From NCBI GenBank assembly GCA_016195725.1, contig JACPZB010000085.1:1-57974 (forward strand): a stretch of 57,974 nucleotides of DNA, read 5' to 3'. Of the stretch, positions 1 to 57,974 are shown in pieces. The notes under the pieces were generated by a model. The model saw nothing but the letters and a program-made list of their open reading frames with translations. It made no database searches and had not been told where the DNA came from. Numbering within the stretch: position 1 is the stretch's first letter; every line of letters starts with the position of its first letter. Source of the DNA: Deltaproteobacteria bacterium. Lineage in GTDB: Bacteria > Desulfobacterota > GWC2-55-46 > UBA9637. Both the position numbers and the translations under genes were made by a program.

Positions 1-1
1 A

Positions 2-505
2 AGCTGGAACGATGCACAGGAATACATAACCAAACTCAATCAAAAATCCCCCTCTAATTCCCCCTTTGGAAAAGGGGGGCAGGGGGGATTTCGCCTTCCC
101 ACAGAGGCAGAATGGGAATATGCAGCAAGGAGCGGGGGTAAGAATGAAAAATATTCAGGCGGCAATGCTCTTGACAGCGTTGCGTGGTATAATTCAAACT
201 CAGGCCAGAAGACGCATCCCGTAGGCACAAAAGCACCGAATGGACTTGGGATATATGACATGAGCGGGAATGTATGGGAATGGGTTCAGGACTGGTATGG
301 AGATAACTATTATAAAAACAGCCCAAAGGATAATCCTAAGGGTGCAAGTGGTGGACAATACCGGGTGCTTCGCGGCGGTTCGTGGGGCGGCGGACCGCAG
401 AACCTGCGGGCATCCGACCGGTTCTGGGGCGTGCCTGCGACACGGAACCACCGTCTACGGCTTCCGTCTGTCTCTTTCTTTTTCCCGCCAGTAGTTATTT
501 TCTGA
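2..505 (+). CDS. Formylglycine-generating-enzyme (SUMF1/FGE-sulfatase) domain protein. The 5' end is cut by the window edge and the last ~18 aa are probably frameshifted.
   Basis: The frame is open from nt 2. It reads ...FRLPTEAEWEYAARSG...HPVGTKAPNGLGIYDMSGNVWEWVQDWY...RVLRGGSWGG, which are hallmark FGE motifs. The canonical terminal YGFRLSL motif lies in the neighbouring frame (stop at 494). Confidence 0.8.
   Translation, partial: SWNDAQEYITKLNQKSPSNSPFGKGGQGGFRLPTEAEWEYAARSGGKNEKYSGGNALDSVAWYNSNSGQKTHPVGTKAPNGLGIYDMSGNVWEWVQDWYGDNYYKNSPKDNPKGASGGQYRVLRGGSWGGGPQNLRASDRFWGVPATRNHRLRLPSVSFFFPPVVIF
44..91. repeat. Nested C5/G5 palindromic mini-element, in-frame copy inside the FGE gene
   Basis: AAATCCCCCTCTAATTCCCCCTTTGGAAAAGGGGGGCAGGGGGGATTT. 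The outer arms AAATCCCCC/GGGGGATTT and the inner arms CCCCCTTT/AAAGGGGG are complementary. It is homologous to 23339-23383. Confidence 0.8.
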
Positions 506-535
506 GTTCTGAAATTCTATTTTCTGGGTTTTTTA

Positions 536-593
536 AAATCCCCCTTAAAAAAGGGGGACAAACACAACCCCCTAACCCCCTTTGATAAGGGAG
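536..593. repeat. Degenerate intergenic copy or copies of the C5/G5 palindromic element
   Basis: AAAATCCCCCTTAAAAAAGGGGGA followed by AACCCCCTAACCCCCTTTGATAAGGGAG. It uses the same words as the 44-91 and 23339-23383 copies. Confidence 0.6.
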
Positions 594-925
594 AATAAAT
601 TCTTATCGTTCCCACGCTCCAGCATGGGAACGTAGCCCCGGATGCTCCGGCGTCCGGTAAGCATAAACAGGCCGCTCCGATGGAGCTAAAAAACATTTTT
701 GCAATTTATTTCTACAGACAGTATGTTCCTACGAAGCAAAACGAAAAACAGCAATCAATCAAGGCTGAAGCCTTGAGTTACAGCAAAACACCGTAGCTCA
801 AGCGGGTTCAATTTTGCAAATTGAACCCGAATAGTTGGTAATCGAGGGGCGGCAGGGTCTTGCTTTTTGCTCTCTGACTCATGCCTGACTGTTCAATGCA
901 GTTTGCCGATAAAGTCTTTTGTTGC

Positions 926-1186
926 TTATACTTTATAAATTTCCTTCCTGTGTCCTACTTTATGGAGAGTAATTACCCGTTTAAGATAATCAACTTCATA
1001 TATAGCCCGCCAATCACCTATCCTTAATTTGTAAAATCCTGACAACATGCCTTTTAGGGGAATAAGGGGAATGTTATCTATGTTTTCTGACAACCATTCA
1101 ATTTTATCTGTAATTCTTTGTGCCGATGGCTTATCAATTTTGGATAAATCATTAATGGCTTTAGGCAGGATAATTACTTGATACAT
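926..1186 (-). CDS. RelE/ParE-family type II toxin
   Basis: 86 aa with ...FYKLRIGDWRAIYEVDYLKRVITLHKVGHRKEIY, a typical RelE/ParE C-terminus. Its start overlaps the stop of the upstream small gene. Confidence 0.8.
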   Translation of the reverse strand: MYQVIILPKAINDLSKIDKPSAQRITDKIEWLSENIDNIPLIPLKGMLSGFYKLRIGDWRAIYEVDYLKRVITLHKVGHRKEIYKV

Positions 1187-1401
1187 TATTTGAGTCCTAA
1201 TCTCTTTTTCACTTCTTTAAGAGGCAATCCTTCCCCTCTTTCTTTCTGCCGCCTTGACTCTTTTAAACTTTTTTCTGCTTCACCCCTTAATTCAAGCCCA
1301 TAATCAGGATCCATTACTTCATAAACAACATCTTTGATAAGAGTTTTTAACTCATCTGCTGTCATGTTCATTACTTTTATCTTTTTTGCAAGAGAATGCA
1401 T
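1186..1401 (-). CDS. Cognate type II antitoxin (small, charged C-terminus)
   Basis: 71 aa, overlapping the toxin start at 1186. AGGAGG lies 4 nt upstream of the ATG at 1401. The position and size fit a RelE-partner antitoxin. Confidence 0.65.
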   Translation of the reverse strand: MHSLAKKIKVMNMTADELKTLIKDVVYEVMDPDYGLELRGEAEKSLKESRRQKERGEGLPLKEVKKRLGLK

Positions 1402-1635
1402 GAAACCTCCTTTCTACTATTTGAAATACAAAAGCAGGAGACACAAAACCTTTCTTTTTACTATTTAACCACACTTTCATTTAACTTTCAATCTTCACTT
1501 TCAACATTCACTATCAGGGGTTGTTGAAAAGGCCGTATTGCACTCCAAAGTTGTCATCTTCCAGACGGGCAGAGGGTCTTGTTTTTTGCTGTTAGAAATT
1601 AAGGAAATTAAAGGGGGAGGGGAATGACAGAAAAA

Positions 1636-2628
1636 TTACCCTCCTATAAAACTCATTGTCCTGCTGCATTTCTTAAAGATATTCTCGCTGATGTGATGTT
1701 TTTCTGGCTTCTTCCTTACTGCATTGAATAAAAGGTCTTCAAGCTCCTTGTCAGTGCAGCCGTTTCGCAGCGCAGTTTTTATATCTATCTCATCATCAGA
1801 AAACAGGCATGTTCTGAGTTTTCCATCTGCGGTAAGCCTAAGTCTGTTGCACGAGCTGCAAAAATGATCTGATACCGGACTTATCAAACCTATCTCGCCA
1901 ATGCCATCTTTAAAGCTATATCTCTTTGCAGGGCCTGTCCTCTTTTCAGGGTTTCCAAGCGGCACAAGCTCCTGAAAGCTGTTTATTGTCTTCATAAGCT
2001 CCGATGCTGAAATATACTTGTCTCTTTGCCATGCCTCCTCTGCCTCAAACGGCATATACTCTATAAACCTTATATGAAAGGATTTTGTTTTTGTTAATAG
2101 CGCGAAATCTAAAATCTCATCATCATTAAATCCCCTTATTACAACGCAGTTTATCTTTACAGGGCTCAAACCTATTCGCTCTGCTTCTTCAATCCCTTCC
2201 AGTACCTGAGAGAGAAGATCTCCCCTTGTTATCTTATGAAACCTGTCGCATTTTAAAGAGTCAAGACTTACATTCACCCGTTTAAGGCCTCCCCTTTTTA
2301 AAGAGGATGCAAACTCTTTCAAAAGCACGCCGTTTGTTGTAAGGCTTAAGTCTTCAACCCCCTTTAATTTTGCCAATTCTTCTATAAATCCAACAATACC
2401 TTTACGGACAAGCGGCTCCCCGCCGGTAAGCCTTATCTTTGTTATTCCGTGCCTTACTGCAACATTTGCAATTCTCAAGAGTTCTTCATAACGTAAGATA
2501 TTGTCGGAATCTGTAAGAGGTATGCCGTCTGCCGGCATGCAATAGATGCACCTTAGGTTGCAGCGGTCTGTAACAGATATCCGCAGGTAGTCTATTGGGC
2601 GGTTGTATGAGTCAACGAGTTTTGACAT
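1636..2628 (-). CDS. moaA: GTP 3',8-cyclase MoaA (radical SAM, molybdenum cofactor biosynthesis)
   Basis: N-terminal CNLRCIYC radical-SAM cluster motif, the C-terminal CSSCNRLRLTADGKLRTCLF second cluster, and 330 aa. Confidence 0.92.
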   Translation of the reverse strand: MSKLVDSYNRPIDYLRISVTDRCNLRCIYCMPADGIPLTDSDNILRYEELLRIANVAVRHGITKIRLTGGEPLVRKGIVGFIEELAKLKGVEDLSLTTNGVLLKEFASSLKRGGLKRVNVSLDSLKCDRFHKITRGDLLSQVLEGIEEAERIGLSPVKINCVVIRGFNDDEILDFALLTKTKSFHIRFIEYMPFEAEEAWQRDKYISASELMKTINSFQELVPLGNPEKRTGPAKRYSFKDGIGEIGLISPVSDHFCSSCNRLRLTADGKLRTCLFSDDEIDIKTALRNGCTDKELEDLLFNAVRKKPEKHHISENIFKKCSRTMSFIGG

Positions 2629-5078
2629 TAGTCTCTCTCATTTTCAGGCGCAGAAGAATCAGCAGGCGGTTTTTCTTCTGCTGAGCCTTTATCCATTTCA
2701 AAAAATCTTTCAGGGGCGGCGGCTCCATCAGCAGCGGGTTGGTTTTGAACAACTGACGGTGCTGTGCCCTCTTTAAATACCTCAAAGATTGCCTTCTCTG
2801 TTGCTGGTGTTGCCGGCATACCTGTTAGTTTATCTATTTTAATAAATACAACACCATCGGGGGTTTGAAAATTTTTCATTGAAGTCCCTTCAACTGCCCT
2901 CTGCATGAATTTCAGCCATATCGGCAATGCTGCCCTGGCACCTGTTTCCATATAACCGAGAGACCTCTCGTCATCATAGCCTATCCATGCGCCCGCAATA
3001 AGATCAGGAGTGAAGCCTATAAACCATGCATCATTGAGATTGTTGGTAGTTCCTGTTTTGCCGGCAGCAGGCCTTCCAAGGGCTTTTGCCTTTTGCCCTG
3101 TGCCTTCCTGTATCACGCCTTGCAAAAGGTTAGTCATAAGATAGGCGGTTTGCGGACTTAAAACATCCCGCGAGGTTGGGAGGGTTTCTTCAATCCTATT
3201 TCCTGCCTTGTCCGTAATCTTTGTTATAAATATTGGTTCAGCCCTTTTCCCCATATTGGCGAAGGTGGAATAGGCGTTGGTCAGCTCCAGCAGCGAAAGG
3301 CTTGATGAGCCTAATGCTAAGGATAAATCATTGGGCAACGGAGACTGAATGCCGAGCTTTTTTGCATACTCAATTGCATAACCGGCCCCGATATCCTTTA
3401 ATATCTTTATTGTTACAACATTTCTCGAGTGGGTCAGCGCCTGCCTGAATGTCGTGGGACCGTAAAATTTTTCATCAAAGTTTCTCGGTTTCCACTCAGT
3501 CTCTGTTTCAACGCCTGTTACCGGAGCCTTTACGGTTTCTTCAAAGATAAGCGGCGAGTCAACAATTATGGATGCAGGTGTGTAGCCCTTGTCCAGGGCA
3601 GCAGCATAAATAATGGGCTTAAATGAGCTTCCCGGCTGACGCCTTGCCTGGACAGCTCTGTTAAACTGACTTTTGGTAAAGTCTGCCCCGCCTACCATTG
3701 CCCTTACATAGCCTGTCCCAGGCTCTAATGCAAGGAGACATGCCTGCGCAAGAGGCTCCTGTTCCAGCAGAACAGATATAGTTTCATCATTGTTTTCAGG
3801 AAGGTTTTTTACCTTCACCTTTATTGCATCGCCCTTTCTTATAGTCCTGGTGAGTTCTTGGTTCTTAGCGGCGTCAGGGTCTTGAGTCGGATTGTATAGT
3901 TTTGCCCATGCTGCATCCTCAAAGGTAAGTTTTGCATTATAATTTCCAAGGGCTAATGAAAAATATTGCTCTGGTGTATTTACTGCTGTTACCAGTCCTT
4001 CATATATCTTTCCTGCCTCAGGCCGTTTCCCATTTAATTCTGTATTTATTTCATTGAGAAACGCATCAATATCTTCCTTTTTTGTTAAAGTCTTCTCTGT
4101 CCCTCGGTAACCCAGCCTTCTGTCATGCTCCGTTAAACCAAGGGCCACTGCCTCGTTTGCAGCCTTCTGGAGTTCTACATTCAGCGTGGTATACACTTGA
4201 AGCCCGCCTCTATAAAGCAAGTCTTCGCCGTATTTTTCATCTATATATCTGCGGATATGCTCTGTAAAATACGGCCCTACCCATAAGCTCTTTATCTCTT
4301 TTGGCTTTAGTTTGATGGAATATCTGATTGCCTTTTCTTGTTCCTCTCTTGCAATGAAAGCTTCTTCCAGCATTCTTCTCAGCACATACTCCTGTCGGTT
4401 CTTTGCCTCGTCAGGATAATAGTAAGGAGAATATTTGCTTGGCGCTTTAGGCAGTCCTGCGAGAAGCGCTGCCTCGGCAAGATTTATGTTTTCTACATCC
4501 TTGCCAAAATATGTCTCTGCCGCTGCCTGGACGCCATAGGCGCCGTTTCCGAGATATATCTGGTTTAAATAAAGATAGAGGATATCGTCTTTTGAGAGGC
4601 TTTTTTCAATCCGATAAGCCAGCAAGGCCTCTTTAATCTTTCTTGAGATGCTTCTTTCCGGGGTAAGAAAAAACGACTTTGCCACCTGCTGAGTAATCGT
4701 GCTTCCGCCCTGGACTATCTTTCCTGCTGTAATATTTCTATACAATGCCCTCAATATGCTCCAATAATCTACGCCCTTGTGCTGGTAAAACATGGCGTCT
4801 TCAGCAGATAGAAATGCCTTAACAAGATGAGGCGGAATCTTGGAAAATGGGACTACAATTCTCCTCTCTGTATAAAATTCGCCAACTACCTGACCGTCAT
4901 GAGAATATACCTTTGTAATTATGTTGGGATTGTATTCATACAATGAATTCAACGAAGGGAGGCCGTGGGCAAAATAAAAATATATGCCAAGCGGCAGCGC
5001 TATTGCCGTAAGGATAAGCAAGACGATAATTACAAGAAGCCGTTTTAATCTGTTTTTGGATTTGCTCATTGTATTCAT
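2628..5078 (-). CDS. mrcA: Bifunctional penicillin-binding protein 1A (GT51 transglycosylase / transpeptidase)
   Basis: N-terminal TM anchor, the GT51 motif EDAMFYQHKGVD, the QQVAK motif, the transpeptidase SSFKP (SxxK) motif and KTGTT. 816 aa. Confidence 0.93.
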   Translation of the reverse strand: MNTMSKSKNRLKRLLVIIVLLILTAIALPLGIYFYFAHGLPSLNSLYEYNPNIITKVYSHDGQVVGEFYTERRIVVPFSKIPPHLVKAFLSAEDAMFYQHKGVDYWSILRALYRNITAGKIVQGGSTITQQVAKSFFLTPERSISRKIKEALLAYRIEKSLSKDDILYLYLNQIYLGNGAYGVQAAAETYFGKDVENINLAEAALLAGLPKAPSKYSPYYYPDEAKNRQEYVLRRMLEEAFIAREEQEKAIRYSIKLKPKEIKSLWVGPYFTEHIRRYIDEKYGEDLLYRGGLQVYTTLNVELQKAANEAVALGLTEHDRRLGYRGTEKTLTKKEDIDAFLNEINTELNGKRPEAGKIYEGLVTAVNTPEQYFSLALGNYNAKLTFEDAAWAKLYNPTQDPDAAKNQELTRTIRKGDAIKVKVKNLPENNDETISVLLEQEPLAQACLLALEPGTGYVRAMVGGADFTKSQFNRAVQARRQPGSSFKPIIYAAALDKGYTPASIIVDSPLIFEETVKAPVTGVETETEWKPRNFDEKFYGPTTFRQALTHSRNVVTIKILKDIGAGYAIEYAKKLGIQSPLPNDLSLALGSSSLSLLELTNAYSTFANMGKRAEPIFITKITDKAGNRIEETLPTSRDVLSPQTAYLMTNLLQGVIQEGTGQKAKALGRPAAGKTGTTNNLNDAWFIGFTPDLIAGAWIGYDDERSLGYMETGARAALPIWLKFMQRAVEGTSMKNFQTPDGVVFIKIDKLTGMPATPATEKAIFEVFKEGTAPSVVQNQPAADGAAAPERFFEMDKGSAEEKPPADSSAPENERD

Positions 5079-5170
5079 AGACGATTAATAATAACAAAAA
5101 AACTAAAACTAGGCAAGGATACAGACAACCCCAACGGATATTCTTAATATATTTTCTGTGTAATATTGTC

Positions 5171-5200
5171 TTGACAACATTACATCTTTAGCGGTATAAA
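5171..5200 (+). promoter_or_regulatory. Putative sigma70 promoter for the PilZ genes
   Basis: TTGACA (5171-5176), an 18-nt spacer ending in TAGCGG, then TATAAA (5195-5200). Confidence 0.45.
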
Positions 5201-5343
5201 AAAATATATATCCTAATATATGTGATTTAAAGTAATATGCGTCCTAATGTAGCGCTCTTTTCAGTTTTGTTGTATCGGGGGGGTTAAAGATATAAAGATA
5301 TTACAAATAAGGATAGAGAGATTCAACAAGGAGCAGTTTATTT

Positions 5344-5682
5344 ATGCCAGAAAAAAGGAATATCACAAGGCATCGTAAGAGGCTGCAGCTGAGATACGGT
5401 ACTGAGTCTGAGTCACCTGTGACGATGGCATTTACCGAGGACATCTCCGAAGATGGTCTTTTCATAAGAACAACCCGAATATATCCGCTGAATACCAATC
5501 TCAATATTGAACTATTCACCAAGGATGGCAATGGTGTCGTAAATATTCAAGGCGTGGTGAGGTGGGTAAAGGCAGTGCCATCAACCCTTATTCATGGGGC
5601 AAAAAAAGGGGGAATGGGGGTGAAAATAATAAGTATAACAGCAGGGGAAGGCATTTATAAAAAATTGTTGCAATCAAACTGA
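5344..5682 (+). CDS. PilZ-domain protein (c-di-GMP receptor family)
   Basis: RHRKR (RxxxR) followed by DISEDGLFIRT (DxSxxG). AAGGAG RBS upstream. Confidence 0.8.
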   Translation: MPEKRNITRHRKRLQLRYGTESESPVTMAFTEDISEDGLFIRTTRIYPLNTNLNIELFTKDGNGVVNIQGVVRWVKAVPSTLIHGAKKGGMGVKIISITAGEGIYKKLLQSN

Positions 5683-5687
5683 CAGAT

Positions 5688-6407
5688 ATGGCAGAAGACG
5701 ATATAAAAAAGCGCAAACAGGTCAGACTCTTAGTTAAAAAAGAGGTTGTGATAAATGATGCTGTTAAAGGCTATGCCCTGGATATAAGCGAAGGCGGCAT
5801 GTTCATATATACCCATATCCCGTTTCCAAAGGATAAGCTGCTTGATTTGAGTTTTAGACTTGCGGAAGGCGATATCCCTATGAATGTACAAGGCACAGTG
5901 CGGTTGGTGCAGGAAGGCGTGGGGGTTGGGGTGGTATTTAGCAATATCAGTCAGGTTAACGGGGAAAAAATAAAAAGATTTATAGAAGAGAATTTAGATG
6001 CCCATCCTCTTGGACTGGAGGCGGCGGCTCTGGATGCAAGAAAGAAAATTCTCATTGTAGATGATTCAGCTACTGCAAGAACCATCTATAAAAATAAACT
6101 GGCGCTTATGGGGTTTGTTATAAGAGAAGCCTCAGGCGGCACTGAGGCAATAAAGGCCTTGGGCAAAGAGAGGCTTGACCTTATCATACTGGATATGCAG
6201 ATGGAAGACATGGATGGCGTGAAGCTTCTGCAGCTTTTACGAACCAATGAAGAGTGGAAGCAGATAAAGGTTATTGTACTCTCTGGCAGGCTAACGCCGC
6301 AGGACGCTGAAAGGGTATCTGCATTTAGTGTATCAGACATTCTTCCGAAAATGACAACAACCCCTAATAAGCTTGCAGAAAGGGCGAAGCAGATACTGGA
6401 AGAGTAG
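5688..6407 (+). CDS. PilZ-like domain fused to a response-regulator receiver domain
   Basis: N-terminal ...KRKQVRL...LDISEGGMFIYT. C-terminal REC with ILIVDDS, DLIILDMQMEDMDG, VIVLSG and a conserved K. Confidence 0.8.
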   Translation: MAEDDIKKRKQVRLLVKKEVVINDAVKGYALDISEGGMFIYTHIPFPKDKLLDLSFRLAEGDIPMNVQGTVRLVQEGVGVGVVFSNISQVNGEKIKRFIEENLDAHPLGLEAAALDARKKILIVDDSATARTIYKNKLALMGFVIREASGGTEAIKALGKERLDLIILDMQMEDMDGVKLLQLLRTNEEWKQIKVIVLSGRLTPQDAERVSAFSVSDILPKMTTTPNKLAERAKQILEE

Positions 6408-6508
6408 ACACCCTATCCTTTTTTAGATGCGTTTGTAGACTAACCACACACACCTCGTCCTGAAGGGCGGACATTTTATGTGTGGGCAAAACCAAGAGAT
6501 TTTTCGGC

Positions 6509-6537
6509 TTGACAACCTCTATTTCTTATCTTAATAT
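6509..6537 (+). promoter_or_regulatory. Near-consensus sigma70 promoter for the 6590-8531 operon
   Basis: TTGACA (6509-6514), exactly 17 nt, then TAATAT (6532-6537). It is preceded by the hairpin CCACACAC...GTGTGTGG. Confidence 0.6.
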
Positions 6538-6589
6538 TTACACCATGGTAACATCTCATCAATAAGCCTCTTTCTTCTTTTACAGGAGT

Positions 6590-7360
6590 ATGAGAACCAT
6601 GCCTTCTGCAAAGAATAATAATTTAAAATTAAATAAAACTCTTGAGCACATTATGAAAGAGAGGTTTGTTCACAGCCTTTCTCACATCATCTATGATAAG
6701 GTTTCAATGCTCTATCACATTGATAAGGAGTCAGAAGAGTTGATGTCGCAGATAGCCTCAAAGGTCGTGGCAGGAATGTTTTGTTTAGAATATCTATCGC
6801 ATATCCATTCGCTGATAAAGGAAAAGGCCGGGCTCAAGGAGGATATTACAGCAGTAGATTTGTCAGACGAGGGTTTTATAGCCGATCTAAAGACAAGACT
6901 TTCCAATAAAGGGACTGCCGCGCCTTTCAAGAAAGCCGCCCGCCTTTTAAAGAAATTCTTGGATTCCATAGACATAAAGACCTTGGATGATTTGACAAAG
7001 GTGGCGCATACAGGCGATTATCTTTTATCTTCTTTGCAGGATATGAAGGATTCCGGTCATGACGAATATAACCTGTGGCTGTCTTCAATCCCGTATTATT
7101 ATGAGAAGGACCTGCGGCACCTCGGCCTTATGAAGACAAGGCTTGATTCATTTGCAGATGAGCATATTCCAGATAATTATACAGCGTCTTTTTGGAACGG
7201 ACAATTTCCTGTCGAATCTTTTCATCAGGAGAAGATATATTCCAATCACCGTATAAATCTTAACGCACATCTCCCCTCAGAGACAACCGAGAAAGGTTTT
7301 TTCCCATGCGTTAGGTCAAGAGGCAGAAATAAAGGGATATATTCAAAGGCAAGGAGTTAG
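6590..7360 (+). CDS. Hypothetical protein, predicted mostly helical, no recognisable domain. First gene of a three-gene operon.
   Basis: 256-aa ORF. The AGGAG at 6584-6588 favours the second ATG at 6599. Its stop lies 3 nt before the next start. Confidence 0.6.
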   Translation: MRTMPSAKNNNLKLNKTLEHIMKERFVHSLSHIIYDKVSMLYHIDKESEELMSQIASKVVAGMFCLEYLSHIHSLIKEKAGLKEDITAVDLSDEGFIADLKTRLSNKGTAAPFKKAARLLKKFLDSIDIKTLDDLTKVAHTGDYLLSSLQDMKDSGHDEYNLWLSSIPYYYEKDLRHLGLMKTRLDSFADEHIPDNYTASFWNGQFPVESFHQEKIYSNHRINLNAHLPSETTEKGFFPCVRSRGRNKGIYSKARS

Positions 7361-7363
7361 GTC

Positions 7364-7792
7364 TTGCACATCAAAGAGAAACTCAAGGGTATTGATTTCC
7401 TCTTTAAAAAGGTATGTGCAAACAGGAACTCTATATTTCCTGCAAAGATAAAGGCGGGCAATATAGAGATGAAGCGGGAAATAAAACATTCCTTTGATAT
7501 TCCCTCTGGAACTCATAGTAATAAGTTCAGTATAGTTGTCAGAGATAAAGTTTCATTTCACCCAGGAACAGGACCGTTTGATATAGAGATAGTGGTAGTC
7601 GGTTTTTCCTTTCTTAAAGAAAAGATCAAGACATCCAAGCTTAATGCCCTGCTCAAGGATAGCGACAATATAAACTTCCTTATAAATCAATGCCTGCCTC
7701 ATACCTCAGCTGCTGTAGCCTATCTTACAGACAAAATGGGTTTTAGCCCTATTATCCTTGCTCCCAAATTTCCCTTCTCAAGGGAGGAGTAA
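7364..7792 (+). CDS. Hypothetical protein with a tentative SecB-like chaperone fold
   Basis: TTG start 7 nt after AAGGAG. The C-terminal pattern FDIEIVVVGFSFLK...INFLINQCLPHTSAAVAYLTDKMGFSPIILAPKFPF resembles the SecB core (GiF...cPaiLfPYaRe...gfPpl.L.PiNF). This is motif-level similarity only. Confidence 0.45.
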   Translation: MHIKEKLKGIDFLFKKVCANRNSIFPAKIKAGNIEMKREIKHSFDIPSGTHSNKFSIVVRDKVSFHPGTGPFDIEIVVVGFSFLKEKIKTSKLNALLKDSDNINFLINQCLPHTSAAVAYLTDKMGFSPIILAPKFPFSREE

Positions 7793-7796
7793 AACC

Positions 7797-8531
7797 TTGC
7801 GCGTAGATTTTCCTATAGATGAAAGGTCCTTAAGATATGTGGAATCAATGGAGGATGATCCTGACATAAAGGCAATTATTTCCATTCTTTTGGACAAGCA
7901 AAAGGAAGACTTCTACAACTATGCATCCATAATATGTTTTTGCTACAGGGAAGAGGACCTCATCAACCTGCCTGATATAAAACACCTTCCCCATAAAGTA
8001 AAGGCGTGGATAAAGCGAAAGAGTTTTGACAGGGACCCTACTTACTTTACATTTTTCAAGCACCTGTTTTCGCTTTACTCGGGTTTTGTTCAGACATATG
8101 AAGGATGGGACAAGCTCGGCAAGCACAGGAGCGTAATTCCGGAGGCCTATATCTATCACAGGACAAAAGAAAGGTATGCCTCAAAGCCCGCGGTTAAAGT
8201 TGAGAGGGAGTGTTTTGTTGTGATAGACGGGTGGGACAGCCGCATACATAGGAGCAAAGAGGTGGGGCAGAAGGTTGACATTGGCGTATGGGATGATGCT
8301 GCGCAGCACGGAGAGGTTTACGAGGTAAAGGTCAAGATGTATATTAAGGAAAAAGAGCATCAGCTTGAATTTATAGAGACAATAAGAAAGGTATCCAGTA
8401 GAAGGATTGATGTCTTTCTTGCAAGCTTTGCGCCTAAACATGTTGTGCTTCACCACCTCAGGACATTTTTTCCGGGTAGAAACTTGGACCAGATAAATGT
8501 GTTAGGGGTGGATGAATTGCAGAATCTGTAA
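7797..8531 (+). CDS. Hypothetical protein with a possible PD-(D/E)xK nuclease motif in the C-terminal half
   Basis: TTG start at 7797, 9 nt after GGAGG and directly after the upstream stop at 7790-7792. KVDIGVWDD...(13 aa)...EVYEVKVK fits the D...(D/E)xK pattern. Confidence 0.5.
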   Translation: MRVDFPIDERSLRYVESMEDDPDIKAIISILLDKQKEDFYNYASIICFCYREEDLINLPDIKHLPHKVKAWIKRKSFDRDPTYFTFFKHLFSLYSGFVQTYEGWDKLGKHRSVIPEAYIYHRTKERYASKPAVKVERECFVVIDGWDSRIHRSKEVGQKVDIGVWDDAAQHGEVYEVKVKMYIKEKEHQLEFIETIRKVSSRRIDVFLASFAPKHVVLHHLRTFFPGRNLDQINVLGVDELQNL

Positions 8532-8621
8532 AATTGGGAATTAGAAAACAGGAAATAGAAAATAACACAAGGTCTTTCCTCATTTCTCTTTTCTGTATTA
8601 AATGAAGTTGGTAGGGAGGGT

Positions 8622-9014
8622 ATGAAGAAGGATGTGATAAACACAGATAAAGCGCCTAAGGTGATTGGGCCTTATTCGCAGGCAGTAAAGGCAAATGGCT
8701 TTATATTTGTTTCAGGTCAGATACCAATAGACCCCAATACAAATGATGTTATAAAAGGTGATATTGCAGAGCAGACCAGGCAGGTTTTAAAACAGATAAG
8801 CAATATCCTTGAGGCCGCAGGCAGCAGCCTTAAAGATGTGGCAAAAACTACAGTGTATCTAAAGGATTTAAACAAATTTGGCGAGATGAACCATGTATAT
8901 GGTGAATTTTTTACAGCCCCATTTCCAGCAAGGGCAACTGTGGAGGTAAGCAATCTTCCCAAAGGGGTGGATATTGAAATAGATGCTGTGGCAGTGGAGA
9001 GAAGCAGGCAGTAA
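8622..9014 (+). CDS. ridA: RidA/YjgF-family reactive intermediate (enamine/imine) deaminase
   Basis: [31 protein letters not shown]... and the [23 protein letters not shown]-terminus. 130 aa. Confidence 0.9.
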
Positions 9015-9075
9015 AGAGTTGAGTTAAAAGCGGCTTAAGCGCCTGCTGCTTACCACACATGCTGCCTACTATATT

Positions 9076-9267
9076 TTATGCTGCCTTGGTTACAAAACCT
9101 GACCTTAAACACCTTGTGCAGACGCGAATTCTCTTTACTTGTCTCTGGGAAACAGCCTTTACTGTTTGGAGATTAGGATTCCTGCGCCTCTTAGTCTTAT
9201 TATTTGCATGGCTGACGTTGTTGCCAAAACTTGGACCTTTGCCGCAAATTTCACAAACCATTGACAT
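9076..9267 (-). CDS. rpmB: 50S ribosomal protein L28
   Basis: [30 protein letters not shown] is the conserved L28 signature. GGAGG RBS. 63 aa. Confidence 0.93.
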
Positions 9268-9379
9268 ATTCTATAACCTCCATAGAAGAATGAAGTGTTA
9301 CTGTATATCATATCTTAAAAATGAATGCAAGAATTTTTATAAAATATCCAATGCCGATAATTTAAAGAAAATGAAGGCA

Positions 9380-9468
9380 TCATTGCGAGAGGGCGTAGTC
9401 CCCGAAGCAATCTCAAAAGATGAAATTGCTTGCTTCGCCCTACTAAGCGGGGCTTTGCTCACAATGAC
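9380..9468. repeat. MITE-like element with terminal inverted repeats TCATTGCGAG...CTCACAATGAC
   Basis: TCATTGCGAG at 9380-9389, internal CGAAGCAATCTC / GAAATTGCTTGCTTCG, and CTCACAATGAC at 9458-9468. It belongs to the same family as 41132-41217 and 13063-13156. Confidence 0.75.
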
Positions 9469-9489
9469 AGTCTATGATTTTTAGGCAAA

Positions 9490-10050
9490 ATGACAGCAAA
9501 GAAGCTTACACTATTTATATCTCTATCAGCCCTGATAGTGCTGGTCTTTCTGTATCTGGATTTTGCGTATGACGCCGGGGCATACAAGGAAGATACAGCA
9601 TCGGCAGATGCCATCATTGTGCTTGCAGGCGGATTGGGCAGGATTGATAAAGGCATTGAACTTCTTGCAAGCGGTAGGGCAGGCTATCTTATTATTGCAG
9701 GAGCAGATAAAGATGCGAGCCTGAAATCAATATTTTTCAGAAAGGATATCAAGCTGGATACAGAAAACATTATAATAGAAAAAAGATCCACAAGCACATA
9801 TGAAAATGCCACTGAGACAAAGAAAATCATTAAAAGCAAAGGCATCGAATCAGTAATCCTTATAACCTCGTATTACCACATGAAAAGGGCATCCTATATC
9901 TTCCAGCACATACTTCCTTCAAAGGTTAATTTATATCTTTATCCTGTTTCAACTCCAAACTTTGATGAGACAAAATGGTGGAGAGGGAGAGGGCCGGTTT
10001 TGCTGGCAGTTGAGTTTTTTAAGTTCTACTGGTATCGTTTCTGGGTTTGA
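9490..10050 (+). CDS. DUF218 (YdcF/SanA/ElyC-family) envelope-associated protein
   Basis: N-terminal TM helix, ADAIIVLAGGLGRIDKGIELL, TSTYENA and ITSYYHMKRA, which are typical DUF218 motifs. Confidence 0.8.
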   Translation: MTAKKLTLFISLSALIVLVFLYLDFAYDAGAYKEDTASADAIIVLAGGLGRIDKGIELLASGRAGYLIIAGADKDASLKSIFFRKDIKLDTENIIIEKRSTSTYENATETKKIIKSKGIESVILITSYYHMKRASYIFQHILPSKVNLYLYPVSTPNFDETKWWRGRGPVLLAVEFFKFYWYRFWV

Positions 10051-10102
10051 AACAGACCCACGACACGAGACCGCACACTAAAGTTTAAGGTCTTCGGTTT
10101 TA

Positions 10103-10402
10103 TTATGTCTGGGGTCTGTGGTCTTCCGGCAGTCTATATCTCTTGCCTGCAAACTGGATATTGGCAGGGTCATCGCATCTTGGCGGCGACACTGCGTGTA
10201 CTCCGCCGCACTTTGTACACTTAGCCACAAAAGTTCTCATGATAAAGGTCTCACCACATCCTTGACACTTAGCCTCCAAGCCGCCATTAGGGATTGGCGC
10301 ATTCCTTACAGCGCCGCCGTGTGCGTTATAAACAAACTCAACCAATTCTAAACCTTCTGAAAAGGGACCTGCGCCTGTAGAACAGCTTCCGCACTCACCC
10401 AT
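10103..10402 (-). CDS. Small cysteine-rich, zinc-ribbon-like protein of unknown function
   Basis: The start at MGECGSCS has AAAGGAGG 7 nt upstream. There are three CxxC pairs (CGSC, CQGC, CTKC). The longer ORF reaching 10483 has no RBS. Confidence 0.6.
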   Translation of the reverse strand: MGECGSCSTGAGPFSEGLELVEFVYNAHGGAVRNAPIPNGGLEAKCQGCGETFIMRTFVAKCTKCGGVHAVSPPRCDDPANIQFAGKRYRLPEDHRPQT

Positions 10403-10636
10403 TGTATAAACCTCCTTTTTAACTCGTAATTTCCTGTAGTTTCCTACAGGGTTGCCTTCTATTTCCCTCCCCTGATGTAACATCGGGGGAGGATTAGGTG
10501 GATTCTGATGCGTGTTGTGTTATTCTGAGCAGAGCGAGAAATCTCATTTTTTAAAATTATATCTAACTTGTTTCTAAAAATCAACAACTGAATACCGCCG
10601 CCTTTTATAAACTGTTTTTAGGCTAATATGAGGTCT

Positions 10637-12817
10637 TCAGAATTTGTCTTTGGTATTAGTCAAAATTGCGTACTTTCCGTTCGTATCCAGCAATGTTAAG
10701 TTAACCTCTGCTGTAAGTTTTTTTATATATTTTTCCTCTGTTATAACTAATATGCTTTGAGAGTTTTTTATATCCATAAGCTCTTTCACTCCTCCTTCGC
10801 CCTCAAGTTTAAGAAACCTTTTTCTGCTATAGAAAGCTATGCTCGGTTGATTTATCTCATAGGTTGCAAGCACCCCCTCATGCCCTAAATTTTTTCTGGC
10901 ATAGAGGGAATATTGATAAAGCGTTTTCTGGAGGTAAATGTTGACGAATGACGCAGCATATACCCTCATCAGTATAAGTAACACAGCAGCAGCTACGGCT
11001 ATTCCTCCTATTGAGAAAAGATGGGGTTTTTTTATCATTGCAATGCCCATGATGGCGATTGTCAGGCAGGTTGCAGCTACCCCCCAGAAAAAGAGGGATG
11101 GCGGGAAGGTTGCCCCCGCTGTTATCTCCTTTGGCAGATAGTAGGATGTTATTGCTGGAAGAGAGAAGTATATTATTGCCATGAGCAGAGAAATGATTAT
11201 AAGAAAACCGCAGGATATGTATAGCCAGTTTTTTTCCATTTTTCTCTCCGCAAGGTTATTCATTATAAGACCGGTCATAATTGCCATTGCCGGAAGGGCA
11301 GGCAGAATATAGCTTGGTTCCTTTGTCCCTGCGAAAGAGAAGAATATGAATATAGCAAGAAACCAGATTGTCCCAAAGAGATATATCCCTTTTTCTTTGA
11401 AGCATTTATAAATGGCATTGGGCAAGAAGGCAACCCAGGGAAAGAAGCCGATAAGGATGACGAGCATATAGTAATATAGCGGGCCGCTCTGGCCGGTGAT
11501 GACCCCTGTGTATCTCTTGAAGTGGTGTTTTATTATAAATGCATTAAAAAAATCCCATCCGTTTGTGGAGAACTGGGCTATATACCAGGGAGAAGCAATT
11601 GCTAAAAATATGAATACAAACCTTGGAGCCAACAGCTGCTTTATTTCTCTCAACTCCCTTACTGACATAAGATAGAAGAAGATAATCATTGAGGGGAAGA
11701 GAATCCCTATTATCCCTTTTGTAAGGCAAGCCATAGCTGCAGAGACCCAGGAGAGGAGATACCAGTAATTGCTGGGCGGAAAGGTAAGAGACGCGACGTG
11801 CAATGATTTTGCTTTGCCTTGATGAAAACCTAAATAAAAACTGCAAAGCGATGCTGTTATAAAAAAGGTCAGTGTTGCATCCAGGACTGCCGCATGGCTA
11901 TGGGCAAAGAATTCTAAATTTAATAGGAGGCATAGACCTGTTAGGATTCCTGCTGTTTGGCCATAGAGCCTTTTTACAAAAAAGAAGGTCATTGCTGCAA
12001 GGGCAACTCCAAAGGAAGCAGAGACAGACCTTGCAGCGAATTCTGTTGTGCCTAAAAGTTTAAAGGCAAAGGCCTGAAGCCAATAAAAAAGAATTGGTTT
12101 ATCGTAGAATGGTTCGTAATTGTAGGATGGCGTAATGTAATTGCCTGTCTCAAGCATTTCTCTTGTTGCCGCTGAATATACAGCCTCATCTACATCAAAG
12201 AGCAGAAGGCCGCCTAACTTAAAAAATGAGATAAATACTGCCAGAGTGAGAAAGAAGACGGTCTGCCAGTGCTTTCTTGCAGGGGGAAATAAAAATATGC
12301 CGATGCCGATTCCAAGCAAGGCGCCGCCTATAATGTCTGATGGAAAATGGGAACCCAGATAAATTCTGGAAAGGCCAACCATTGTAGCTATAATATAGAA
12401 GATTGGAGACAGCCTTGGATATGACCTTGATAGCGAATATGCAAGGGCAAACGATACGGTTGTGTGGCCTGATGGGAATGAGTCAAATCTTCCACTAAAG
12501 TCAAAGATTGATGGATTTTCTATTAGGGAAATGAGGTCTGTATCGCTAAAACTTGGTCTCGGCCTTTCAAAGGCCGTTTTGAATATTTGGACAAAAACTC
12601 CAGCTATTAGGATAACAGCGGCGCCGTAAATACCGCTATTACGGATATCTTCTTTTTTGAGTATAATTCCTAATATAAAGAGGAAGATGCATATACCTGT
12701 AAGGGTTAAGCCATCACCCAGTATACTCAAAAATTGCGCCATCCATGCAAGTCTTTCCGCATGGATTTTATATAAAAGCGAATCTATATGCATGCTAAAG
12801 CGAAATATGGCAAGCAA
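10637..12817 (-). CDS. Fusion protein: N-terminal PAP2 lipid phosphatase plus a C-terminal GT39/GT83 (ArnT/PMT-like) polyprenyl-phosphate-sugar-dependent glycosyltransferase
   Basis: All three PAP2 motifs are intact: KTAFERPRP, PSGH and SRIYLGSHFPSD. They are followed by FDVDEAVYSAATREMLETGNYITPSYNYEPFYDKPILFYWLQA and more than 10 TM helices typical of ArnT-like enzymes. Confidence 0.8.
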   Translation of the reverse strand: MLAIFRFSMHIDSLLYKIHAERLAWMAQFLSILGDGLTLTGICIFLFILGIILKKEDIRNSGIYGAAVILIAGVFVQIFKTAFERPRPSFSDTDLISLIENPSIFDFSGRFDSFPSGHTTVSFALAYSLSRSYPRLSPIFYIIATMVGLSRIYLGSHFPSDIIGGALLGIGIGIFLFPPARKHWQTVFFLTLAVFISFFKLGGLLLFDVDEAVYSAATREMLETGNYITPSYNYEPFYDKPILFYWLQAFAFKLLGTTEFAARSVSASFGVALAAMTFFFVKRLYGQTAGILTGLCLLLNLEFFAHSHAAVLDATLTFFITASLCSFYLGFHQGKAKSLHVASLTFPPSNYWYLLSWVSAAMACLTKGIIGILFPSMIIFFYLMSVRELREIKQLLAPRFVFIFLAIASPWYIAQFSTNGWDFFNAFIIKHHFKRYTGVITGQSGPLYYYMLVILIGFFPWVAFLPNAIYKCFKEKGIYLFGTIWFLAIFIFFSFAGTKEPSYILPALPAMAIMTGLIMNNLAERKMEKNWLYISCGFLIIISLLMAIIYFSLPAITSYYLPKEITAGATFPPSLFFWGVAATCLTIAIMGIAMIKKPHLFSIGGIAVAAAVLLILMRVYAASFVNIYLQKTLYQYSLYARKNLGHEGVLATYEINQPSIAFYSRKRFLKLEGEGGVKELMDIKNSQSILVITEEKYIKKLTAEVNLTLLDTNGKYAILTNTKDKF

Positions 12818-13062
12818 GGGGGGGAAAATGAACCACCCTGTTGAAAAACCGTCGTAATGCCGCTGCGCGGAGCGATTTTAGCGGTTGCGCATCTCCTCCC
12901 CTGATTAAATCAGGGGCAATCGGTGGTGGTGAAGCAAACCGACGAAGTCGTTGCAAGGACAATGCCCGCGGCAATCCCAGATTCCTCCCTCCCTGCTTCG
13001 CCTTTGGCTCGCAACTGTGGTTCTAAACAGACCCTGCAGTCTCCTACTTATTGATTTATTTA

Positions 13063-13156
13063 GATGCGAGATTGCTTCCCCTTCCCTGAACCCTATCCTG
13101 GCGCCAGGCCAGGGTTGATTCAGCGTTAGGGCTTCGGTTCGCCTGCTTGCAATGAC
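13063..13156. repeat. Variant copy of the CATTGCGAG/CGCAATGAC MITE-like family within a GC-rich repeat patch
   Basis: GATGCGAGATTGCTTCC..., the internal hairpin AACCCT...AGGGTT, then ...CTTGCAATGAC (13146-13156). An ORF translation gives the family-typical VIASRRTEAL. Confidence 0.6.
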
Positions 13157-13347
13157 CACAAAAAGACTTTTTCAACAACCTGCTATAATTAATATTATTC
13201 TCATCCGTCATAAATTTTGCATACTATAACAGATATTTACTCCTGTAGCAAGCACAGGAGTTTTCAACGCTAAATTGCTCTGAAATTTTTCTTGCATAAT
13301 GATTACAATATGTTTAAACTATTTTCCCAATAAAAAAAGGAGGACTT

Positions 13348-13599
13348 ATGGAGAATGCAAAGGTTATACTTATTTATAGTTTGATATTTATTGCGATGCT
13401 TGCTGTTATATTTGTCAGCGGGAGATATCTGAAAAAGATTCCCACTCATGCAGCAAAGAGGATAAACCAAATAAGTTTCAGCCTTGCCATAGCCAGCGGC
13501 ATTCTGCTGTATATATTGCATAAGGCAGTCTTTATGTATCTCTTTCTTTCCTTTCTCGTAGTATTTTTTATGTTTTTCAATTATAAAGATGAGGGTTAA
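13348..13599 (+). CDS. Small membrane protein (3 predicted TM helices), unknown function
   Basis: 83 aa, AAGGAGG RBS, hydrophobic throughout. Confidence 0.55.
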   Translation: MENAKVILIYSLIFIAMLAVIFVSGRYLKKIPTHAAKRINQISFSLAIASGILLYILHKAVFMYLFLSFLVVFFMFFNYKDEG

Positions 13600-14012
13600 T
13601 CTACTCCTTCTATTTCAACTCCAATTGTTTTTAATAACCTTGCTGTTACACCAATGCCTTCAAGCAGTTTGTTGTTCTTATAAATAAACCTTACACCGCA
13701 GGAAGGGCTCTTTTCTTTCAGGAGAGCCTTTTTTATATCAAAAAGTTTGACAATCCTTAAGACTTCATTGGCGCCATCTATAAATTCTTTTGTTGCATCC
13801 CTGCCATTTATATCAATGACCTTGTCAGACGATATTTCAGCCTGCGGTCTTGGTGTGGGTAAGCCGCCGAGCTGTTCAGGGCATACCGGAATTAAGTTTT
13901 TATATGAATACCTTTTGAGCAAATCCTCGCGGAGGGCATTTGTTCCGTTATAACGGCAGTTTATTCCCGTAAGGCAGGCGCTGATGAGAATAGGGCTGTT
14001 TGTTTGGTTCAT
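13596..14012 (-). CDS. DUF523 (YbbK/TudS-like) family protein
   Basis: PILISACLTGINCRYNG...IPVCPEQLGGLPTPRP...SPSCG is the conserved DUF523 Cys pattern. I prefer the start at MNQTNS over 14045. Confidence 0.8.
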   Translation of the reverse strand: MNQTNSPILISACLTGINCRYNGTNALREDLLKRYSYKNLIPVCPEQLGGLPTPRPQAEISSDKVIDINGRDATKEFIDGANEVLRIVKLFDIKKALLKEKSPSCGVRFIYKNNKLLEGIGVTARLLKTIGVEIEGVD

Positions 14013-14155
14013 TATGGATTGTTGAGGAGATAAATCAAAAATCAAAAATTATATCTTAACCCTTTAAAGTTTATCCTATAAGCTAATCCAATTTCTCAAT
14101 TTTGTTTTGTCATTTTGTATTTCAATCTTTGATATTTGGTTTGTTCGGGAAGGTC

Positions 14156-14812
14156 TTATTTAAAAATCTCTACCTGTGGATTTTCTAATACACCTGCTAT
14201 TTCTGGCTGATCTTTTACGATGACCTTCCTTCCTTTAACTTCAATTCTTCCTTCTGCAAAAAATTGAATTGCCTGAGGATATATTCTATGCTCTTGTTTT
14301 AAAATCCTTTGAGCGAGGGTTTCTTCTGTATCATCGGTATGGACAGGTACCACTGCCTGAATGATAATCGGGCCTGTGTCAATGCCCTCATCAACAATAT
14401 GCACTGTGCATCCGGAGAATTTTACGCCATAGTCAACCGCCTTTTTCTGGACATGGAGTCCGGGAAATGCAGGAAGCAGGGCAGGGTGGATATTCAGAAT
14501 CTTCATGGGAAAGCTTTTGATGAAGAGAGGGGTCAGAAGTCTTGTGAAACCTGCCAGAACTACAAGGTCTATTGAGTGAGATTGAAGAATATCCAGCAGA
14601 TGCTTATCACAAGCTTCTCTGTTGGAGAATTTGTTGTCTTGGATAATGAAGGCGGGTATGTGGTGCTTCTTTGCCCGCGTAGTAGCATAGGCATTGGGAT
14701 TGTTGCTTATGACAATCCTTATTCTGGCATCAAGCCTTTTGGCCTCTATGCTGTCTATGATGACCTGAAGATTTGTGCCGTTGCCTGAAACGAGTACGCC
14801 TAAGTTAATCAT
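14156..14812 (-). CDS. purN: Phosphoribosylglycinamide formyltransferase
   Basis: GVLVSGNGTNLQVIID, LVVLAGFTRLL, NIHPALLPAFPG and VHIVDEGIDTGPII. Confidence 0.93.
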   Translation of the reverse strand: MINLGVLVSGNGTNLQVIIDSIEAKRLDARIRIVISNNPNAYATTRAKKHHIPAFIIQDNKFSNREACDKHLLDILQSHSIDLVVLAGFTRLLTPLFIKSFPMKILNIHPALLPAFPGLHVQKKAVDYGVKFSGCTVHIVDEGIDTGPIIIQAVVPVHTDDTEETLAQRILKQEHRIYPQAIQFFAEGRIEVKGRKVIVKDQPEIAGVLENPQVEIFK

Positions 14813-15849
14813 ACGATTACAACAGAATCTTCTTTGTTTTTTCTTTTCCCTATTTCACCTATTAAAAATGCCTTTTCCTTTGATGTCTTTAATTTCGTGA
14901 TAACCTTGTCAACATCATTTTTTGATACGATGATTACCATGCCTATCCCGCAGTTAAATGTCCTGAACATTTCCTTTTCTGATATCTTGCCTGCATTCTG
15001 TATGAATTGAAATATAAAAGGCATCTCCCATCTGTTTTTGGAAATTATAGCCTTGCAGTTATTTGGCAGTATTCTTGGTATATTCTCAATAAGCCCGCCG
15101 CCTGTTATATGTGCAATCCCTTTTATGTTCATTTGTTTTTGCAGGGCCTTTATGGTCTTTACATATATTTTTGTGGGCATGATAAGCTCATCGCCAAGAT
15201 TCTTCTTGAGACCTGTTATTCTGCTTGCAGGCTTTAGTTTTAATCTGTCAAAAAGCACCTTTCTTGCCAAAGAGTATCCATTGCTATGCAAGCCGCTTGA
15301 TGCAAGGCCTATTAACTTATCTCCAGGCTTGATCTCTGAACCATCTATTATCCTATCTTTTTCTACTATGCCTACAACAAAACCTGCAAGATCATACTCG
15401 CCATCTTTATAAAAGCCAGGCATCTCTGCTGTCTCACCGCCAACTAATGCGCACTCAGCCTCCTTGCACCCCTTTGCAATACCTTTAATTACTGTGGCTG
15501 CGGTCTTTGCATTGAGCCTTCCTGTTGCAAAATAATCCAGAAAAAATAAAGGCTCTGCCCCGCTTACGAGCACATCATTTACACACATGGCAACCAGGTC
15601 TATTCCAACGGTATCGTGCCTGTTGAGTATGAATGCAATTTTTAACTTTGTCCCAACGCCGTCTGTTGATGAGACAAGCACAGGGCTTTTATATTTTTTA
15701 AGGTTAAGCGAAAACAGGGCGCCGAAACCGCCGACGCCTGCCATAACCTCCGGCCGCGATGTGTTTTTTGCAATGAGCTTTATCAGGCTTACCAGCCTTT
15801 CCCCCTCGTCTATATTTACGCCTGCTTTTTTATAGGTAGTGCCAGGCAC
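14809..15849 (-). CDS. purM: Phosphoribosylformylglycinamidine cyclo-ligase (AIR synthetase)
   Basis: YKKAGVNIDEG, GGFGALF, DGVGTKLKIA and DYFATG. Overlaps purN by 4 nt. Confidence 0.94.
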   Translation of the reverse strand: MPGTTYKKAGVNIDEGERLVSLIKLIAKNTSRPEVMAGVGGFGALFSLNLKKYKSPVLVSSTDGVGTKLKIAFILNRHDTVGIDLVAMCVNDVLVSGAEPLFFLDYFATGRLNAKTAATVIKGIAKGCKEAECALVGGETAEMPGFYKDGEYDLAGFVVGIVEKDRIIDGSEIKPGDKLIGLASSGLHSNGYSLARKVLFDRLKLKPASRITGLKKNLGDELIMPTKIYVKTIKALQKQMNIKGIAHITGGGLIENIPRILPNNCKAIISKNRWEMPFIFQFIQNAGKISEKEMFRTFNCGIGMVIIVSKNDVDKVITKLKTSKEKAFLIGEIGKRKNKEDSVVIV

Positions 15850-16062
15850 GATAAATCCTCCGAAAAAACACCCTTCTCCTTCATCCTCTCCAGTGACGGG
15901 AGAGGGGAGGGTGAGGGGGAATCTGAATTATGATGTTGAGGTTAATCTAAATAGAGCTCAAAGTCAAATCCTTTAGAGAGAGATGTTTCAAGGAAAATTT
16001 ACTTGGAATAAACAGCTTGTTTATGGTAAATAGCCTCTCATTGGTTCACTGGAGGAGGAAGC

Positions 16063-16914
16063 ATGAAAAGGGTAGGGATTATCGCAAAGCTGAACAAGCC
16101 AGAGGCTGTCAGGATAAGCCATGATGTTATAAAATGGCTTTCTGAAAAAGGAATAGAAATATATCTGGATACTGAACTTGCCGCCAAGCTGAACTATTCA
16201 AAAAGCTATTCAGCGGCAGAACTGCCAGGTTTGGTAGAATTGATGATTGTCCTGGGCGGGGACGGAACAATGCTTTACACGGTCCGATTGATTGGCGATA
16301 AAAAAACTCCGATTCTCGGTATTAACCTCGGCAGTCTTGGTTTTCTTACAGCCATCACAATAAAAGAGATTTATCCTATATTGGAGAAGGTTATAAATGA
16401 TGATTTTGAAACAGAGGAAAGGATGATGCTTTCTATTCACATACATAGTGAGGGCGGGAAGGTGTCAAAATATGCTGTCCTGAATGATGCTGTTATAAAG
16501 GGGACGTTAGCAAGGCTTATAAGTCTTGAGGCGCGTATTAATAAAGAATATGTTACAACCTACAGGGCAGACGGTCTTATTGTCTCTACACCAACAGGCT
16601 CAACTGCATATTCCCTTTCGGCAGGGGGACCAATACTTCATCCAACAATCCACTCCATTATTGTGGCCCCGATATGCCCGTTTACCTTAACCAATCGACC
16701 TGTTGTTATACCTGACTGGATGACTATTGAGATACTTCTTAAGACCGGCCAGCGCAATGTCCTTTTAACGTTAGACGGTCAGGTTGACATTTCGCTGAAG
16801 GGAGGGGATGTAATTGAGGTAAAGAGGGCCGAGGCCAGCATCTATCTTGTAAAATGTCCGGGCAAGAGCTATTTTGATATATTGAGGGAAAGGCTCATGT
16901 GGGGAGGGAAGTAA
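16063..16914 (+). CDS. nadK: NAD+ kinase
   Basis: VLGGDGTML, the NLGSLGFLT motif, and STPTGSTAYSLSAGGPI. Confidence 0.93.
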   Translation: MKRVGIIAKLNKPEAVRISHDVIKWLSEKGIEIYLDTELAAKLNYSKSYSAAELPGLVELMIVLGGDGTMLYTVRLIGDKKTPILGINLGSLGFLTAITIKEIYPILEKVINDDFETEERMMLSIHIHSEGGKVSKYAVLNDAVIKGTLARLISLEARINKEYVTTYRADGLIVSTPTGSTAYSLSAGGPILHPTIHSIIVAPICPFTLTNRPVVIPDWMTIEILLKTGQRNVLLTLDGQVDISLKGGDVIEVKRAEASIYLVKCPGKSYFDILRERLMWGGK

Positions 16915-16932
16915 AAAGGCAGAATGCAGTAG

Positions 16933-16991
16933 CCAGGAGCCAGCATTCAGAATAAAGAAGGCGAGTTTTCATTCTGACTACTGACTCCTGA
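16933..16991. repeat. Word-stutter inverted repeat (CAGAAT/CAGGAG words) between nadK and recN
   Basis: CCAGGAGCCAGCATTCAGAAT (16933-16953) pairs with ATTCTGACTACTGACTCCTGA (16971-16991). 17 of 21 positions are complementary. Confidence 0.7.
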
Positions 16992-17008
16992 ATTCTGTAT
17001 TCTTTTTT

Positions 17009-18691
17009 ATGCTATTAGAGCTCAATATAAAAGATTTTGCAATAATTGACAACCTGCAGATATCTTTTGGCAAGGGGCTGAATATCCTTACCGGTGAGAC
17101 AGGGGCAGGTAAATCAATCATAGTGGATGCAGTTAAGCTTATCCTTGGCGACAGGGCGTCTGCAGATGATATACGATCATCAAAGGATGAGGCGGTCATA
17201 GAGGCTATGCTTGATTCAGCCTCCTGTAAAGGCATAGCAACGTTGTTGGAGACAGCAGGACTACAAAATGATGAGAATCTTGTCATAAGGCGAATCATAT
17301 CCCGTTCAGGCAAGAACAAGGTTTTTATAAACGGCAGCATGGCAAATCTTGCCATGCTGCAGGACATAGGCAGCCGCATTATAGATATATACGGACAGCA
17401 TGAGCATCAGTCATTGACAAGGTCTGAGGAACATATTGATATTTTAGACGGTTTCGGCAACCTTATGCCGCTCAGGCAGGAGTTTGCCGGTATTTATAAA
17501 GAATACGCCTTAATCAAATCAGAGCTTGACAATCTTACTTTAGACAGCCAGAGGCTTGTTGAAAAACAGGATTTTCTAAACTTCCAGTCCAATGAGATAG
17601 AGGCCGCTGGGCTTAAGGCAGGCGAAGACGAGGAACTCAAAAAAGAAAAGGAAATACTTGCAAATGCAGAAAAACTCTTTGAGGCGTCTAACAGCGGCCA
17701 TGATATCTTGTATGCAGCCAGCGGGGCAGTATTGGAAAGAGTTGGTCATGTATTGAACAAATTGAAGGATGTGTCAAGATTTGATCAAAGGCTTAAACCA
17801 ACCATAGAAACTTTAGAGACTGCTATCTCTCAACTGGAAGATGCCGCATCATTTTTAAGAGATTATAGCCAGGACATAAGCTTTGAGCCACGCAGGCTTG
17901 AAGAGGTTGATAACAGGCTTGATACCATAAACAAACTCAAGAAGAAATACGGACAGACAATTGATGCTATTTTGCAGAAAAAGGAAGAGGTGGACAGAGA
18001 GCTGGATAATATCATCCATCACGATGAAAAAATTACGGAGTTGCAAGAGAAATTAGAGAGCGCAAAAGAAAATCTCATTAAATTATCCAAAAGGCTCTCT
18101 GAAAAGAGGATAGATGCGGCAAAACTTCTCAAAAAGAAGATAGAGACTGAGCTTTCTGACCTCAATATGAAAAAGACTGTTTTTGAGGTGCGTATAGAAA
18201 AGAATAAAGATATAAACGGAGATTTTATATTGGGCGAGAAGGGGGTAGACAGGGTTGAGTTTTTCATATCTCCGAATATTGGCGAAGAGCCAAAGCCTCT
18301 GTCAAAGATTGCATCAGGCGGTGAGCTGTCAAGGATCATGCTTGCCATTAAGCGGATAACAACAACCGGCAAAATACCAGTCCTGATATTTGACGAGGTG
18401 GATGCAGGCATAGGTGGCGGCACAGCAGAGGTTGTGGGCAGGAAATTAAAAGAGGTTTCAAAGAATCATCAGGTCCTCTGCATCACCCATCTTCCGCAGA
18501 TTGCCGCATATGCCGATACTCACTATTCTGTTTCAAAAGAGGTGCGTGGAGGAAGGACAGTCGCGGGAGTCAAAGAGCTTAAGGCCGATGAAAGGGTTGC
18601 AGAGCTTTCCAGAATGCTGGGCGGAGTCAAGATAACCGACAAGACAAAGGAACATGCGATAGAGATGCTGGAGAATGCAAGAAAGGAATAG
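17009..18691 (+). CDS. recN: DNA repair protein RecN
   Basis: N-terminal Walker A GETGAGKSII, a long coiled-coil middle, C-terminal ASGGELSRIMLA and LIFDEVDAGIGG. Confidence 0.94.
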   Translation: MLLELNIKDFAIIDNLQISFGKGLNILTGETGAGKSIIVDAVKLILGDRASADDIRSSKDEAVIEAMLDSASCKGIATLLETAGLQNDENLVIRRIISRSGKNKVFINGSMANLAMLQDIGSRIIDIYGQHEHQSLTRSEEHIDILDGFGNLMPLRQEFAGIYKEYALIKSELDNLTLDSQRLVEKQDFLNFQSNEIEAAGLKAGEDEELKKEKEILANAEKLFEASNSGHDILYAASGAVLERVGHVLNKLKDVSRFDQRLKPTIETLETAISQLEDAASFLRDYSQDISFEPRRLEEVDNRLDTINKLKKKYGQTIDAILQKKEEVDRELDNIIHHDEKITELQEKLESAKENLIKLSKRLSEKRIDAAKLLKKKIETELSDLNMKKTVFEVRIEKNKDINGDFILGEKGVDRVEFFISPNIGEEPKPLSKIASGGELSRIMLAIKRITTTGKIPVLIFDEVDAGIGGGTAEVVGRKLKEVSKNHQVLCITHLPQIAAYADTHYSVSKEVRGGRTVAGVKELKADERVAELSRMLGGVKITDKTKEHAIEMLENARKE

Positions 18692-18794
18692 ATGAAGTCT
18701 AAATAACCCCTCCCGCCATCCCCTTGTATAAAAATGAGGAACATAAAATTTTGCTTTACAAAAATATATGATGGGCGTAAGTTTTAGATAAAGT

Positions 18795-18881
18795 ATGGAT
18801 GCGAAACTACAGATTGATTACTGGCTCGAATCTGCTGCCCATGACATGGAAGTAGCAGATACGCTTTTCAGAAAGGAAAGT
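18795..18881 (+). pseudogene. N-terminal remnant (~28 aa) of a HEPN-domain gene, truncated at the REP boundary
   Basis: MDAKLQIDYWLESAAHDMEVADTLFRKE matches the first helix pair of HEPN proteins. The reading frame then runs straight into the REP doublet at 18882. Confidence 0.55.
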
Positions 18882-19705
18882 GAAAGGGGACGGTTCTATT
18901 TGTTGAAAGGGGACGGTTCTATTTTATTGACAACCGCGTAAACTATGATAGACTTTACCCATGCCAAGAACAGCAAGGATAGCGCCAAAGGAATATATCT
19001 ATCACACACTAACAAGGGGAAATAACCGTCAGGATATTTTCCGGGAACAAAGCGACCATGAAAAGTATCGTGAGATACTTCGGAAATATAAAGATAAATA
19101 CAAATTCAAACTCTATCACTATGTATTTATGACCAATCATATTCATCTTGTCATTGAGCCAACAAAAGAAGGCGGAAATCTTGCCGAGATAATGAAGGGG
19201 ATAAATCTATCCTATGCCCAATATTACAAATGCAAATACAACCATATAGGGCATTTCTGGCAGGATAGATACAAGAGCATCATAATATCAAGAGACAACT
19301 ACTTGCTTGCCTGTGGAAGTTATGTAGAACTAAACCCTGTAAGGGCAAAGATAGTAGAAGACCCGAAAGATTACAAGTGGAGCAGTTACAATATCTATGC
19401 CTATGGCAAAAAAGACCCGCTGACAGATGAACACCCTATTTATAAAGAACTCTCTAAAAACGAAACGGAGCGAAGAAAAAAATACAGAGAGTTTGTAAAA
19501 GGGATGCTGAAAGAGAAAAAGGCGATGAAGGGCGAAATGGAGAAAAGGGTGATATATGGCAGCGAAGGTTTTACAGAGAAAGTAAAGAAAGACTATGAGG
19601 TAGAAGAAGTAATAAGGCCAAAAGGGAGACCAAAGAAAGGCAGGGAAGGGATTAAATAGAACCGTCCCCTTTTCTGCTTTTAGAACCGTCCCCTTTTCTG
19701 CTTTT
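18882..19705 (+). mobile_element. REPtron-like unit: a REP-associated tyrosine transposase (RAYT) flanked by inverted REP doublets
   Basis: The left side has two copies of GAAAGGGGACGGTTCTATTT (18882-18901, 18905-18925). The right side has two copies of the reverse complement, TAGAACCGTCCCCTTTTC (19657-19675, 19681-19699). Confidence 0.8.
18961..19659 (+). CDS. IS200/IS605-like Y1 transposase of the REP-associated (RAYT/TnpA-REP) type
   Basis: YHTLTRGNNRQDIF, the HUH motif TNHIHLVIEP, HFWQDRYKS and LLACGSYVELNPVRAKIVEDPKDYKWSSY. A putative TTGACA-16-TAGACT promoter at 18927-18954 ends only 6 nt before the ATG, so the transcript may be leaderless. Confidence 0.88.
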   Translation: MPRTARIAPKEYIYHTLTRGNNRQDIFREQSDHEKYREILRKYKDKYKFKLYHYVFMTNHIHLVIEPTKEGGNLAEIMKGINLSYAQYYKCKYNHIGHFWQDRYKSIIISRDNYLLACGSYVELNPVRAKIVEDPKDYKWSSYNIYAYGKKDPLTDEHPIYKELSKNETERRKKYREFVKGMLKEKKAMKGEMEKRVIYGSEGFTEKVKKDYEVEEVIRPKGRPKKGREGIK

Positions 19706-19795
19706 CTGCTTCTTTTCTGCTTTTTTCTGCTTTTCTGCCTTTTCTGCCTGTCCCCTTTTCTTTTTTTTCTTTCTCTTTTCTTTTCTCAATAATAT
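19671..19795. repeat. Polypyrimidine tract built on degenerate (CTTTTCTG)n octamers
   Basis: TTTCTGCTTTT...CTTTTCTGCTTTTCTGCTTCTTTTCTGCTTTTTTCTGCTTTTCTGCCTTTTCTGCC... continuing into TTTTCTTTTTTTTCTTTCTCTTTTCTTTTCTC. The + strand contains almost no A. Confidence 0.8.
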
Positions 19796-19819
19796 CGTAA
19801 CTCCCTATGTTGGGTAAAC

Positions 19820-20986
19820 CTATTTCGCTCTTTTCACACCAAATAGAACAAAAGCCAGCATGGCTGTTACTGTCCCATAAAGGAATGTCGCCTCAGGGCC
19901 TATCTTATCCCATAATGCGCCTGCTATAATGCTTGCAGGCAAAAGAGCCATTCCAACTGCCATATGATAAATTCCGAATGCAGTTGCCTTTCTTTCAGGC
20001 GGCGCAAGGCTTGCGAGATATGCCCTCTGTGTGCCTTCGCTCATGCCTTTGAAGAGACCATACAAAATAAACAAGCCCAGTATCTGATATTGATTGGCAA
20101 CAAAGGCAAGCCCTGCATAGATACCAGCGTAGAATAGAAAGCTAAAGAGTATCATCTTTTTCATGCCAATCTTATCCGCCAGCATACCAAGAGGAGTCGA
20201 GGATAAAGAGTATACAAGATTGAAGATGAGATAAATAATCGGGATAAATTCTTTTGGCACGCCTACATTTTCAGCCCTGAGTATCAGGAATGCGTCGCTT
20301 GAGTTGCCGATGGAGAAGATAAAGATTACAAGGATATAAAATCTAAAATTGCCGTTAAAGTCCTTTATTGTAAGTTTTGGAATGGCTGCAGCTTCTCTTT
20401 TATGCGCCTTCTCTGTTATGAAAAATATTATTAAAATGACCGAAATGATGCCGGGGATAACTGACAGCCAGAATACGAGCCTAAAGTTATTCAAAAACAG
20501 CGCTAGCACAAAAAATGCTATTGCAGGGCCTATGACTGCGCCTAATGTATCCATAGCCCTGTGAAATCCGAATGCCTTGCCGAGGTTGTTGTTTTCTACA
20601 GAATCTGCAATGATAGCATCCCTCGGCGCTGTGCGAACTCCTTTGCCGAACCTGTCAACAAATCTTGCTGTCAGCACCTCTCCCCAACTTACAGAGATTG
20701 CCATTATCGGCCTGCTCAGGACTGATACGCCGTATCCAAGGCCCATCAAAAGCTTTCGCTTACCTAATCTATCTGAAAGCCAGCCTGAAAATACCTTTAA
20801 TATGCTGGCTGTTGATTCGGCAATCCCTTCTATAATGCCTACAGTTGCCTTGCTTGCACCCAGAACCGTTGTAAGAAATATTGGCAGAATGGGATATATC
20901 ATTTCAGAAGATATATCCATAAACAGGCTTACAAGCCCTGCTACGAATACATTCTTTGAAAAACCGAGGATTTTTTTGTCAGACAT
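19820..20986 (-). CDS. MFS transporter
   Basis: 388 aa with about 12 TM helices. GWLSDRLGKRK matches the MFS loop 2-3 signature. Confidence 0.8.
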   Translation of the reverse strand: MSDKKILGFSKNVFVAGLVSLFMDISSEMIYPILPIFLTTVLGASKATVGIIEGIAESTASILKVFSGWLSDRLGKRKLLMGLGYGVSVLSRPIMAISVSWGEVLTARFVDRFGKGVRTAPRDAIIADSVENNNLGKAFGFHRAMDTLGAVIGPAIAFFVLALFLNNFRLVFWLSVIPGIISVILIIFFITEKAHKREAAAIPKLTIKDFNGNFRFYILVIFIFSIGNSSDAFLILRAENVGVPKEFIPIIYLIFNLVYSLSSTPLGMLADKIGMKKMILFSFLFYAGIYAGLAFVANQYQILGLFILYGLFKGMSEGTQRAYLASLAPPERKATAFGIYHMAVGMALLPASIIAGALWDKIGPEATFLYGTVTAMLAFVLFGVKRAK

Positions 20987-21075
20987 ATTAGTTTGATTTG
21001 TAACTGATTTTCAAATATATTGCAAGTGATTATAGTATCATTAAAAAATTGTTTTAGTAATTGCTTAAATTTATA

Positions 21076-21104
21076 TTGACTCACATATTGTAGCGGTGTA
21101 TAAA
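21076..21104 (+). promoter_or_regulatory. Putative sigma70 promoter with a TG-extended -10
   Basis: TTGACT (21076-21081), 17 nt ending in TAGCGGTG, then TATAAA (21099-21104). Confidence 0.45.
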
Positions 21105-21112
21105 TATGCACA

Positions 21113-21490
21113 ATGGAGGCTCAATGGGCAAATAAAAATGGCAGCATAAGTATCAGCACCCTCATTTGGATTTTTTTAATAGCAGTTGCAGTTTATCTTG
21201 GCATAAAATTTGTTCCTCCCTATTTTAATTATTATATGTTTAAGGTTGAGGTTGAGGCAGAGGCAGGGACAGCATATTTACATCATGACCATGATGTAAT
21301 AAGACATATTATGGAGAAGGTTAAGGAGTCGGAGCTTCCAATTGATGACAAAGATATAATCATAGAAAGAAGAGAGAATACGATAGAGATTTCCATAAAC
21401 TATAAGATAGAATTAAATTTTTTCAATAGCTATTATAAAACGCTTTATTTTAATATAGATGCGATTAAACCAATCAAGGCTAAGCAATAA
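21113..21490 (+). CDS. Small membrane-anchored hypothetical protein
   Basis: 125 aa with one N-terminal TM helix (ISTLIWIFLIAVAVYLGIKF). The start codon lies very close to the promoter, so the start is uncertain. Confidence 0.5.
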   Translation: MEAQWANKNGSISISTLIWIFLIAVAVYLGIKFVPPYFNYYMFKVEVEAEAGTAYLHHDHDVIRHIMEKVKESELPIDDKDIIIERRENTIEISINYKIELNFFNSYYKTLYFNIDAIKPIKAKQ

Positions 21491-21493
21491 GAT

Positions 21494-21610
21494 TTACCCT
21501 TTTAATTTGGCCCGGTGAGGTTAAGAAAGGGAATAAAAATGGAAAAGTTATATAATTTGGACCATAGAAATACCCCCTTGTCAGATTGATAGGCAAGGGG
21601 GTATTTTTTT
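21494..21610 (+). promoter_or_regulatory. PyrR-dependent transcription attenuator: binding-loop hairpin plus intrinsic terminator
   Basis: GGCCCGGUGAGGUUAAGAAAGG closely resembles the PyrR binding-loop consensus (UCCAGAGAGGCU..AGAAGG) and is closed by CCCTTT/AAAGGG. The terminator ATACCCCCTTG(21570-21580)/CAAGGGGGTAT(21594-21604) plus T7 lies directly upstream of pyrR. Confidence 0.75.
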
Positions 21611-21625
21611 ACGTAAGGAATAAGT

Positions 21626-22159
21626 ATGAGTATAAAGAATATCATAGATGCAAAAGCCATAGAAAGGGCTCTTACGAGAATAGCTCACGAGATTATTGAA
21701 AAGAACAAGGGGCTTGAAGATATTGTCATACTTGGCATCCCAACCCGCGGCGTACATATTGCCAAGAGGCTAAGAGATATATTAGAAGCTACTGAAGGTG
21801 TTCATCTGCCGGTTGGCAGTGTTGATGCAACGCTTTATAGGGACGATATTGGTATGAAGCAAGATCAGCCAATGTTAAAAGAAACAGATATACCTGTCTC
21901 AATTGATAATAAAAAGATTATTATCATTGATGATGTGTTGTTTACCGGCAGGACAATCAGGGCTGCCATGAATGTGATCATGGATTTCGGCAGGCCAGCC
22001 AATATCCAGTTGGCTGTTTTAATTGACAGGGGGCATAGAGAACTGCCTATAAGGCCTGATTATGTAGGTAAAAATGTGCCAACCTCAATGCAGGAGAAGG
22101 TAAAGGTGCGCTTGAAAGAGATAGATGGCGCAGATGAGGTGGTTGTAGAGGCAGAATGA
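21626..22159 (+). CDS. pyrR: Bifunctional pyrimidine operon regulator / uracil phosphoribosyltransferase PyrR
   Basis: The PRPP-binding loop IIIIDDVLFTGRTIRAA and RELPIRPDYVGKN. 177 aa. Confidence 0.93.
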   Translation: MSIKNIIDAKAIERALTRIAHEIIEKNKGLEDIVILGIPTRGVHIAKRLRDILEATEGVHLPVGSVDATLYRDDIGMKQDQPMLKETDIPVSIDNKKIIIIDDVLFTGRTIRAAMNVIMDFGRPANIQLAVLIDRGHRELPIRPDYVGKNVPTSMQEKVKVRLKEIDGADEVVVEAE

Positions 22160-22221
22160 AACTCAAATCTCAAAGTAGGTAAAGATTGAGCTTACGCACC
22201 AAAACTCAAAACTACAACCTT

Positions 22222-22268
22222 ATAACTCAAAACTAAAAAAACATTTTAGTTTGAAGGTTTTGAGTTAT
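22222..22268. repeat. Word-stutter hairpin (ACTCAAAAC words) between pyrR and pyrB
   Basis: ATAACTCAAAAC (22222-22233) pairs with GTTTTGAGTTAT (22257-22268), a perfect 12 bp. There is an inner AAACTAAAA/TTTTAGTTT pairing. No U-tract follows. Confidence 0.8.
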
Positions 22269-22303
22269 AGTTTTGACATTTGACTTTTGAGTTTTGAGTT
22301 CAA

Positions 22304-23236
22304 GTGATTATGAGACTCAAGAGAAAAGATATATTAACCATTGAAGATCTTACCAGAGATGAGATAGAGCTTATTTTATCTACCGCCGGGTCTTTTAGAG
22401 AGGTGTCTGAAAGGGAAATTAAGAAGGTTCCTACCTTAAGGGGGAGGACCATCATAAACCTCTTTTATGAGGCATCCACAAGGACAAGGACATCTTTTGA
22501 AATTGCCGCGAAGAGGATGAGCGCCGATGCAATAAATATTTCTGCATCATCAAGCAGCGTTGTAAAAGGGGAGACATTAAAAGATACCGCAAAAAATCTT
22601 GAGGCAATGAATCCTGATTGTATTGTTCTGAGACACCCTTCAAGCGGCGCGCCTGATATGCTTGCAAGGTTTGTAAAATGCCCTGTTATAAATGCAGGGG
22701 ATGGCAGCCATGAGCATCCGAGTCAGGCGCTTCTCGATTTATTAACGATTAAGGAAAAATTGGGCAGAATAGACGGATTGAAGATTACGATAGTTGGGGA
22801 TATAGCCCATAGCAGAGTGGCAAGAAGCAACATATATGGTTTTACAAAGCTTGGTGCAAAGGTGAATGTTGTTGCAGCGCCTACAATGATGCCGATGGGG
22901 ATTGAGGAGATGGGATGCACTATAATCAATAGGGTAGAAGATGCAATAAGTGTTGCAGATGTGATTATGATATTAAGGGTTCAACTGGAAAGGCATAAGG
23001 TGCCCCTTTTCCCGAGCTTGAGGGAATATTCAAGACTTTTTGGCTTAGATAAGGAAAAGATGGAAAGGGCAAAAAAGGATGTTGTTATATTGCATCCAGG
23101 GCCGATAAATAGAGGTGTGGAAATATCACCTGAGATTGCTGATGGACCGTATTCCCTTATTTTAGATCAGGTAAAAAATGGTGTGGCTGTGAGGATGGCG
23201 CTCTTTTATCTGTTGTTAGGAGGCGGTCGTGAATAA
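22304..23236 (+). CDS. pyrB: Aspartate carbamoyltransferase catalytic subunit
   Basis: [22 protein letters not shown] and the RMALFYLL tail. The start could be GTG 22304 or ATG 22310. Confidence 0.94.
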
Positions 23237-24542
23237 GTTGTTAATTAAAGGTGGAAGGGTAATTGACCCGGTTAACAATATTGATAGTTTATTTGATATT
23301 TATTCAATAGGCGGTAAGATTGCTGCTGTAAAACCTGCAATCCCCACTAACCCCCCTTTAGAAAAGGGGGGGAGGGAGGATTTGAATGATTTGACCGTAA
23401 TAGACGCAACAGGTTTGGTTGTCTGCCCCGGTTTTATTGATATGCATACGCATTTAAGGGAGCCCGGCTATGAATATAAAGAGACTATACAGACCGGCAC
23501 AATGGCTGCGGCAGCAGGAGGGTTTACATCAATTGCGTGCATGGCGAATACGGATCCTGTAAACGATAATGCATCGGTTACAAGATACATACTTAAGAAG
23601 GCTCAAGAACAAGGCGCTGTCAATGTATATCCTGTCGGCGCGGTAAGCAAGGGTTTGAAAGGAGAGGCATTGGCTGAGATTGGCGAGCTCAAAGAGGCTG
23701 GATGTGCAGCAATTTCTGATGACGGGAGGCCTGTCATGAACAGCGGTTTCATGAGATTGGCCATGGAATATGCAAAAACCTTTAACCTCTTAGTTATTAG
23801 CCATTGTGAAGATACAGGACTTTCTTCTGAGGGCGTGATGAATGAGGGTTGGATTGCAACGAAGCTCGGATTAAAGGGCATACCCAATTGTGCTGAAGAT
23901 ATTATGGCGGCTCGGGATATTGTCCTGTCAGCGCTCACTAATTGCAGACTGCATATTGCGCATATAAGCACCGCAGGTTCTGTTGAGCTTGTTAGGATAG
24001 CAAAGGCTAAAGGTCTGAATGTGACAGCAGAGGCTGCGCCCCACCACTTTACATTGTCAGATGAGGCTGTTATCGGTTATAATACCAATGCTAAAATGAG
24101 TCCGCCTCTGAGGGGCAAAGACGATATAGAGGCATTGAGGCAAGGGCTTAAGCACGGGACAATAGATGTTATTGCAACCGACCACGCGCCTCAGGCGCTT
24201 GTTGAAAAGGATGTTGAGTTTGATAAAGCGTCAAATGGCATCATTGGATTAGAAACTGCATTGCCGTTATCGTTAAGGCTTGTTCATGATAATGTTTTAG
24301 ACTTGTCGGGTTTGATTAAAAAGATGTCTGTGAACCCAGCCATGCTCCTTGGGCTTGATGCCAAGGGGACATTAAAAGTTGGGGCTGATGCTGATATAAC
24401 AATTATTGATTTGAATAAAGAATGGATTGTCAATGCCAAAGAATTAAAATCAAAAAGCAGGAATACTCCGTTTGACGGATGGAAGATGAAGGGACGGGTT
24501 GTAAAGACGATTGTGGCAGGGAAGGTAGTTTATGAAGCATGA
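23229..24542 (+). CDS. pyrC: Dihydroorotase (carrying an in-frame palindromic-element insertion near the N-terminus)
   Basis: [19 protein letters not shown] and [11 protein letters not shown]. Overlaps pyrB by 8 nt. Confidence 0.93.
23339..23383. repeat. C5/G5 palindromic mini-element, in-frame copy inside pyrC
   Basis: AATCCCCACTAACCCCCCTTTAGAAAAGGGGGGGAGGGAGGATTT. It is homologous to 44-91 and encodes [15 protein letters not shown]. Confidence 0.8.
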
Positions 24543-24963
24543 GATAATAAAACTTTTACAGCCATATTTTGAGAAAAGAGATGACATTATTATGGCCTTT
24601 CTCTTCGGTTCATGGGCAAGCGATAAAGGGGGAATGGAATCGGATGTTGATGTGGCAGTCTATTTCAAACCTAAGACAGGCAGGCTTGAATGGGAAGATG
24701 CTGATGCGAGGTATGACGGGGAAGCTGTTTTGTGGCGAGAGATAGAGGGGCTTTTAGGCAGAGAGGTTGATCTGCTGGTTCTCAACAGGGCTGCATCGGG
24801 CATTGCTGAAAGTGCCATAAGCGGTATGCCTGTTATTATAAAGGACAGGGACTTGTATATGGACTTTATGATGAAGGTAACATCCGAGGCTGCGGACTAC
24901 AGGGAATTTGTTATGAGTTACTGGAAATTGAAAGAGGAGATGAGGACGCATGCTTGCAAATAG
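24532..24963 (+). CDS. mntA: MntA-type minimal nucleotidyltransferase (type VII antitoxin)
   Basis: [22 protein letters not shown] carries the GS...DxD NTase motif. It overlaps pyrC by 11 nt and hepT by 14 nt. Confidence 0.85.
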
Positions 24964-25387
24964 AGATAAAGAGCGGCTTGCAAAACATCTGGATTTTTTT
25001 ACAAGCGAATTGGGAGATTTTCAGAAATTCAGGGAATATACATGGAATGATTATCAGTTTGACAGGGATAAACGCAGAAACATTGAAAGGTGGATTGAAA
25101 ATCTTACCAATTCAGTTATTGATATGGCCAAAATATTTCTTGCCGGTGAAGACTTTCCTATGCCTCAAACCTATAAAGAGGCGCTGTTTGCTTTTGGAGC
25201 CAGATATTTTAATGAGGATTTCGGCAAAAAGATTGAGACATGGGGAGTTTTAAGAAATATCGTTGCCCATGAATATCTGGATATAAGATGGAATTCCATT
25301 AAGACATTTATTGGGACAAGCCGGCCATTTTTAGAAGATATACATCATAAAGTCAAAGAAATTCTACTACATGGAGAAGGCAAATGA
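24950..25387 (+). CDS. hepT: HepT-type HEPN (DUF86) RNase toxin
   Basis: LRNIVAHEYLDI carries the Rx4HxY HEPN/DUF86 catalytic motif. 145 aa. Overlaps purS by 4 nt. Confidence 0.85.
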   Translation: MLANRDKERLAKHLDFFTSELGDFQKFREYTWNDYQFDRDKRRNIERWIENLTNSVIDMAKIFLAGEDFPMPQTYKEALFAFGARYFNEDFGKKIETWGVLRNIVAHEYLDIRWNSIKTFIGTSRPFLEDIHHKVKEILLHGEGK

Positions 25388-25623
25388 AGGCAAAGGTTTA
25401 TGTCACATTTAAAAAAGGTGTTCTTGACCCGCAAGGCAAGGCTGTAGGCGCCGCACTTGAATCTATGGGGTATCATGAGGTCAAGAGCCTGAGGATAGGC
25501 AAGTTTATAGAGATTGACTTGAACGGTCTGTCAAAGACAGAGGCTGAAGAAAGGCTCAAAGAGATGTGTAAAAAACTTCTGGCAAATACGGTTGTTGAAG
25601 ACTATAAGGTGGAGATAGAATGA
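25384..25623 (+). CDS. purS: Phosphoribosylformylglycinamidine synthase subunit PurS
   Basis: 79 aa, with [18 protein letters not shown]...[14 protein letters not shown]. Confidence 0.92.
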
Positions 25624-26309
25624 AATTCGGCATCATAGTATTCCCTGGTTCCAACTGCGACCATGACTGCTACCATGCGGCAAAGCATGTATTTGGTCAG
25701 GATGCAGAATATATCTGGCACAAGGAGACAAGCGTGAAAGGTTTTGACTGCATTATTCTTCCTGGCGGATTTTCCTATGGTGACTATTTAAGAACCGGCG
25801 CCATTGCCAGATTCTCGCCTGTCATGAATGAGGTTATTAAATTTGCGAGTAGAGGCGGCCTTGTCCTCGGCATATGTAACGGTTTTCAGATATTGACGGA
25901 GGCAGGGCTTTTACCCGGTGTATTGATGAGAAATAAAGGCTTAAGGTTTATATGCCAAAGTGTTTATATCAGAGTAGAAAATAATCAAACAATATTTACC
26001 AAGGCTTACCAAAAAGGGCAGATTTTACATATTCCAATTGCCCATGCAGACGGAAATTATTTTGCAGATAAGGATGCCATCAAGAGACTGGAAGACAACA
26101 ATCAGATAATCTTCAGATATTCTACGAAAGACGGGCAAATCACGGATGATGCAAATCCAAATGGTTCTCTTAACAATATTGCGGGTGTGGTAAATGAAAA
26201 TGGCAATGTTTTTGGCACCATGCCGCATCCGGAAAGGGTTTGTGAATCACTGCTTGGGGGCGATGACGGCAGAGGTGTTTTTGAAGGTATTCTTTCCATT
26301 GTCTCTTAG
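25620..26309 (+). CDS. purQ: Phosphoribosylformylglycinamidine synthase glutaminase subunit PurQ
   Basis: [30 protein letters not shown] (catalytic Cys) and MPHPER. Confidence 0.94.
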
Positions 26310-26320
26310 ATGCTTGCAGT

Positions 26321-29062
26321 TTGAATTTTATGTCAGCATACAGCCAAAATAATTTCATAAAAGAGAGGCTTGAACTCTTTGACTTTATTTTGAAAGGGGG
26401 GTTTGACCTGAAAACAGGCAAGTTATGGATAATAGAGCCTTTTCAACTGAGATTCCGTTTAGGCGAATCTATAAAAGATTTAAAAATACCTTACCTGTTT
26501 GGCGGAGAGGATGAATCTATAATAGAAAAAGCTATTGTAGCGTTAATAGTGCTTTTAAAAAGACGTTTTGAGCCATATGTAGAGACTGGAATAAAAGACA
26601 GTCTTTCTTCACTTCTCGATATCGAAACCGCCTTGATAGAAAAAACTTACAGAACTGATTATTTCCTGCCGGATTCAGTGGAGAAAAATATTGCAAGCGA
26701 AATATTAACCACTACGCCGGTGATTGATAGTGGAATATTAAAGACATGGCTTGGCTCAAACGGTTATGGGAAGGCATACTATGTGCTGTGTAAAGCGATA
26801 TTAAGAAAGGCTGTATTAGAAGAACTGCACTTGGAAGGTATGGAGAGAACATCATTCTTGGCAGTTATGGCCATTGTCAATGCAACCAGAAAGAAAAAGG
26901 AAGACATTATAAGAAATGCAAAAGTGAGAAGTTTGAATTATGAGAGGTTAGACCAGATAATAGGGCTTGCGCTTTATTTTGTTTTAAAGACGGCTGCTAA
27001 GACTGTAGCATCTGAGCTAAAACAAATAATGTCATCATATGAATCAGCCGATACAGAAAGTCTTTTTGAAGGGTGTTTTACGCCGAGGAGTTTTTTGACT
27101 ATTTATGGAAACATCATTAATAGCGATTTAAATCCATACGGCTTGCAGAAGGATATAGTTGCATCTTTAAAGCCAGTCTATGAAGGCGCAGTTGCTGACG
27201 CTGCCACTACAGAAGATATTGCTGCAAGGATAGAGGACGAGATAAGAAAGAACAAATCTCTCATGGAAGAACTTACCCTGCTTTCCAATATCAACTATAT
27301 GCGACAACTTATAGCTGATTATCTCTTGGATTACGATATATCAGGCATGGATGTCCATCCTTTCCTTGCTGAGCTATATTGTGACAATAGACTTATTCAG
27401 AATTTGTTTGCTGATTCCACTGCTGCGGTTAAACTTATGGAGGGGTTAGAAAAGGTAAAAGGGCAATTTCCAAAGGATACGAGCCGAACAGAAAAAATCA
27501 ATGCGTTGTTGGAATTTATAGCATCGCTCAAAAAAACCTCATTGAGCAGTTTGTTGGGAATAGGTAAAAAAAGGGAAGCAACCATTGGAGGCATAATCAA
27601 TGGCCTCATTGCATACAGGTTTGATGAGGAGGTGGAAAAATTTGTCAGTTCAATGCGGGAATTAATGATTAATCGGCGCAGTGAATTTTCCAGCGAAACA
27701 TTAAAGATGGAATATGAAAGAGGCAGGCTCTACCGTTTCTCTACAGATGAGAGGCATATCCTCAAGGAGTTGGCGATTGAGGCGGAGGGGCATCTTTTTG
27801 TAGATATGAACGATTTCACAAGAAAGACCCTTCGGGCAAAGGAAATTACAATGGCTGACTTTATGGAATCAAATTTTTATAAGCCAATCTTAAGCGCCGC
27901 GAGCAGATACGGTTCTTCAACCAGTGGTTTGGCGAATAATAAGCAGAGTATAAAACTGAATAACCTATTAGGCGATGCGGCAGTTTTTTCCGGAGGGGTT
28001 ACGAATCTCATTGCCCTTGCAGGCGATATTCAGCAGATTATGAGGAGATATAAGGAGCAATTAAAGAAAAGAGTTCCCCATATTGTGGAAGAGGAGCTTC
28101 TCCAGAATGTTCATAGGAATTTTGAGGCAGTGAAAGAGGATATTGCGCGGGAATTGGCTGAAACAGAAAGGGCGGCGGTAGCAAGCGGGAAAAAAGAACT
28201 AAAAGAGAAGGTGTTAGAGCTGAAAGAAAAAGAACAGAGGCTTGAAAAGACATATGGAGAAGAATTAGAGGCCGCAATTGGCCAGGAGATGGAGGCAGGC
28301 CTCTTTATAGCATACGGGAGTAAGGCTGAAATTATTGCGATGCGGGATAGTTTTTGGGGCGAGGTGACGGTAGCTATCGGAGAAAAAATAAATGAGGCAG
28401 CAAGAGGCACTTCTCGAAGCTCTATCGTAAGGGCAAAGATGGAGAGGTTGCTCGAAGAGGAAAGGATGAAGAGGCATAATCCAAATCTTGCGTATCCTCT
28501 TGATGTTTATATAGACACAACATACGGCATTTTAATGCCCACAAGTTTGGATGATTTGATGGAGGCTATCATTATTCAGAAAAATATATCCAAGGCAAGA
28601 GATATAGCCCAGATATTGGCTCAGGAATCGTATAAGGACCTCAGAAGCATTATTTCCGGAGAGCCTTTTTCGTCTTTAAGGATACTAACCACTACGAGCG
28701 ATATATATAATAAGGGGCAAGCATTAAGCGAGGATGCATTGAACGCATATATAAAAGAGAATAGAGGAAAGGGATTCTTTTTTAAACGAAAAGCTCAGAT
28801 AACGGAATTGGATAAAGAAATACAGAAGACCTTTTTCTTTCCCTTTAAAATATTGAAGCTGTGGTTTGGAGTATTCGTTACAGAGGGGATGAAGAATATT
28901 GAAATATTTTGTAAGGCGGGAGAAATAACCTTTAAAGGTTTTGAGGCGGCAACCCCGACAGTTGTCTACGAGATAGTCAATAAAAATTCAGAGTTTTCAA
29001 GGTTTTTGTTAAAGCATCACTTTGATACATGGTATGAAGATGCAAAAAGGGCATCAAGGTAG
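26321..29062 (+). CDS. Large (913 aa) uncharacterised protein. It has a helical N-terminal half and a putative divergent class III nucleotidyl-cyclase-like core (about aa 488-700, nt 27782-28420) interrupted by a coiled-coil insert.
   Basis: HLFVDMNDFT resembles lFaDivGFT. LLGDAAVFSG resembles iGDa.mavFg. GLFIAYGSKAEI and VAIGEKINEAARG resemble riGih.G and v.GdtVNlAaR. A charged heptad-like insert spans aa ~583-657. The start could be TTG 26321 or ATG 26330, 11-20 nt after purQ. Confidence 0.7.
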   Translation: MNFMSAYSQNNFIKERLELFDFILKGGFDLKTGKLWIIEPFQLRFRLGESIKDLKIPYLFGGEDESIIEKAIVALIVLLKRRFEPYVETGIKDSLSSLLDIETALIEKTYRTDYFLPDSVEKNIASEILTTTPVIDSGILKTWLGSNGYGKAYYVLCKAILRKAVLEELHLEGMERTSFLAVMAIVNATRKKKEDIIRNAKVRSLNYERLDQIIGLALYFVLKTAAKTVASELKQIMSSYESADTESLFEGCFTPRSFLTIYGNIINSDLNPYGLQKDIVASLKPVYEGAVADAATTEDIAARIEDEIRKNKSLMEELTLLSNINYMRQLIADYLLDYDISGMDVHPFLAELYCDNRLIQNLFADSTAAVKLMEGLEKVKGQFPKDTSRTEKINALLEFIASLKKTSLSSLLGIGKKREATIGGIINGLIAYRFDEEVEKFVSSMRELMINRRSEFSSETLKMEYERGRLYRFSTDERHILKELAIEAEGHLFVDMNDFTRKTLRAKEITMADFMESNFYKPILSAASRYGSSTSGLANNKQSIKLNNLLGDAAVFSGGVTNLIALAGDIQQIMRRYKEQLKKRVPHIVEEELLQNVHRNFEAVKEDIARELAETERAAVASGKKELKEKVLELKEKEQRLEKTYGEELEAAIGQEMEAGLFIAYGSKAEIIAMRDSFWGEVTVAIGEKINEAARGTSRSSIVRAKMERLLEEERMKRHNPNLAYPLDVYIDTTYGILMPTSLDDLMEAIIIQKNISKARDIAQILAQESYKDLRSIISGEPFSSLRILTTTSDIYNKGQALSEDALNAYIKENRGKGFFFKRKAQITELDKEIQKTFFFPFKILKLWFGVFVTEGMKNIEIFCKAGEITFKGFEAATPTVVYEIVNKNSEFSRFLLKHHFDTWYEDAKRASR

Positions 29063-29140
29063 CAGAGGCTCTTTACCCCTGCCAACGACAAAGGAGATAA
29101 TGAGTATTTTGTTATAACAAGACATAATTTGTCATAGGGC

Positions 29141-29169
29141 TTGACTAAAATTCAAGAAAATTTTAAGAT
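29141..29169 (+). promoter_or_regulatory. Putative sigma70 promoter upstream of miaB
   Basis: TTGACT (29141-29146), 17 nt, then TAAGAT (29164-29169). Confidence 0.45.
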
Positions 29170-29192
29170 AGGTTCAGTATAGGGGACTTCAA

Positions 29193-30590
29193 TTGCAAAC
29201 AGAAGAAAAGTATATCTTTATTGAAACCTTCGGTTGCCAGATGAATGAAAACGACTCGGAAAGGATGATGGCTATTCTCAAGCATCTGAACTATAAAACT
29301 ACCAAGAATCTACACGAAGCAGATATGGTTATCCTCAATACATGCAGCATCAGGAATAGGGCAGAGCAAAAGGTTTATAGTGCCTTGGGGAGGCTCAAGA
29401 AACTAAAAACTGATAAACCAGAGTTAATTATTGGTGTGGGAGGCTGTGTGGCGCAGCAGGAAGGAGAAAGGCTGCTGAAGAGGGTGCCGCACCTTGATAT
29501 TGTATTTGGCACCCATAATATCCACTGCCTGCCTGATTTAATGAAGAAGGTTAAAGTTGAGAGAAATAGGGTTGCGGTTACTGAATTTGTTGATTCTATT
29601 GAAGAGGAATCGTTTGCTTATGCATATGCAGAAGATTATTCTGGAAGCCAATCTCAGAGGGTTAAGGCATTTGTTGCTGCAATGAGAGGATGCGATAATT
29701 TTTGTTCATATTGCATAGTTCCCTATGTACGGGGAAGGGAAATGAGCAGAAAAAGCGCCGATATTCTTCAAGAGGTGAATAGATTGGCAGAATCTAACAT
29801 CAAAGAGGTAACTCTTGTAGGACAGAATGTAAATTCCTATGGGAATAAGGAAGAAGATATCTCCTTCACAGGGCTTCTGAAGGCAGTATGCAGGGTGAAT
29901 GGAATAGAAAGGGTTCGTTTTATGACCTCACACCCCAAGGATATGTCAGAAGAGCTGATAGAACTTTTTGGGGAAGAGGATAAGCTTTGCAGACATATCC
30001 ATCTGCCTGTTCAGTCAGGTTCTAATATAATCTTGGAAAAGATGAAGAGGGGTTATACAAGGGAAGATTATTTAAATAAGGCTTGTAAGCTCAAAAGACT
30101 TTACCCTGAAATAGGGATTACCAGCGATATTATTGTTGGTTTTCCCGGAGAAACCGAAGCTCAATTTTTAGAGACCATGAGTTTGATTCAAGAGGTAGAG
30201 TTTGACAACATATTTTCATTTAAATATTCTCCCAGGCCAGAAACAGAGGCAGCGGCATTTGATGATCATATCCCAGAACCGATAAAAGAGGAAAGGCTTG
30301 ATATACTCCAGAAGATGCAGAGAGATATAACCCTCCGTAAAAACCAGAAAATGGTCGGGCAGATAGTTGATATTTTAATAGAAGGAAAAAGCAAAACAGC
30401 TAAGGGAGCAAGTCATACTGCGAACAATCAGCTTATGGGCAGGACTTCCTGCAATAAAGCAGTAAATATTTCAGGGGATGATGCTTATGTTGGAAAGATT
30501 GTGCCGGTTAGGATAGAGAAGGCTTCTGTAAATTCCCTGCTGGGTTTTATTGTAAAAAATAGAGAAGAAAGGATACATGTATGCTGTTAG
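29193..30590 (+). CDS. miaB: tRNA-2-methylthio-N6-dimethylallyladenosine synthase (radical SAM methylthiotransferase)
   Basis: The UPF0004 domain FIETFGCQMNENDSE, the radical SAM CDNFCSYCIVPYVRG motif and a TRAM C-terminus. TTG start. Confidence 0.92.
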   Translation: MQTEEKYIFIETFGCQMNENDSERMMAILKHLNYKTTKNLHEADMVILNTCSIRNRAEQKVYSALGRLKKLKTDKPELIIGVGGCVAQQEGERLLKRVPHLDIVFGTHNIHCLPDLMKKVKVERNRVAVTEFVDSIEEESFAYAYAEDYSGSQSQRVKAFVAAMRGCDNFCSYCIVPYVRGREMSRKSADILQEVNRLAESNIKEVTLVGQNVNSYGNKEEDISFTGLLKAVCRVNGIERVRFMTSHPKDMSEELIELFGEEDKLCRHIHLPVQSGSNIILEKMKRGYTREDYLNKACKLKRLYPEIGITSDIIVGFPGETEAQFLETMSLIQEVEFDNIFSFKYSPRPETEAAAFDDHIPEPIKEERLDILQKMQRDITLRKNQKMVGQIVDILIEGKSKTAKGASHTANNQLMGRTSCNKAVNISGDDAYVGKIVPVRIEKASVNSLLGFIVKNREERIHVCC

Positions 30591-31078
30591 AAATGAGAGT
30601 CTTTGGGCTTGCCATAGACCCGTTTAATAATGCACCGATAATTATTTTGAAGGATGCAGAAGATAAAAATGTCCTTCCTATATGGATAGGACCATTGGAG
30701 GCAAGTGCTATTGCGACACAGTTGGAGAAGATACAATTGGCCAGACCCATGACCCATGATTTATTAAAAGATATTTTTAAGAATCTTGGTGTAACTGTTT
30801 CTAAGGTTGAGATAACGGACCTCGAAGACAATGTTTATTATGCAGTCATTTACCTGATAGTTGGGAATACTTGCCATACGATAGATGCAAGGCCCAGTGA
30901 TGCAATTGCTGTTGCCTTACGTGCAAATTCTCCGATATTTGTTGAAAAGAAGGTTTTAGAAAAGTCTAGGAATGTTGATGCCGCAAAGCAGGCGAACAGG
31001 GATGAAAAGAGCCAAACCGAGTGGTTGGAAATACTGGAGAATCTTTCTCCTGAGAATTTTGGAAAATACAAGATGTAA
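30581..31078 (+). CDS. Bifunctional nuclease (BFN/DUF151) family protein
   Basis: VFGLAIDPFNNAPIIILKD...LPIWIGPLEASAIA...RPMTHDLL...DARPSDAIAVALR. Confidence 0.85.
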   Translation: MLLEMRVFGLAIDPFNNAPIIILKDAEDKNVLPIWIGPLEASAIATQLEKIQLARPMTHDLLKDIFKNLGVTVSKVEITDLEDNVYYAVIYLIVGNTCHTIDARPSDAIAVALRANSPIFVEKKVLEKSRNVDAAKQANRDEKSQTEWLEILENLSPENFGKYKM

Positions 31079-31176
31079 AAAAGGGAGGCTAGGGGTTAGG
31101 GGATAGAGACTGGCGGCGAGTAGTTGCTGGCCTTTAGCTCCCGATTTCTGGCCCCTGTCATTTGAAAGGTTATTAA

Positions 31177-32550
31177 ATGGTCGGAAAAATTGTGGAAATA
31201 GGCGCTTGTGAGGGTGTTGAGAAAATCCTTTCTCAGAAAGGATATGCTGTGGAGCATGTGGAACAAAAAAAAGTTTTAGATGTATTAAGAAAAGAAGGGG
31301 TAGAGGCCGTTGTTATTGATATAGACGATACGGTAAAATCTCATGTAGTTATAAGCGGTATTAGACATCTTTATCCTGGTTTATGGATAACGGCCATCTC
31401 TCATAATAATAATGATAAGCAAATTTCTCTTATATTAAAAGCTGGCGCTAGCAAGTATGTTCTAAAACCAATCAACGAAGACAATCTTTCTGTAAGTGAA
31501 GAACAGCAGGCGGCTGTTGCCCAGCCCTCTCCATCAAAGATGCAGATAAATCCTGCTATTTTAGACGAATCTAAAAAAATATTCCCGCCCCGGTTTCATA
31601 ATGCCTTTTTTTTAACAGAATACGGCAAGTTAGAGACATTACGAGCAGAAAGATACACTAAGAACTTTTCTATCATTCTTACTCATATAGAAGAATTTCA
31701 CCATCTCAAAAAAAAACTGGAAAAAAACGAACTTCTGGCTTTTCTAAAAGATATTATAAAGACCATCATGGAGACTTTAAGAAATTGCGATGTTATTGGA
31801 ATGGTGGAGGATAAAAAGCTTGTTGCCATACTTCCGGAAACTGATTATTTTGGTTCGTGCATAGCTGTAAGAAAAATCAAAAAGGCCATAGAGAATGCAG
31901 CTACGAAAGGTGAGCCGCATGCCTCTATTATATTTTCCAATGTTTCATACCCGCGGGATGGCAAGGGATATGGTGAATTACTGAGCGCAGCCGAGCAACG
32001 GGCAAGAGAACAGAAAGAGGGGATATGGCAAAAGTTAAAGTTTGAAGACAGGCCCTTTTGGGAGATTATTTCTACCCTGCTTGAGGAAAAGGGCTATGAA
32101 GAAAAAGAGGTAGCTCCTTTTGACCTTGGCAAGGGGCTTGACCTTCCTATATTCTTCCTTGACAGGCTTCAAGAAATAGCCCTTCAGGAGATAGTGCGAG
32201 ATCCGAAGAAAAAAGGTTACCTCTATATTGGAATAAGAAAGATTCTGCCCAACCTTCCTCTTTTGAAGTCCTTGGATACCATAGGCTCTACGGCAACAAA
32301 AATCTTTGTGGTCGGTGAAGGTGAAGAAGGTAGATGGAACCTTACAAATGCAACCCCTTTATATCTGACGGACCCCCGTTTATTGGAGACGTTCTTCATT
32401 TTTTTCCTCAGAGAAGATTTTGCATATGCAGTTGCATGCAAGGAGCGGTGGGGCGAGCAATATTCATGTTTCCATACAGTAGACCCATATCTTATAGAGG
32501 GTTTGATAAGTAAGTTTCAGGCAGATTATTCTCTACAGGAGCAAATATAA
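31177..32550 (+). CDS. Signalling protein: degenerate receiver-like domain, degenerate GGDEF-like domain and a DICT-like C-terminal domain
   Basis: The receiver lacks the N-terminal acidic pair (IVEIGACEG) but keeps VVIDID, ITAIS and KYVLKP. The GGDEF-fold region FSIILTHIEEFHHLKK...VIGMVEDKKLVAILPETD has MVEDK in place of GGDEF. The C-terminus ...ETFFIFFLREDFAYAVACKE...FHTVDPYLIEGL resembles DICT. Confidence 0.6.
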   Translation: MVGKIVEIGACEGVEKILSQKGYAVEHVEQKKVLDVLRKEGVEAVVIDIDDTVKSHVVISGIRHLYPGLWITAISHNNNDKQISLILKAGASKYVLKPINEDNLSVSEEQQAAVAQPSPSKMQINPAILDESKKIFPPRFHNAFFLTEYGKLETLRAERYTKNFSIILTHIEEFHHLKKKLEKNELLAFLKDIIKTIMETLRNCDVIGMVEDKKLVAILPETDYFGSCIAVRKIKKAIENAATKGEPHASIIFSNVSYPRDGKGYGELLSAAEQRAREQKEGIWQKLKFEDRPFWEIISTLLEEKGYEEKEVAPFDLGKGLDLPIFFLDRLQEIALQEIVRDPKKKGYLYIGIRKILPNLPLLKSLDTIGSTATKIFVVGEGEEGRWNLTNATPLYLTDPRLLETFFIFFLREDFAYAVACKERWGEQYSCFHTVDPYLIEGLISKFQADYSLQEQI

Positions 32551-32610
32551 ATCATAAACGGAAGCCGATAGTCAAAAGAAAAATACAGCAATAAAAGCAG
32601 GTAGAAAATT

Positions 32611-34173
32611 ATGGCAGACAACAAAAAAATCTTGCTGACCTTTCATGATAAAGACAATATGTCAGCTATTGGCGAGTATTTAAAACAAAAAGGTTTTCGT
32701 ATACTCGCTGCCAATGATGGCGCTGCTGTTATGGAGATTGCCTTAAATGAAAAGCCGTCAATAATAATAGTTGAGCTTGATCTTCCTGTGATAGACGGTG
32801 AAAGGGTCTTCCAAATACTGCGCAACAATCCGCATACGGCTAATCTGCCTTTTATCTTTATAGGCTCTGAGGCTGTAGATATTAAAGGTTTTCGTAGGGA
32901 TATTGATTCGCTTTTGCTTCAGCCGGTGAAGGGAGAGGAAATATTAAAAAGGATAAACAGCGCATTTGCTGGAAAAGAGGGGCTGAAGGCTCAGATTAGC
33001 GATAAGGAGATTGAAGGAAGACTTTCTCATATTTCACTGGGAGATTTATTGCAGATACTTCATCTTAACAGAAAGGAAGGCGTGCTAAAAGTCTCTCACG
33101 AGGATGAGGAAGGTCTTATTTATATAAAGGAAGGGGTAATATACAATGCAGCTATAGGGGAAATGGAAAGGGAGAAGGCATTGTTCAGGCTTCTAACATG
33201 GCATGATGGCAAGTTTGAGTTTTCACCAAAACTAATTGATATTCCTCAAAAGATACATCGTTCCGCCGGCAATCTATTAATGGAAGGTATGCGTCAGTAT
33301 GATGAATGGAATAAGGCAAAAGAGCAGCTGCCAAAACCTGATTCCAAGATGAAACTAAAAGTTGATATTTCCAGTTTGCCAAAGGGGCTGAAACCTATCA
33401 TATATGAGGTTATGTTTCTAATAGATTTCTATCCTACGGTTAAGGATCTCGTGGACCACTGTACCTTTCCTGATTATGAAGTTTATCAAACTTTAGCAGG
33501 TTTGGTGCGTAAAGGGGTTCTGGAAAATATCAAAGATAAAAAGGGTGAAGAAAAACTGGGAGCGGATGTGCGGAAAATACTCACGTCCAGCCAGGCATTA
33601 AAGATTAGAGAAAAGGTTTCTAACAGGTGGAAAGATATGGAGGACGCAACATTTGGCAAGATATTTATAGTAGCCTCTAATGATAACCTTGTTATGAACT
33701 TAGTTGACTCCTGCAAAGAGCTTCCTGGTTTTTCTGTAAACAGGCAATTTATTACATCTCCAATGTATCGCGAGAACCCTCTCGGAGATATAGCAACGCT
33801 TAAATTGCATGGGGGCATGGAGATAGTTTTATTTGCCATTCCTCGGAATGTACGAATGAAACCTTTATGGAAGGCATTTTCTAAAAATATTATAGGGATG
33901 ATTATAGTATGTGATAATGAAGACATGCGTGACGCCAAACAACTATCATCTGTTAAGGACTATATGCTTTCTCTGCGACGTATCCCTATCATATACGCTA
34001 TTTCTGCTCGTAAAGACATTGAGAGGGGGCAAGAGGAAGAGTTTAGAAGGATGTTGGCAATGAAGAGAGAAGAAAGAATATTTGCCTTTGAGCCGATGGA
34101 TCACGACAAAGTGTTTCAGATTTTCAGCTCCTTCTTTAGTTACCTGCTGAAAGATGAGTATATATCGGGATAA
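32611..34173 (+). CDS. Response-regulator receiver, a DUF4388 (PATAN-type) domain and a degenerate small-GTPase-like C-terminal domain
   Basis: REC: KILLTFHDKD...IIIVELDLPVIDG. DUF4388: GRLSHISLGDLLQILHLNRKEGVLKV...IYIKEGVIYNA...LLTWHDGKFEF. The C-terminus KIFIVASNDN...IIVCDNED...AISARKD has a Ras-like layout but no P-loop GxxxxGK. Confidence 0.65.
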   Translation: MADNKKILLTFHDKDNMSAIGEYLKQKGFRILAANDGAAVMEIALNEKPSIIIVELDLPVIDGERVFQILRNNPHTANLPFIFIGSEAVDIKGFRRDIDSLLLQPVKGEEILKRINSAFAGKEGLKAQISDKEIEGRLSHISLGDLLQILHLNRKEGVLKVSHEDEEGLIYIKEGVIYNAAIGEMEREKALFRLLTWHDGKFEFSPKLIDIPQKIHRSAGNLLMEGMRQYDEWNKAKEQLPKPDSKMKLKVDISSLPKGLKPIIYEVMFLIDFYPTVKDLVDHCTFPDYEVYQTLAGLVRKGVLENIKDKKGEEKLGADVRKILTSSQALKIREKVSNRWKDMEDATFGKIFIVASNDNLVMNLVDSCKELPGFSVNRQFITSPMYRENPLGDIATLKLHGGMEIVLFAIPRNVRMKPLWKAFSKNIIGMIIVCDNEDMRDAKQLSSVKDYMLSLRRIPIIYAISARKDIERGQEEEFRRMLAMKREERIFAFEPMDHDKVFQIFSSFFSYLLKDEYISG

Positions 34174-34247
34174 AATTGTAAATTGCAAAATGCAAACTGA
34201 GGTGTGAAGCAAAAAGCCTCTCTCCTCCAACCTCTTGCAATTTTTCA

Positions 34248-34904
34248 ATGGAGCGAAGCGACATGATAGACCTGCATACCCATTCATTATTAAGTGACGG
34301 TGAATTGCTTCCGTCAGAGCTTATAAGAAGGGCAGAGGCAATGGGATATAAGGGCATTGCTATAACAGACCACAGCGACGCCTCTAACATAGATTTTGTC
34401 ATAGAGAGGATAGTTGTTGTATGCAAGGAGCTTAAAAGCGGTATACCAATTATACCGGGGGTGGAATTGACGCATATACCGCCGCCGCAGATACAGGAAA
34501 TGGTAAGAAAGGCCAGAGGGTTAGGGGCAAAACTTGTTGTGGTTCATGGTGAAACTCAAGTAGAGCCGGTTTCGCCAGGGACAAATAGGGCAGCTATCAG
34601 CGCAGGGGTTGATATATTGGCGCATCCGGGGCTTATTACTGAAGAGGAAGTCAAGTTTGCGGTCGAAAGATCAGTGCATCTGGAATTGACCGCAAGAAAA
34701 GGACATAGCCTTGCCAATGGCCATGTGGGAAGATTGGCTAAGAAATTTGGCGCAAACATGGTTTTGAATACCGATACTCACTCTTCATCTGATCTCATTA
34801 CTGATGAGATGGCGATAAAAATAGTAATTGGGGCAGGGCTTGCTGAAGATGATTTTAAAAACATTTATAAAAATGCTGAGAAGATACTGCATAAGCTTAT
34901 ATAG
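34248..34904 (+). CDS. PHP-family (histidinol-phosphatase-like) metal-dependent phosphoesterase
   Basis: IDLHTHSLLSDGELLP, IAITDHSD and VVHGE. The start could be ATG 34248 or 34263. Confidence 0.8.
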   Translation: MERSDMIDLHTHSLLSDGELLPSELIRRAEAMGYKGIAITDHSDASNIDFVIERIVVVCKELKSGIPIIPGVELTHIPPPQIQEMVRKARGLGAKLVVVHGETQVEPVSPGTNRAAISAGVDILAHPGLITEEEVKFAVERSVHLELTARKGHSLANGHVGRLAKKFGANMVLNTDTHSSSDLITDEMAIKIVIGAGLAEDDFKNIYKNAEKILHKLI

Positions 34905-36177
34905 AAGCCGGCGGTCGGCAGCCAGGGGTTTAAGTTTTTTGTTTCTCCTAATCACTGCCCACTGTTCACTGCTCGCTGTTTTCACAGGTTGTACCGGAGA
35001 CCATGCGGCGAAGAAGGATATTAAAGCTATTCCATGGACAACGTATCTTTTTAATCAAGAGAGGGACGGAAAAACTGAAGATGCATTTGCGCCTCCGCCT
35101 GATATTGTCAGTGATTTTAGGATTTCCCGCGGTATCAGATTTTTTCCCATCTATGACCCCAGGCAGTATTCATCTCCGGCAATAGTTGATAATGTCGTAT
35201 ATGTAGGCAGTGCAGATAAATATTTTTATGCCATTAATCTGATAAAGGGAAAGGGGATATGGGAGTTTGAAACAAGCGGGGCAGTAGAGTCCTCTCCAAC
35301 AGTAGCTGATGGCAGAGTATACTTCGGTGCCAACGACGGCAAGCTGTATTGCCTTGATGTCAAAGATGGCCGTGAGATATGGCATTTTCAGGCTCATACA
35401 GAGATTATATCCTCTCCTGTCGTAGAGGGCGGCGTTGTTTATTTTAATTCCGCAGATGATAAACTGTATGCATTAAAGGCTGAGAACGGTGAAAAACTGT
35501 GGCAGTACAGCAGGGGGTATGTGAAGAGGACAGTGAAACGTATGTTTGCCTCGCCGGCAGCATACGGTAATAAAATATACTATAATTTCAGCGACGGCCG
35601 CCTTGTTGCTATTGAAAAATCTTCAGGCCGCGAGATATGGAGCAGGAAGATTGGAGGTTTTTCCGAAATGTGGGGCAGCGGAAGCGATGCGGTAATTGTC
35701 AGATTTACGCCAACAATAGATAACGGCCTTGTTTATATCATTGATGGGGATGGATTTATCATTGCTTTAGATGCGGAAAGCGGCAGTGAAAAGTGGAGGT
35801 TTGATATAATAAAATCCTCCGACTTTGCTATAAACCGGGATTCTATATTCATTGCGGGATATGATGGCCGTATTATTGCAATAAAAAAAGAGAGCGGTGA
35901 TATTCTATGGAGGCGGCGGGTTAGCCATGGGGTTCCTGCCTCTCTCGTTATTGCGGATAAATATCTCATCATTGCATCCAATTACAAATCTGAGAGCTTT
36001 TTCTCCAGCAGCATGGGAAGTTTGTTGGATATATTTGACATGGATAAAGGTAAAAAAATATGGAGCGAAACTATAGATTCAACTACTTCAACTTCTCTCT
36101 CTGCAGCTTACAACCATCTGTTTTTTATAACTGATAAGGGACATCTTCGCATCTACAAAAGCCGGACTCAAGACTGA
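34873..36177 (+). CDS. PQQ-like beta-propeller lipoprotein (BamB/YfgL-like)
   Basis: Positively charged n-region plus the lipobox LLAVFTGC. Repeated ...G..lWrf...g.i.ssPvv.dg.vY.gs.Dg.lyAld blades. I prefer the start at ATG 34873 over 34828. Confidence 0.75.
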   Translation: MLRRYCISLYRSRRSAARGLSFLFLLITAHCSLLAVFTGCTGDHAAKKDIKAIPWTTYLFNQERDGKTEDAFAPPPDIVSDFRISRGIRFFPIYDPRQYSSPAIVDNVVYVGSADKYFYAINLIKGKGIWEFETSGAVESSPTVADGRVYFGANDGKLYCLDVKDGREIWHFQAHTEIISSPVVEGGVVYFNSADDKLYALKAENGEKLWQYSRGYVKRTVKRMFASPAAYGNKIYYNFSDGRLVAIEKSSGREIWSRKIGGFSEMWGSGSDAVIVRFTPTIDNGLVYIIDGDGFIIALDAESGSEKWRFDIIKSSDFAINRDSIFIAGYDGRIIAIKKESGDILWRRRVSHGVPASLVIADKYLIIASNYKSESFFSSSMGSLLDIFDMDKGKKIWSETIDSTTSTSLSAAYNHLFFITDKGHLRIYKSRTQD

Positions 36178-36245
36178 AGGCTCCAGACCCAAGACTTAAG
36201 TCTAAAGCCTATAGTCTGTAGTCTTGAGTCTAAAGTCTAAAGATT

Positions 36246-38468
36246 ATGAAACCGCTCAACATAGCCTTTCTCTGGCATATGCACCAGCCTCTCTATAAGG
36301 ATCCTTTTACGAATGAATATATCCTTCCCTGGGTAAGGCTTCATGCTACAAAAGACTATTATGACATGGTTGCCATATTGGAGGAATTTCCATCTCTCCA
36401 TCAGACTTTTAATCTTGTGCCTTCCCTTGTAGAGCAGATAAATGATTATGCAAACGAAGCCGCTTCTGACAAATTTCTGTCCTTATCGCTGAAGACAGCG
36501 GCTGATTTAACCACAGACGACAAACTGTTTATCATACAAAATTTTTTCCTCGCAAATTGGGAGCATATGATTAAGCCTATTCATGGGTATTGGGATCTTC
36601 TGAAGAAAAGGGGGTTTTATCACCATGATGATATTGGGGGCGCGCTCCGTTATTTCTCAGAACAGGATTTTTTAGATCTCCAGGTTTTGTTTAATCTTGC
36701 ATGGATAGACCCCAGCATTCGAGAAGATGACAGGTTTTTAAAAGGGCTTGCAGAAAAGGGCAAGGGGTTTACTGAGGAGGAAAAGAAAAAGCTCTTGGAG
36801 AGGCAGAAGGGTATCATGAAGCAGATACTCCCTAAATATCGTGAGATGGAGCAAAAAGGTATTATTGAAATCTCTACCTCTCCCTATTTTCATCCCATAC
36901 TTCCTCTCTTATGCGACAGCTACTCGGCAAAAGAGGCTATGCCTAATATAGAGCTGCCCCAGAAGAGATTTGCCTGCCCTGAGGATGCTGTGGAGCAGAT
37001 TAGAAAAGGCATAAGGCTGCATCAGGACACCTTTGGTAAGAGGCCAAAAGGGATGTGGCCGTCTGAAGGGTCAGTAAGCGAGGCAATCATACCAATGGTA
37101 GCTCGTGAAGGTGTAAACTGGATTGCCAGCGATGAAGAGATATTGGCAAACTCCCTGAAAAAGACCATAAGACGGGGCAGCAACGGCCATTGCCTTGACC
37201 CGGAAATATTATACAAGCCATATTATGTAGCAAAGGATGGGAATGAGCTTTCTATTATATTTAGAGACCATATACTTTCTGACCTTATAGGATTTGTATA
37301 TACTACATGGGATGCGGAAAAGGCGGCAGAAGATTTTATTGAGAGACTTATGAAGATTTATAGCTCGTTCGGAAATCCTGAAGGCTATCTGGTAAGCATA
37401 ATCCTGGACGGCGAGAACGCATGGGAATATTATAAAAATGACGGCAGGGATTTTCTCACTGCATTGTATAAGAGGCTGTCTCATAATCCATTTTTTAAGT
37501 TGGTGACAGTAAGCGAACATTTACAAGAATATCCGCCGAAAGAGTATCTGCCTACGCTTTATTCCGGCTCGTGGATAAATCATAATTTTAAGATATGGAT
37601 AGGTCATAGTGAAGATAATACTGCATGGGATTATCTCAAAGATGCCAGGGAGGCCCTCGTAGATTACACAAACACCCTGAAACGAACGGGCGAGTCTAAA
37701 AAATATCAGGATACTATAGACATGGCATGGAAAGATATATATGCGGCTGAAGGGAGCGATTGGTTTTGGTGGTATGGCGATGAACATTCATCCATGAGCG
37801 ATAAAGAGTTTGATGATCTCTTCAGAAGGCATATAAAGAGGGTCTATCACTATATTGCTAAAGAGCCTCCTTTAGCTTTGGATGTTCCGATAATGATAGA
37901 GGAGAAGGTATACGAACCCCCTGTCAAGCCAACAGGGTTCATAACTCCAATTATTGATGGAGAGGTATCCAATTATTTTGAGTGGCTTTCAGCCGGCAGG
38001 CTTGAGAGGATAGGCTATGGTGTTGCAATGCACAGGGAGGCAAAGGCTGGCATTGTTGACAGCATCTCATATGGTTTCAGTCTCAAATCATTATTCTTAA
38101 GATTTGACTACTTAAGTGAAATTGCCCCCTATAAGCAAAGGTGGAGCATGGTTATAAATTTTCTTTATCCAAAGACGGTGAGGATTGAGATAAGTATAGA
38201 AGGTGCAATGGCTGAGGCGAAGATGTTTGAGAAGGATAGCGCGACGGGCAAGTTTGTTGAAAAACAAAAGATAGAATCTATTGCTGCAAAGGATGTGGTG
38301 GAAGTTGAAATTCAGTTCAAAAAACTCGCTGCAAAGAAAGAAGATGAGTTGAGATTTTTTATAACCGTAGAGGGAGGCGAAAGAGGTTTGGAACGGTGGC
38401 CGTCAAAAGGCTATGTGGCTGTGGAAGTGCCGTCAGAAGATTTTGAAAGCTATAATTGGTGGGTGTAG
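36246..38468 (+). CDS. Glycoside hydrolase family 57 protein (alpha-glucan-active)
   Basis: N-terminal FLWHMHQPLYKD, EISTSPYFHPILPLL, WPSEGSVS, DGENAWEY and SDWFWWYGD. Confidence 0.88.
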   Translation: MKPLNIAFLWHMHQPLYKDPFTNEYILPWVRLHATKDYYDMVAILEEFPSLHQTFNLVPSLVEQINDYANEAASDKFLSLSLKTAADLTTDDKLFIIQNFFLANWEHMIKPIHGYWDLLKKRGFYHHDDIGGALRYFSEQDFLDLQVLFNLAWIDPSIREDDRFLKGLAEKGKGFTEEEKKKLLERQKGIMKQILPKYREMEQKGIIEISTSPYFHPILPLLCDSYSAKEAMPNIELPQKRFACPEDAVEQIRKGIRLHQDTFGKRPKGMWPSEGSVSEAIIPMVAREGVNWIASDEEILANSLKKTIRRGSNGHCLDPEILYKPYYVAKDGNELSIIFRDHILSDLIGFVYTTWDAEKAAEDFIERLMKIYSSFGNPEGYLVSIILDGENAWEYYKNDGRDFLTALYKRLSHNPFFKLVTVSEHLQEYPPKEYLPTLYSGSWINHNFKIWIGHSEDNTAWDYLKDAREALVDYTNTLKRTGESKKYQDTIDMAWKDIYAAEGSDWFWWYGDEHSSMSDKEFDDLFRRHIKRVYHYIAKEPPLALDVPIMIEEKVYEPPVKPTGFITPIIDGEVSNYFEWLSAGRLERIGYGVAMHREAKAGIVDSISYGFSLKSLFLRFDYLSEIAPYKQRWSMVINFLYPKTVRIEISIEGAMAEAKMFEKDSATGKFVEKQKIESIAAKDVVEVEIQFKKLAAKKEDELRFFITVEGGERGLERWPSKGYVAVEVPSEDFESYNWWV

Positions 38469-38552
38469 AGAGGGGATGTGAGATATGAGATGCGGAATGT
38501 GAGCAATCTCGCATCGCACATCGCATATCGTATATCGCAGAGGGAGGTATTC

Positions 38553-39662
38553 ATGATTATCGGGGTTCCGAAAGAAATTAAAGACAAGGAATACCGTGTT
38601 GCAATAACGCCGGCAGGCATTGATATTCTTAGAAAAGCAGGGCATAAGGTGATTATTGAGAAGAATGCCGGCATTGGAAGCGGTATACATGATGAAGAAT
38701 CTAAAAAGGCAGGCGCAGAGATAGTTGATACTGCACAGGAGATATTTAAAAGGGTTGATATGATTGTAAAGGTCAAGGAACCTCTTCAGCAGGAGTACCC
38801 ATTATTAAGAAAAAATCAAATCCTCTTTACCTACCTTCATCTTGCGCCTGTGCCTGAACTGACTAAAACCTTAATGAAAAGTGAGATAGTCGCTATCGCA
38901 TATGAGACAGTTGAACTGCCAGACGGAAGCCTTCCCATATTAACGCCCATGAGCGAGGTTGCAGGTAAGATAGCTGTTCAGGTTGGCGCCTATTATCTTA
39001 TGAAGGCCCACGGCGGAAGAGGGGTGTTGCTTGGCGCTGTTCCTGGCGTAGAGAAAGGCAAAGTTGTAATAATCGGCGGCGGCGCTGTGGGGACGAATGC
39101 CGCGAAAGTGGCTTTAGGATTGGGCGCAGAGGTTATTATTATAAACCGCAGCATTGAAAGGCTGCGTTATTTGGACGATATTTTTGGCAATAAGATACAG
39201 ACATTAGCATCCAATTCTTATAATATTGAAAAGGCTGTTACAGAAGCCGACCTTGTTATCGGCGCGGTTCTGATTACAGGCGCCAAGGCGCCTCATTTAA
39301 TCACAAGGGATATGGTTTCAAAGATGAAAAGGGGATCTGTGATTGTGGATGTTTCTATTGATCAGGGCGGCTGTGTGGAAACCATCAGGCCCACAAGCCA
39401 TTCAGACCCCATTTATGAAGTTGATGGCGTGATTCATTACGGCGTTACCAATATGCCTGGCGCTGTGCCGAGAACATCCACATTTGCCCTTACCAATGCG
39501 ACTCTGCCTTATGTTGTAAAGCTGGCAAATCTGGGACTAGATGCATTAAAGCAAGACACTGCATTGGCCAAAGGAGTAAATGTTTTTAAAGGTCGGGTTG
39601 CCTACAAGGCAGTTGCAGAGGCTATGGGCAACGAATTTACGCCGCTTGAAAGCCTGTTATAA
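38553..39662 (+). CDS. ald: Alanine dehydrogenase
   Basis: MIIGVPKEIKDKEYRVAITP, VIIIGGGAVGTNAAKVALGLGA and MPGAVPRTST. AGGGAGG RBS at 38541. The longer ORF from 38478 translates a stutter repeat. Confidence 0.93.
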   Translation: MIIGVPKEIKDKEYRVAITPAGIDILRKAGHKVIIEKNAGIGSGIHDEESKKAGAEIVDTAQEIFKRVDMIVKVKEPLQQEYPLLRKNQILFTYLHLAPVPELTKTLMKSEIVAIAYETVELPDGSLPILTPMSEVAGKIAVQVGAYYLMKAHGGRGVLLGAVPGVEKGKVVIIGGGAVGTNAAKVALGLGAEVIIINRSIERLRYLDDIFGNKIQTLASNSYNIEKAVTEADLVIGAVLITGAKAPHLITRDMVSKMKRGSVIVDVSIDQGGCVETIRPTSHSDPIYEVDGVIHYGVTNMPGAVPRTSTFALTNATLPYVVKLANLGLDALKQDTALAKGVNVFKGRVAYKAVAEAMGNEFTPLESLL

Positions 39663-39945
39663 GGGGAGGCATCATACTGATTGCAGGTCTCTAAATAAAA
39701 TTGCACAAAAACCTTATCGCTATTTTCTCGTATTTTCCTCTCGACATCGGCTGCAAACAAGATATTTTCTTGCACGTGACTTTCATCACAGCTTGCCCAG
39801 AAAGTATTTTGCTATATTGAAAACGAAAAATTGAAAAGCTAATGTCTTAAAAAATGAATAATCTCCTTTGCTCAGAGCAATCCCTTGGAAACGAGGTGAG
39901 CGCAGAGCCACGAAACTAAATCCTTAAAAAGAGGTATGTTAGTCG

Positions 39946-39982
39946 AGCCGCCAAAGGTACCAAGCCCTTGGCGGCTTTTTTA
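39946..39982 (+). terminator. Strong intrinsic terminator about 280 nt downstream of ald
   Basis: AGCCGCCAAAGG, the loop TACCAAGC, CCTTGGCGGCT (11 bp with one bulge), followed by TTTTTTAT. Confidence 0.7.
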
Positions 39983-40003
39983 TTTGTGCTGCATGAGGTT
40001 AGT

Positions 40004-40889
40004 ATGAACAAGGCTGATAGCAATAATAATGTCTTTGAATGGTTTCTGATCGTGACTGCGGCGATTACGGTATGCATCGGCGGTTATGAGAGCTATGCCC
40101 AGAGATATTGGCCTGCTTACAGCATACTTGGCTTACTGCAACTGCACGGTTATCTGAAAGGGTATCCGGTGATATATGCGCCGAGCAAGGGCATATGGCT
40201 GCCCGTTGCATGGACAGGGGCGATCATGATGGTGGTGATGATGCTTTACAGCATACGGGAGGGTGAAGCTCAGGCAAACTACGAAAGAGGCCCTTCTGGA
40301 TCTCTGGATGCAGGTAATAAATAAAACAGGATTAAAGATAAGGACAGGTGAAAAGATGCTGGATGTAAAAAAGGATGGGGATTGCTTCAGGCTTGCAACC
40401 ACAAAAGGCGAATACCCCGCTAAGAATATAATACTGGCAATTGGGAGGAGGGGTACACCGAGAAAGCTTGGAGTTCCGGGAGAAAAGCTGCCAAAGGTAT
40501 CTTACAGATTGCTGGAGCCTGAACAGCACCGGAACCAACACCTCCTTGTAGTTGGCGGCGGAGACAGCGCGGTAGAGGCTGCTGTTGCGCTGGCCAGCCA
40601 GCCGCAGAACCATGTGACTATTTCATACAGAGGTCAGGCGTTCAGCCGAATAAAACCGGCAAACCAGCAGCGGCTTGACAGCATGATATCAAAAAATGGT
40701 ACTTGCAAAGTTATATTGAATTCAAATGTCGCAGAGATAGGTAAAGGAGATACAAAGGTTTCCACACCTGAAAAGGTTATCGTAATCCCAAACGATTACG
40801 TCTACATATTTGCCGGCGGCGAGCTGCCAAACGAGTTCCTGAAAAAGACAGGTGTGCAGATTGAGAAAAAGTTTGGGACTGCTGCCTGA
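40004..40889 (+). pseudogene. Membrane-domain / thioredoxin-reductase-like NAD(P)/FAD oxidoreductase with an internal deletion. The FAD GxGxxG segment is missing and the frame is broken.
   Basis: ORF 1 (to 40324) encodes TM helices ending in MLYSIRE. ORF 2 (from 40263, a different frame) starts mid-domain at ...TKEALLDLWMQVINKTGLKIRTG...LAIGRRGTPRKLGVPGE...LLVVGGGDSAVEAAVALA. No N-terminal dinucleotide-binding motif occurs anywhere. Confidence 0.6.
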
Positions 40890-41131
40890 TCCAAAAAGCC
40901 ATTGAAATTATTTTTGAGAAACCTGCCTTCCTGATGTTATTATCGTGCCTGTTCGGCCGTCAGCAATACAGGCAAATTCAGGACAAATCTGGCGATAATG
41001 GGATTTAAAACAGTCAATCCATCCAGAAATACTGCGAGTTAAAAGATTGGTCTTACGACCTCGGCGATTTTACTCCTCACTGTATCCTCCCCCCAAAATA
41101 GACATTAACCCTTTAACCCTTTCTCTTTCTT

Positions 41132-41217
41132 GTCATTGCGAGCACCCAAATGGTGCGAAGCAATCCCTTCAAAAATGACCCTGAACTTGTCAGGGTTCTG
41201 CTTTGCCTCGCAATGAC
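41132..41217. repeat. Canonical copy of the MITE-like element GTCATTGCGAG...CTCGCAATGAC
   Basis: The 11-nt terminal inverted repeats are perfect (41132-41142 and 41207-41217). It has an internal GCGAAGCAATCCC and the hairpin ACCCTGA/TCAGGGT. Confidence 0.8.
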
Positions 41218-41253
41218 AGCATTCAATCTCTATTTTTAACTCCTCATTTATCC

Positions 41254-41282
41254 TTGACTATCTCCACCAAATTAAGATAATC
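41254..41282 (+). promoter_or_regulatory. Putative sigma70 promoter upstream of lysS
   Basis: TTGACT (41254-41259), 17 nt, then ATAATC (41277-41282). Confidence 0.4.
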
Positions 41283-41317
41283 TAACACCTTAAAATTTAC
41301 AGGAAGGATTTTTTTAG

Positions 41318-42660
<1,343 letters not shown>

Positions 42661-42814
42661 AATTTCGGGTTCTATTTATTGTAGATAATTGTAGATAGTC
42701 GTATAACGGTTAACTTCTAACGAGGCAAATCTCAATTTCCATTCGCGAGCTATGAAGGTTAAATGAGGTTAAGAAAATTCTCAACCTTAACCTTATTTCA
42801 ACCTCTTTACAGTA

Positions 42815-44086
42815 ATGTCATACGAACTCTTTATAGGACTAAGATATCTTAAAGCCAAGCGCAAACAGAGTTTTATCTCTATCATAACCTTTATATCAAT
42901 ATTAGGCGTTATGGTGGGGGTAACTGCCCTTATTATTGTCCTGTCTGTGATGACAGGGTTTGAAGAGGATTTGAGAGAGAAGATACTGGGGGTGAATGCT
43001 CATCTGGTTGTTCTGGAGCTTGGCAAGGGGATGAAGGACTATAGTCAAGTAGCGGAAAAGACAAAAAAGATTGACGGTGTTGTCGGCACCACGCCATTTA
43101 TATACAACCAGGCTATGCTCTCAACAGAGAACGGAGTAGTAGGTGTTGTGGTAAGAGGATTGGATGTTGATACGGTTGGAGAGGTTGTAGCCTTGCCAAG
43201 GAAGATTATCTCAGGCAGTTTGGATGGCCTCCGCAATTCACTGCAGGATAAATATGTTGCCGGTTCGCCGCTGCCAGGCATAATAATTGGCAAAGAGCTT
43301 TCTAAAAATCTGGGTATAGCCGTCGGTGAAGAGGTTAATGTTATCTCCCCCTCTGGCACCATGACGCCCGCAGGTCCTGTGCCAAGGATTGCAAGATTTC
43401 AGGTGGCTGGGATATTTGAATTCGGCATGTACGAGTATGATTCATCCATGGCCTTTATTTCTCTTGAGAGCGCAAAGCGATTTTTCAGAATGGACGACAC
43501 GGTATCAGGCGTTGAAGTAAGGATAAAGGATATCTATCAGGCCGAGAAGATAGGAAGGGGTATACAGAAAGAACTCAGCGGTTTTTATTATGTAAGGACA
43601 TGGATGGATATGAATAAGAATTTGTTCTCAGCCCTGAGGTTGGAGAAGGTAGCCATGTTTATCATACTCATATTAATAGTTATCGTTGCTGCGTTGAATA
43701 TCATTTCTACGCTTATTATGGTAGTTATGGAAAAGGGAAAGGATATTGCGGTACTCAAATCTATGGGTGCAACTGCTGGCGGCATACTGCGGATATTCAT
43801 GATAGAGGGATTAGTGATAGGGTTTACCGGCACGGTAACGGGAGTTATTTTAGGTGTTACTACGGCGCTTAATCTTGAAAAGGTAATTGGATTTATAGAG
43901 AGGTTTTTTGGTTTTAAAGTTCTCCGTCCCGATGTTTATTATATTGATAAGCTGCCTTCAAAGGTTGATCCTTATATCGTGGCAATAATAGCGACAGCGG
44001 CAGTTATCATAAGTTTTTTGGCGACCATCTATCCGTCCTGGCGTGCCTCAAAACTAGACCCTGTTGAGGCGCTGCGGTATGAGTGA
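42815..44086 (+). CDS. Lipoprotein-releasing system permease (LolC/LolE family)
   Basis: MSYELFIGLRYLKAKRKQSFISIITFISILGV..., a MacB-like periplasmic domain, and the C-terminal FtsX-like TM bundle ending in ASKLDPVEALRYE. Confidence 0.9.
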   Translation: MSYELFIGLRYLKAKRKQSFISIITFISILGVMVGVTALIIVLSVMTGFEEDLREKILGVNAHLVVLELGKGMKDYSQVAEKTKKIDGVVGTTPFIYNQAMLSTENGVVGVVVRGLDVDTVGEVVALPRKIISGSLDGLRNSLQDKYVAGSPLPGIIIGKELSKNLGIAVGEEVNVISPSGTMTPAGPVPRIARFQVAGIFEFGMYEYDSSMAFISLESAKRFFRMDDTVSGVEVRIKDIYQAEKIGRGIQKELSGFYYVRTWMDMNKNLFSALRLEKVAMFIILILIVIVAALNIISTLIMVVMEKGKDIAVLKSMGATAGGILRIFMIEGLVIGFTGTVTGVILGVTTALNLEKVIGFIERFFGFKVLRPDVYYIDKLPSKVDPYIVAIIATAAVIISFLATIYPSWRASKLDPVEALRYE

Positions 44087-44093
44087 TACGAAA

Positions 44094-44134
44094 AAATGTC
44101 AAATGCCGAAGCTCAAAGTTCAAATTTGACATTT
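44094..44134. repeat. Word-stutter hairpin (AATGTCAAAT words)
   Basis: AAATGTCAAAT (44094-44104) pairs with ATTTGACATTT (44124-44134), a perfect 11 bp. Confidence 0.8.
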
Positions 44135-44169
44135 GGATTTTTACATTTGGATTTAATTAAGGTGATATT

Positions 44170-45402
44170 ATGGCTATGGAGGAAAAATCAGTATCTGCTG
44201 TCAAAGATAAGGCAGAAGGTTATTTTTCCAAAGGCAGATTTAAAGAGGCTCTTGAGGCATATGAGAGTATAAGACCGTATTCCGGCAAAGATCCGAGGAT
44301 TGTTTTGCGGATAGGGGACATATGCAGAAAGATGGGGAAGAATGATGAGGCGGTGAATGCATATAAGCAGGCTGCGAATGTATTTATCTTGCAGGGGTTC
44401 GTTACCAAGGCAATAGGTGTGTGCAAGATTATAATGGATATAGACCCATCCCAAACTGCTGTTCAGCAAAAGATAGCTGAATTGTATAGCAAAAAAGGTT
44501 TTGTAGCCAAGGGTGAGAAAAGTCCTCAGGTGGTTCAAGGAGTAAAACCTGCAGAGGCTGCAACAGAACAGGCCGCGAAATTTCCAAGGACGCCGCTTTT
44601 TTCTGACCTCACCAAAGATGAATTGCTGGCGATTATCGGCAAGGTAAAGCACCATATTATTTCGCCTGGCGTATTTATCTTTAGAGAGGGCGATAAAGGC
44701 GATTCTATATACATAATTAACAGTGGAACAGTAGATATAATCGGCAAAGATAAAAAGGGGCATGATGTTACTTTGGCGACATTAAAAGAAGGCGATTTTT
44801 TTGGAGAGTTTGGCTTCTTTTCAAATGCAAAAAGAGAGGCATCGGTGAGGGGATCATCGCCTGTTAGCATTCTTGAGATTATTAAGGGCGATGTAGATGC
44901 TATTATTGAAAAGCATAAAAGAGTTGCTGTAGTTCTTTTTGATTTCTATAAGGAGAGGGTAGTTGACAGACTGATGGCCTTGTCTCCGATATTTGAGCCA
45001 TTAACGCCGGCTGACAGAAAGACTGTTCTCGCCAGATTGACCTCGCAGAAGTTTGAGCAAGGCGTAAACATAGTAAAAGAAGGTGAGGTAGGCGATACTA
45101 TGTATTTGATCAAAACAGGAGAGGTCAATGTCTGGGTTCAGGACCCTGCAAAAGGAAAGGTAGTAATGGCCACTCTATCAGAGGGAGATTTCTTTGGAGA
45201 AATAGCATTGGCTACAGCCAGACCGCGCGTTGCAAATGTTACTGCGGTTACCAATACAGAACTTATTCTGTTCTCACGACCGATGATAAAGGACATACTT
45301 GTCAAGTATCCTGCTGTAAAAAATGTCCTGGAAGATGTTATTAAGACAAGGGTTGCTGGTGTGATAAAAATAAAAGGGCTACAGTCTGCTGCGCTGGTAT
45401 AA
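44170..45402 (+). CDS. TPR-like N-terminal domain fused to two cyclic-nucleotide-binding (CAP_ED) domains
   Basis: There are two copies of the cNMP-binding pattern: (F)REGDKGDSIYIINSGTVDI...GDFFGEFGFF...REASVRG and KEGEVGDTMYLIKTGEVNV...GDFFGEIALA...RVANV. Confidence 0.85.
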   Translation: MAMEEKSVSAVKDKAEGYFSKGRFKEALEAYESIRPYSGKDPRIVLRIGDICRKMGKNDEAVNAYKQAANVFILQGFVTKAIGVCKIIMDIDPSQTAVQQKIAELYSKKGFVAKGEKSPQVVQGVKPAEAATEQAAKFPRTPLFSDLTKDELLAIIGKVKHHIISPGVFIFREGDKGDSIYIINSGTVDIIGKDKKGHDVTLATLKEGDFFGEFGFFSNAKREASVRGSSPVSILEIIKGDVDAIIEKHKRVAVVLFDFYKERVVDRLMALSPIFEPLTPADRKTVLARLTSQKFEQGVNIVKEGEVGDTMYLIKTGEVNVWVQDPAKGKVVMATLSEGDFFGEIALATARPRVANVTAVTNTELILFSRPMIKDILVKYPAVKNVLEDVIKTRVAGVIKIKGLQSAALV

Positions 45403-45443
45403 GATAGTAAGCAGTATAAAATGGCTGCCTACTGCCTGCTGAT

Positions 45444-46184
45444 ATGGAACTGATAAGAATAGAAGGTTTATATAAATCATACGGCGATAAGGCCAAGAGA
45501 GTAGAGGCATTAAGAGGTATTGACCTTCAGATTTCAAAAGGCGAAATGGTGGCTGTGGTGGGGGCATCAGGGGCCGGTAAAAGCACTTTACTGCATCTTA
45601 TGGGAACATTAGACAAACCGACAAAGGGTGATGTGTTTTATAAGGGCGAGAGAATTTTTGAACAAACGGATAAAAAGCTGGCTCTGTTCAGAAATAAGAA
45701 TATAGGATTTGTATTTCAGTTTCACCATCTCTTGCCGGAGTTCACTGCTATTGAAAATGTAATGATGCCGGTTTTGATAGGAGGAGGGAATAAGATTGCA
45801 GCCCGTAAATTGGCAGAGAGGCTTCTGTCTGATGTCGGATTAGAACAGAGGCTCAATCACAAACCTGGTGAATTGTCAGGCGGTGAACAGCAGAGGGTTG
45901 CGATTGCAAGGGCACTCGTTCATTCGCCAGATGTTTTGCTGGCAGATGAGCCTACAGGAAATGTGGATACACATACCGGCGATGATATATTTCATCTGCT
46001 TCTAAAATTAAATAAAGATCAGGATATAACCATGATTATTGTAACGCATAATGAAAGGCTGGCAAATAGGATGAAGAGAAGGCTTAGAATGGTGGATGGG
46101 AAACTATACGAAGAAACTTCAAGAGAGGCTGCAGGGGTTTACAAGGAAGGTGATGCGGGAGAGGGATCAGGAGTCAGTGGTTAG
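45444..46184 (+). CDS. lolD: Lipoprotein-releasing system ATP-binding protein LolD
   Basis: Walker [28 protein letters not shown], the signature [15 protein letters not shown] and Walker [10 protein letters not shown]. Confidence 0.92.
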
Positions 46185-48981
46185 AATTCAAGACTCAAGA
46201 CCAAAGACTACAGACCAAAAACTAAAGTCTGGAGTCTGGGGCCTAAAGTCTGTAGTTTTACTGCTGCTCACTGCTTATTGCTTACTGTTTGCTGTATCTA
46301 TAGCCGCCGCAACGCAGGATCCGGACATCTTGCGTGCAAATGGCCCTGTGGGAATAATTATCATGCCGTTTACAATCCACAGCAAGGATGACCTCTCTGG
46401 CTTGAGAAGGCGGATTCTTAATACCATTGCATCTGGTATGGAAGTTGAAGGCAAGACAAGGGTTGTCGGCATAGAGCAGCTTAAAAGACTTGTGCTGGAA
46501 GAGAAGGTCGCATCCTTTGACGAAGCCATTGCATTAAAAATTGGGAAAGAGGAAGGCGCTCAATTTGCCATACTTGGCAGTATCACAAAGGTTGAGAGGG
46601 GCATCAGTATTGACGTTCAGCTGATAGATATATCCGTCAGCAGACAGGTGGGCTTTTTTTATATAAAGGGTGATGGTGAAAAGGAAATTTTTGAGGCCTT
46701 AGCCGGTTTTTCGGGAGATATTCAAAAGAAGATGTTTAAGGAAATAGAGTCACAGAAGAGGTTAGGTATTAAGGCCTTAAGGCCAGAAAAGCCTGGTGTA
46801 ATAAGCAGAATAAATATTACTGGCAATAAGCGGGTCGATGAGGCGGCTGTAAAGGCAAAACTAAAAAGCAAGGCAGGCAACTCTCTTTATCCTGATGAGG
46901 CAAGGGACGATATACGCGCTATATATGATATGGGTTTTTTTGAAGATGTCATTGCCGACACAAAGGAGACAGATGCGGGCATTGAGCTCAATTTTATTGT
47001 AAAGGAAAGGCCTGTAATTAAAAAGGTGGAGATAGTTGGGAATAAAGAGATTACGACAGAAAAGATAAATGCTGTTGTAACGGTAAAGGAGAATACGATT
47101 CTTAATAGGACATTGCTTGCGGAAAATGGAGAAAAGATTCAAGCCCTTTATGCAGCAGAAGGATTTTATCTTGCAGAAGTTGAGGCAATAGCGGAGCCGG
47201 AGAGTGATGCCGGCGCAAATGTCAAATTTAAGATAGTGGAGGGTGATAAAGTAAAAGTCCAGAGGATTACCATTATAGGCAATAAAAAATTTGATGAGGA
47301 TAAGATAAAGGGACTTATGGATACAAAAGAGGCAGGGCTCTTTTCATTTCTGACAAAGTCAGGTGTTTTTGATGAGGCGGTATTTCAGAATGACCTTAAT
47401 AAGATAACGGCGCATTATTACGATAATGGCTACATTCATGCCAGCGTAATAGACCACCTTGTCTCCTTATCCAATGATAAGCGGTGGTTTTTTATTACCA
47501 TAGCCTTGGTTGAGGGCGAGCAATATACCGTAGGAAAGGTAGATATAAAGGGAGACATACTTGCTGCTGCCAGCAAGACCGACTTGATGGAAAAGGTCAA
47601 GACAAGCGCGGGCGAGATATTCGGCAGAAAAATACTGAGTCAGGATATTTCCAGATTGAGCGATGTTTACGGCGATGATGGTTATGCAAACGTTAATATC
47701 AACCCGGTTACCAATATAGATGAGAAGGAAAAAAGGGTGGATATAACATTTGATATTCAAAAGAATGAGCTTGTCTATATAGAAAAGATAAATATATCAG
47801 GCAATGTTAATACAAGAGATAAGGTTATAAGGAGAGAGGTTGAAGTGTCAGAGGGGATGCTCTTTTCAGCTACAGGTTTGAAGAAGAGCAGAAACAACCT
47901 GAACAGATTAGGATATTTTGAGAAGGTGAATATTGCAACTGATGCAGGGAGTTCTGAAAACAGATTGGTTGTGAATATTGATGTAAAGGAAAGGCCCACT
48001 GGCGCAATATCAGCAGGGATTGGCTACAGTTCAGTGGATCAAATTATAGGCACTGCTTCTATATCACAGGGCAATTTCCTTGGCACAGGCCTTAAACTGG
48101 AGCTTTCAGGGACTGTAAGTGCTAAAAGCGAGCGATATAACTTAGGTTTTACTGAGCCGTGGCTTTTTGATAAACATATCTCTGCAGGGTTTGATATCTT
48201 TAAGGTTGGCAGGCAGTATCCTGATTTCACCAGGGACAGTTATGGTTTTGATGTAAGGACAGGATTCCCTGTTTATGAAAGAGATGTGCGAGGTTATCTT
48301 ACCTATAAGCTCGAAGAGATTACGGTAAAGGACATATCATCCAGCGCAGCCAAGACCATAAAAGATCAGGCAGGTAAAAAAGTAACGAGCAGTATAGATG
48401 CCGTGCTTAAGCGGGATACGCGGGACGATGCCTTTTATCCTACAGAAGGTTCAGTGACATCCTTATCTATTGAGTATGCAGGCGGCCCATTGGGGGGAGA
48501 TAATAGCTTCGTCAAATATATCGGCGAAGGTATAAAATATTTTTCTTTATGGTGGGACACCGCATTGTCAATGCGTGGTGTAATCGGTTATGTGCAGGGA
48601 TTTGACGGCAATAATATACCTATATATGAGAGATTCTATCTTGGAGGAATAAATACCATACGAGGGTTTAAAACACGGAGCGTTGGCCCAACGGATCCCG
48701 CAACTAATGAGATTATAGGCGGCGACAAAGAGGTATTTGCAAACTTAGAATATCTCTTTCCGCTTGTAGCAGAGCAAAGGGTAAAGGGGCTCATCTTTTT
48801 TGACGCAGGAAATGCTTATGATAAAGAAATAAACCTCGGCGATTTAAGGACATCTGCAGGCGCAGGTATAAGATGGTTTTCTCCTGTGGGGCCCCTGCGT
48901 TTAGAATGGGGTTATAATCTGGACAAAAGGGCTGGAGAGGAGAGCAGTCAGTGGGAGTTTACCATAGGGACGATGTTTTAA
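46153..48981 (+). CDS. bamA: Outer membrane protein assembly factor BamA (start uncertain: ATG 46153 or GTG 46177)
   Basis: The signal peptide [20 protein letters not shown], five POTRA-like repeats (I..I.I.GN..V....I) and a C-terminal Omp85 barrel with RGF and a terminal ...EFTIGTMF. Confidence 0.92.
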
Positions 48982-49071
48982 ATGCAGCGAATAGCGAGCA
49001 GTGCATAGTATTTAGCTTAGATTTATCATTATTATTACTGTTTACTATTCACTAAATTAAAGGAGAATAAG

Positions 49072-49602
49072 ATGAAAAAATTACAATTTAGCATCATAGC
49101 AGTTGCGTTTGTTGCCATATTTTCAAGCATGGCAGCGGCTGCGGAACTTAAACTCGGCGTAGTTAATCTGCAGAAGGCATTGAACGAATGTTCAGCAGGC
49201 AAAGAGGCTGTTACAGAACTTGAGGCAGACGTTAAAAAAAGGCAGGAACAGGTTGATGCAAAACAGGAAGAGCTTAAAAAGCTTAATGAGGAGATGGAAA
49301 AGAAGAAATCTGTCTGGAACGATGATATGAGAGAGCAAAAACAGAAGGAGTTGCAGGGCAAGATGCAGGAGTTTCAGAGATTCTTCATGCAGTCAAACGA
49401 TGACCTTAAGAAAAAGGAGCAGGAAAAGAAGACCGTAATCATAAAGGACATGATTGAGATTGTAAAAAAACTGGCAAAGGAAAGGGGTTATACATTTGTA
49501 TTTGAAACCCAGGGTGGCATAGTTTACAATCCGTCTGAAGCAGATATAACCGATGAGGTTATTAAACTGTATAACGCAGAATATAAAAAGGGGAAGAAGT
49601 AA
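49072..49602 (+). CDS. skp: OmpH/Skp periplasmic chaperone
   Basis: A signal peptide, [14 protein letters not shown] and a long charged coiled coil. It sits between bamA and lpxD. Confidence 0.88.
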
Positions 49603-49616
49603 AACACAGAGAAGAA

Positions 49617-50726
49617 ATGACGAAAGCATTCAGAATTCAGAATCCAGAATATAGAAGTAATACAAAAAAAACTTTGAAAGAATTGGCAAGCCTTGTTGAA
49701 GGGGAAGTTGCCGGTGATGAGAATGCGGCCATTTGTGGTGTGGCAGGGATAGAAGATGCGGGTGAAGGCGACATAACCTTTATTGCCAATCCCAAATATA
49801 TTGGCAGGGTTTCAGCTACGAAGGCCTCTGCAATTATCGCCTCATCTGATATAAAAGTTCAAAGTAAAAATTTTCTTCATGTTAAAAACCCTTACCTTGC
49901 CTTCGCAAAGATCCTGGCGCTTTTTAACCCACCCGTTGCGCTGTACAAAGGTGCTCACCCTGCCGCGTATATCCATCAAACTGCGGTCATAGGCTCGTCT
50001 GTCTCTATATATCCGCATGTATATATAGAGGAGGATGCAAAAATAGGCAATGGAGTTGCGCTTTATCCAGGGGTCTATATTGGTAAAGCTGCGCAGGTAG
50101 ATGATGATACTGTCTTATATTCAAATGTGTCTGTAAGGGAAGGATGTCGCATAGGAAAGAGAGTTATCGTCCACTGCAATTCTGTTGTAGGCAGCGACGG
50201 ATTTGGTTTTGCGAAGGACGGGGCAAAGTATCATAAGATACCGCAGGTAGGCATTGTCCGGATTGAGGATGATGTGGAGATTGGCGCATCTGTTACAATC
50301 GACAGGGCAACACTGGGAGAAACGGTTGTCGGCAGAGGAACGAAGATAGATAATCTAGTGCAGATAGCCCATAATGTTACAATCGGAGAAGACTCTATAA
50401 TAGTCGCTCAGGCAGGCATAGCCGGTTCTACAAAGATAGGCAGCAGGGTAACTCTGGCCGGTCAGGTCGGCGTTGTAGGGCATATAGAGATAGGCGATGA
50501 TGTTATAATAGGCTCGCAATCCGGCGTTGCGCAGGATATTACATCAAAAGGGGTATTTTCAGGCAGTCCTGCCATACCGCACCGGGAATGGCTTAAGGCG
50601 CAAAACATATTTGCAAAGCTTCCTGAAATGCGGAAGATGCTTTTGGAATTAGAGAAGAGAGTGTCGTTATTAGATAAGCCAGAAGAGAAACGGGGAATCG
50701 GGGAAGGGGAGAAACGGAGAAACTGA
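49617..50726 (+). CDS. lpxD: UDP-3-O-acylglucosamine N-acyltransferase
   Basis: [19 protein letters not shown], left-handed beta-helix hexapeptide repeats and GFGFA. Confidence 0.92.
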
Positions 50727-50787
50727 TTCACCGATTCCCCGTTTCGCCGATTCTCCGATTCGTTTAAGTCTTATTCATGGGGGTCTT

Positions 50788-51216
50788 ATGATTGACATAA
50801 ATGAAATTTTAAAAATCCTGCCGCATCGCTATCCGTTCCTTTTGGTGGACAAGGTTGTGGAATTTGAGGCAGGAAAGAAGGCTAAGGGCATAAAAAATGT
50901 CACAATCAATGAGCCGTTTTTCCAGGGGCATTTTCCCGGACACCCTATTATGCCCGGCGTTTTAATAATAGAGGCAATGGCGCAGGTTGGCGGCATACTT
51001 GCATTTAAGTCCACGAATGTGGCAAACAAGGCGGTCTATTTTATGGGAATAGATAAGGCAAAGTTTCGCAAGCCGGTGCTGCCAGGGGATAGATTAGAAC
51101 TTGTTCTGGAGGTGACAAAGAGCCGCGGCGCTATATGGGTATTTAAAGGCGAGGGCTATGTTGAAGGCAATTTGGTTGCAGAGGCAGAATTGATGGCTAC
51201 GATCGTGGACAAGTAA
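50788..51216 (+). CDS. fabZ: 3-hydroxyacyl-ACP dehydratase FabZ
   Basis: [13 protein letters not shown] and [26 protein letters not shown]. Confidence 0.95.
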
Positions 51217-51232
51217 ATTAAAATTCCTAATT

Positions 51233-51319
51233 TCTAAATCCTAATTTTTAATAAAATGTCAAATGACAAAAGTCTAATTTTATTATAGCGGTGTTAGAAA
51301 TTAGACATTAGGATTTAGA
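51233..51319. repeat. Word-stutter inverted repeat (CTAAAT/CCTAAT words) between fabZ and lpxA
   Basis: TCTAAATCCTAAT (51233-51245) pairs with ATTAGGATTTAGA (51307-51319), a perfect 13 bp. The loop contains AATGTCAAATG, which is shared with 44095-44105. Confidence 0.8.
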
Positions 51320-51365
51320 TATTAACATATGGATTCAACCCGCATATGAAAGAGAGAAACAAATA

Positions 51366-52199
51366 ATGCAGATAAAGACAAAAGCCGACAAAGATTTAAT
51401 CCATCCTACAGCTGTGATTCAGAATGGAGCCAAGATTGAAGAAGGGGTGGAGATAGGGCCTTATTCACTTATCGGCAAAGATGTGACTATCGGCAAGGGG
51501 ACAATTGTATCTTCTCATGCTGTCATAGAGGGATGGACGACTATAGGGCATGATTGTAAAATACATCAGTTTGTCTCCATCGGCGCGCCGCCCCAGGACG
51601 TTACCTATAAGGGCGAGAAGACCGAAGTAGTCATCGGCAGCAATAATGCGATAAGAGAATTTGTTACGATTCATCGAGGTAGTGTTAAAGGCGGAGGAAA
51701 GACAATTATTGGCGATAAAAATTTCTTGATGGCCTATGTCCATATTGCGCATGATTGCAGGATAGGCAATAATGTTTTGATGGCCAATGCAGCTACTCTG
51801 GCGGGGCATGTTACTATTGGAGATTATGTATATATCGGCGGTTTAGTGGCTATCCACCAGTTTGCAAAGGTCGGCGCATATGCTATTGTAGGCGGCGCTT
51901 CGGCGATCACCCATGATGTTCCCCCTTATGTCATGGCTGTTGGCAATAGGGCTAAATTATACGGCCTTAATAAAGTAGGGCTCCGGAGACAGAGGTTTTC
52001 AAGAGAGGAGATGGATGATCTGAAGAAAGCATATAATATCCTTTTTAGAAGCGGTCTTACGCTGAAGGATGCAATAGATAAGGCGAGAGATGAACTGGGG
52101 CATTCAGAGCATGTTGTGCATCTTGTAGAATTTATAAAGGATTCCAAACGCGGCATTACAAGAGAAAAAGGGAGAAGGGCTGAATCTAATGAGGATTAA
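51366..52199 (+). CDS. lpxA: Acyl-ACP--UDP-N-acetylglucosamine O-acyltransferase
   Basis: IHPTAVI, hexapeptide repeats, and GLNKVGLRRQRFSREEMDDLKKAYNILFRSGL. Confidence 0.93.
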   Translation: MQIKTKADKDLIHPTAVIQNGAKIEEGVEIGPYSLIGKDVTIGKGTIVSSHAVIEGWTTIGHDCKIHQFVSIGAPPQDVTYKGEKTEVVIGSNNAIREFVTIHRGSVKGGGKTIIGDKNFLMAYVHIAHDCRIGNNVLMANAATLAGHVTIGDYVYIGGLVAIHQFAKVGAYAIVGGASAITHDVPPYVMAVGNRAKLYGLNKVGLRRQRFSREEMDDLKKAYNILFRSGLTLKDAIDKARDELGHSEHVVHLVEFIKDSKRGITREKGRRAESNED

Positions 52200-53130
52200 A
52201 GTTGGGGTTGTAGGCGTCGGCTATCTCGGCAAATTTCATGCAGAAAAATACTCAAGCCTTCCCCATGTAGAGCTTGTGGGTGTTGTTGATACGGATAAAA
52301 AACGGGCTGACGAGATTGCGGCAGGTTTAAAAACAAAGGCATTTTATTCGTATAGAGATATTCTGTCAAAAGATACGGTGGATGCAGTAAGCATTGTTGT
52401 CCCTACATCTCTCCATTACAAGATTGCAAAGGATTTTCTTTCAAACGGCATAGATGCGCTCCTTGAAAAACCCATAACCAATATCCTGCAAGAGGCGGAT
52501 GAGCTTATCATGGAGGCAAAAAAGAATAAGGCTATTCTGCAGGTCGGACATCTGGAGAGATTCAATGCGGCTGTTATGGCAATGAACGGCATAGTGAATA
52601 ACCCGATGTTCATAGAATCCTACAGACTTTCGCCTTTTCCCAACAGAGGAGCGGATGTGGATGTAATCCTTGATATGATGATACATGATATAGACATTAT
52701 TTTGAATTTTGTCAAATCAGAAATAGGGTCTGTTGACGCAGTCGGCATCCCTGTCATAACTGGTAAGGTTGATATAGCGAATGCAAGGATAAAGTTTCAA
52801 AACGGCTGTGTTTCAAATATTACGGCAAGCAGGGTTTCGAAAGAAAGGGTGAGAAAGATACAGCTTTTTCAAGATGATGCCTATATTTCAATTGATTATG
52901 CTAATCAGAATATGGCAGTTTGTAGAAAGGTTGGGGGAGGGGGCAGGGAGTTTCCTCAGATTGTGGAGAAAGATATGCGGATAGAAAAAACTGATACACT
53001 TTTGGAAGAAATAAAGGCATTTGTAGATTGTGTTATCAGCAGAAAACTTCCATTGGTTTCAGGAGAGGATGGCAAAAGGGCGCTGGAGGTGGCCCAGATG
53101 ATACAAAAGGAGGTGGGAAGCAGGATGTAG
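52189..53130 (+). CDS. Gfo/Idh/MocA-family NAD-dependent oxidoreductase embedded in the lpx cluster (GnnA-like candidate)
   Basis: The N-terminal Rossmann motif KVGVVGVGYLGKFHA and the EKP motif (LLEKPIT). Overlaps lpxA by 11 nt and lies directly upstream of lpxB. Confidence 0.75.
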   Translation: MRIKVGVVGVGYLGKFHAEKYSSLPHVELVGVVDTDKKRADEIAAGLKTKAFYSYRDILSKDTVDAVSIVVPTSLHYKIAKDFLSNGIDALLEKPITNILQEADELIMEAKKNKAILQVGHLERFNAAVMAMNGIVNNPMFIESYRLSPFPNRGADVDVILDMMIHDIDIILNFVKSEIGSVDAVGIPVITGKVDIANARIKFQNGCVSNITASRVSKERVRKIQLFQDDAYISIDYANQNMAVCRKVGGGGREFPQIVEKDMRIEKTDTLLEEIKAFVDCVISRKLPLVSGEDGKRALEVAQMIQKEVGSRM

Positions 53131-53185
53131 GAGGTGGGAAAGAGATTTTCCTACATCCCACTCCCTACACCCACATCCAAGCTTT

Positions 53186-54379
53186 ATGAATATTTTCATA
53201 GTTGCAGGCGAGGCATCAGGAGACTTGCATGGCTCAAATCTTATAAAGTCATTAAAAGAGATAGACCAATCTCTCGTATTTTACGGTATCGGCGGAGAGA
53301 AAATGAAATCCCTTGGATTTGATGCAATTGAAGATTCAAGGGAGCTGGCGGTAGTTGGCATCTCAGAGGTTTTTTTAAAGCTCGGCAGACTTTTTACAGC
53401 ATTCAATAAGCTTAAAAAGGCGCTTGATGAAAGAAGGCCAGATGTTGTTGTGCTTATAGATTATCCGGATTTCAATCTGCATTTTGCAAGAGAGGCCAAG
53501 AAGAGGAGAATTCCGGTAATATATTACATAGGCCCTCAGGTGTGGGCATGGAGAAAGGGACGGGTTAAAAAGATAGCAAGGCTGGTTGACAAGATGCTTG
53601 TTGTCTTTCCATTTGAGGTGGATATTTATCAGAAGGCAGGTGTGGATGTGGAATATGTGGGGCACCCGCTATCTGCCACAGTATCAAGCCAGTTTTCTAA
53701 AGATGGTGCATTGGCTGAATTTGGAATGGCTCAATGTCAAACAGTAGCGCTCTTGCCGGGCAGCAGAAGAGATGAGGTTAATAGGCTTCTTCCTGTTATG
53801 CTCGAGGCCGCCGCCATTATAAAAAGGGAAATAAAAGATATTCAATTTATACTGCCCCTGGCAGATACGATAGAACAGGTTTTTGTGGAGGATATTATAA
53901 GGGATGTGGGATGTGAAAAAAGTTTTTTCCGCCTCCCATCTCCCACTTCCTGCCTCCGAATTGTCAGCGGCCGTCTTTACGAGGCGTTAAGGGCATCGGA
54001 TGCCGCAATCGTTGCGTCGGGCACCGCAACGCTTGAAACTGCATTGATGGAAATTCCCATGGTAATTGTCTATAAACTCTCGTTTTTGACCGCTATCATT
54101 GGGAGAATATTCGTACATATTGACGACGTAGGTCTTCCCAATATTGTAGCTGGCAGAAGGATAGTGCCGGAGCTTATTCAGGAGTATGCTACTCCTTCGG
54201 CAATTGCAGAAAACATTTTGAGAATTTTAAAAGATAAGGGTGAACGGGAAAAGATGATTTCAGAGCTTAAAGAGGTTGGAAAAAGGTTGGGCAAAGTTGA
54301 CGCATCAAGGAATGCAGCGGAAAAGATATATAAGGTGACAACTCAAAACTCAAAACGCAAATCTCAAAACTTAAACTAA
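53186..54379 (+). CDS. lpxB: Lipid-A-disaccharide synthase (with an internal low-complexity palindromic insertion)
   Basis: IFIVAGEASGDLHG, DYPDFNL, YYIGPQVWAWR and ASGTATLE. Confidence 0.92.
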   Translation: MNIFIVAGEASGDLHGSNLIKSLKEIDQSLVFYGIGGEKMKSLGFDAIEDSRELAVVGISEVFLKLGRLFTAFNKLKKALDERRPDVVVLIDYPDFNLHFAREAKKRRIPVIYYIGPQVWAWRKGRVKKIARLVDKMLVVFPFEVDIYQKAGVDVEYVGHPLSATVSSQFSKDGALAEFGMAQCQTVALLPGSRRDEVNRLLPVMLEAAAIIKREIKDIQFILPLADTIEQVFVEDIIRDVGCEKSFFRLPSPTSCLRIVSGRLYEALRASDAAIVASGTATLETALMEIPMVIVYKLSFLTAIIGRIFVHIDDVGLPNIVAGRRIVPELIQEYATPSAIAENILRILKDKGEREKMISELKEVGKRLGKVDASRNAAEKIYKVTTQNSKRKSQNLN

Positions 54380-54429
54380 AAACTTAAAACTGCAATTCTT
54401 TAAGTTTTGACTTTTGAGATTCTTTTATT

Positions 54430-56232
54430 ATGAAACTCTATCTTCGTCTCTTAAAATTTCTGTTTAATTATTGGTTTCATCTTATATTGGCTGTACTCTT
54501 TATGATAACCCTTGCGCTCTCCAATGGCGCAATGGCATATCTGATAGGGCCTGTGCTTAAGTTTCTGTTTACCAATAATGCGGAGGATACAATACGGCTT
54601 GTTCCCATAGACCTCTTTACATTCAATCAGGCACAAATGCTTATAGCCGTGCCGGTAATTATTATACTTGTTGCGCTCATTAAAGGCCTCTCATTTTTCT
54701 GGCAGGCCTATTTTATGGGCCATGTTGGACAGAGAATGGTTGCAGACATTAGACTGCATTTGTACCAGCATATCCTGAATCTCCCTCTTTCGTATTTTAG
54801 CAAGAGTTCCACCGGCCAATTGATGTCAAGGATGACAAATGATGTGGGCATGCTGCAGAATACGGCCGCAAACTCCATTGCAACCGTCTTAAGAGAGAGT
54901 TTTTCAATAATAGTTCTTGCAATTGTGGTTATTACCAGGGACTGGAAGCTCGCCCTCGCTGCCTTTATTACCTTTCCTCTTGCAATATATCCATTGGTAA
55001 GGTTTTCAAAAAAGATGCGCAAGGTCTCAACCCAGGGGCAGGCGACTATGGGAACTATGACAATGCTTATGCACGAGGCAATAGCAGGCATACGGATTGT
55101 CAAGGCCTTTTGTATGGAGAAATATGAAGAAATGAGATTTAACAAGGAAAACGAGAGATTTACGAAGTTCAGCATGAAATCAATAAAGGTTCGATCTATT
55201 TCATCGCCACTTATGGAGACGCTGAGAGCGATAGGACTTGCCTTTGCCATATGGTATGCAGCGTACAGAATTCAAAGCGGCTCGTTGGCGCCTGACGACT
55301 TCATATCCTTTTCTGCCGCCCTTTTAATGCTCTATCCTCCGATAAAGGCCCTCAATGGCGTTAATATGAATATTCAGCAGGGTCTTGCCGCAGCGGCACG
55401 GGTATTTGAGCTTTTGGATATCCCTCAAGAAACGAGAGATCGAGAGAATGCGAAGAAGATTGACGGTATCCATCATGGCATTGAATTTAAAGATGTGTCG
55501 TTTAGATATGGCGACAAATGGCTTCTGAAAACTATTAATCTTCAGGTTAAAAAAGGAGAGATTATCGCAATAGTCGGGACAAGCGGTGTTGGTAAAACTA
55601 CATTTGTAAACCTCCTTCCACGGTTTTATGATGTAAGTGAAGGGGCTATACTTTTTGATGGCGTAGATATTAGAGATATAATAAAAAACTTCCTAAGATC
55701 TCACATTGCGATAGTATCGCAGCAGGTTATTTTATTTAATGACACTGTGAAAAAGAACATTGCCTATGGTGATGTTGAAAGAAGTGAAGCCGATATCATA
55801 AACGCTGCCAGGGCTGCCAATGCCGATATCTTTATTAGAAGGCTGCCCCAGGGATACGATACCTTGATTGGCGAAGGCGGCGTCAGATTGTCCGGCGGCG
55901 AGAGGCAGAGATTATCTATCGCCAGGGCAATCCTTAAAAACGCGCCTGTTCTTATACTGGACGAGGCGACATCATCTCTGGATACAGAATCTGAAATGGA
56001 GGTGCAGAGAGGATTGCAAAACCTCATGCACGGGAGGACAACCTTTGTTGTTGCGCACAGGCTTTCTACTGTAAGAAATGCAGACAGGATTATTGTATTT
56101 GCTGATGGCGGAATAAAAGAGATGGGAAGACATGAAGAACTTTTAGAACTTGGTGGAGAATATTGTCGTATTTATAAAATGCAGTTTCACGGAGGGAGTG
56201 AAGAGTTGTTAAGGCTGAAAGCTGAGAGTTAA
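54430..56232 (+). CDS. msbA: Lipid A export ABC transporter (permease/ATPase) MsbA
   Basis: A six-TM ABC exporter domain, Walker A GTSGVGKTT, the signature LSGGERQRLSIARA and Walker B LILDEATS. Its context is between lpxB and waaA. Confidence 0.88.
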   Translation: MKLYLRLLKFLFNYWFHLILAVLFMITLALSNGAMAYLIGPVLKFLFTNNAEDTIRLVPIDLFTFNQAQMLIAVPVIIILVALIKGLSFFWQAYFMGHVGQRMVADIRLHLYQHILNLPLSYFSKSSTGQLMSRMTNDVGMLQNTAANSIATVLRESFSIIVLAIVVITRDWKLALAAFITFPLAIYPLVRFSKKMRKVSTQGQATMGTMTMLMHEAIAGIRIVKAFCMEKYEEMRFNKENERFTKFSMKSIKVRSISSPLMETLRAIGLAFAIWYAAYRIQSGSLAPDDFISFSAALLMLYPPIKALNGVNMNIQQGLAAAARVFELLDIPQETRDRENAKKIDGIHHGIEFKDVSFRYGDKWLLKTINLQVKKGEIIAIVGTSGVGKTTFVNLLPRFYDVSEGAILFDGVDIRDIIKNFLRSHIAIVSQQVILFNDTVKKNIAYGDVERSEADIINAARAANADIFIRRLPQGYDTLIGEGGVRLSGGERQRLSIARAILKNAPVLILDEATSSLDTESEMEVQRGLQNLMHGRTTFVVAHRLSTVRNADRIIVFADGGIKEMGRHEELLELGGEYCRIYKMQFHGGSEELLRLKAES

Positions 56233-56281
56233 TAACCCTACTCACAGGCCGGGGATGAAGGCGAGCTATTGCGATTAAAAT

Positions 56282-56946
56282 ATGCTGAAGAAAATCTTGA
56301 ACCAAAGTACTGTTATTATAGTGCCGTTTTTGGCATCATTACTTGTCAAATTTCTTGCCAGTACCATGAAAATTACCTATGTCAATTTTGAAAAGATATG
56401 GGGAGATTGGCAAAGCGATAGAAATGTAATTATTGCCTTTTGGCATGGAACACTTTTAATGATGCCTATTATGTATAGAGGCGGCGGCGTCAGCGTCCTT
56501 GTGAGCCGGCACAAGGATGGCGAGTTGATAGCAAGGACTGTAAAGAGATTTAATATTGATTCTGTCAGAGGCTCTTCAACAAGAGGCTGGTTAGGTGGTG
56601 TAAAGGGGCTTTTAAATGCTCTCAAAAAAGGCAAGGACATAGCCATAACGCCTGATGGTCCAAAAGGCCCGAAATTTAATGTACAGATGGGAATTGTCCA
56701 TTTAGCAAAGCTGACAGGCCTTCCGATAATACCTATGACCTTCAGCGCCTCAAAAAAAAAACTTTTAAAAGCTGGGATGGGTTTATTATACCGTATCCGT
56801 TTTCAAAAGGCGTGTTTATCTGCGGTGAGCCCATCATTGTAAATCGTGATTCATCCGAACAAGAGTTGGAGCAAAAGAGGCTGGCTCTGCAAAGAAGCCT
56901 CATAGAAATTACAGAAAGGGCGGACAGTTTTTTCAGTGAACAGTGA
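56282..56946 (+). pseudogene. DUF374 (lysophospholipid-acyltransferase-like) gene, frameshifted in an A10 run at 56752-56761
   Basis: The first frame reads ...FWHGTLLMMP...SRHKDGELIA...ITPDGPKGP...IIPMTFSASKKK. The family-typical continuation TFKSWDGFIIPYPFSKGVFICGEPIIV... is in the -1 frame and runs to the stop at 56944-56946. Confidence 0.8.
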
Positions 56947-56947
56947 A

Positions 56948-56981
56948 CAGTTATCAGTGAGCAGTAAAAAGCTGATAACTG
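56948..56981. repeat. Word-stutter hairpin (CAGTGA/CTGATA words) between DUF374 and waaA
   Basis: CAGTTATCAG (56948-56957) pairs with CTGATAACTG (56972-56981), a perfect 10 bp. Confidence 0.8.
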
Positions 56982-56992
56982 ATAGCTGATAT

Positions 56993-57974
56993 ATGTATCT
57001 CCTCTACGACATCCTTCTCCATCTATCCCTTATTCTCCTCCTGCCATATTTCCTTTTTAAGATGCTTTTTGTTGGTAAGTACCGAAAGGGTATCTTGGAA
57101 AGGTTTGGGTTTATAGAAAGAGAAAAGCTCAAAAATCTTTCTCATGGTCACGCTGAACATAATGGAGAGATTGTTTGGTTTCACGCTGTTTCTGTCGGAG
57201 AGACAAAGGCAGCTCTGCCGCTTGTAAAGCGTCTTAAAGAAAAACACCCCGGTGTAAAAGTTGTATTTTCTACGGTTACGGCCACCGGCAATGCGGTCGC
57301 TGTGAAACAAGGCTCGGAATGGATTGACAGCCTTATATATTTTCCGCTGGATTTTTACTGGGTTGCGAACAGGGTTGCAAAGAAGTTGAAGCCCAGAGCC
57401 TTTGTAGTGGTTGAAAAAGAGATATGGCCGAACATTCTCCAGGTTTTGAAAAAAAATAAAGTTCCTGTCATGGTTGTAAACGGCAGCATATCAGACCGTT
57501 CTTTCAAGAGATATCATTTGTTCGGTTTTTTCTTTAAAAGGATATTCAAGGATATATCCCATTTTCTGTGCCAGACAAAAAAGGACGGCGATAAGGCAAT
57601 AACCCTTGGAATAGAGCCTGCAAGGGTTGCCGCAACAGGCAATATAAAGTTTGACATAGAGCCTCCTCATTGGAACCCTCTTGAGAGAGATGTTCTTCTA
57701 CGGAGGTTTAATATAACAGCCGATGATAGAATCCTTGTCGCAGGCAGCACCCATGAGGGTGAAGAAGAAATTATACTGGATGTTTTTAAAAGGCTTAAGC
57801 AGGAATTTCCCAGTTTAAGATTGATAATTGCGCCGAGGCATCCGGAAAGGTTTAATGAGGTGGAAAGACTTATTCGGGATAAAGGTTTTTCTGTGATAAG
57901 AAGGTCGGAGATAAGAAGTCAGAAGCCAGAAGCAAGAAGCCAGAAGCAAGAAGCCCAAAAAAATCTTGCCTCTT
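56993..57974 (+). CDS. waaA: 3-deoxy-D-manno-octulosonic acid (Kdo) transferase, 3' end cut by the window edge
   Basis: Not in the ORF track because it is open at the window end. My own translation gives MYLLYDILLHLSLILLLPYFLFK...IVWFHAVSVGETKAALPLV...VVVEKEIWPN...STHEGEE...IIAPRHPERF. Confidence 0.88.
   Translation, partial: MYLLYDILLHLSLILLLPYFLFKMLFVGKYRKGILERFGFIEREKLKNLSHGHAEHNGEIVWFHAVSVGETKAALPLVKRLKEKHPGVKVVFSTVTATGNAVAVKQGSEWIDSLIYFPLDFYWVANRVAKKLKPRAFVVVEKEIWPNILQVLKKNKVPVMVVNGSISDRSFKRYHLFGFFFKRIFKDISHFLCQTKKDGDKAITLGIEPARVAATGNIKFDIEPPHWNPLERDVLLRRFNITADDRILVAGSTHEGEEEIILDVFKRLKQEFPSLRLIIAPRHPERFNEVERLIRDKGFSVIRRSEIRSQKPEARSQKQEAQKNLAS

Follow-up and report, generated by a model that had tools for sequence, protein, structure and literature searches.

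The 913-aa open reading frame at positions 26321 to 29062 (+) of the window, a stretch of 57,974 nucleotides from a deltaproteobacterial contig (JACPZB010000085.1), appears to encode a soluble multidomain signalling enzyme that has, as its catalytic module, a deeply diverged class III nucleotidyl-cyclase homology domain (CHD), a reading to which we give a probability of roughly 0.6. A sequence-only reading of this DNA had described an orphan protein with a cryptic, split class III cyclase-like core; the core is upheld by fold comparison, profile-profile alignment and family-wide conservation, whereas the orphan status fails because homologues are numerous. A word-indexed search returned 21 matches to the 913-aa protein, an exhaustive search of cluster representatives found at least 255 clusters (at 50% identity) with the same end-to-end architecture, and a genome scan with a 19-sequence alignment of the family as query showed that 106 species-level genomes carry it. 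The hosts are mostly uncultured Thermodesulfobacteriota, together with Myxococcota and relatives, and literature searches returned no description of this insert-split cyclase-like family. It is an architecturally unusual new variant within the class III cyclase-type enzymes, widespread and uncurated. The frame itself is as first noted, opening with TTG; the closest homologue begins at a methionine aligned with M4, so the real start is probably the ATG at 26330, which would give a protein of 910 aa.

The protein begins with a mostly alpha-helical region (aa 1–487, 26321..27781, +), presumed to be a regulatory or sensor module, which is helical in a low-confidence full-length model. Its length is conserved in the family (median 476 aa), it ends in a conserved pre-cyclase motif, EYxxGRLYRxSxD, and G468 is invariant. 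This region had no match in Pfam, NCBIfam or PDB sequences, and in the fold search of the low-confidence full-length model it gave only noise; no transmembrane segment was detected (maximum Kyte-Doolittle(19) value of 1.49). The first cyclase-homology segment (aa 488–584, 27782..28072, +) comprises beta1 (LFVDMNDFT, with D495), alpha1, a beta2/beta3 hairpin (NNLLGDAAVFSG) that holds N548, G551 and D552, and alpha2. It is followed by insert 1 (aa 585–659, 28073..28297, +), already recognized from the DNA as a charged insertion, which is composed of 43% D/E/K/R and is modelled as an antiparallel two-helix hairpin (helices 590–622 and 625–653); across the family it is between 8 and 175 aa long, no column reaches 90% conservation, and it accounts for all the spurious coiled-coil matches. 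The second segment (aa 660–696, 28298..28408, +) contains beta4 (GLFIAYG), beta5, a further strand and alpha4 (EKINEAARG, with N691 and R695).

Beyond alpha4 lies insert 2 (aa 697–817, 28409..28771, +), which in modelled secondary structure is a conserved family-specific alpha/beta subdomain of conserved length (median 120 aa, 8 columns at 90% or more) without counterpart in the PF00211 profile. It carries the near-invariant hairpin DIYNKGQALS (Y796, N797, G799, A801 and S803), where N797 is kept in 82 of 83 homologues and G799 in all 83. The remainder, aa 818–886 (28772..28978, +), is assigned with moderate support as the third cyclase segment, inferred to consist of beta6, alpha5, beta7, an ‘FKGFE’ loop (K872, G873) and beta8 (VVYEIV, E884), and the chain closes with an amphipathic C-terminal helix (aa 887–913 plus the stop codon, 28979..29062, +) modelled over residues 891–912 at a pLDDT of about 97. 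Within the protein, conservation of sequence and of length is highest in the three CHD segments. Two earlier statements are corrected by this layout: the core had been placed as ending near aa 710, and the last ~200 aa had been described as matching nothing, but the fold probably spans 488–886 and closes in a canonical-looking ‘KG...YE’ motif, so that this region probably carries its last third. A tandem pseudo-dimer, in which aa 725–913 would be a duplicated second cyclase domain, was also considered and rejected, as no internal similarity was found (E 0.24).

In canonical class III cyclases two aspartates bind the catalytic metal ions, and an asparagine and an arginine of helix 4 stabilize the transition state. 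The four segments proposed to correspond to these elements do occur in the order originally given: HLFVDMNDFT (D495), LLGDAAVFSG (D552), GLFIAYGSKAEI (660–671) and VAIGEKINEAARG (N691, R695), and the codons of the four motif residues were checked in the DNA. The survey of homologues proposed at the outset, carried out on 83 sequences with identities down to ~20%, found D495 in all 83, D552 in 78 (with two additional Glu), N691 in 76 and R695 in 77 (with two additional Lys), that is, one invariant position and three conserved at 90% or more. The motif match is therefore more than chance. The whole tetrad is complete in 76/83 and the catalytic set is degenerate in the other 7. Thus, at the level of aligned sequences, the putative metal-ligand positions D495 (beta1) and D552 (beta2-beta3 turn) and the putative transition-state residues N691 and R695 (helix 4) are conserved, as are several further positions: G660 (82/83), G666 and G696 (both 83/83), and, near the C-terminus, K/R872 (75/83), G873 (78/83) and E884 (83/83).

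The pair of residues that specifies the base is a different matter. Lys/Asp at these positions selects ATP, and Glu with Cys, Ser or Ala selects GTP; neither combination is present in the protein. The first position, three residues ahead of the glycine of the GD turn, is occupied by N548 (Asn in 69/83 and Ser in 8/83), where the cyclase profile has an invariant lysine (K84), and the second is ambiguous, being D676 according to hhalign (58/83) or V684 when counted from the asparagine (71/83). Since the base-specifying position is an asparagine and not Lys or Glu, the nucleotide used by the enzyme is not predictable.

A structure prediction followed by a fold search, as the sequence-only reading had proposed, supported the cyclase fold. 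The first full-length model, built from the 19-sequence alignment, reached a pLDDT of 60, and its search against the PDB was uninformative; a model of aa 455–913 built from a 98-sequence alignment reached a pLDDT of 93.2 and a pTM of 0.90. With this predicted structure as the Foldseek query, the top 34 PDB matches were all catalytic domains of class III adenylyl or guanylyl cyclases (AC/GC), with E-values down to 1e-4, probabilities of ~0.9–1.0 and TM-scores on the target (TMt) of 0.45–0.64. They include Cya2 (2w01, E 9.9e-5), the photoactivated cyclases bPAC (5mbd) and OaPAC (4yut), RhGC (6sir), Ma1120 (4wp8, rmsd 4.1) and soluble guanylyl cyclase (sGC, 3uvj_B, TMt 0.64). The moderate TM-scores are due to the inserts; the same sGC domain scores 0.64 over 416–418 columns and 0.45 over 273 columns. 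No GGDEF structure was found in the top 50 PDB matches, the mCpol structure 9pd0 was a weak match (rank 42, E 0.25), and a viral structure library gave no match to the protein. It is thus predicted from the model that aa 488–886 adopt the CHD fold, interrupted by the inserts at 585–659 and 697–817.

Conventional profile searches miss this relationship. PF00211 gave no match to the 913-aa protein at E <= 1 nor to any of 53 diverse members at E <= 0.01, an NCBIfam scan gave no match to the protein, and PDB sequence searches, with the single sequence or with an 83-sequence profile, returned no cyclase and only coiled-coil noise from insert 1. GGDEF (PF00990) was likewise not matched. Among seven members analyzed with PADLOC, the only match, between DrmMI and the coiled-coil of a single member at E 0.0018, was not a real one, and a regular-expression search for canonical cyclases over ~1 Mb of fetched loci recovered only the insert-split family itself. 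Profile-profile comparison was made against 24 genuine PF00211 cyclases, database sequences retrieved with an Rv1625c bait that was itself left out of the profile. Here hhalign placed D495 and D552 on the metal aspartates (invariant D44 and D88) and aligned KINEAAR, which carries N691 and R695, with the helix-4 motif AVNVASR. When the inserts were excised the alignment became collinear over the whole CHD with an E-value of 2.3e-4, better than all 62 reversed or shuffled controls (best 0.0039). Adding segment 3 improved the E-value from 1.5e-3 to 2.3e-4 and extended the collinearity to the cyclase ‘VKGKG...WYL’ end, although posteriors there were low; the alignment of FKGFE with VKGKG has low posterior confidence and is consistent with the long Foldseek alignments.

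Compared with class III CHDs (PF00211; e.g., Cya2 2w01, bPAC 5mbd, Ma1120 4wp8 and Rv1625c-type enzymes), the family shows the same predicted order of strands and helices, a beta1 metal aspartate in ‘LFxDxxxFT’, a second aspartate at a ‘GD’ turn of the beta2-beta3 hairpin, a beta4 of the form ‘G-h-h-h-x-x-G’, a helix-4 Asn...Arg pair and a putative terminal ‘KG’ loop followed by a ‘YE’ strand. It differs in that PF00211 fails to detect it, a helical hairpin of 8–175 aa separates alpha2 from beta4, a conserved subdomain of ~120 aa separates alpha4 from beta6, an extra strand precedes alpha4, an asparagine occupies the base-specifying Lys/Glu position and a helical N-terminal region of ~480 aa precedes the domain.

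A single chain supplies every type of catalytic residue, in keeping with a putative homodimer. The enzyme would bind an NTP with two Mg2+ or Mn2+ ions, and the ribose 3'-OH would attack the alpha-phosphate to release pyrophosphate and a cyclic nucleotide, with K/R872 of the beta7-beta8 loop contacting the terminal phosphate. Like other class III enzymes, the protein would have its active site at a dimer interface; activity would be controlled by the ~480-aa helical region, and the N797/G799 hairpin particular to this family may reshape the pocket or the interface. A more speculative reading, which we consider improbable, is that the family makes a signal other than cAMP or cGMP (e.g., a pyrimidine or a non-canonical cyclic or linear nucleotide) in a site rebuilt around Asn548 and the insert-2 N797/G799 hairpin, which might even stand in for the partner subunit and make the canonical dimer interface dispensable; on this reading, the PyrR-attenuated pyr/pur operon would couple that signal to nucleotide supply in the clade of the window.

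Other explanations of the fold have to be weighed against cyclase activity. The CHD fold could have been kept as a catalytically inert scaffold for protein-protein interaction or ligand binding, with a structural or regulatory part to play. The precedent, and the sole pertinent comparator that the literature searches returned, is the cytoplasmic domain of AdvA from Acinetobacter baumannii, which has a CHD-like fold without catalytic residues, dimerisation arm, or cyclase or NTPase activity (PMC13060281) and which, as in the family described here, carries added helical elements and escapes sequence detection, being seen by structure comparison only. The two large inserts and the long helical regions could serve as interaction surfaces, the canonical base-specifying residues are absent and the tetrad is incomplete in 7/83. 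Nevertheless, unlike AdvA, the insert-split family has retained D495 throughout (83/83) and the tetrad in most members (76/83) under strong purifying selection, and the retention of catalytic residues down to ~20% identity is difficult to account for in proteins that have no catalytic role and do not even bind a metal-nucleotide; an inert scaffold is hence unlikely in our estimation. The same low standing is given to a palm-domain nucleotidyltransferase of other two-metal chemistry, which would produce dinucleotides or oligonucleotides, either cyclic or linear, in the style of GGDEF, Cas10 or mCpol proteins, or hydrolyze nucleotides, instead of forming a 3',5'-cNMP. GGDEF and Cas10/mCpol palms have the palm core in common with the CHD by ancestry, two acidic metal ligands occupying corresponding places in all of them, and the weak mCpol match, the non-canonical Asn548 and the conserved extra subdomain, whose N797/G799 hairpin could form a second substrate site, would fit such chemistry. 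On the other hand, the leading structural matches are AC/GC domains with no GGDEF or Cas10 among them, the hairpin reads LLGDAAVF without a GG[DE]EF motif, and the motifs are of the CHD type, namely F-T following the beta1 aspartate, N...R in helix 4 and, putatively, KG...YE at the end of the domain. That the protein is an unrelated helical or coiled-coil one with motifs resembling those of cyclases by chance, as the lack of HMM-level matches to PF00211 or cyclase sequences in the PDB and the helical noise of the poor first model could have suggested, is effectively refuted by the cyclase-only fold matches of the high-confidence model, the collinear alignment that beats all controls and the invariant or nearly invariant motif residues.

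The genomic position of the gene has favored another idea, namely that the protein belongs to purine or pyrimidine metabolism as a PurL substitute or a pathway-dedicated regulator. The gene follows a polycistron (21494..26309, +; assigned from Rfam, Pfam and intergenic gaps) formed by a PyrR-binding leader (RF00515, 21494–21611), pyrR, pyrB, pyrC, mntA, hepT, purS and purQ, in which Pfam agrees with the identities proposed for the MntA-type nucleotidyltransferase, HepT, PurS and PurQ. The chain of overlapping stop and start codons reported for this cluster holds for the junctions from pyrB onward, which overlap by 4–14 nt, but not for pyrR and pyrB, which are separated by 144 nt. The purQ stop lies at 26309, leaving the noted 11 nt before the TTG at 26321, or 20 nt if ATG 26330 is used, so that in the clade of the window the gene is probably co-transcribed from the PyrR-attenuated operon. 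PurL, the large subunit of FGAM synthase, is the usual partner of PurS and PurQ, and no purL was found among the large ORFs of the window scanned with Pfam. The purS-purQ arrangement is moreover kept upstream in all loci of the clade with at least 66% identity and in one further locus, L043.

The likeness to PurL ends with that gene position. The 913-aa protein lacks PurL features, as was first noted, with no AIRS or AIRS_C (PurM-like) domain detected by Pfam or NCBIfam, and its predicted fold is that of a cyclase; the linkage is absent in most members. The survey of purQ linkage among orthologues recovered it in only 11 of the 83 fetched loci, two of which are duplicates, whereas about 70, with homologues of 26–47% identity, have no purSQ nearby. 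Homologues of 44% and 32% identity (P0019 and P0021) lie in unrelated gene contexts, all neighbours of the gene in the clade of 40–47% identity are convergent or divergent, and downstream genes vary even between close relatives. Neither the ‘purL slot’ nor the proposed tie to purine and pyrimidine synthesis is thus borne out: because the linkage is limited to the closest clade and one locus, there is no family-wide functional tie to purine synthesis, and replacement of PurL is rejected on both domain content and synteny. The location after purS-purQ is a lineage-specific gene order without a family-wide pathway role, the upstream pyr/pur polycistron is context outside the conserved unit of the family, with synteny in close relatives only, and a metabolic component of the pathway is very improbable. 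Given the predicted cyclase fold and the kept catalytic residues, the protein is probably a signalling-nucleotide synthase and not a purine-pathway enzyme.

Class III cyclases are the chief source of cAMP and cGMP in both bacteria and eukaryotes, and PF00211-type models are what genome surveys use to count them. The insert-split family is invisible to such models even though its catalytic machinery is preserved, which leaves second-messenger inventories incomplete for these environmentally important and mostly uncultured anaerobes. With its catalytic fold interrupted by two inserts, a non-canonical residue at the base-specifying position and a large N-terminal module, the architecture departs from that of textbook cyclases and could reveal a new substrate, a new mode of active-site formation or a novel sensory input. 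This homology was anticipated by reading motifs alone in raw DNA, and establishing it needed a deep alignment and structure prediction. Promoter and terminator scans around the 913-aa gene gave counts at chance level. Additionally, the cNMP-binding protein reported at 44170 was confirmed, although none of these results speaks for its suggested role as a receptor; it has two cNMP-binding domains and is encoded 15 kb from the 913-aa ORF.

The C-terminal half of the 913-aa protein encoded after purQ (hereafter the ORF; 26321..29062 on the forward strand, counted from a TTG) is very probably (about 0.9) homologous in fold to the class III adenylyl/guanylyl cyclase homology domain (CHD; Pfam PF00211). 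The ORF was found where the sequence-only reading had placed it, as were the four cyclase-like motif segments and the charged stretch. Since the closest homologue begins with a Met aligned to ORF residue 4, the true start is probably the ATG at 26330, leaving a 20-nt gap from the purQ stop. The protein has no significant match in Pfam, NCBIfam or PDB-sequence searches and no transmembrane segment.

The full-length model, based on 19 sequences, was of poor quality (pLDDT 60) and its fold search returned helical noise only. Residues 455–913 were re-predicted from a 98-sequence alignment (pLDDT 93.2, pTM 0.90), and the top 34 Foldseek matches of this model in the PDB were all class III adenylyl/guanylyl cyclase catalytic domains, including Cya2 (2w01, E 9.9e-5), bPAC (5mbd among others), OaPAC (4yut), RhGC (6sir), Ma1120 (4wp8, rmsd 4.1 Å, TMt 0.57), soluble GC (3uvj, 2wz1) and soluble AC (4cls). 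The first non-cyclase fold appeared at rank 35 with a probability of 0.3; among the best 50 matches there was no GGDEF domain, a minimal CRISPR polymerase ranked 42nd (E 0.25), and nothing in a viral structure library matched the model.

The family alignment was also compared by hhalign with a profile of 24 genuine PF00211 proteins, retrieved with an Rv1625c bait that was then excluded. D495 was paired with the beta1 metal Asp and G551-D552 with the 'GD' turn in a weak local alignment (E 0.0075) that broke at the insert. Excision of residues 587–654 and 701–814 from the family alignment improved the E-value to 2.3e-4 and, at a relaxed posterior threshold, the alignment became collinear across the entire cyclase domain, pairing AGLFIAYG with vGLAtG (beta4), KINEAAR with AVNVASR (helix 4) and FKGFE...VVYEI with VKGKG...TWYLV (beta7-beta8). 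Controls gave E-values of at least 0.098 (reversed query or template), 0.14 (20 column shuffles) and 0.0039 (20 shuffles keeping 10-column blocks). For the beta6-beta8 part, posteriors are low and an alignment of it alone is insignificant; its assignment is favoured by two independent observations, namely that one sGC domain gives a TM-score of 0.64 in Foldseek alignments of 416–418 columns but 0.45 in a shorter one, and that the region is strongly conserved among 83 family sequences (down to ~20% identity). The cryptic cyclase-like core claimed earlier is thus borne out by both the structural matches and the collinear profile alignment, although its boundaries have to be extended, probably to 488–886. 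A tandem second cyclase-like domain arising by internal duplication is not supported (E 0.24).

The predicted CHD is divided into three segments (aa 488–584, 660–696 and 818–886) of near-constant length, which are the best-conserved parts of the family, preceded by a helical region with no assigned function (aa 1–487) and followed by a terminal helix (aa 887–913). Insert 1, a two-helix hairpin (aa 585–659), varies from 8 to 175 residues across the family with no conserved column. Insert 2, an alpha/beta subdomain (aa 697–817), is constant in length (median 120) and its hairpin DIYNKGQALS equals the catalytic residues in conservation (N797 in 82/83, G799 in 83/83).

Three positions before the glycine of GD lies the base-specifying residue, a Lys in adenylyl and a Glu in guanylyl cyclases. 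It corresponds to an invariant K84 in the PF00211 profile and to Asn548 in the ORF (N in 69/83, Ser in 8). For the second specificity position, D676 and V684 are both candidates. D495 is kept in all 83 sequences, D552 in 78 (plus two with Glu), N691 in 76, R695 in 77 (plus two with Lys) and K/R872 in 75. The four residues singled out by the sequence-only reading (D495, D552, N691 and R695) are therefore conserved, occurring together in 76/83, and the seven exceptions with degenerate catalytic residues are among the most divergent members. That the catalytic-equivalent residues persist where overall identity falls to 20% speaks for a working two-metal nucleotidyl-transfer site. AdvA is different: its CHD-like fold has lost these residues, and no activity is detectable (PMC13060281). 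The ORF product is predicted, with somewhat better than even odds, to be an active nucleotide-cyclising enzyme; a non-canonical product or active-site organisation appears unlikely. Within the class III CHD proteins, the family is best regarded as a new variant, uncurated and of unusual architecture.

The ORF had been described as an orphan, a label that no longer holds: a word-indexed search found 21 relatives (77% down to 32% identity), an exhaustive profile search 255 cluster representatives with E <= 1e-3 (213 of these with E <= 1e-10), mostly 800–1020 aa long and aligned end to end, and a scan of species-representative genomes 106 encoding loci. The hosts are nearly all uncultured Thermodesulfobacteriota/'Deltaproteobacteria' MAGs from groundwater and sediments, with a minority in Myxococcota or Zymogenaceae. 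None of 53 diverse members matched any Pfam model, DUFs included, and the few recorded source names of relatives are all 'hypothetical protein'. Some genomes carry two paralogues which, together with the seven degenerate catalytic sets, suggests possible catalytic/regulatory pairs. MAG CAYJRR01 harbors two divergent paralogues (L075 and L082, 26–28% identity to the ORF).

The order pyrR-pyrB-pyrC-(mntA-hepT)-purS-purQ-ORF is found in all loci with a homologue of at least 66% identity, and purS-purQ also precedes the 39% homologue at locus L043; the other ~70 loci have no pur or pyr gene nearby, which undercuts the earlier purine/pyrimidine framing and confines purSQ synteny to these relatives. 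Downstream genes differ as well, even inside the close clade: the window, L009 and L010 carry miaB-BFN-GGDEF, and L001 and L004 carry DUF2905 plus LPG-synthase. The ORF-purQ adjacency is therefore a lineage-specific gene order and no evidence for a purine-pathway function. The proposed occupation of a purL slot is rejected on the same grounds of gene order, and because nothing in the protein resembles PurL, as had been noted. Among more distant homologues, P0019 (44%) stands by itself, with a TPR cluster in divergent orientation next to it, and P0021 (32%) follows a radical-SAM gene. In the 40–47% clade (L011–L064), divergent TPR/PMT-type membrane proteins precede the gene, and convergent LarE-like PP-loop ATPase (42 loci) and ThiI/tRNA-methyltransferase-like genes (37 loci) lie downstream; no recurrent neighbour is co-transcribed, so that order is conserved without an operon.

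Upstream of the ORF, pyrR, pyrB and pyrC precede genes identified by Pfam as MntA-type nucleotidyltransferase, HepT, PurS and PurQ. From pyrB to purQ, adjacent genes overlap by 4–14 nt, in line with the overlaps described earlier; contrary to that description, pyrR and pyrB are 144 nt apart. A PyrR-binding site stands immediately before pyrR (RF00515, 21494–21611, forward strand; score 54.8 bits, gathering threshold 54). The long polycistron of pyr and pur genes ending in the cyclase-like gene is therefore probably under PyrR/UMP attenuation, and in the window clade the ORF is probably co-transcribed from this PyrR-controlled operon. The MntA/HepT toxin-antitoxin pair (24532–25387, forward strand), which links pyrC to purS through overlapping stop and start codons, is present in full or in part in L001/L007, L006 and L008 and missing from L004/L005, L009 and L010, and thus looks like a mobile insertion into the biosynthetic operon.

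The window is rich in nucleotide-signalling genes. Two response-regulator proteins (31177–34173, forward strand), REC with a weak GGDEF match (E 1.4e-7) and REC with DUF4388, lie downstream of the ORF; only L009 and L010 conserve them, together with miaB and the BFN nuclease. The cNMP-binding protein that had been offered as a conceivable receptor is real (44170–45402) and lies 15 kb from the ORF with unrelated genes between. A c-di-GMP-I riboswitch aptamer (RF01051, 39866–39955, forward strand; score 46 bits, gathering threshold 35) stands upstream of small ORFs at 39968–40324 and 40263–40889.
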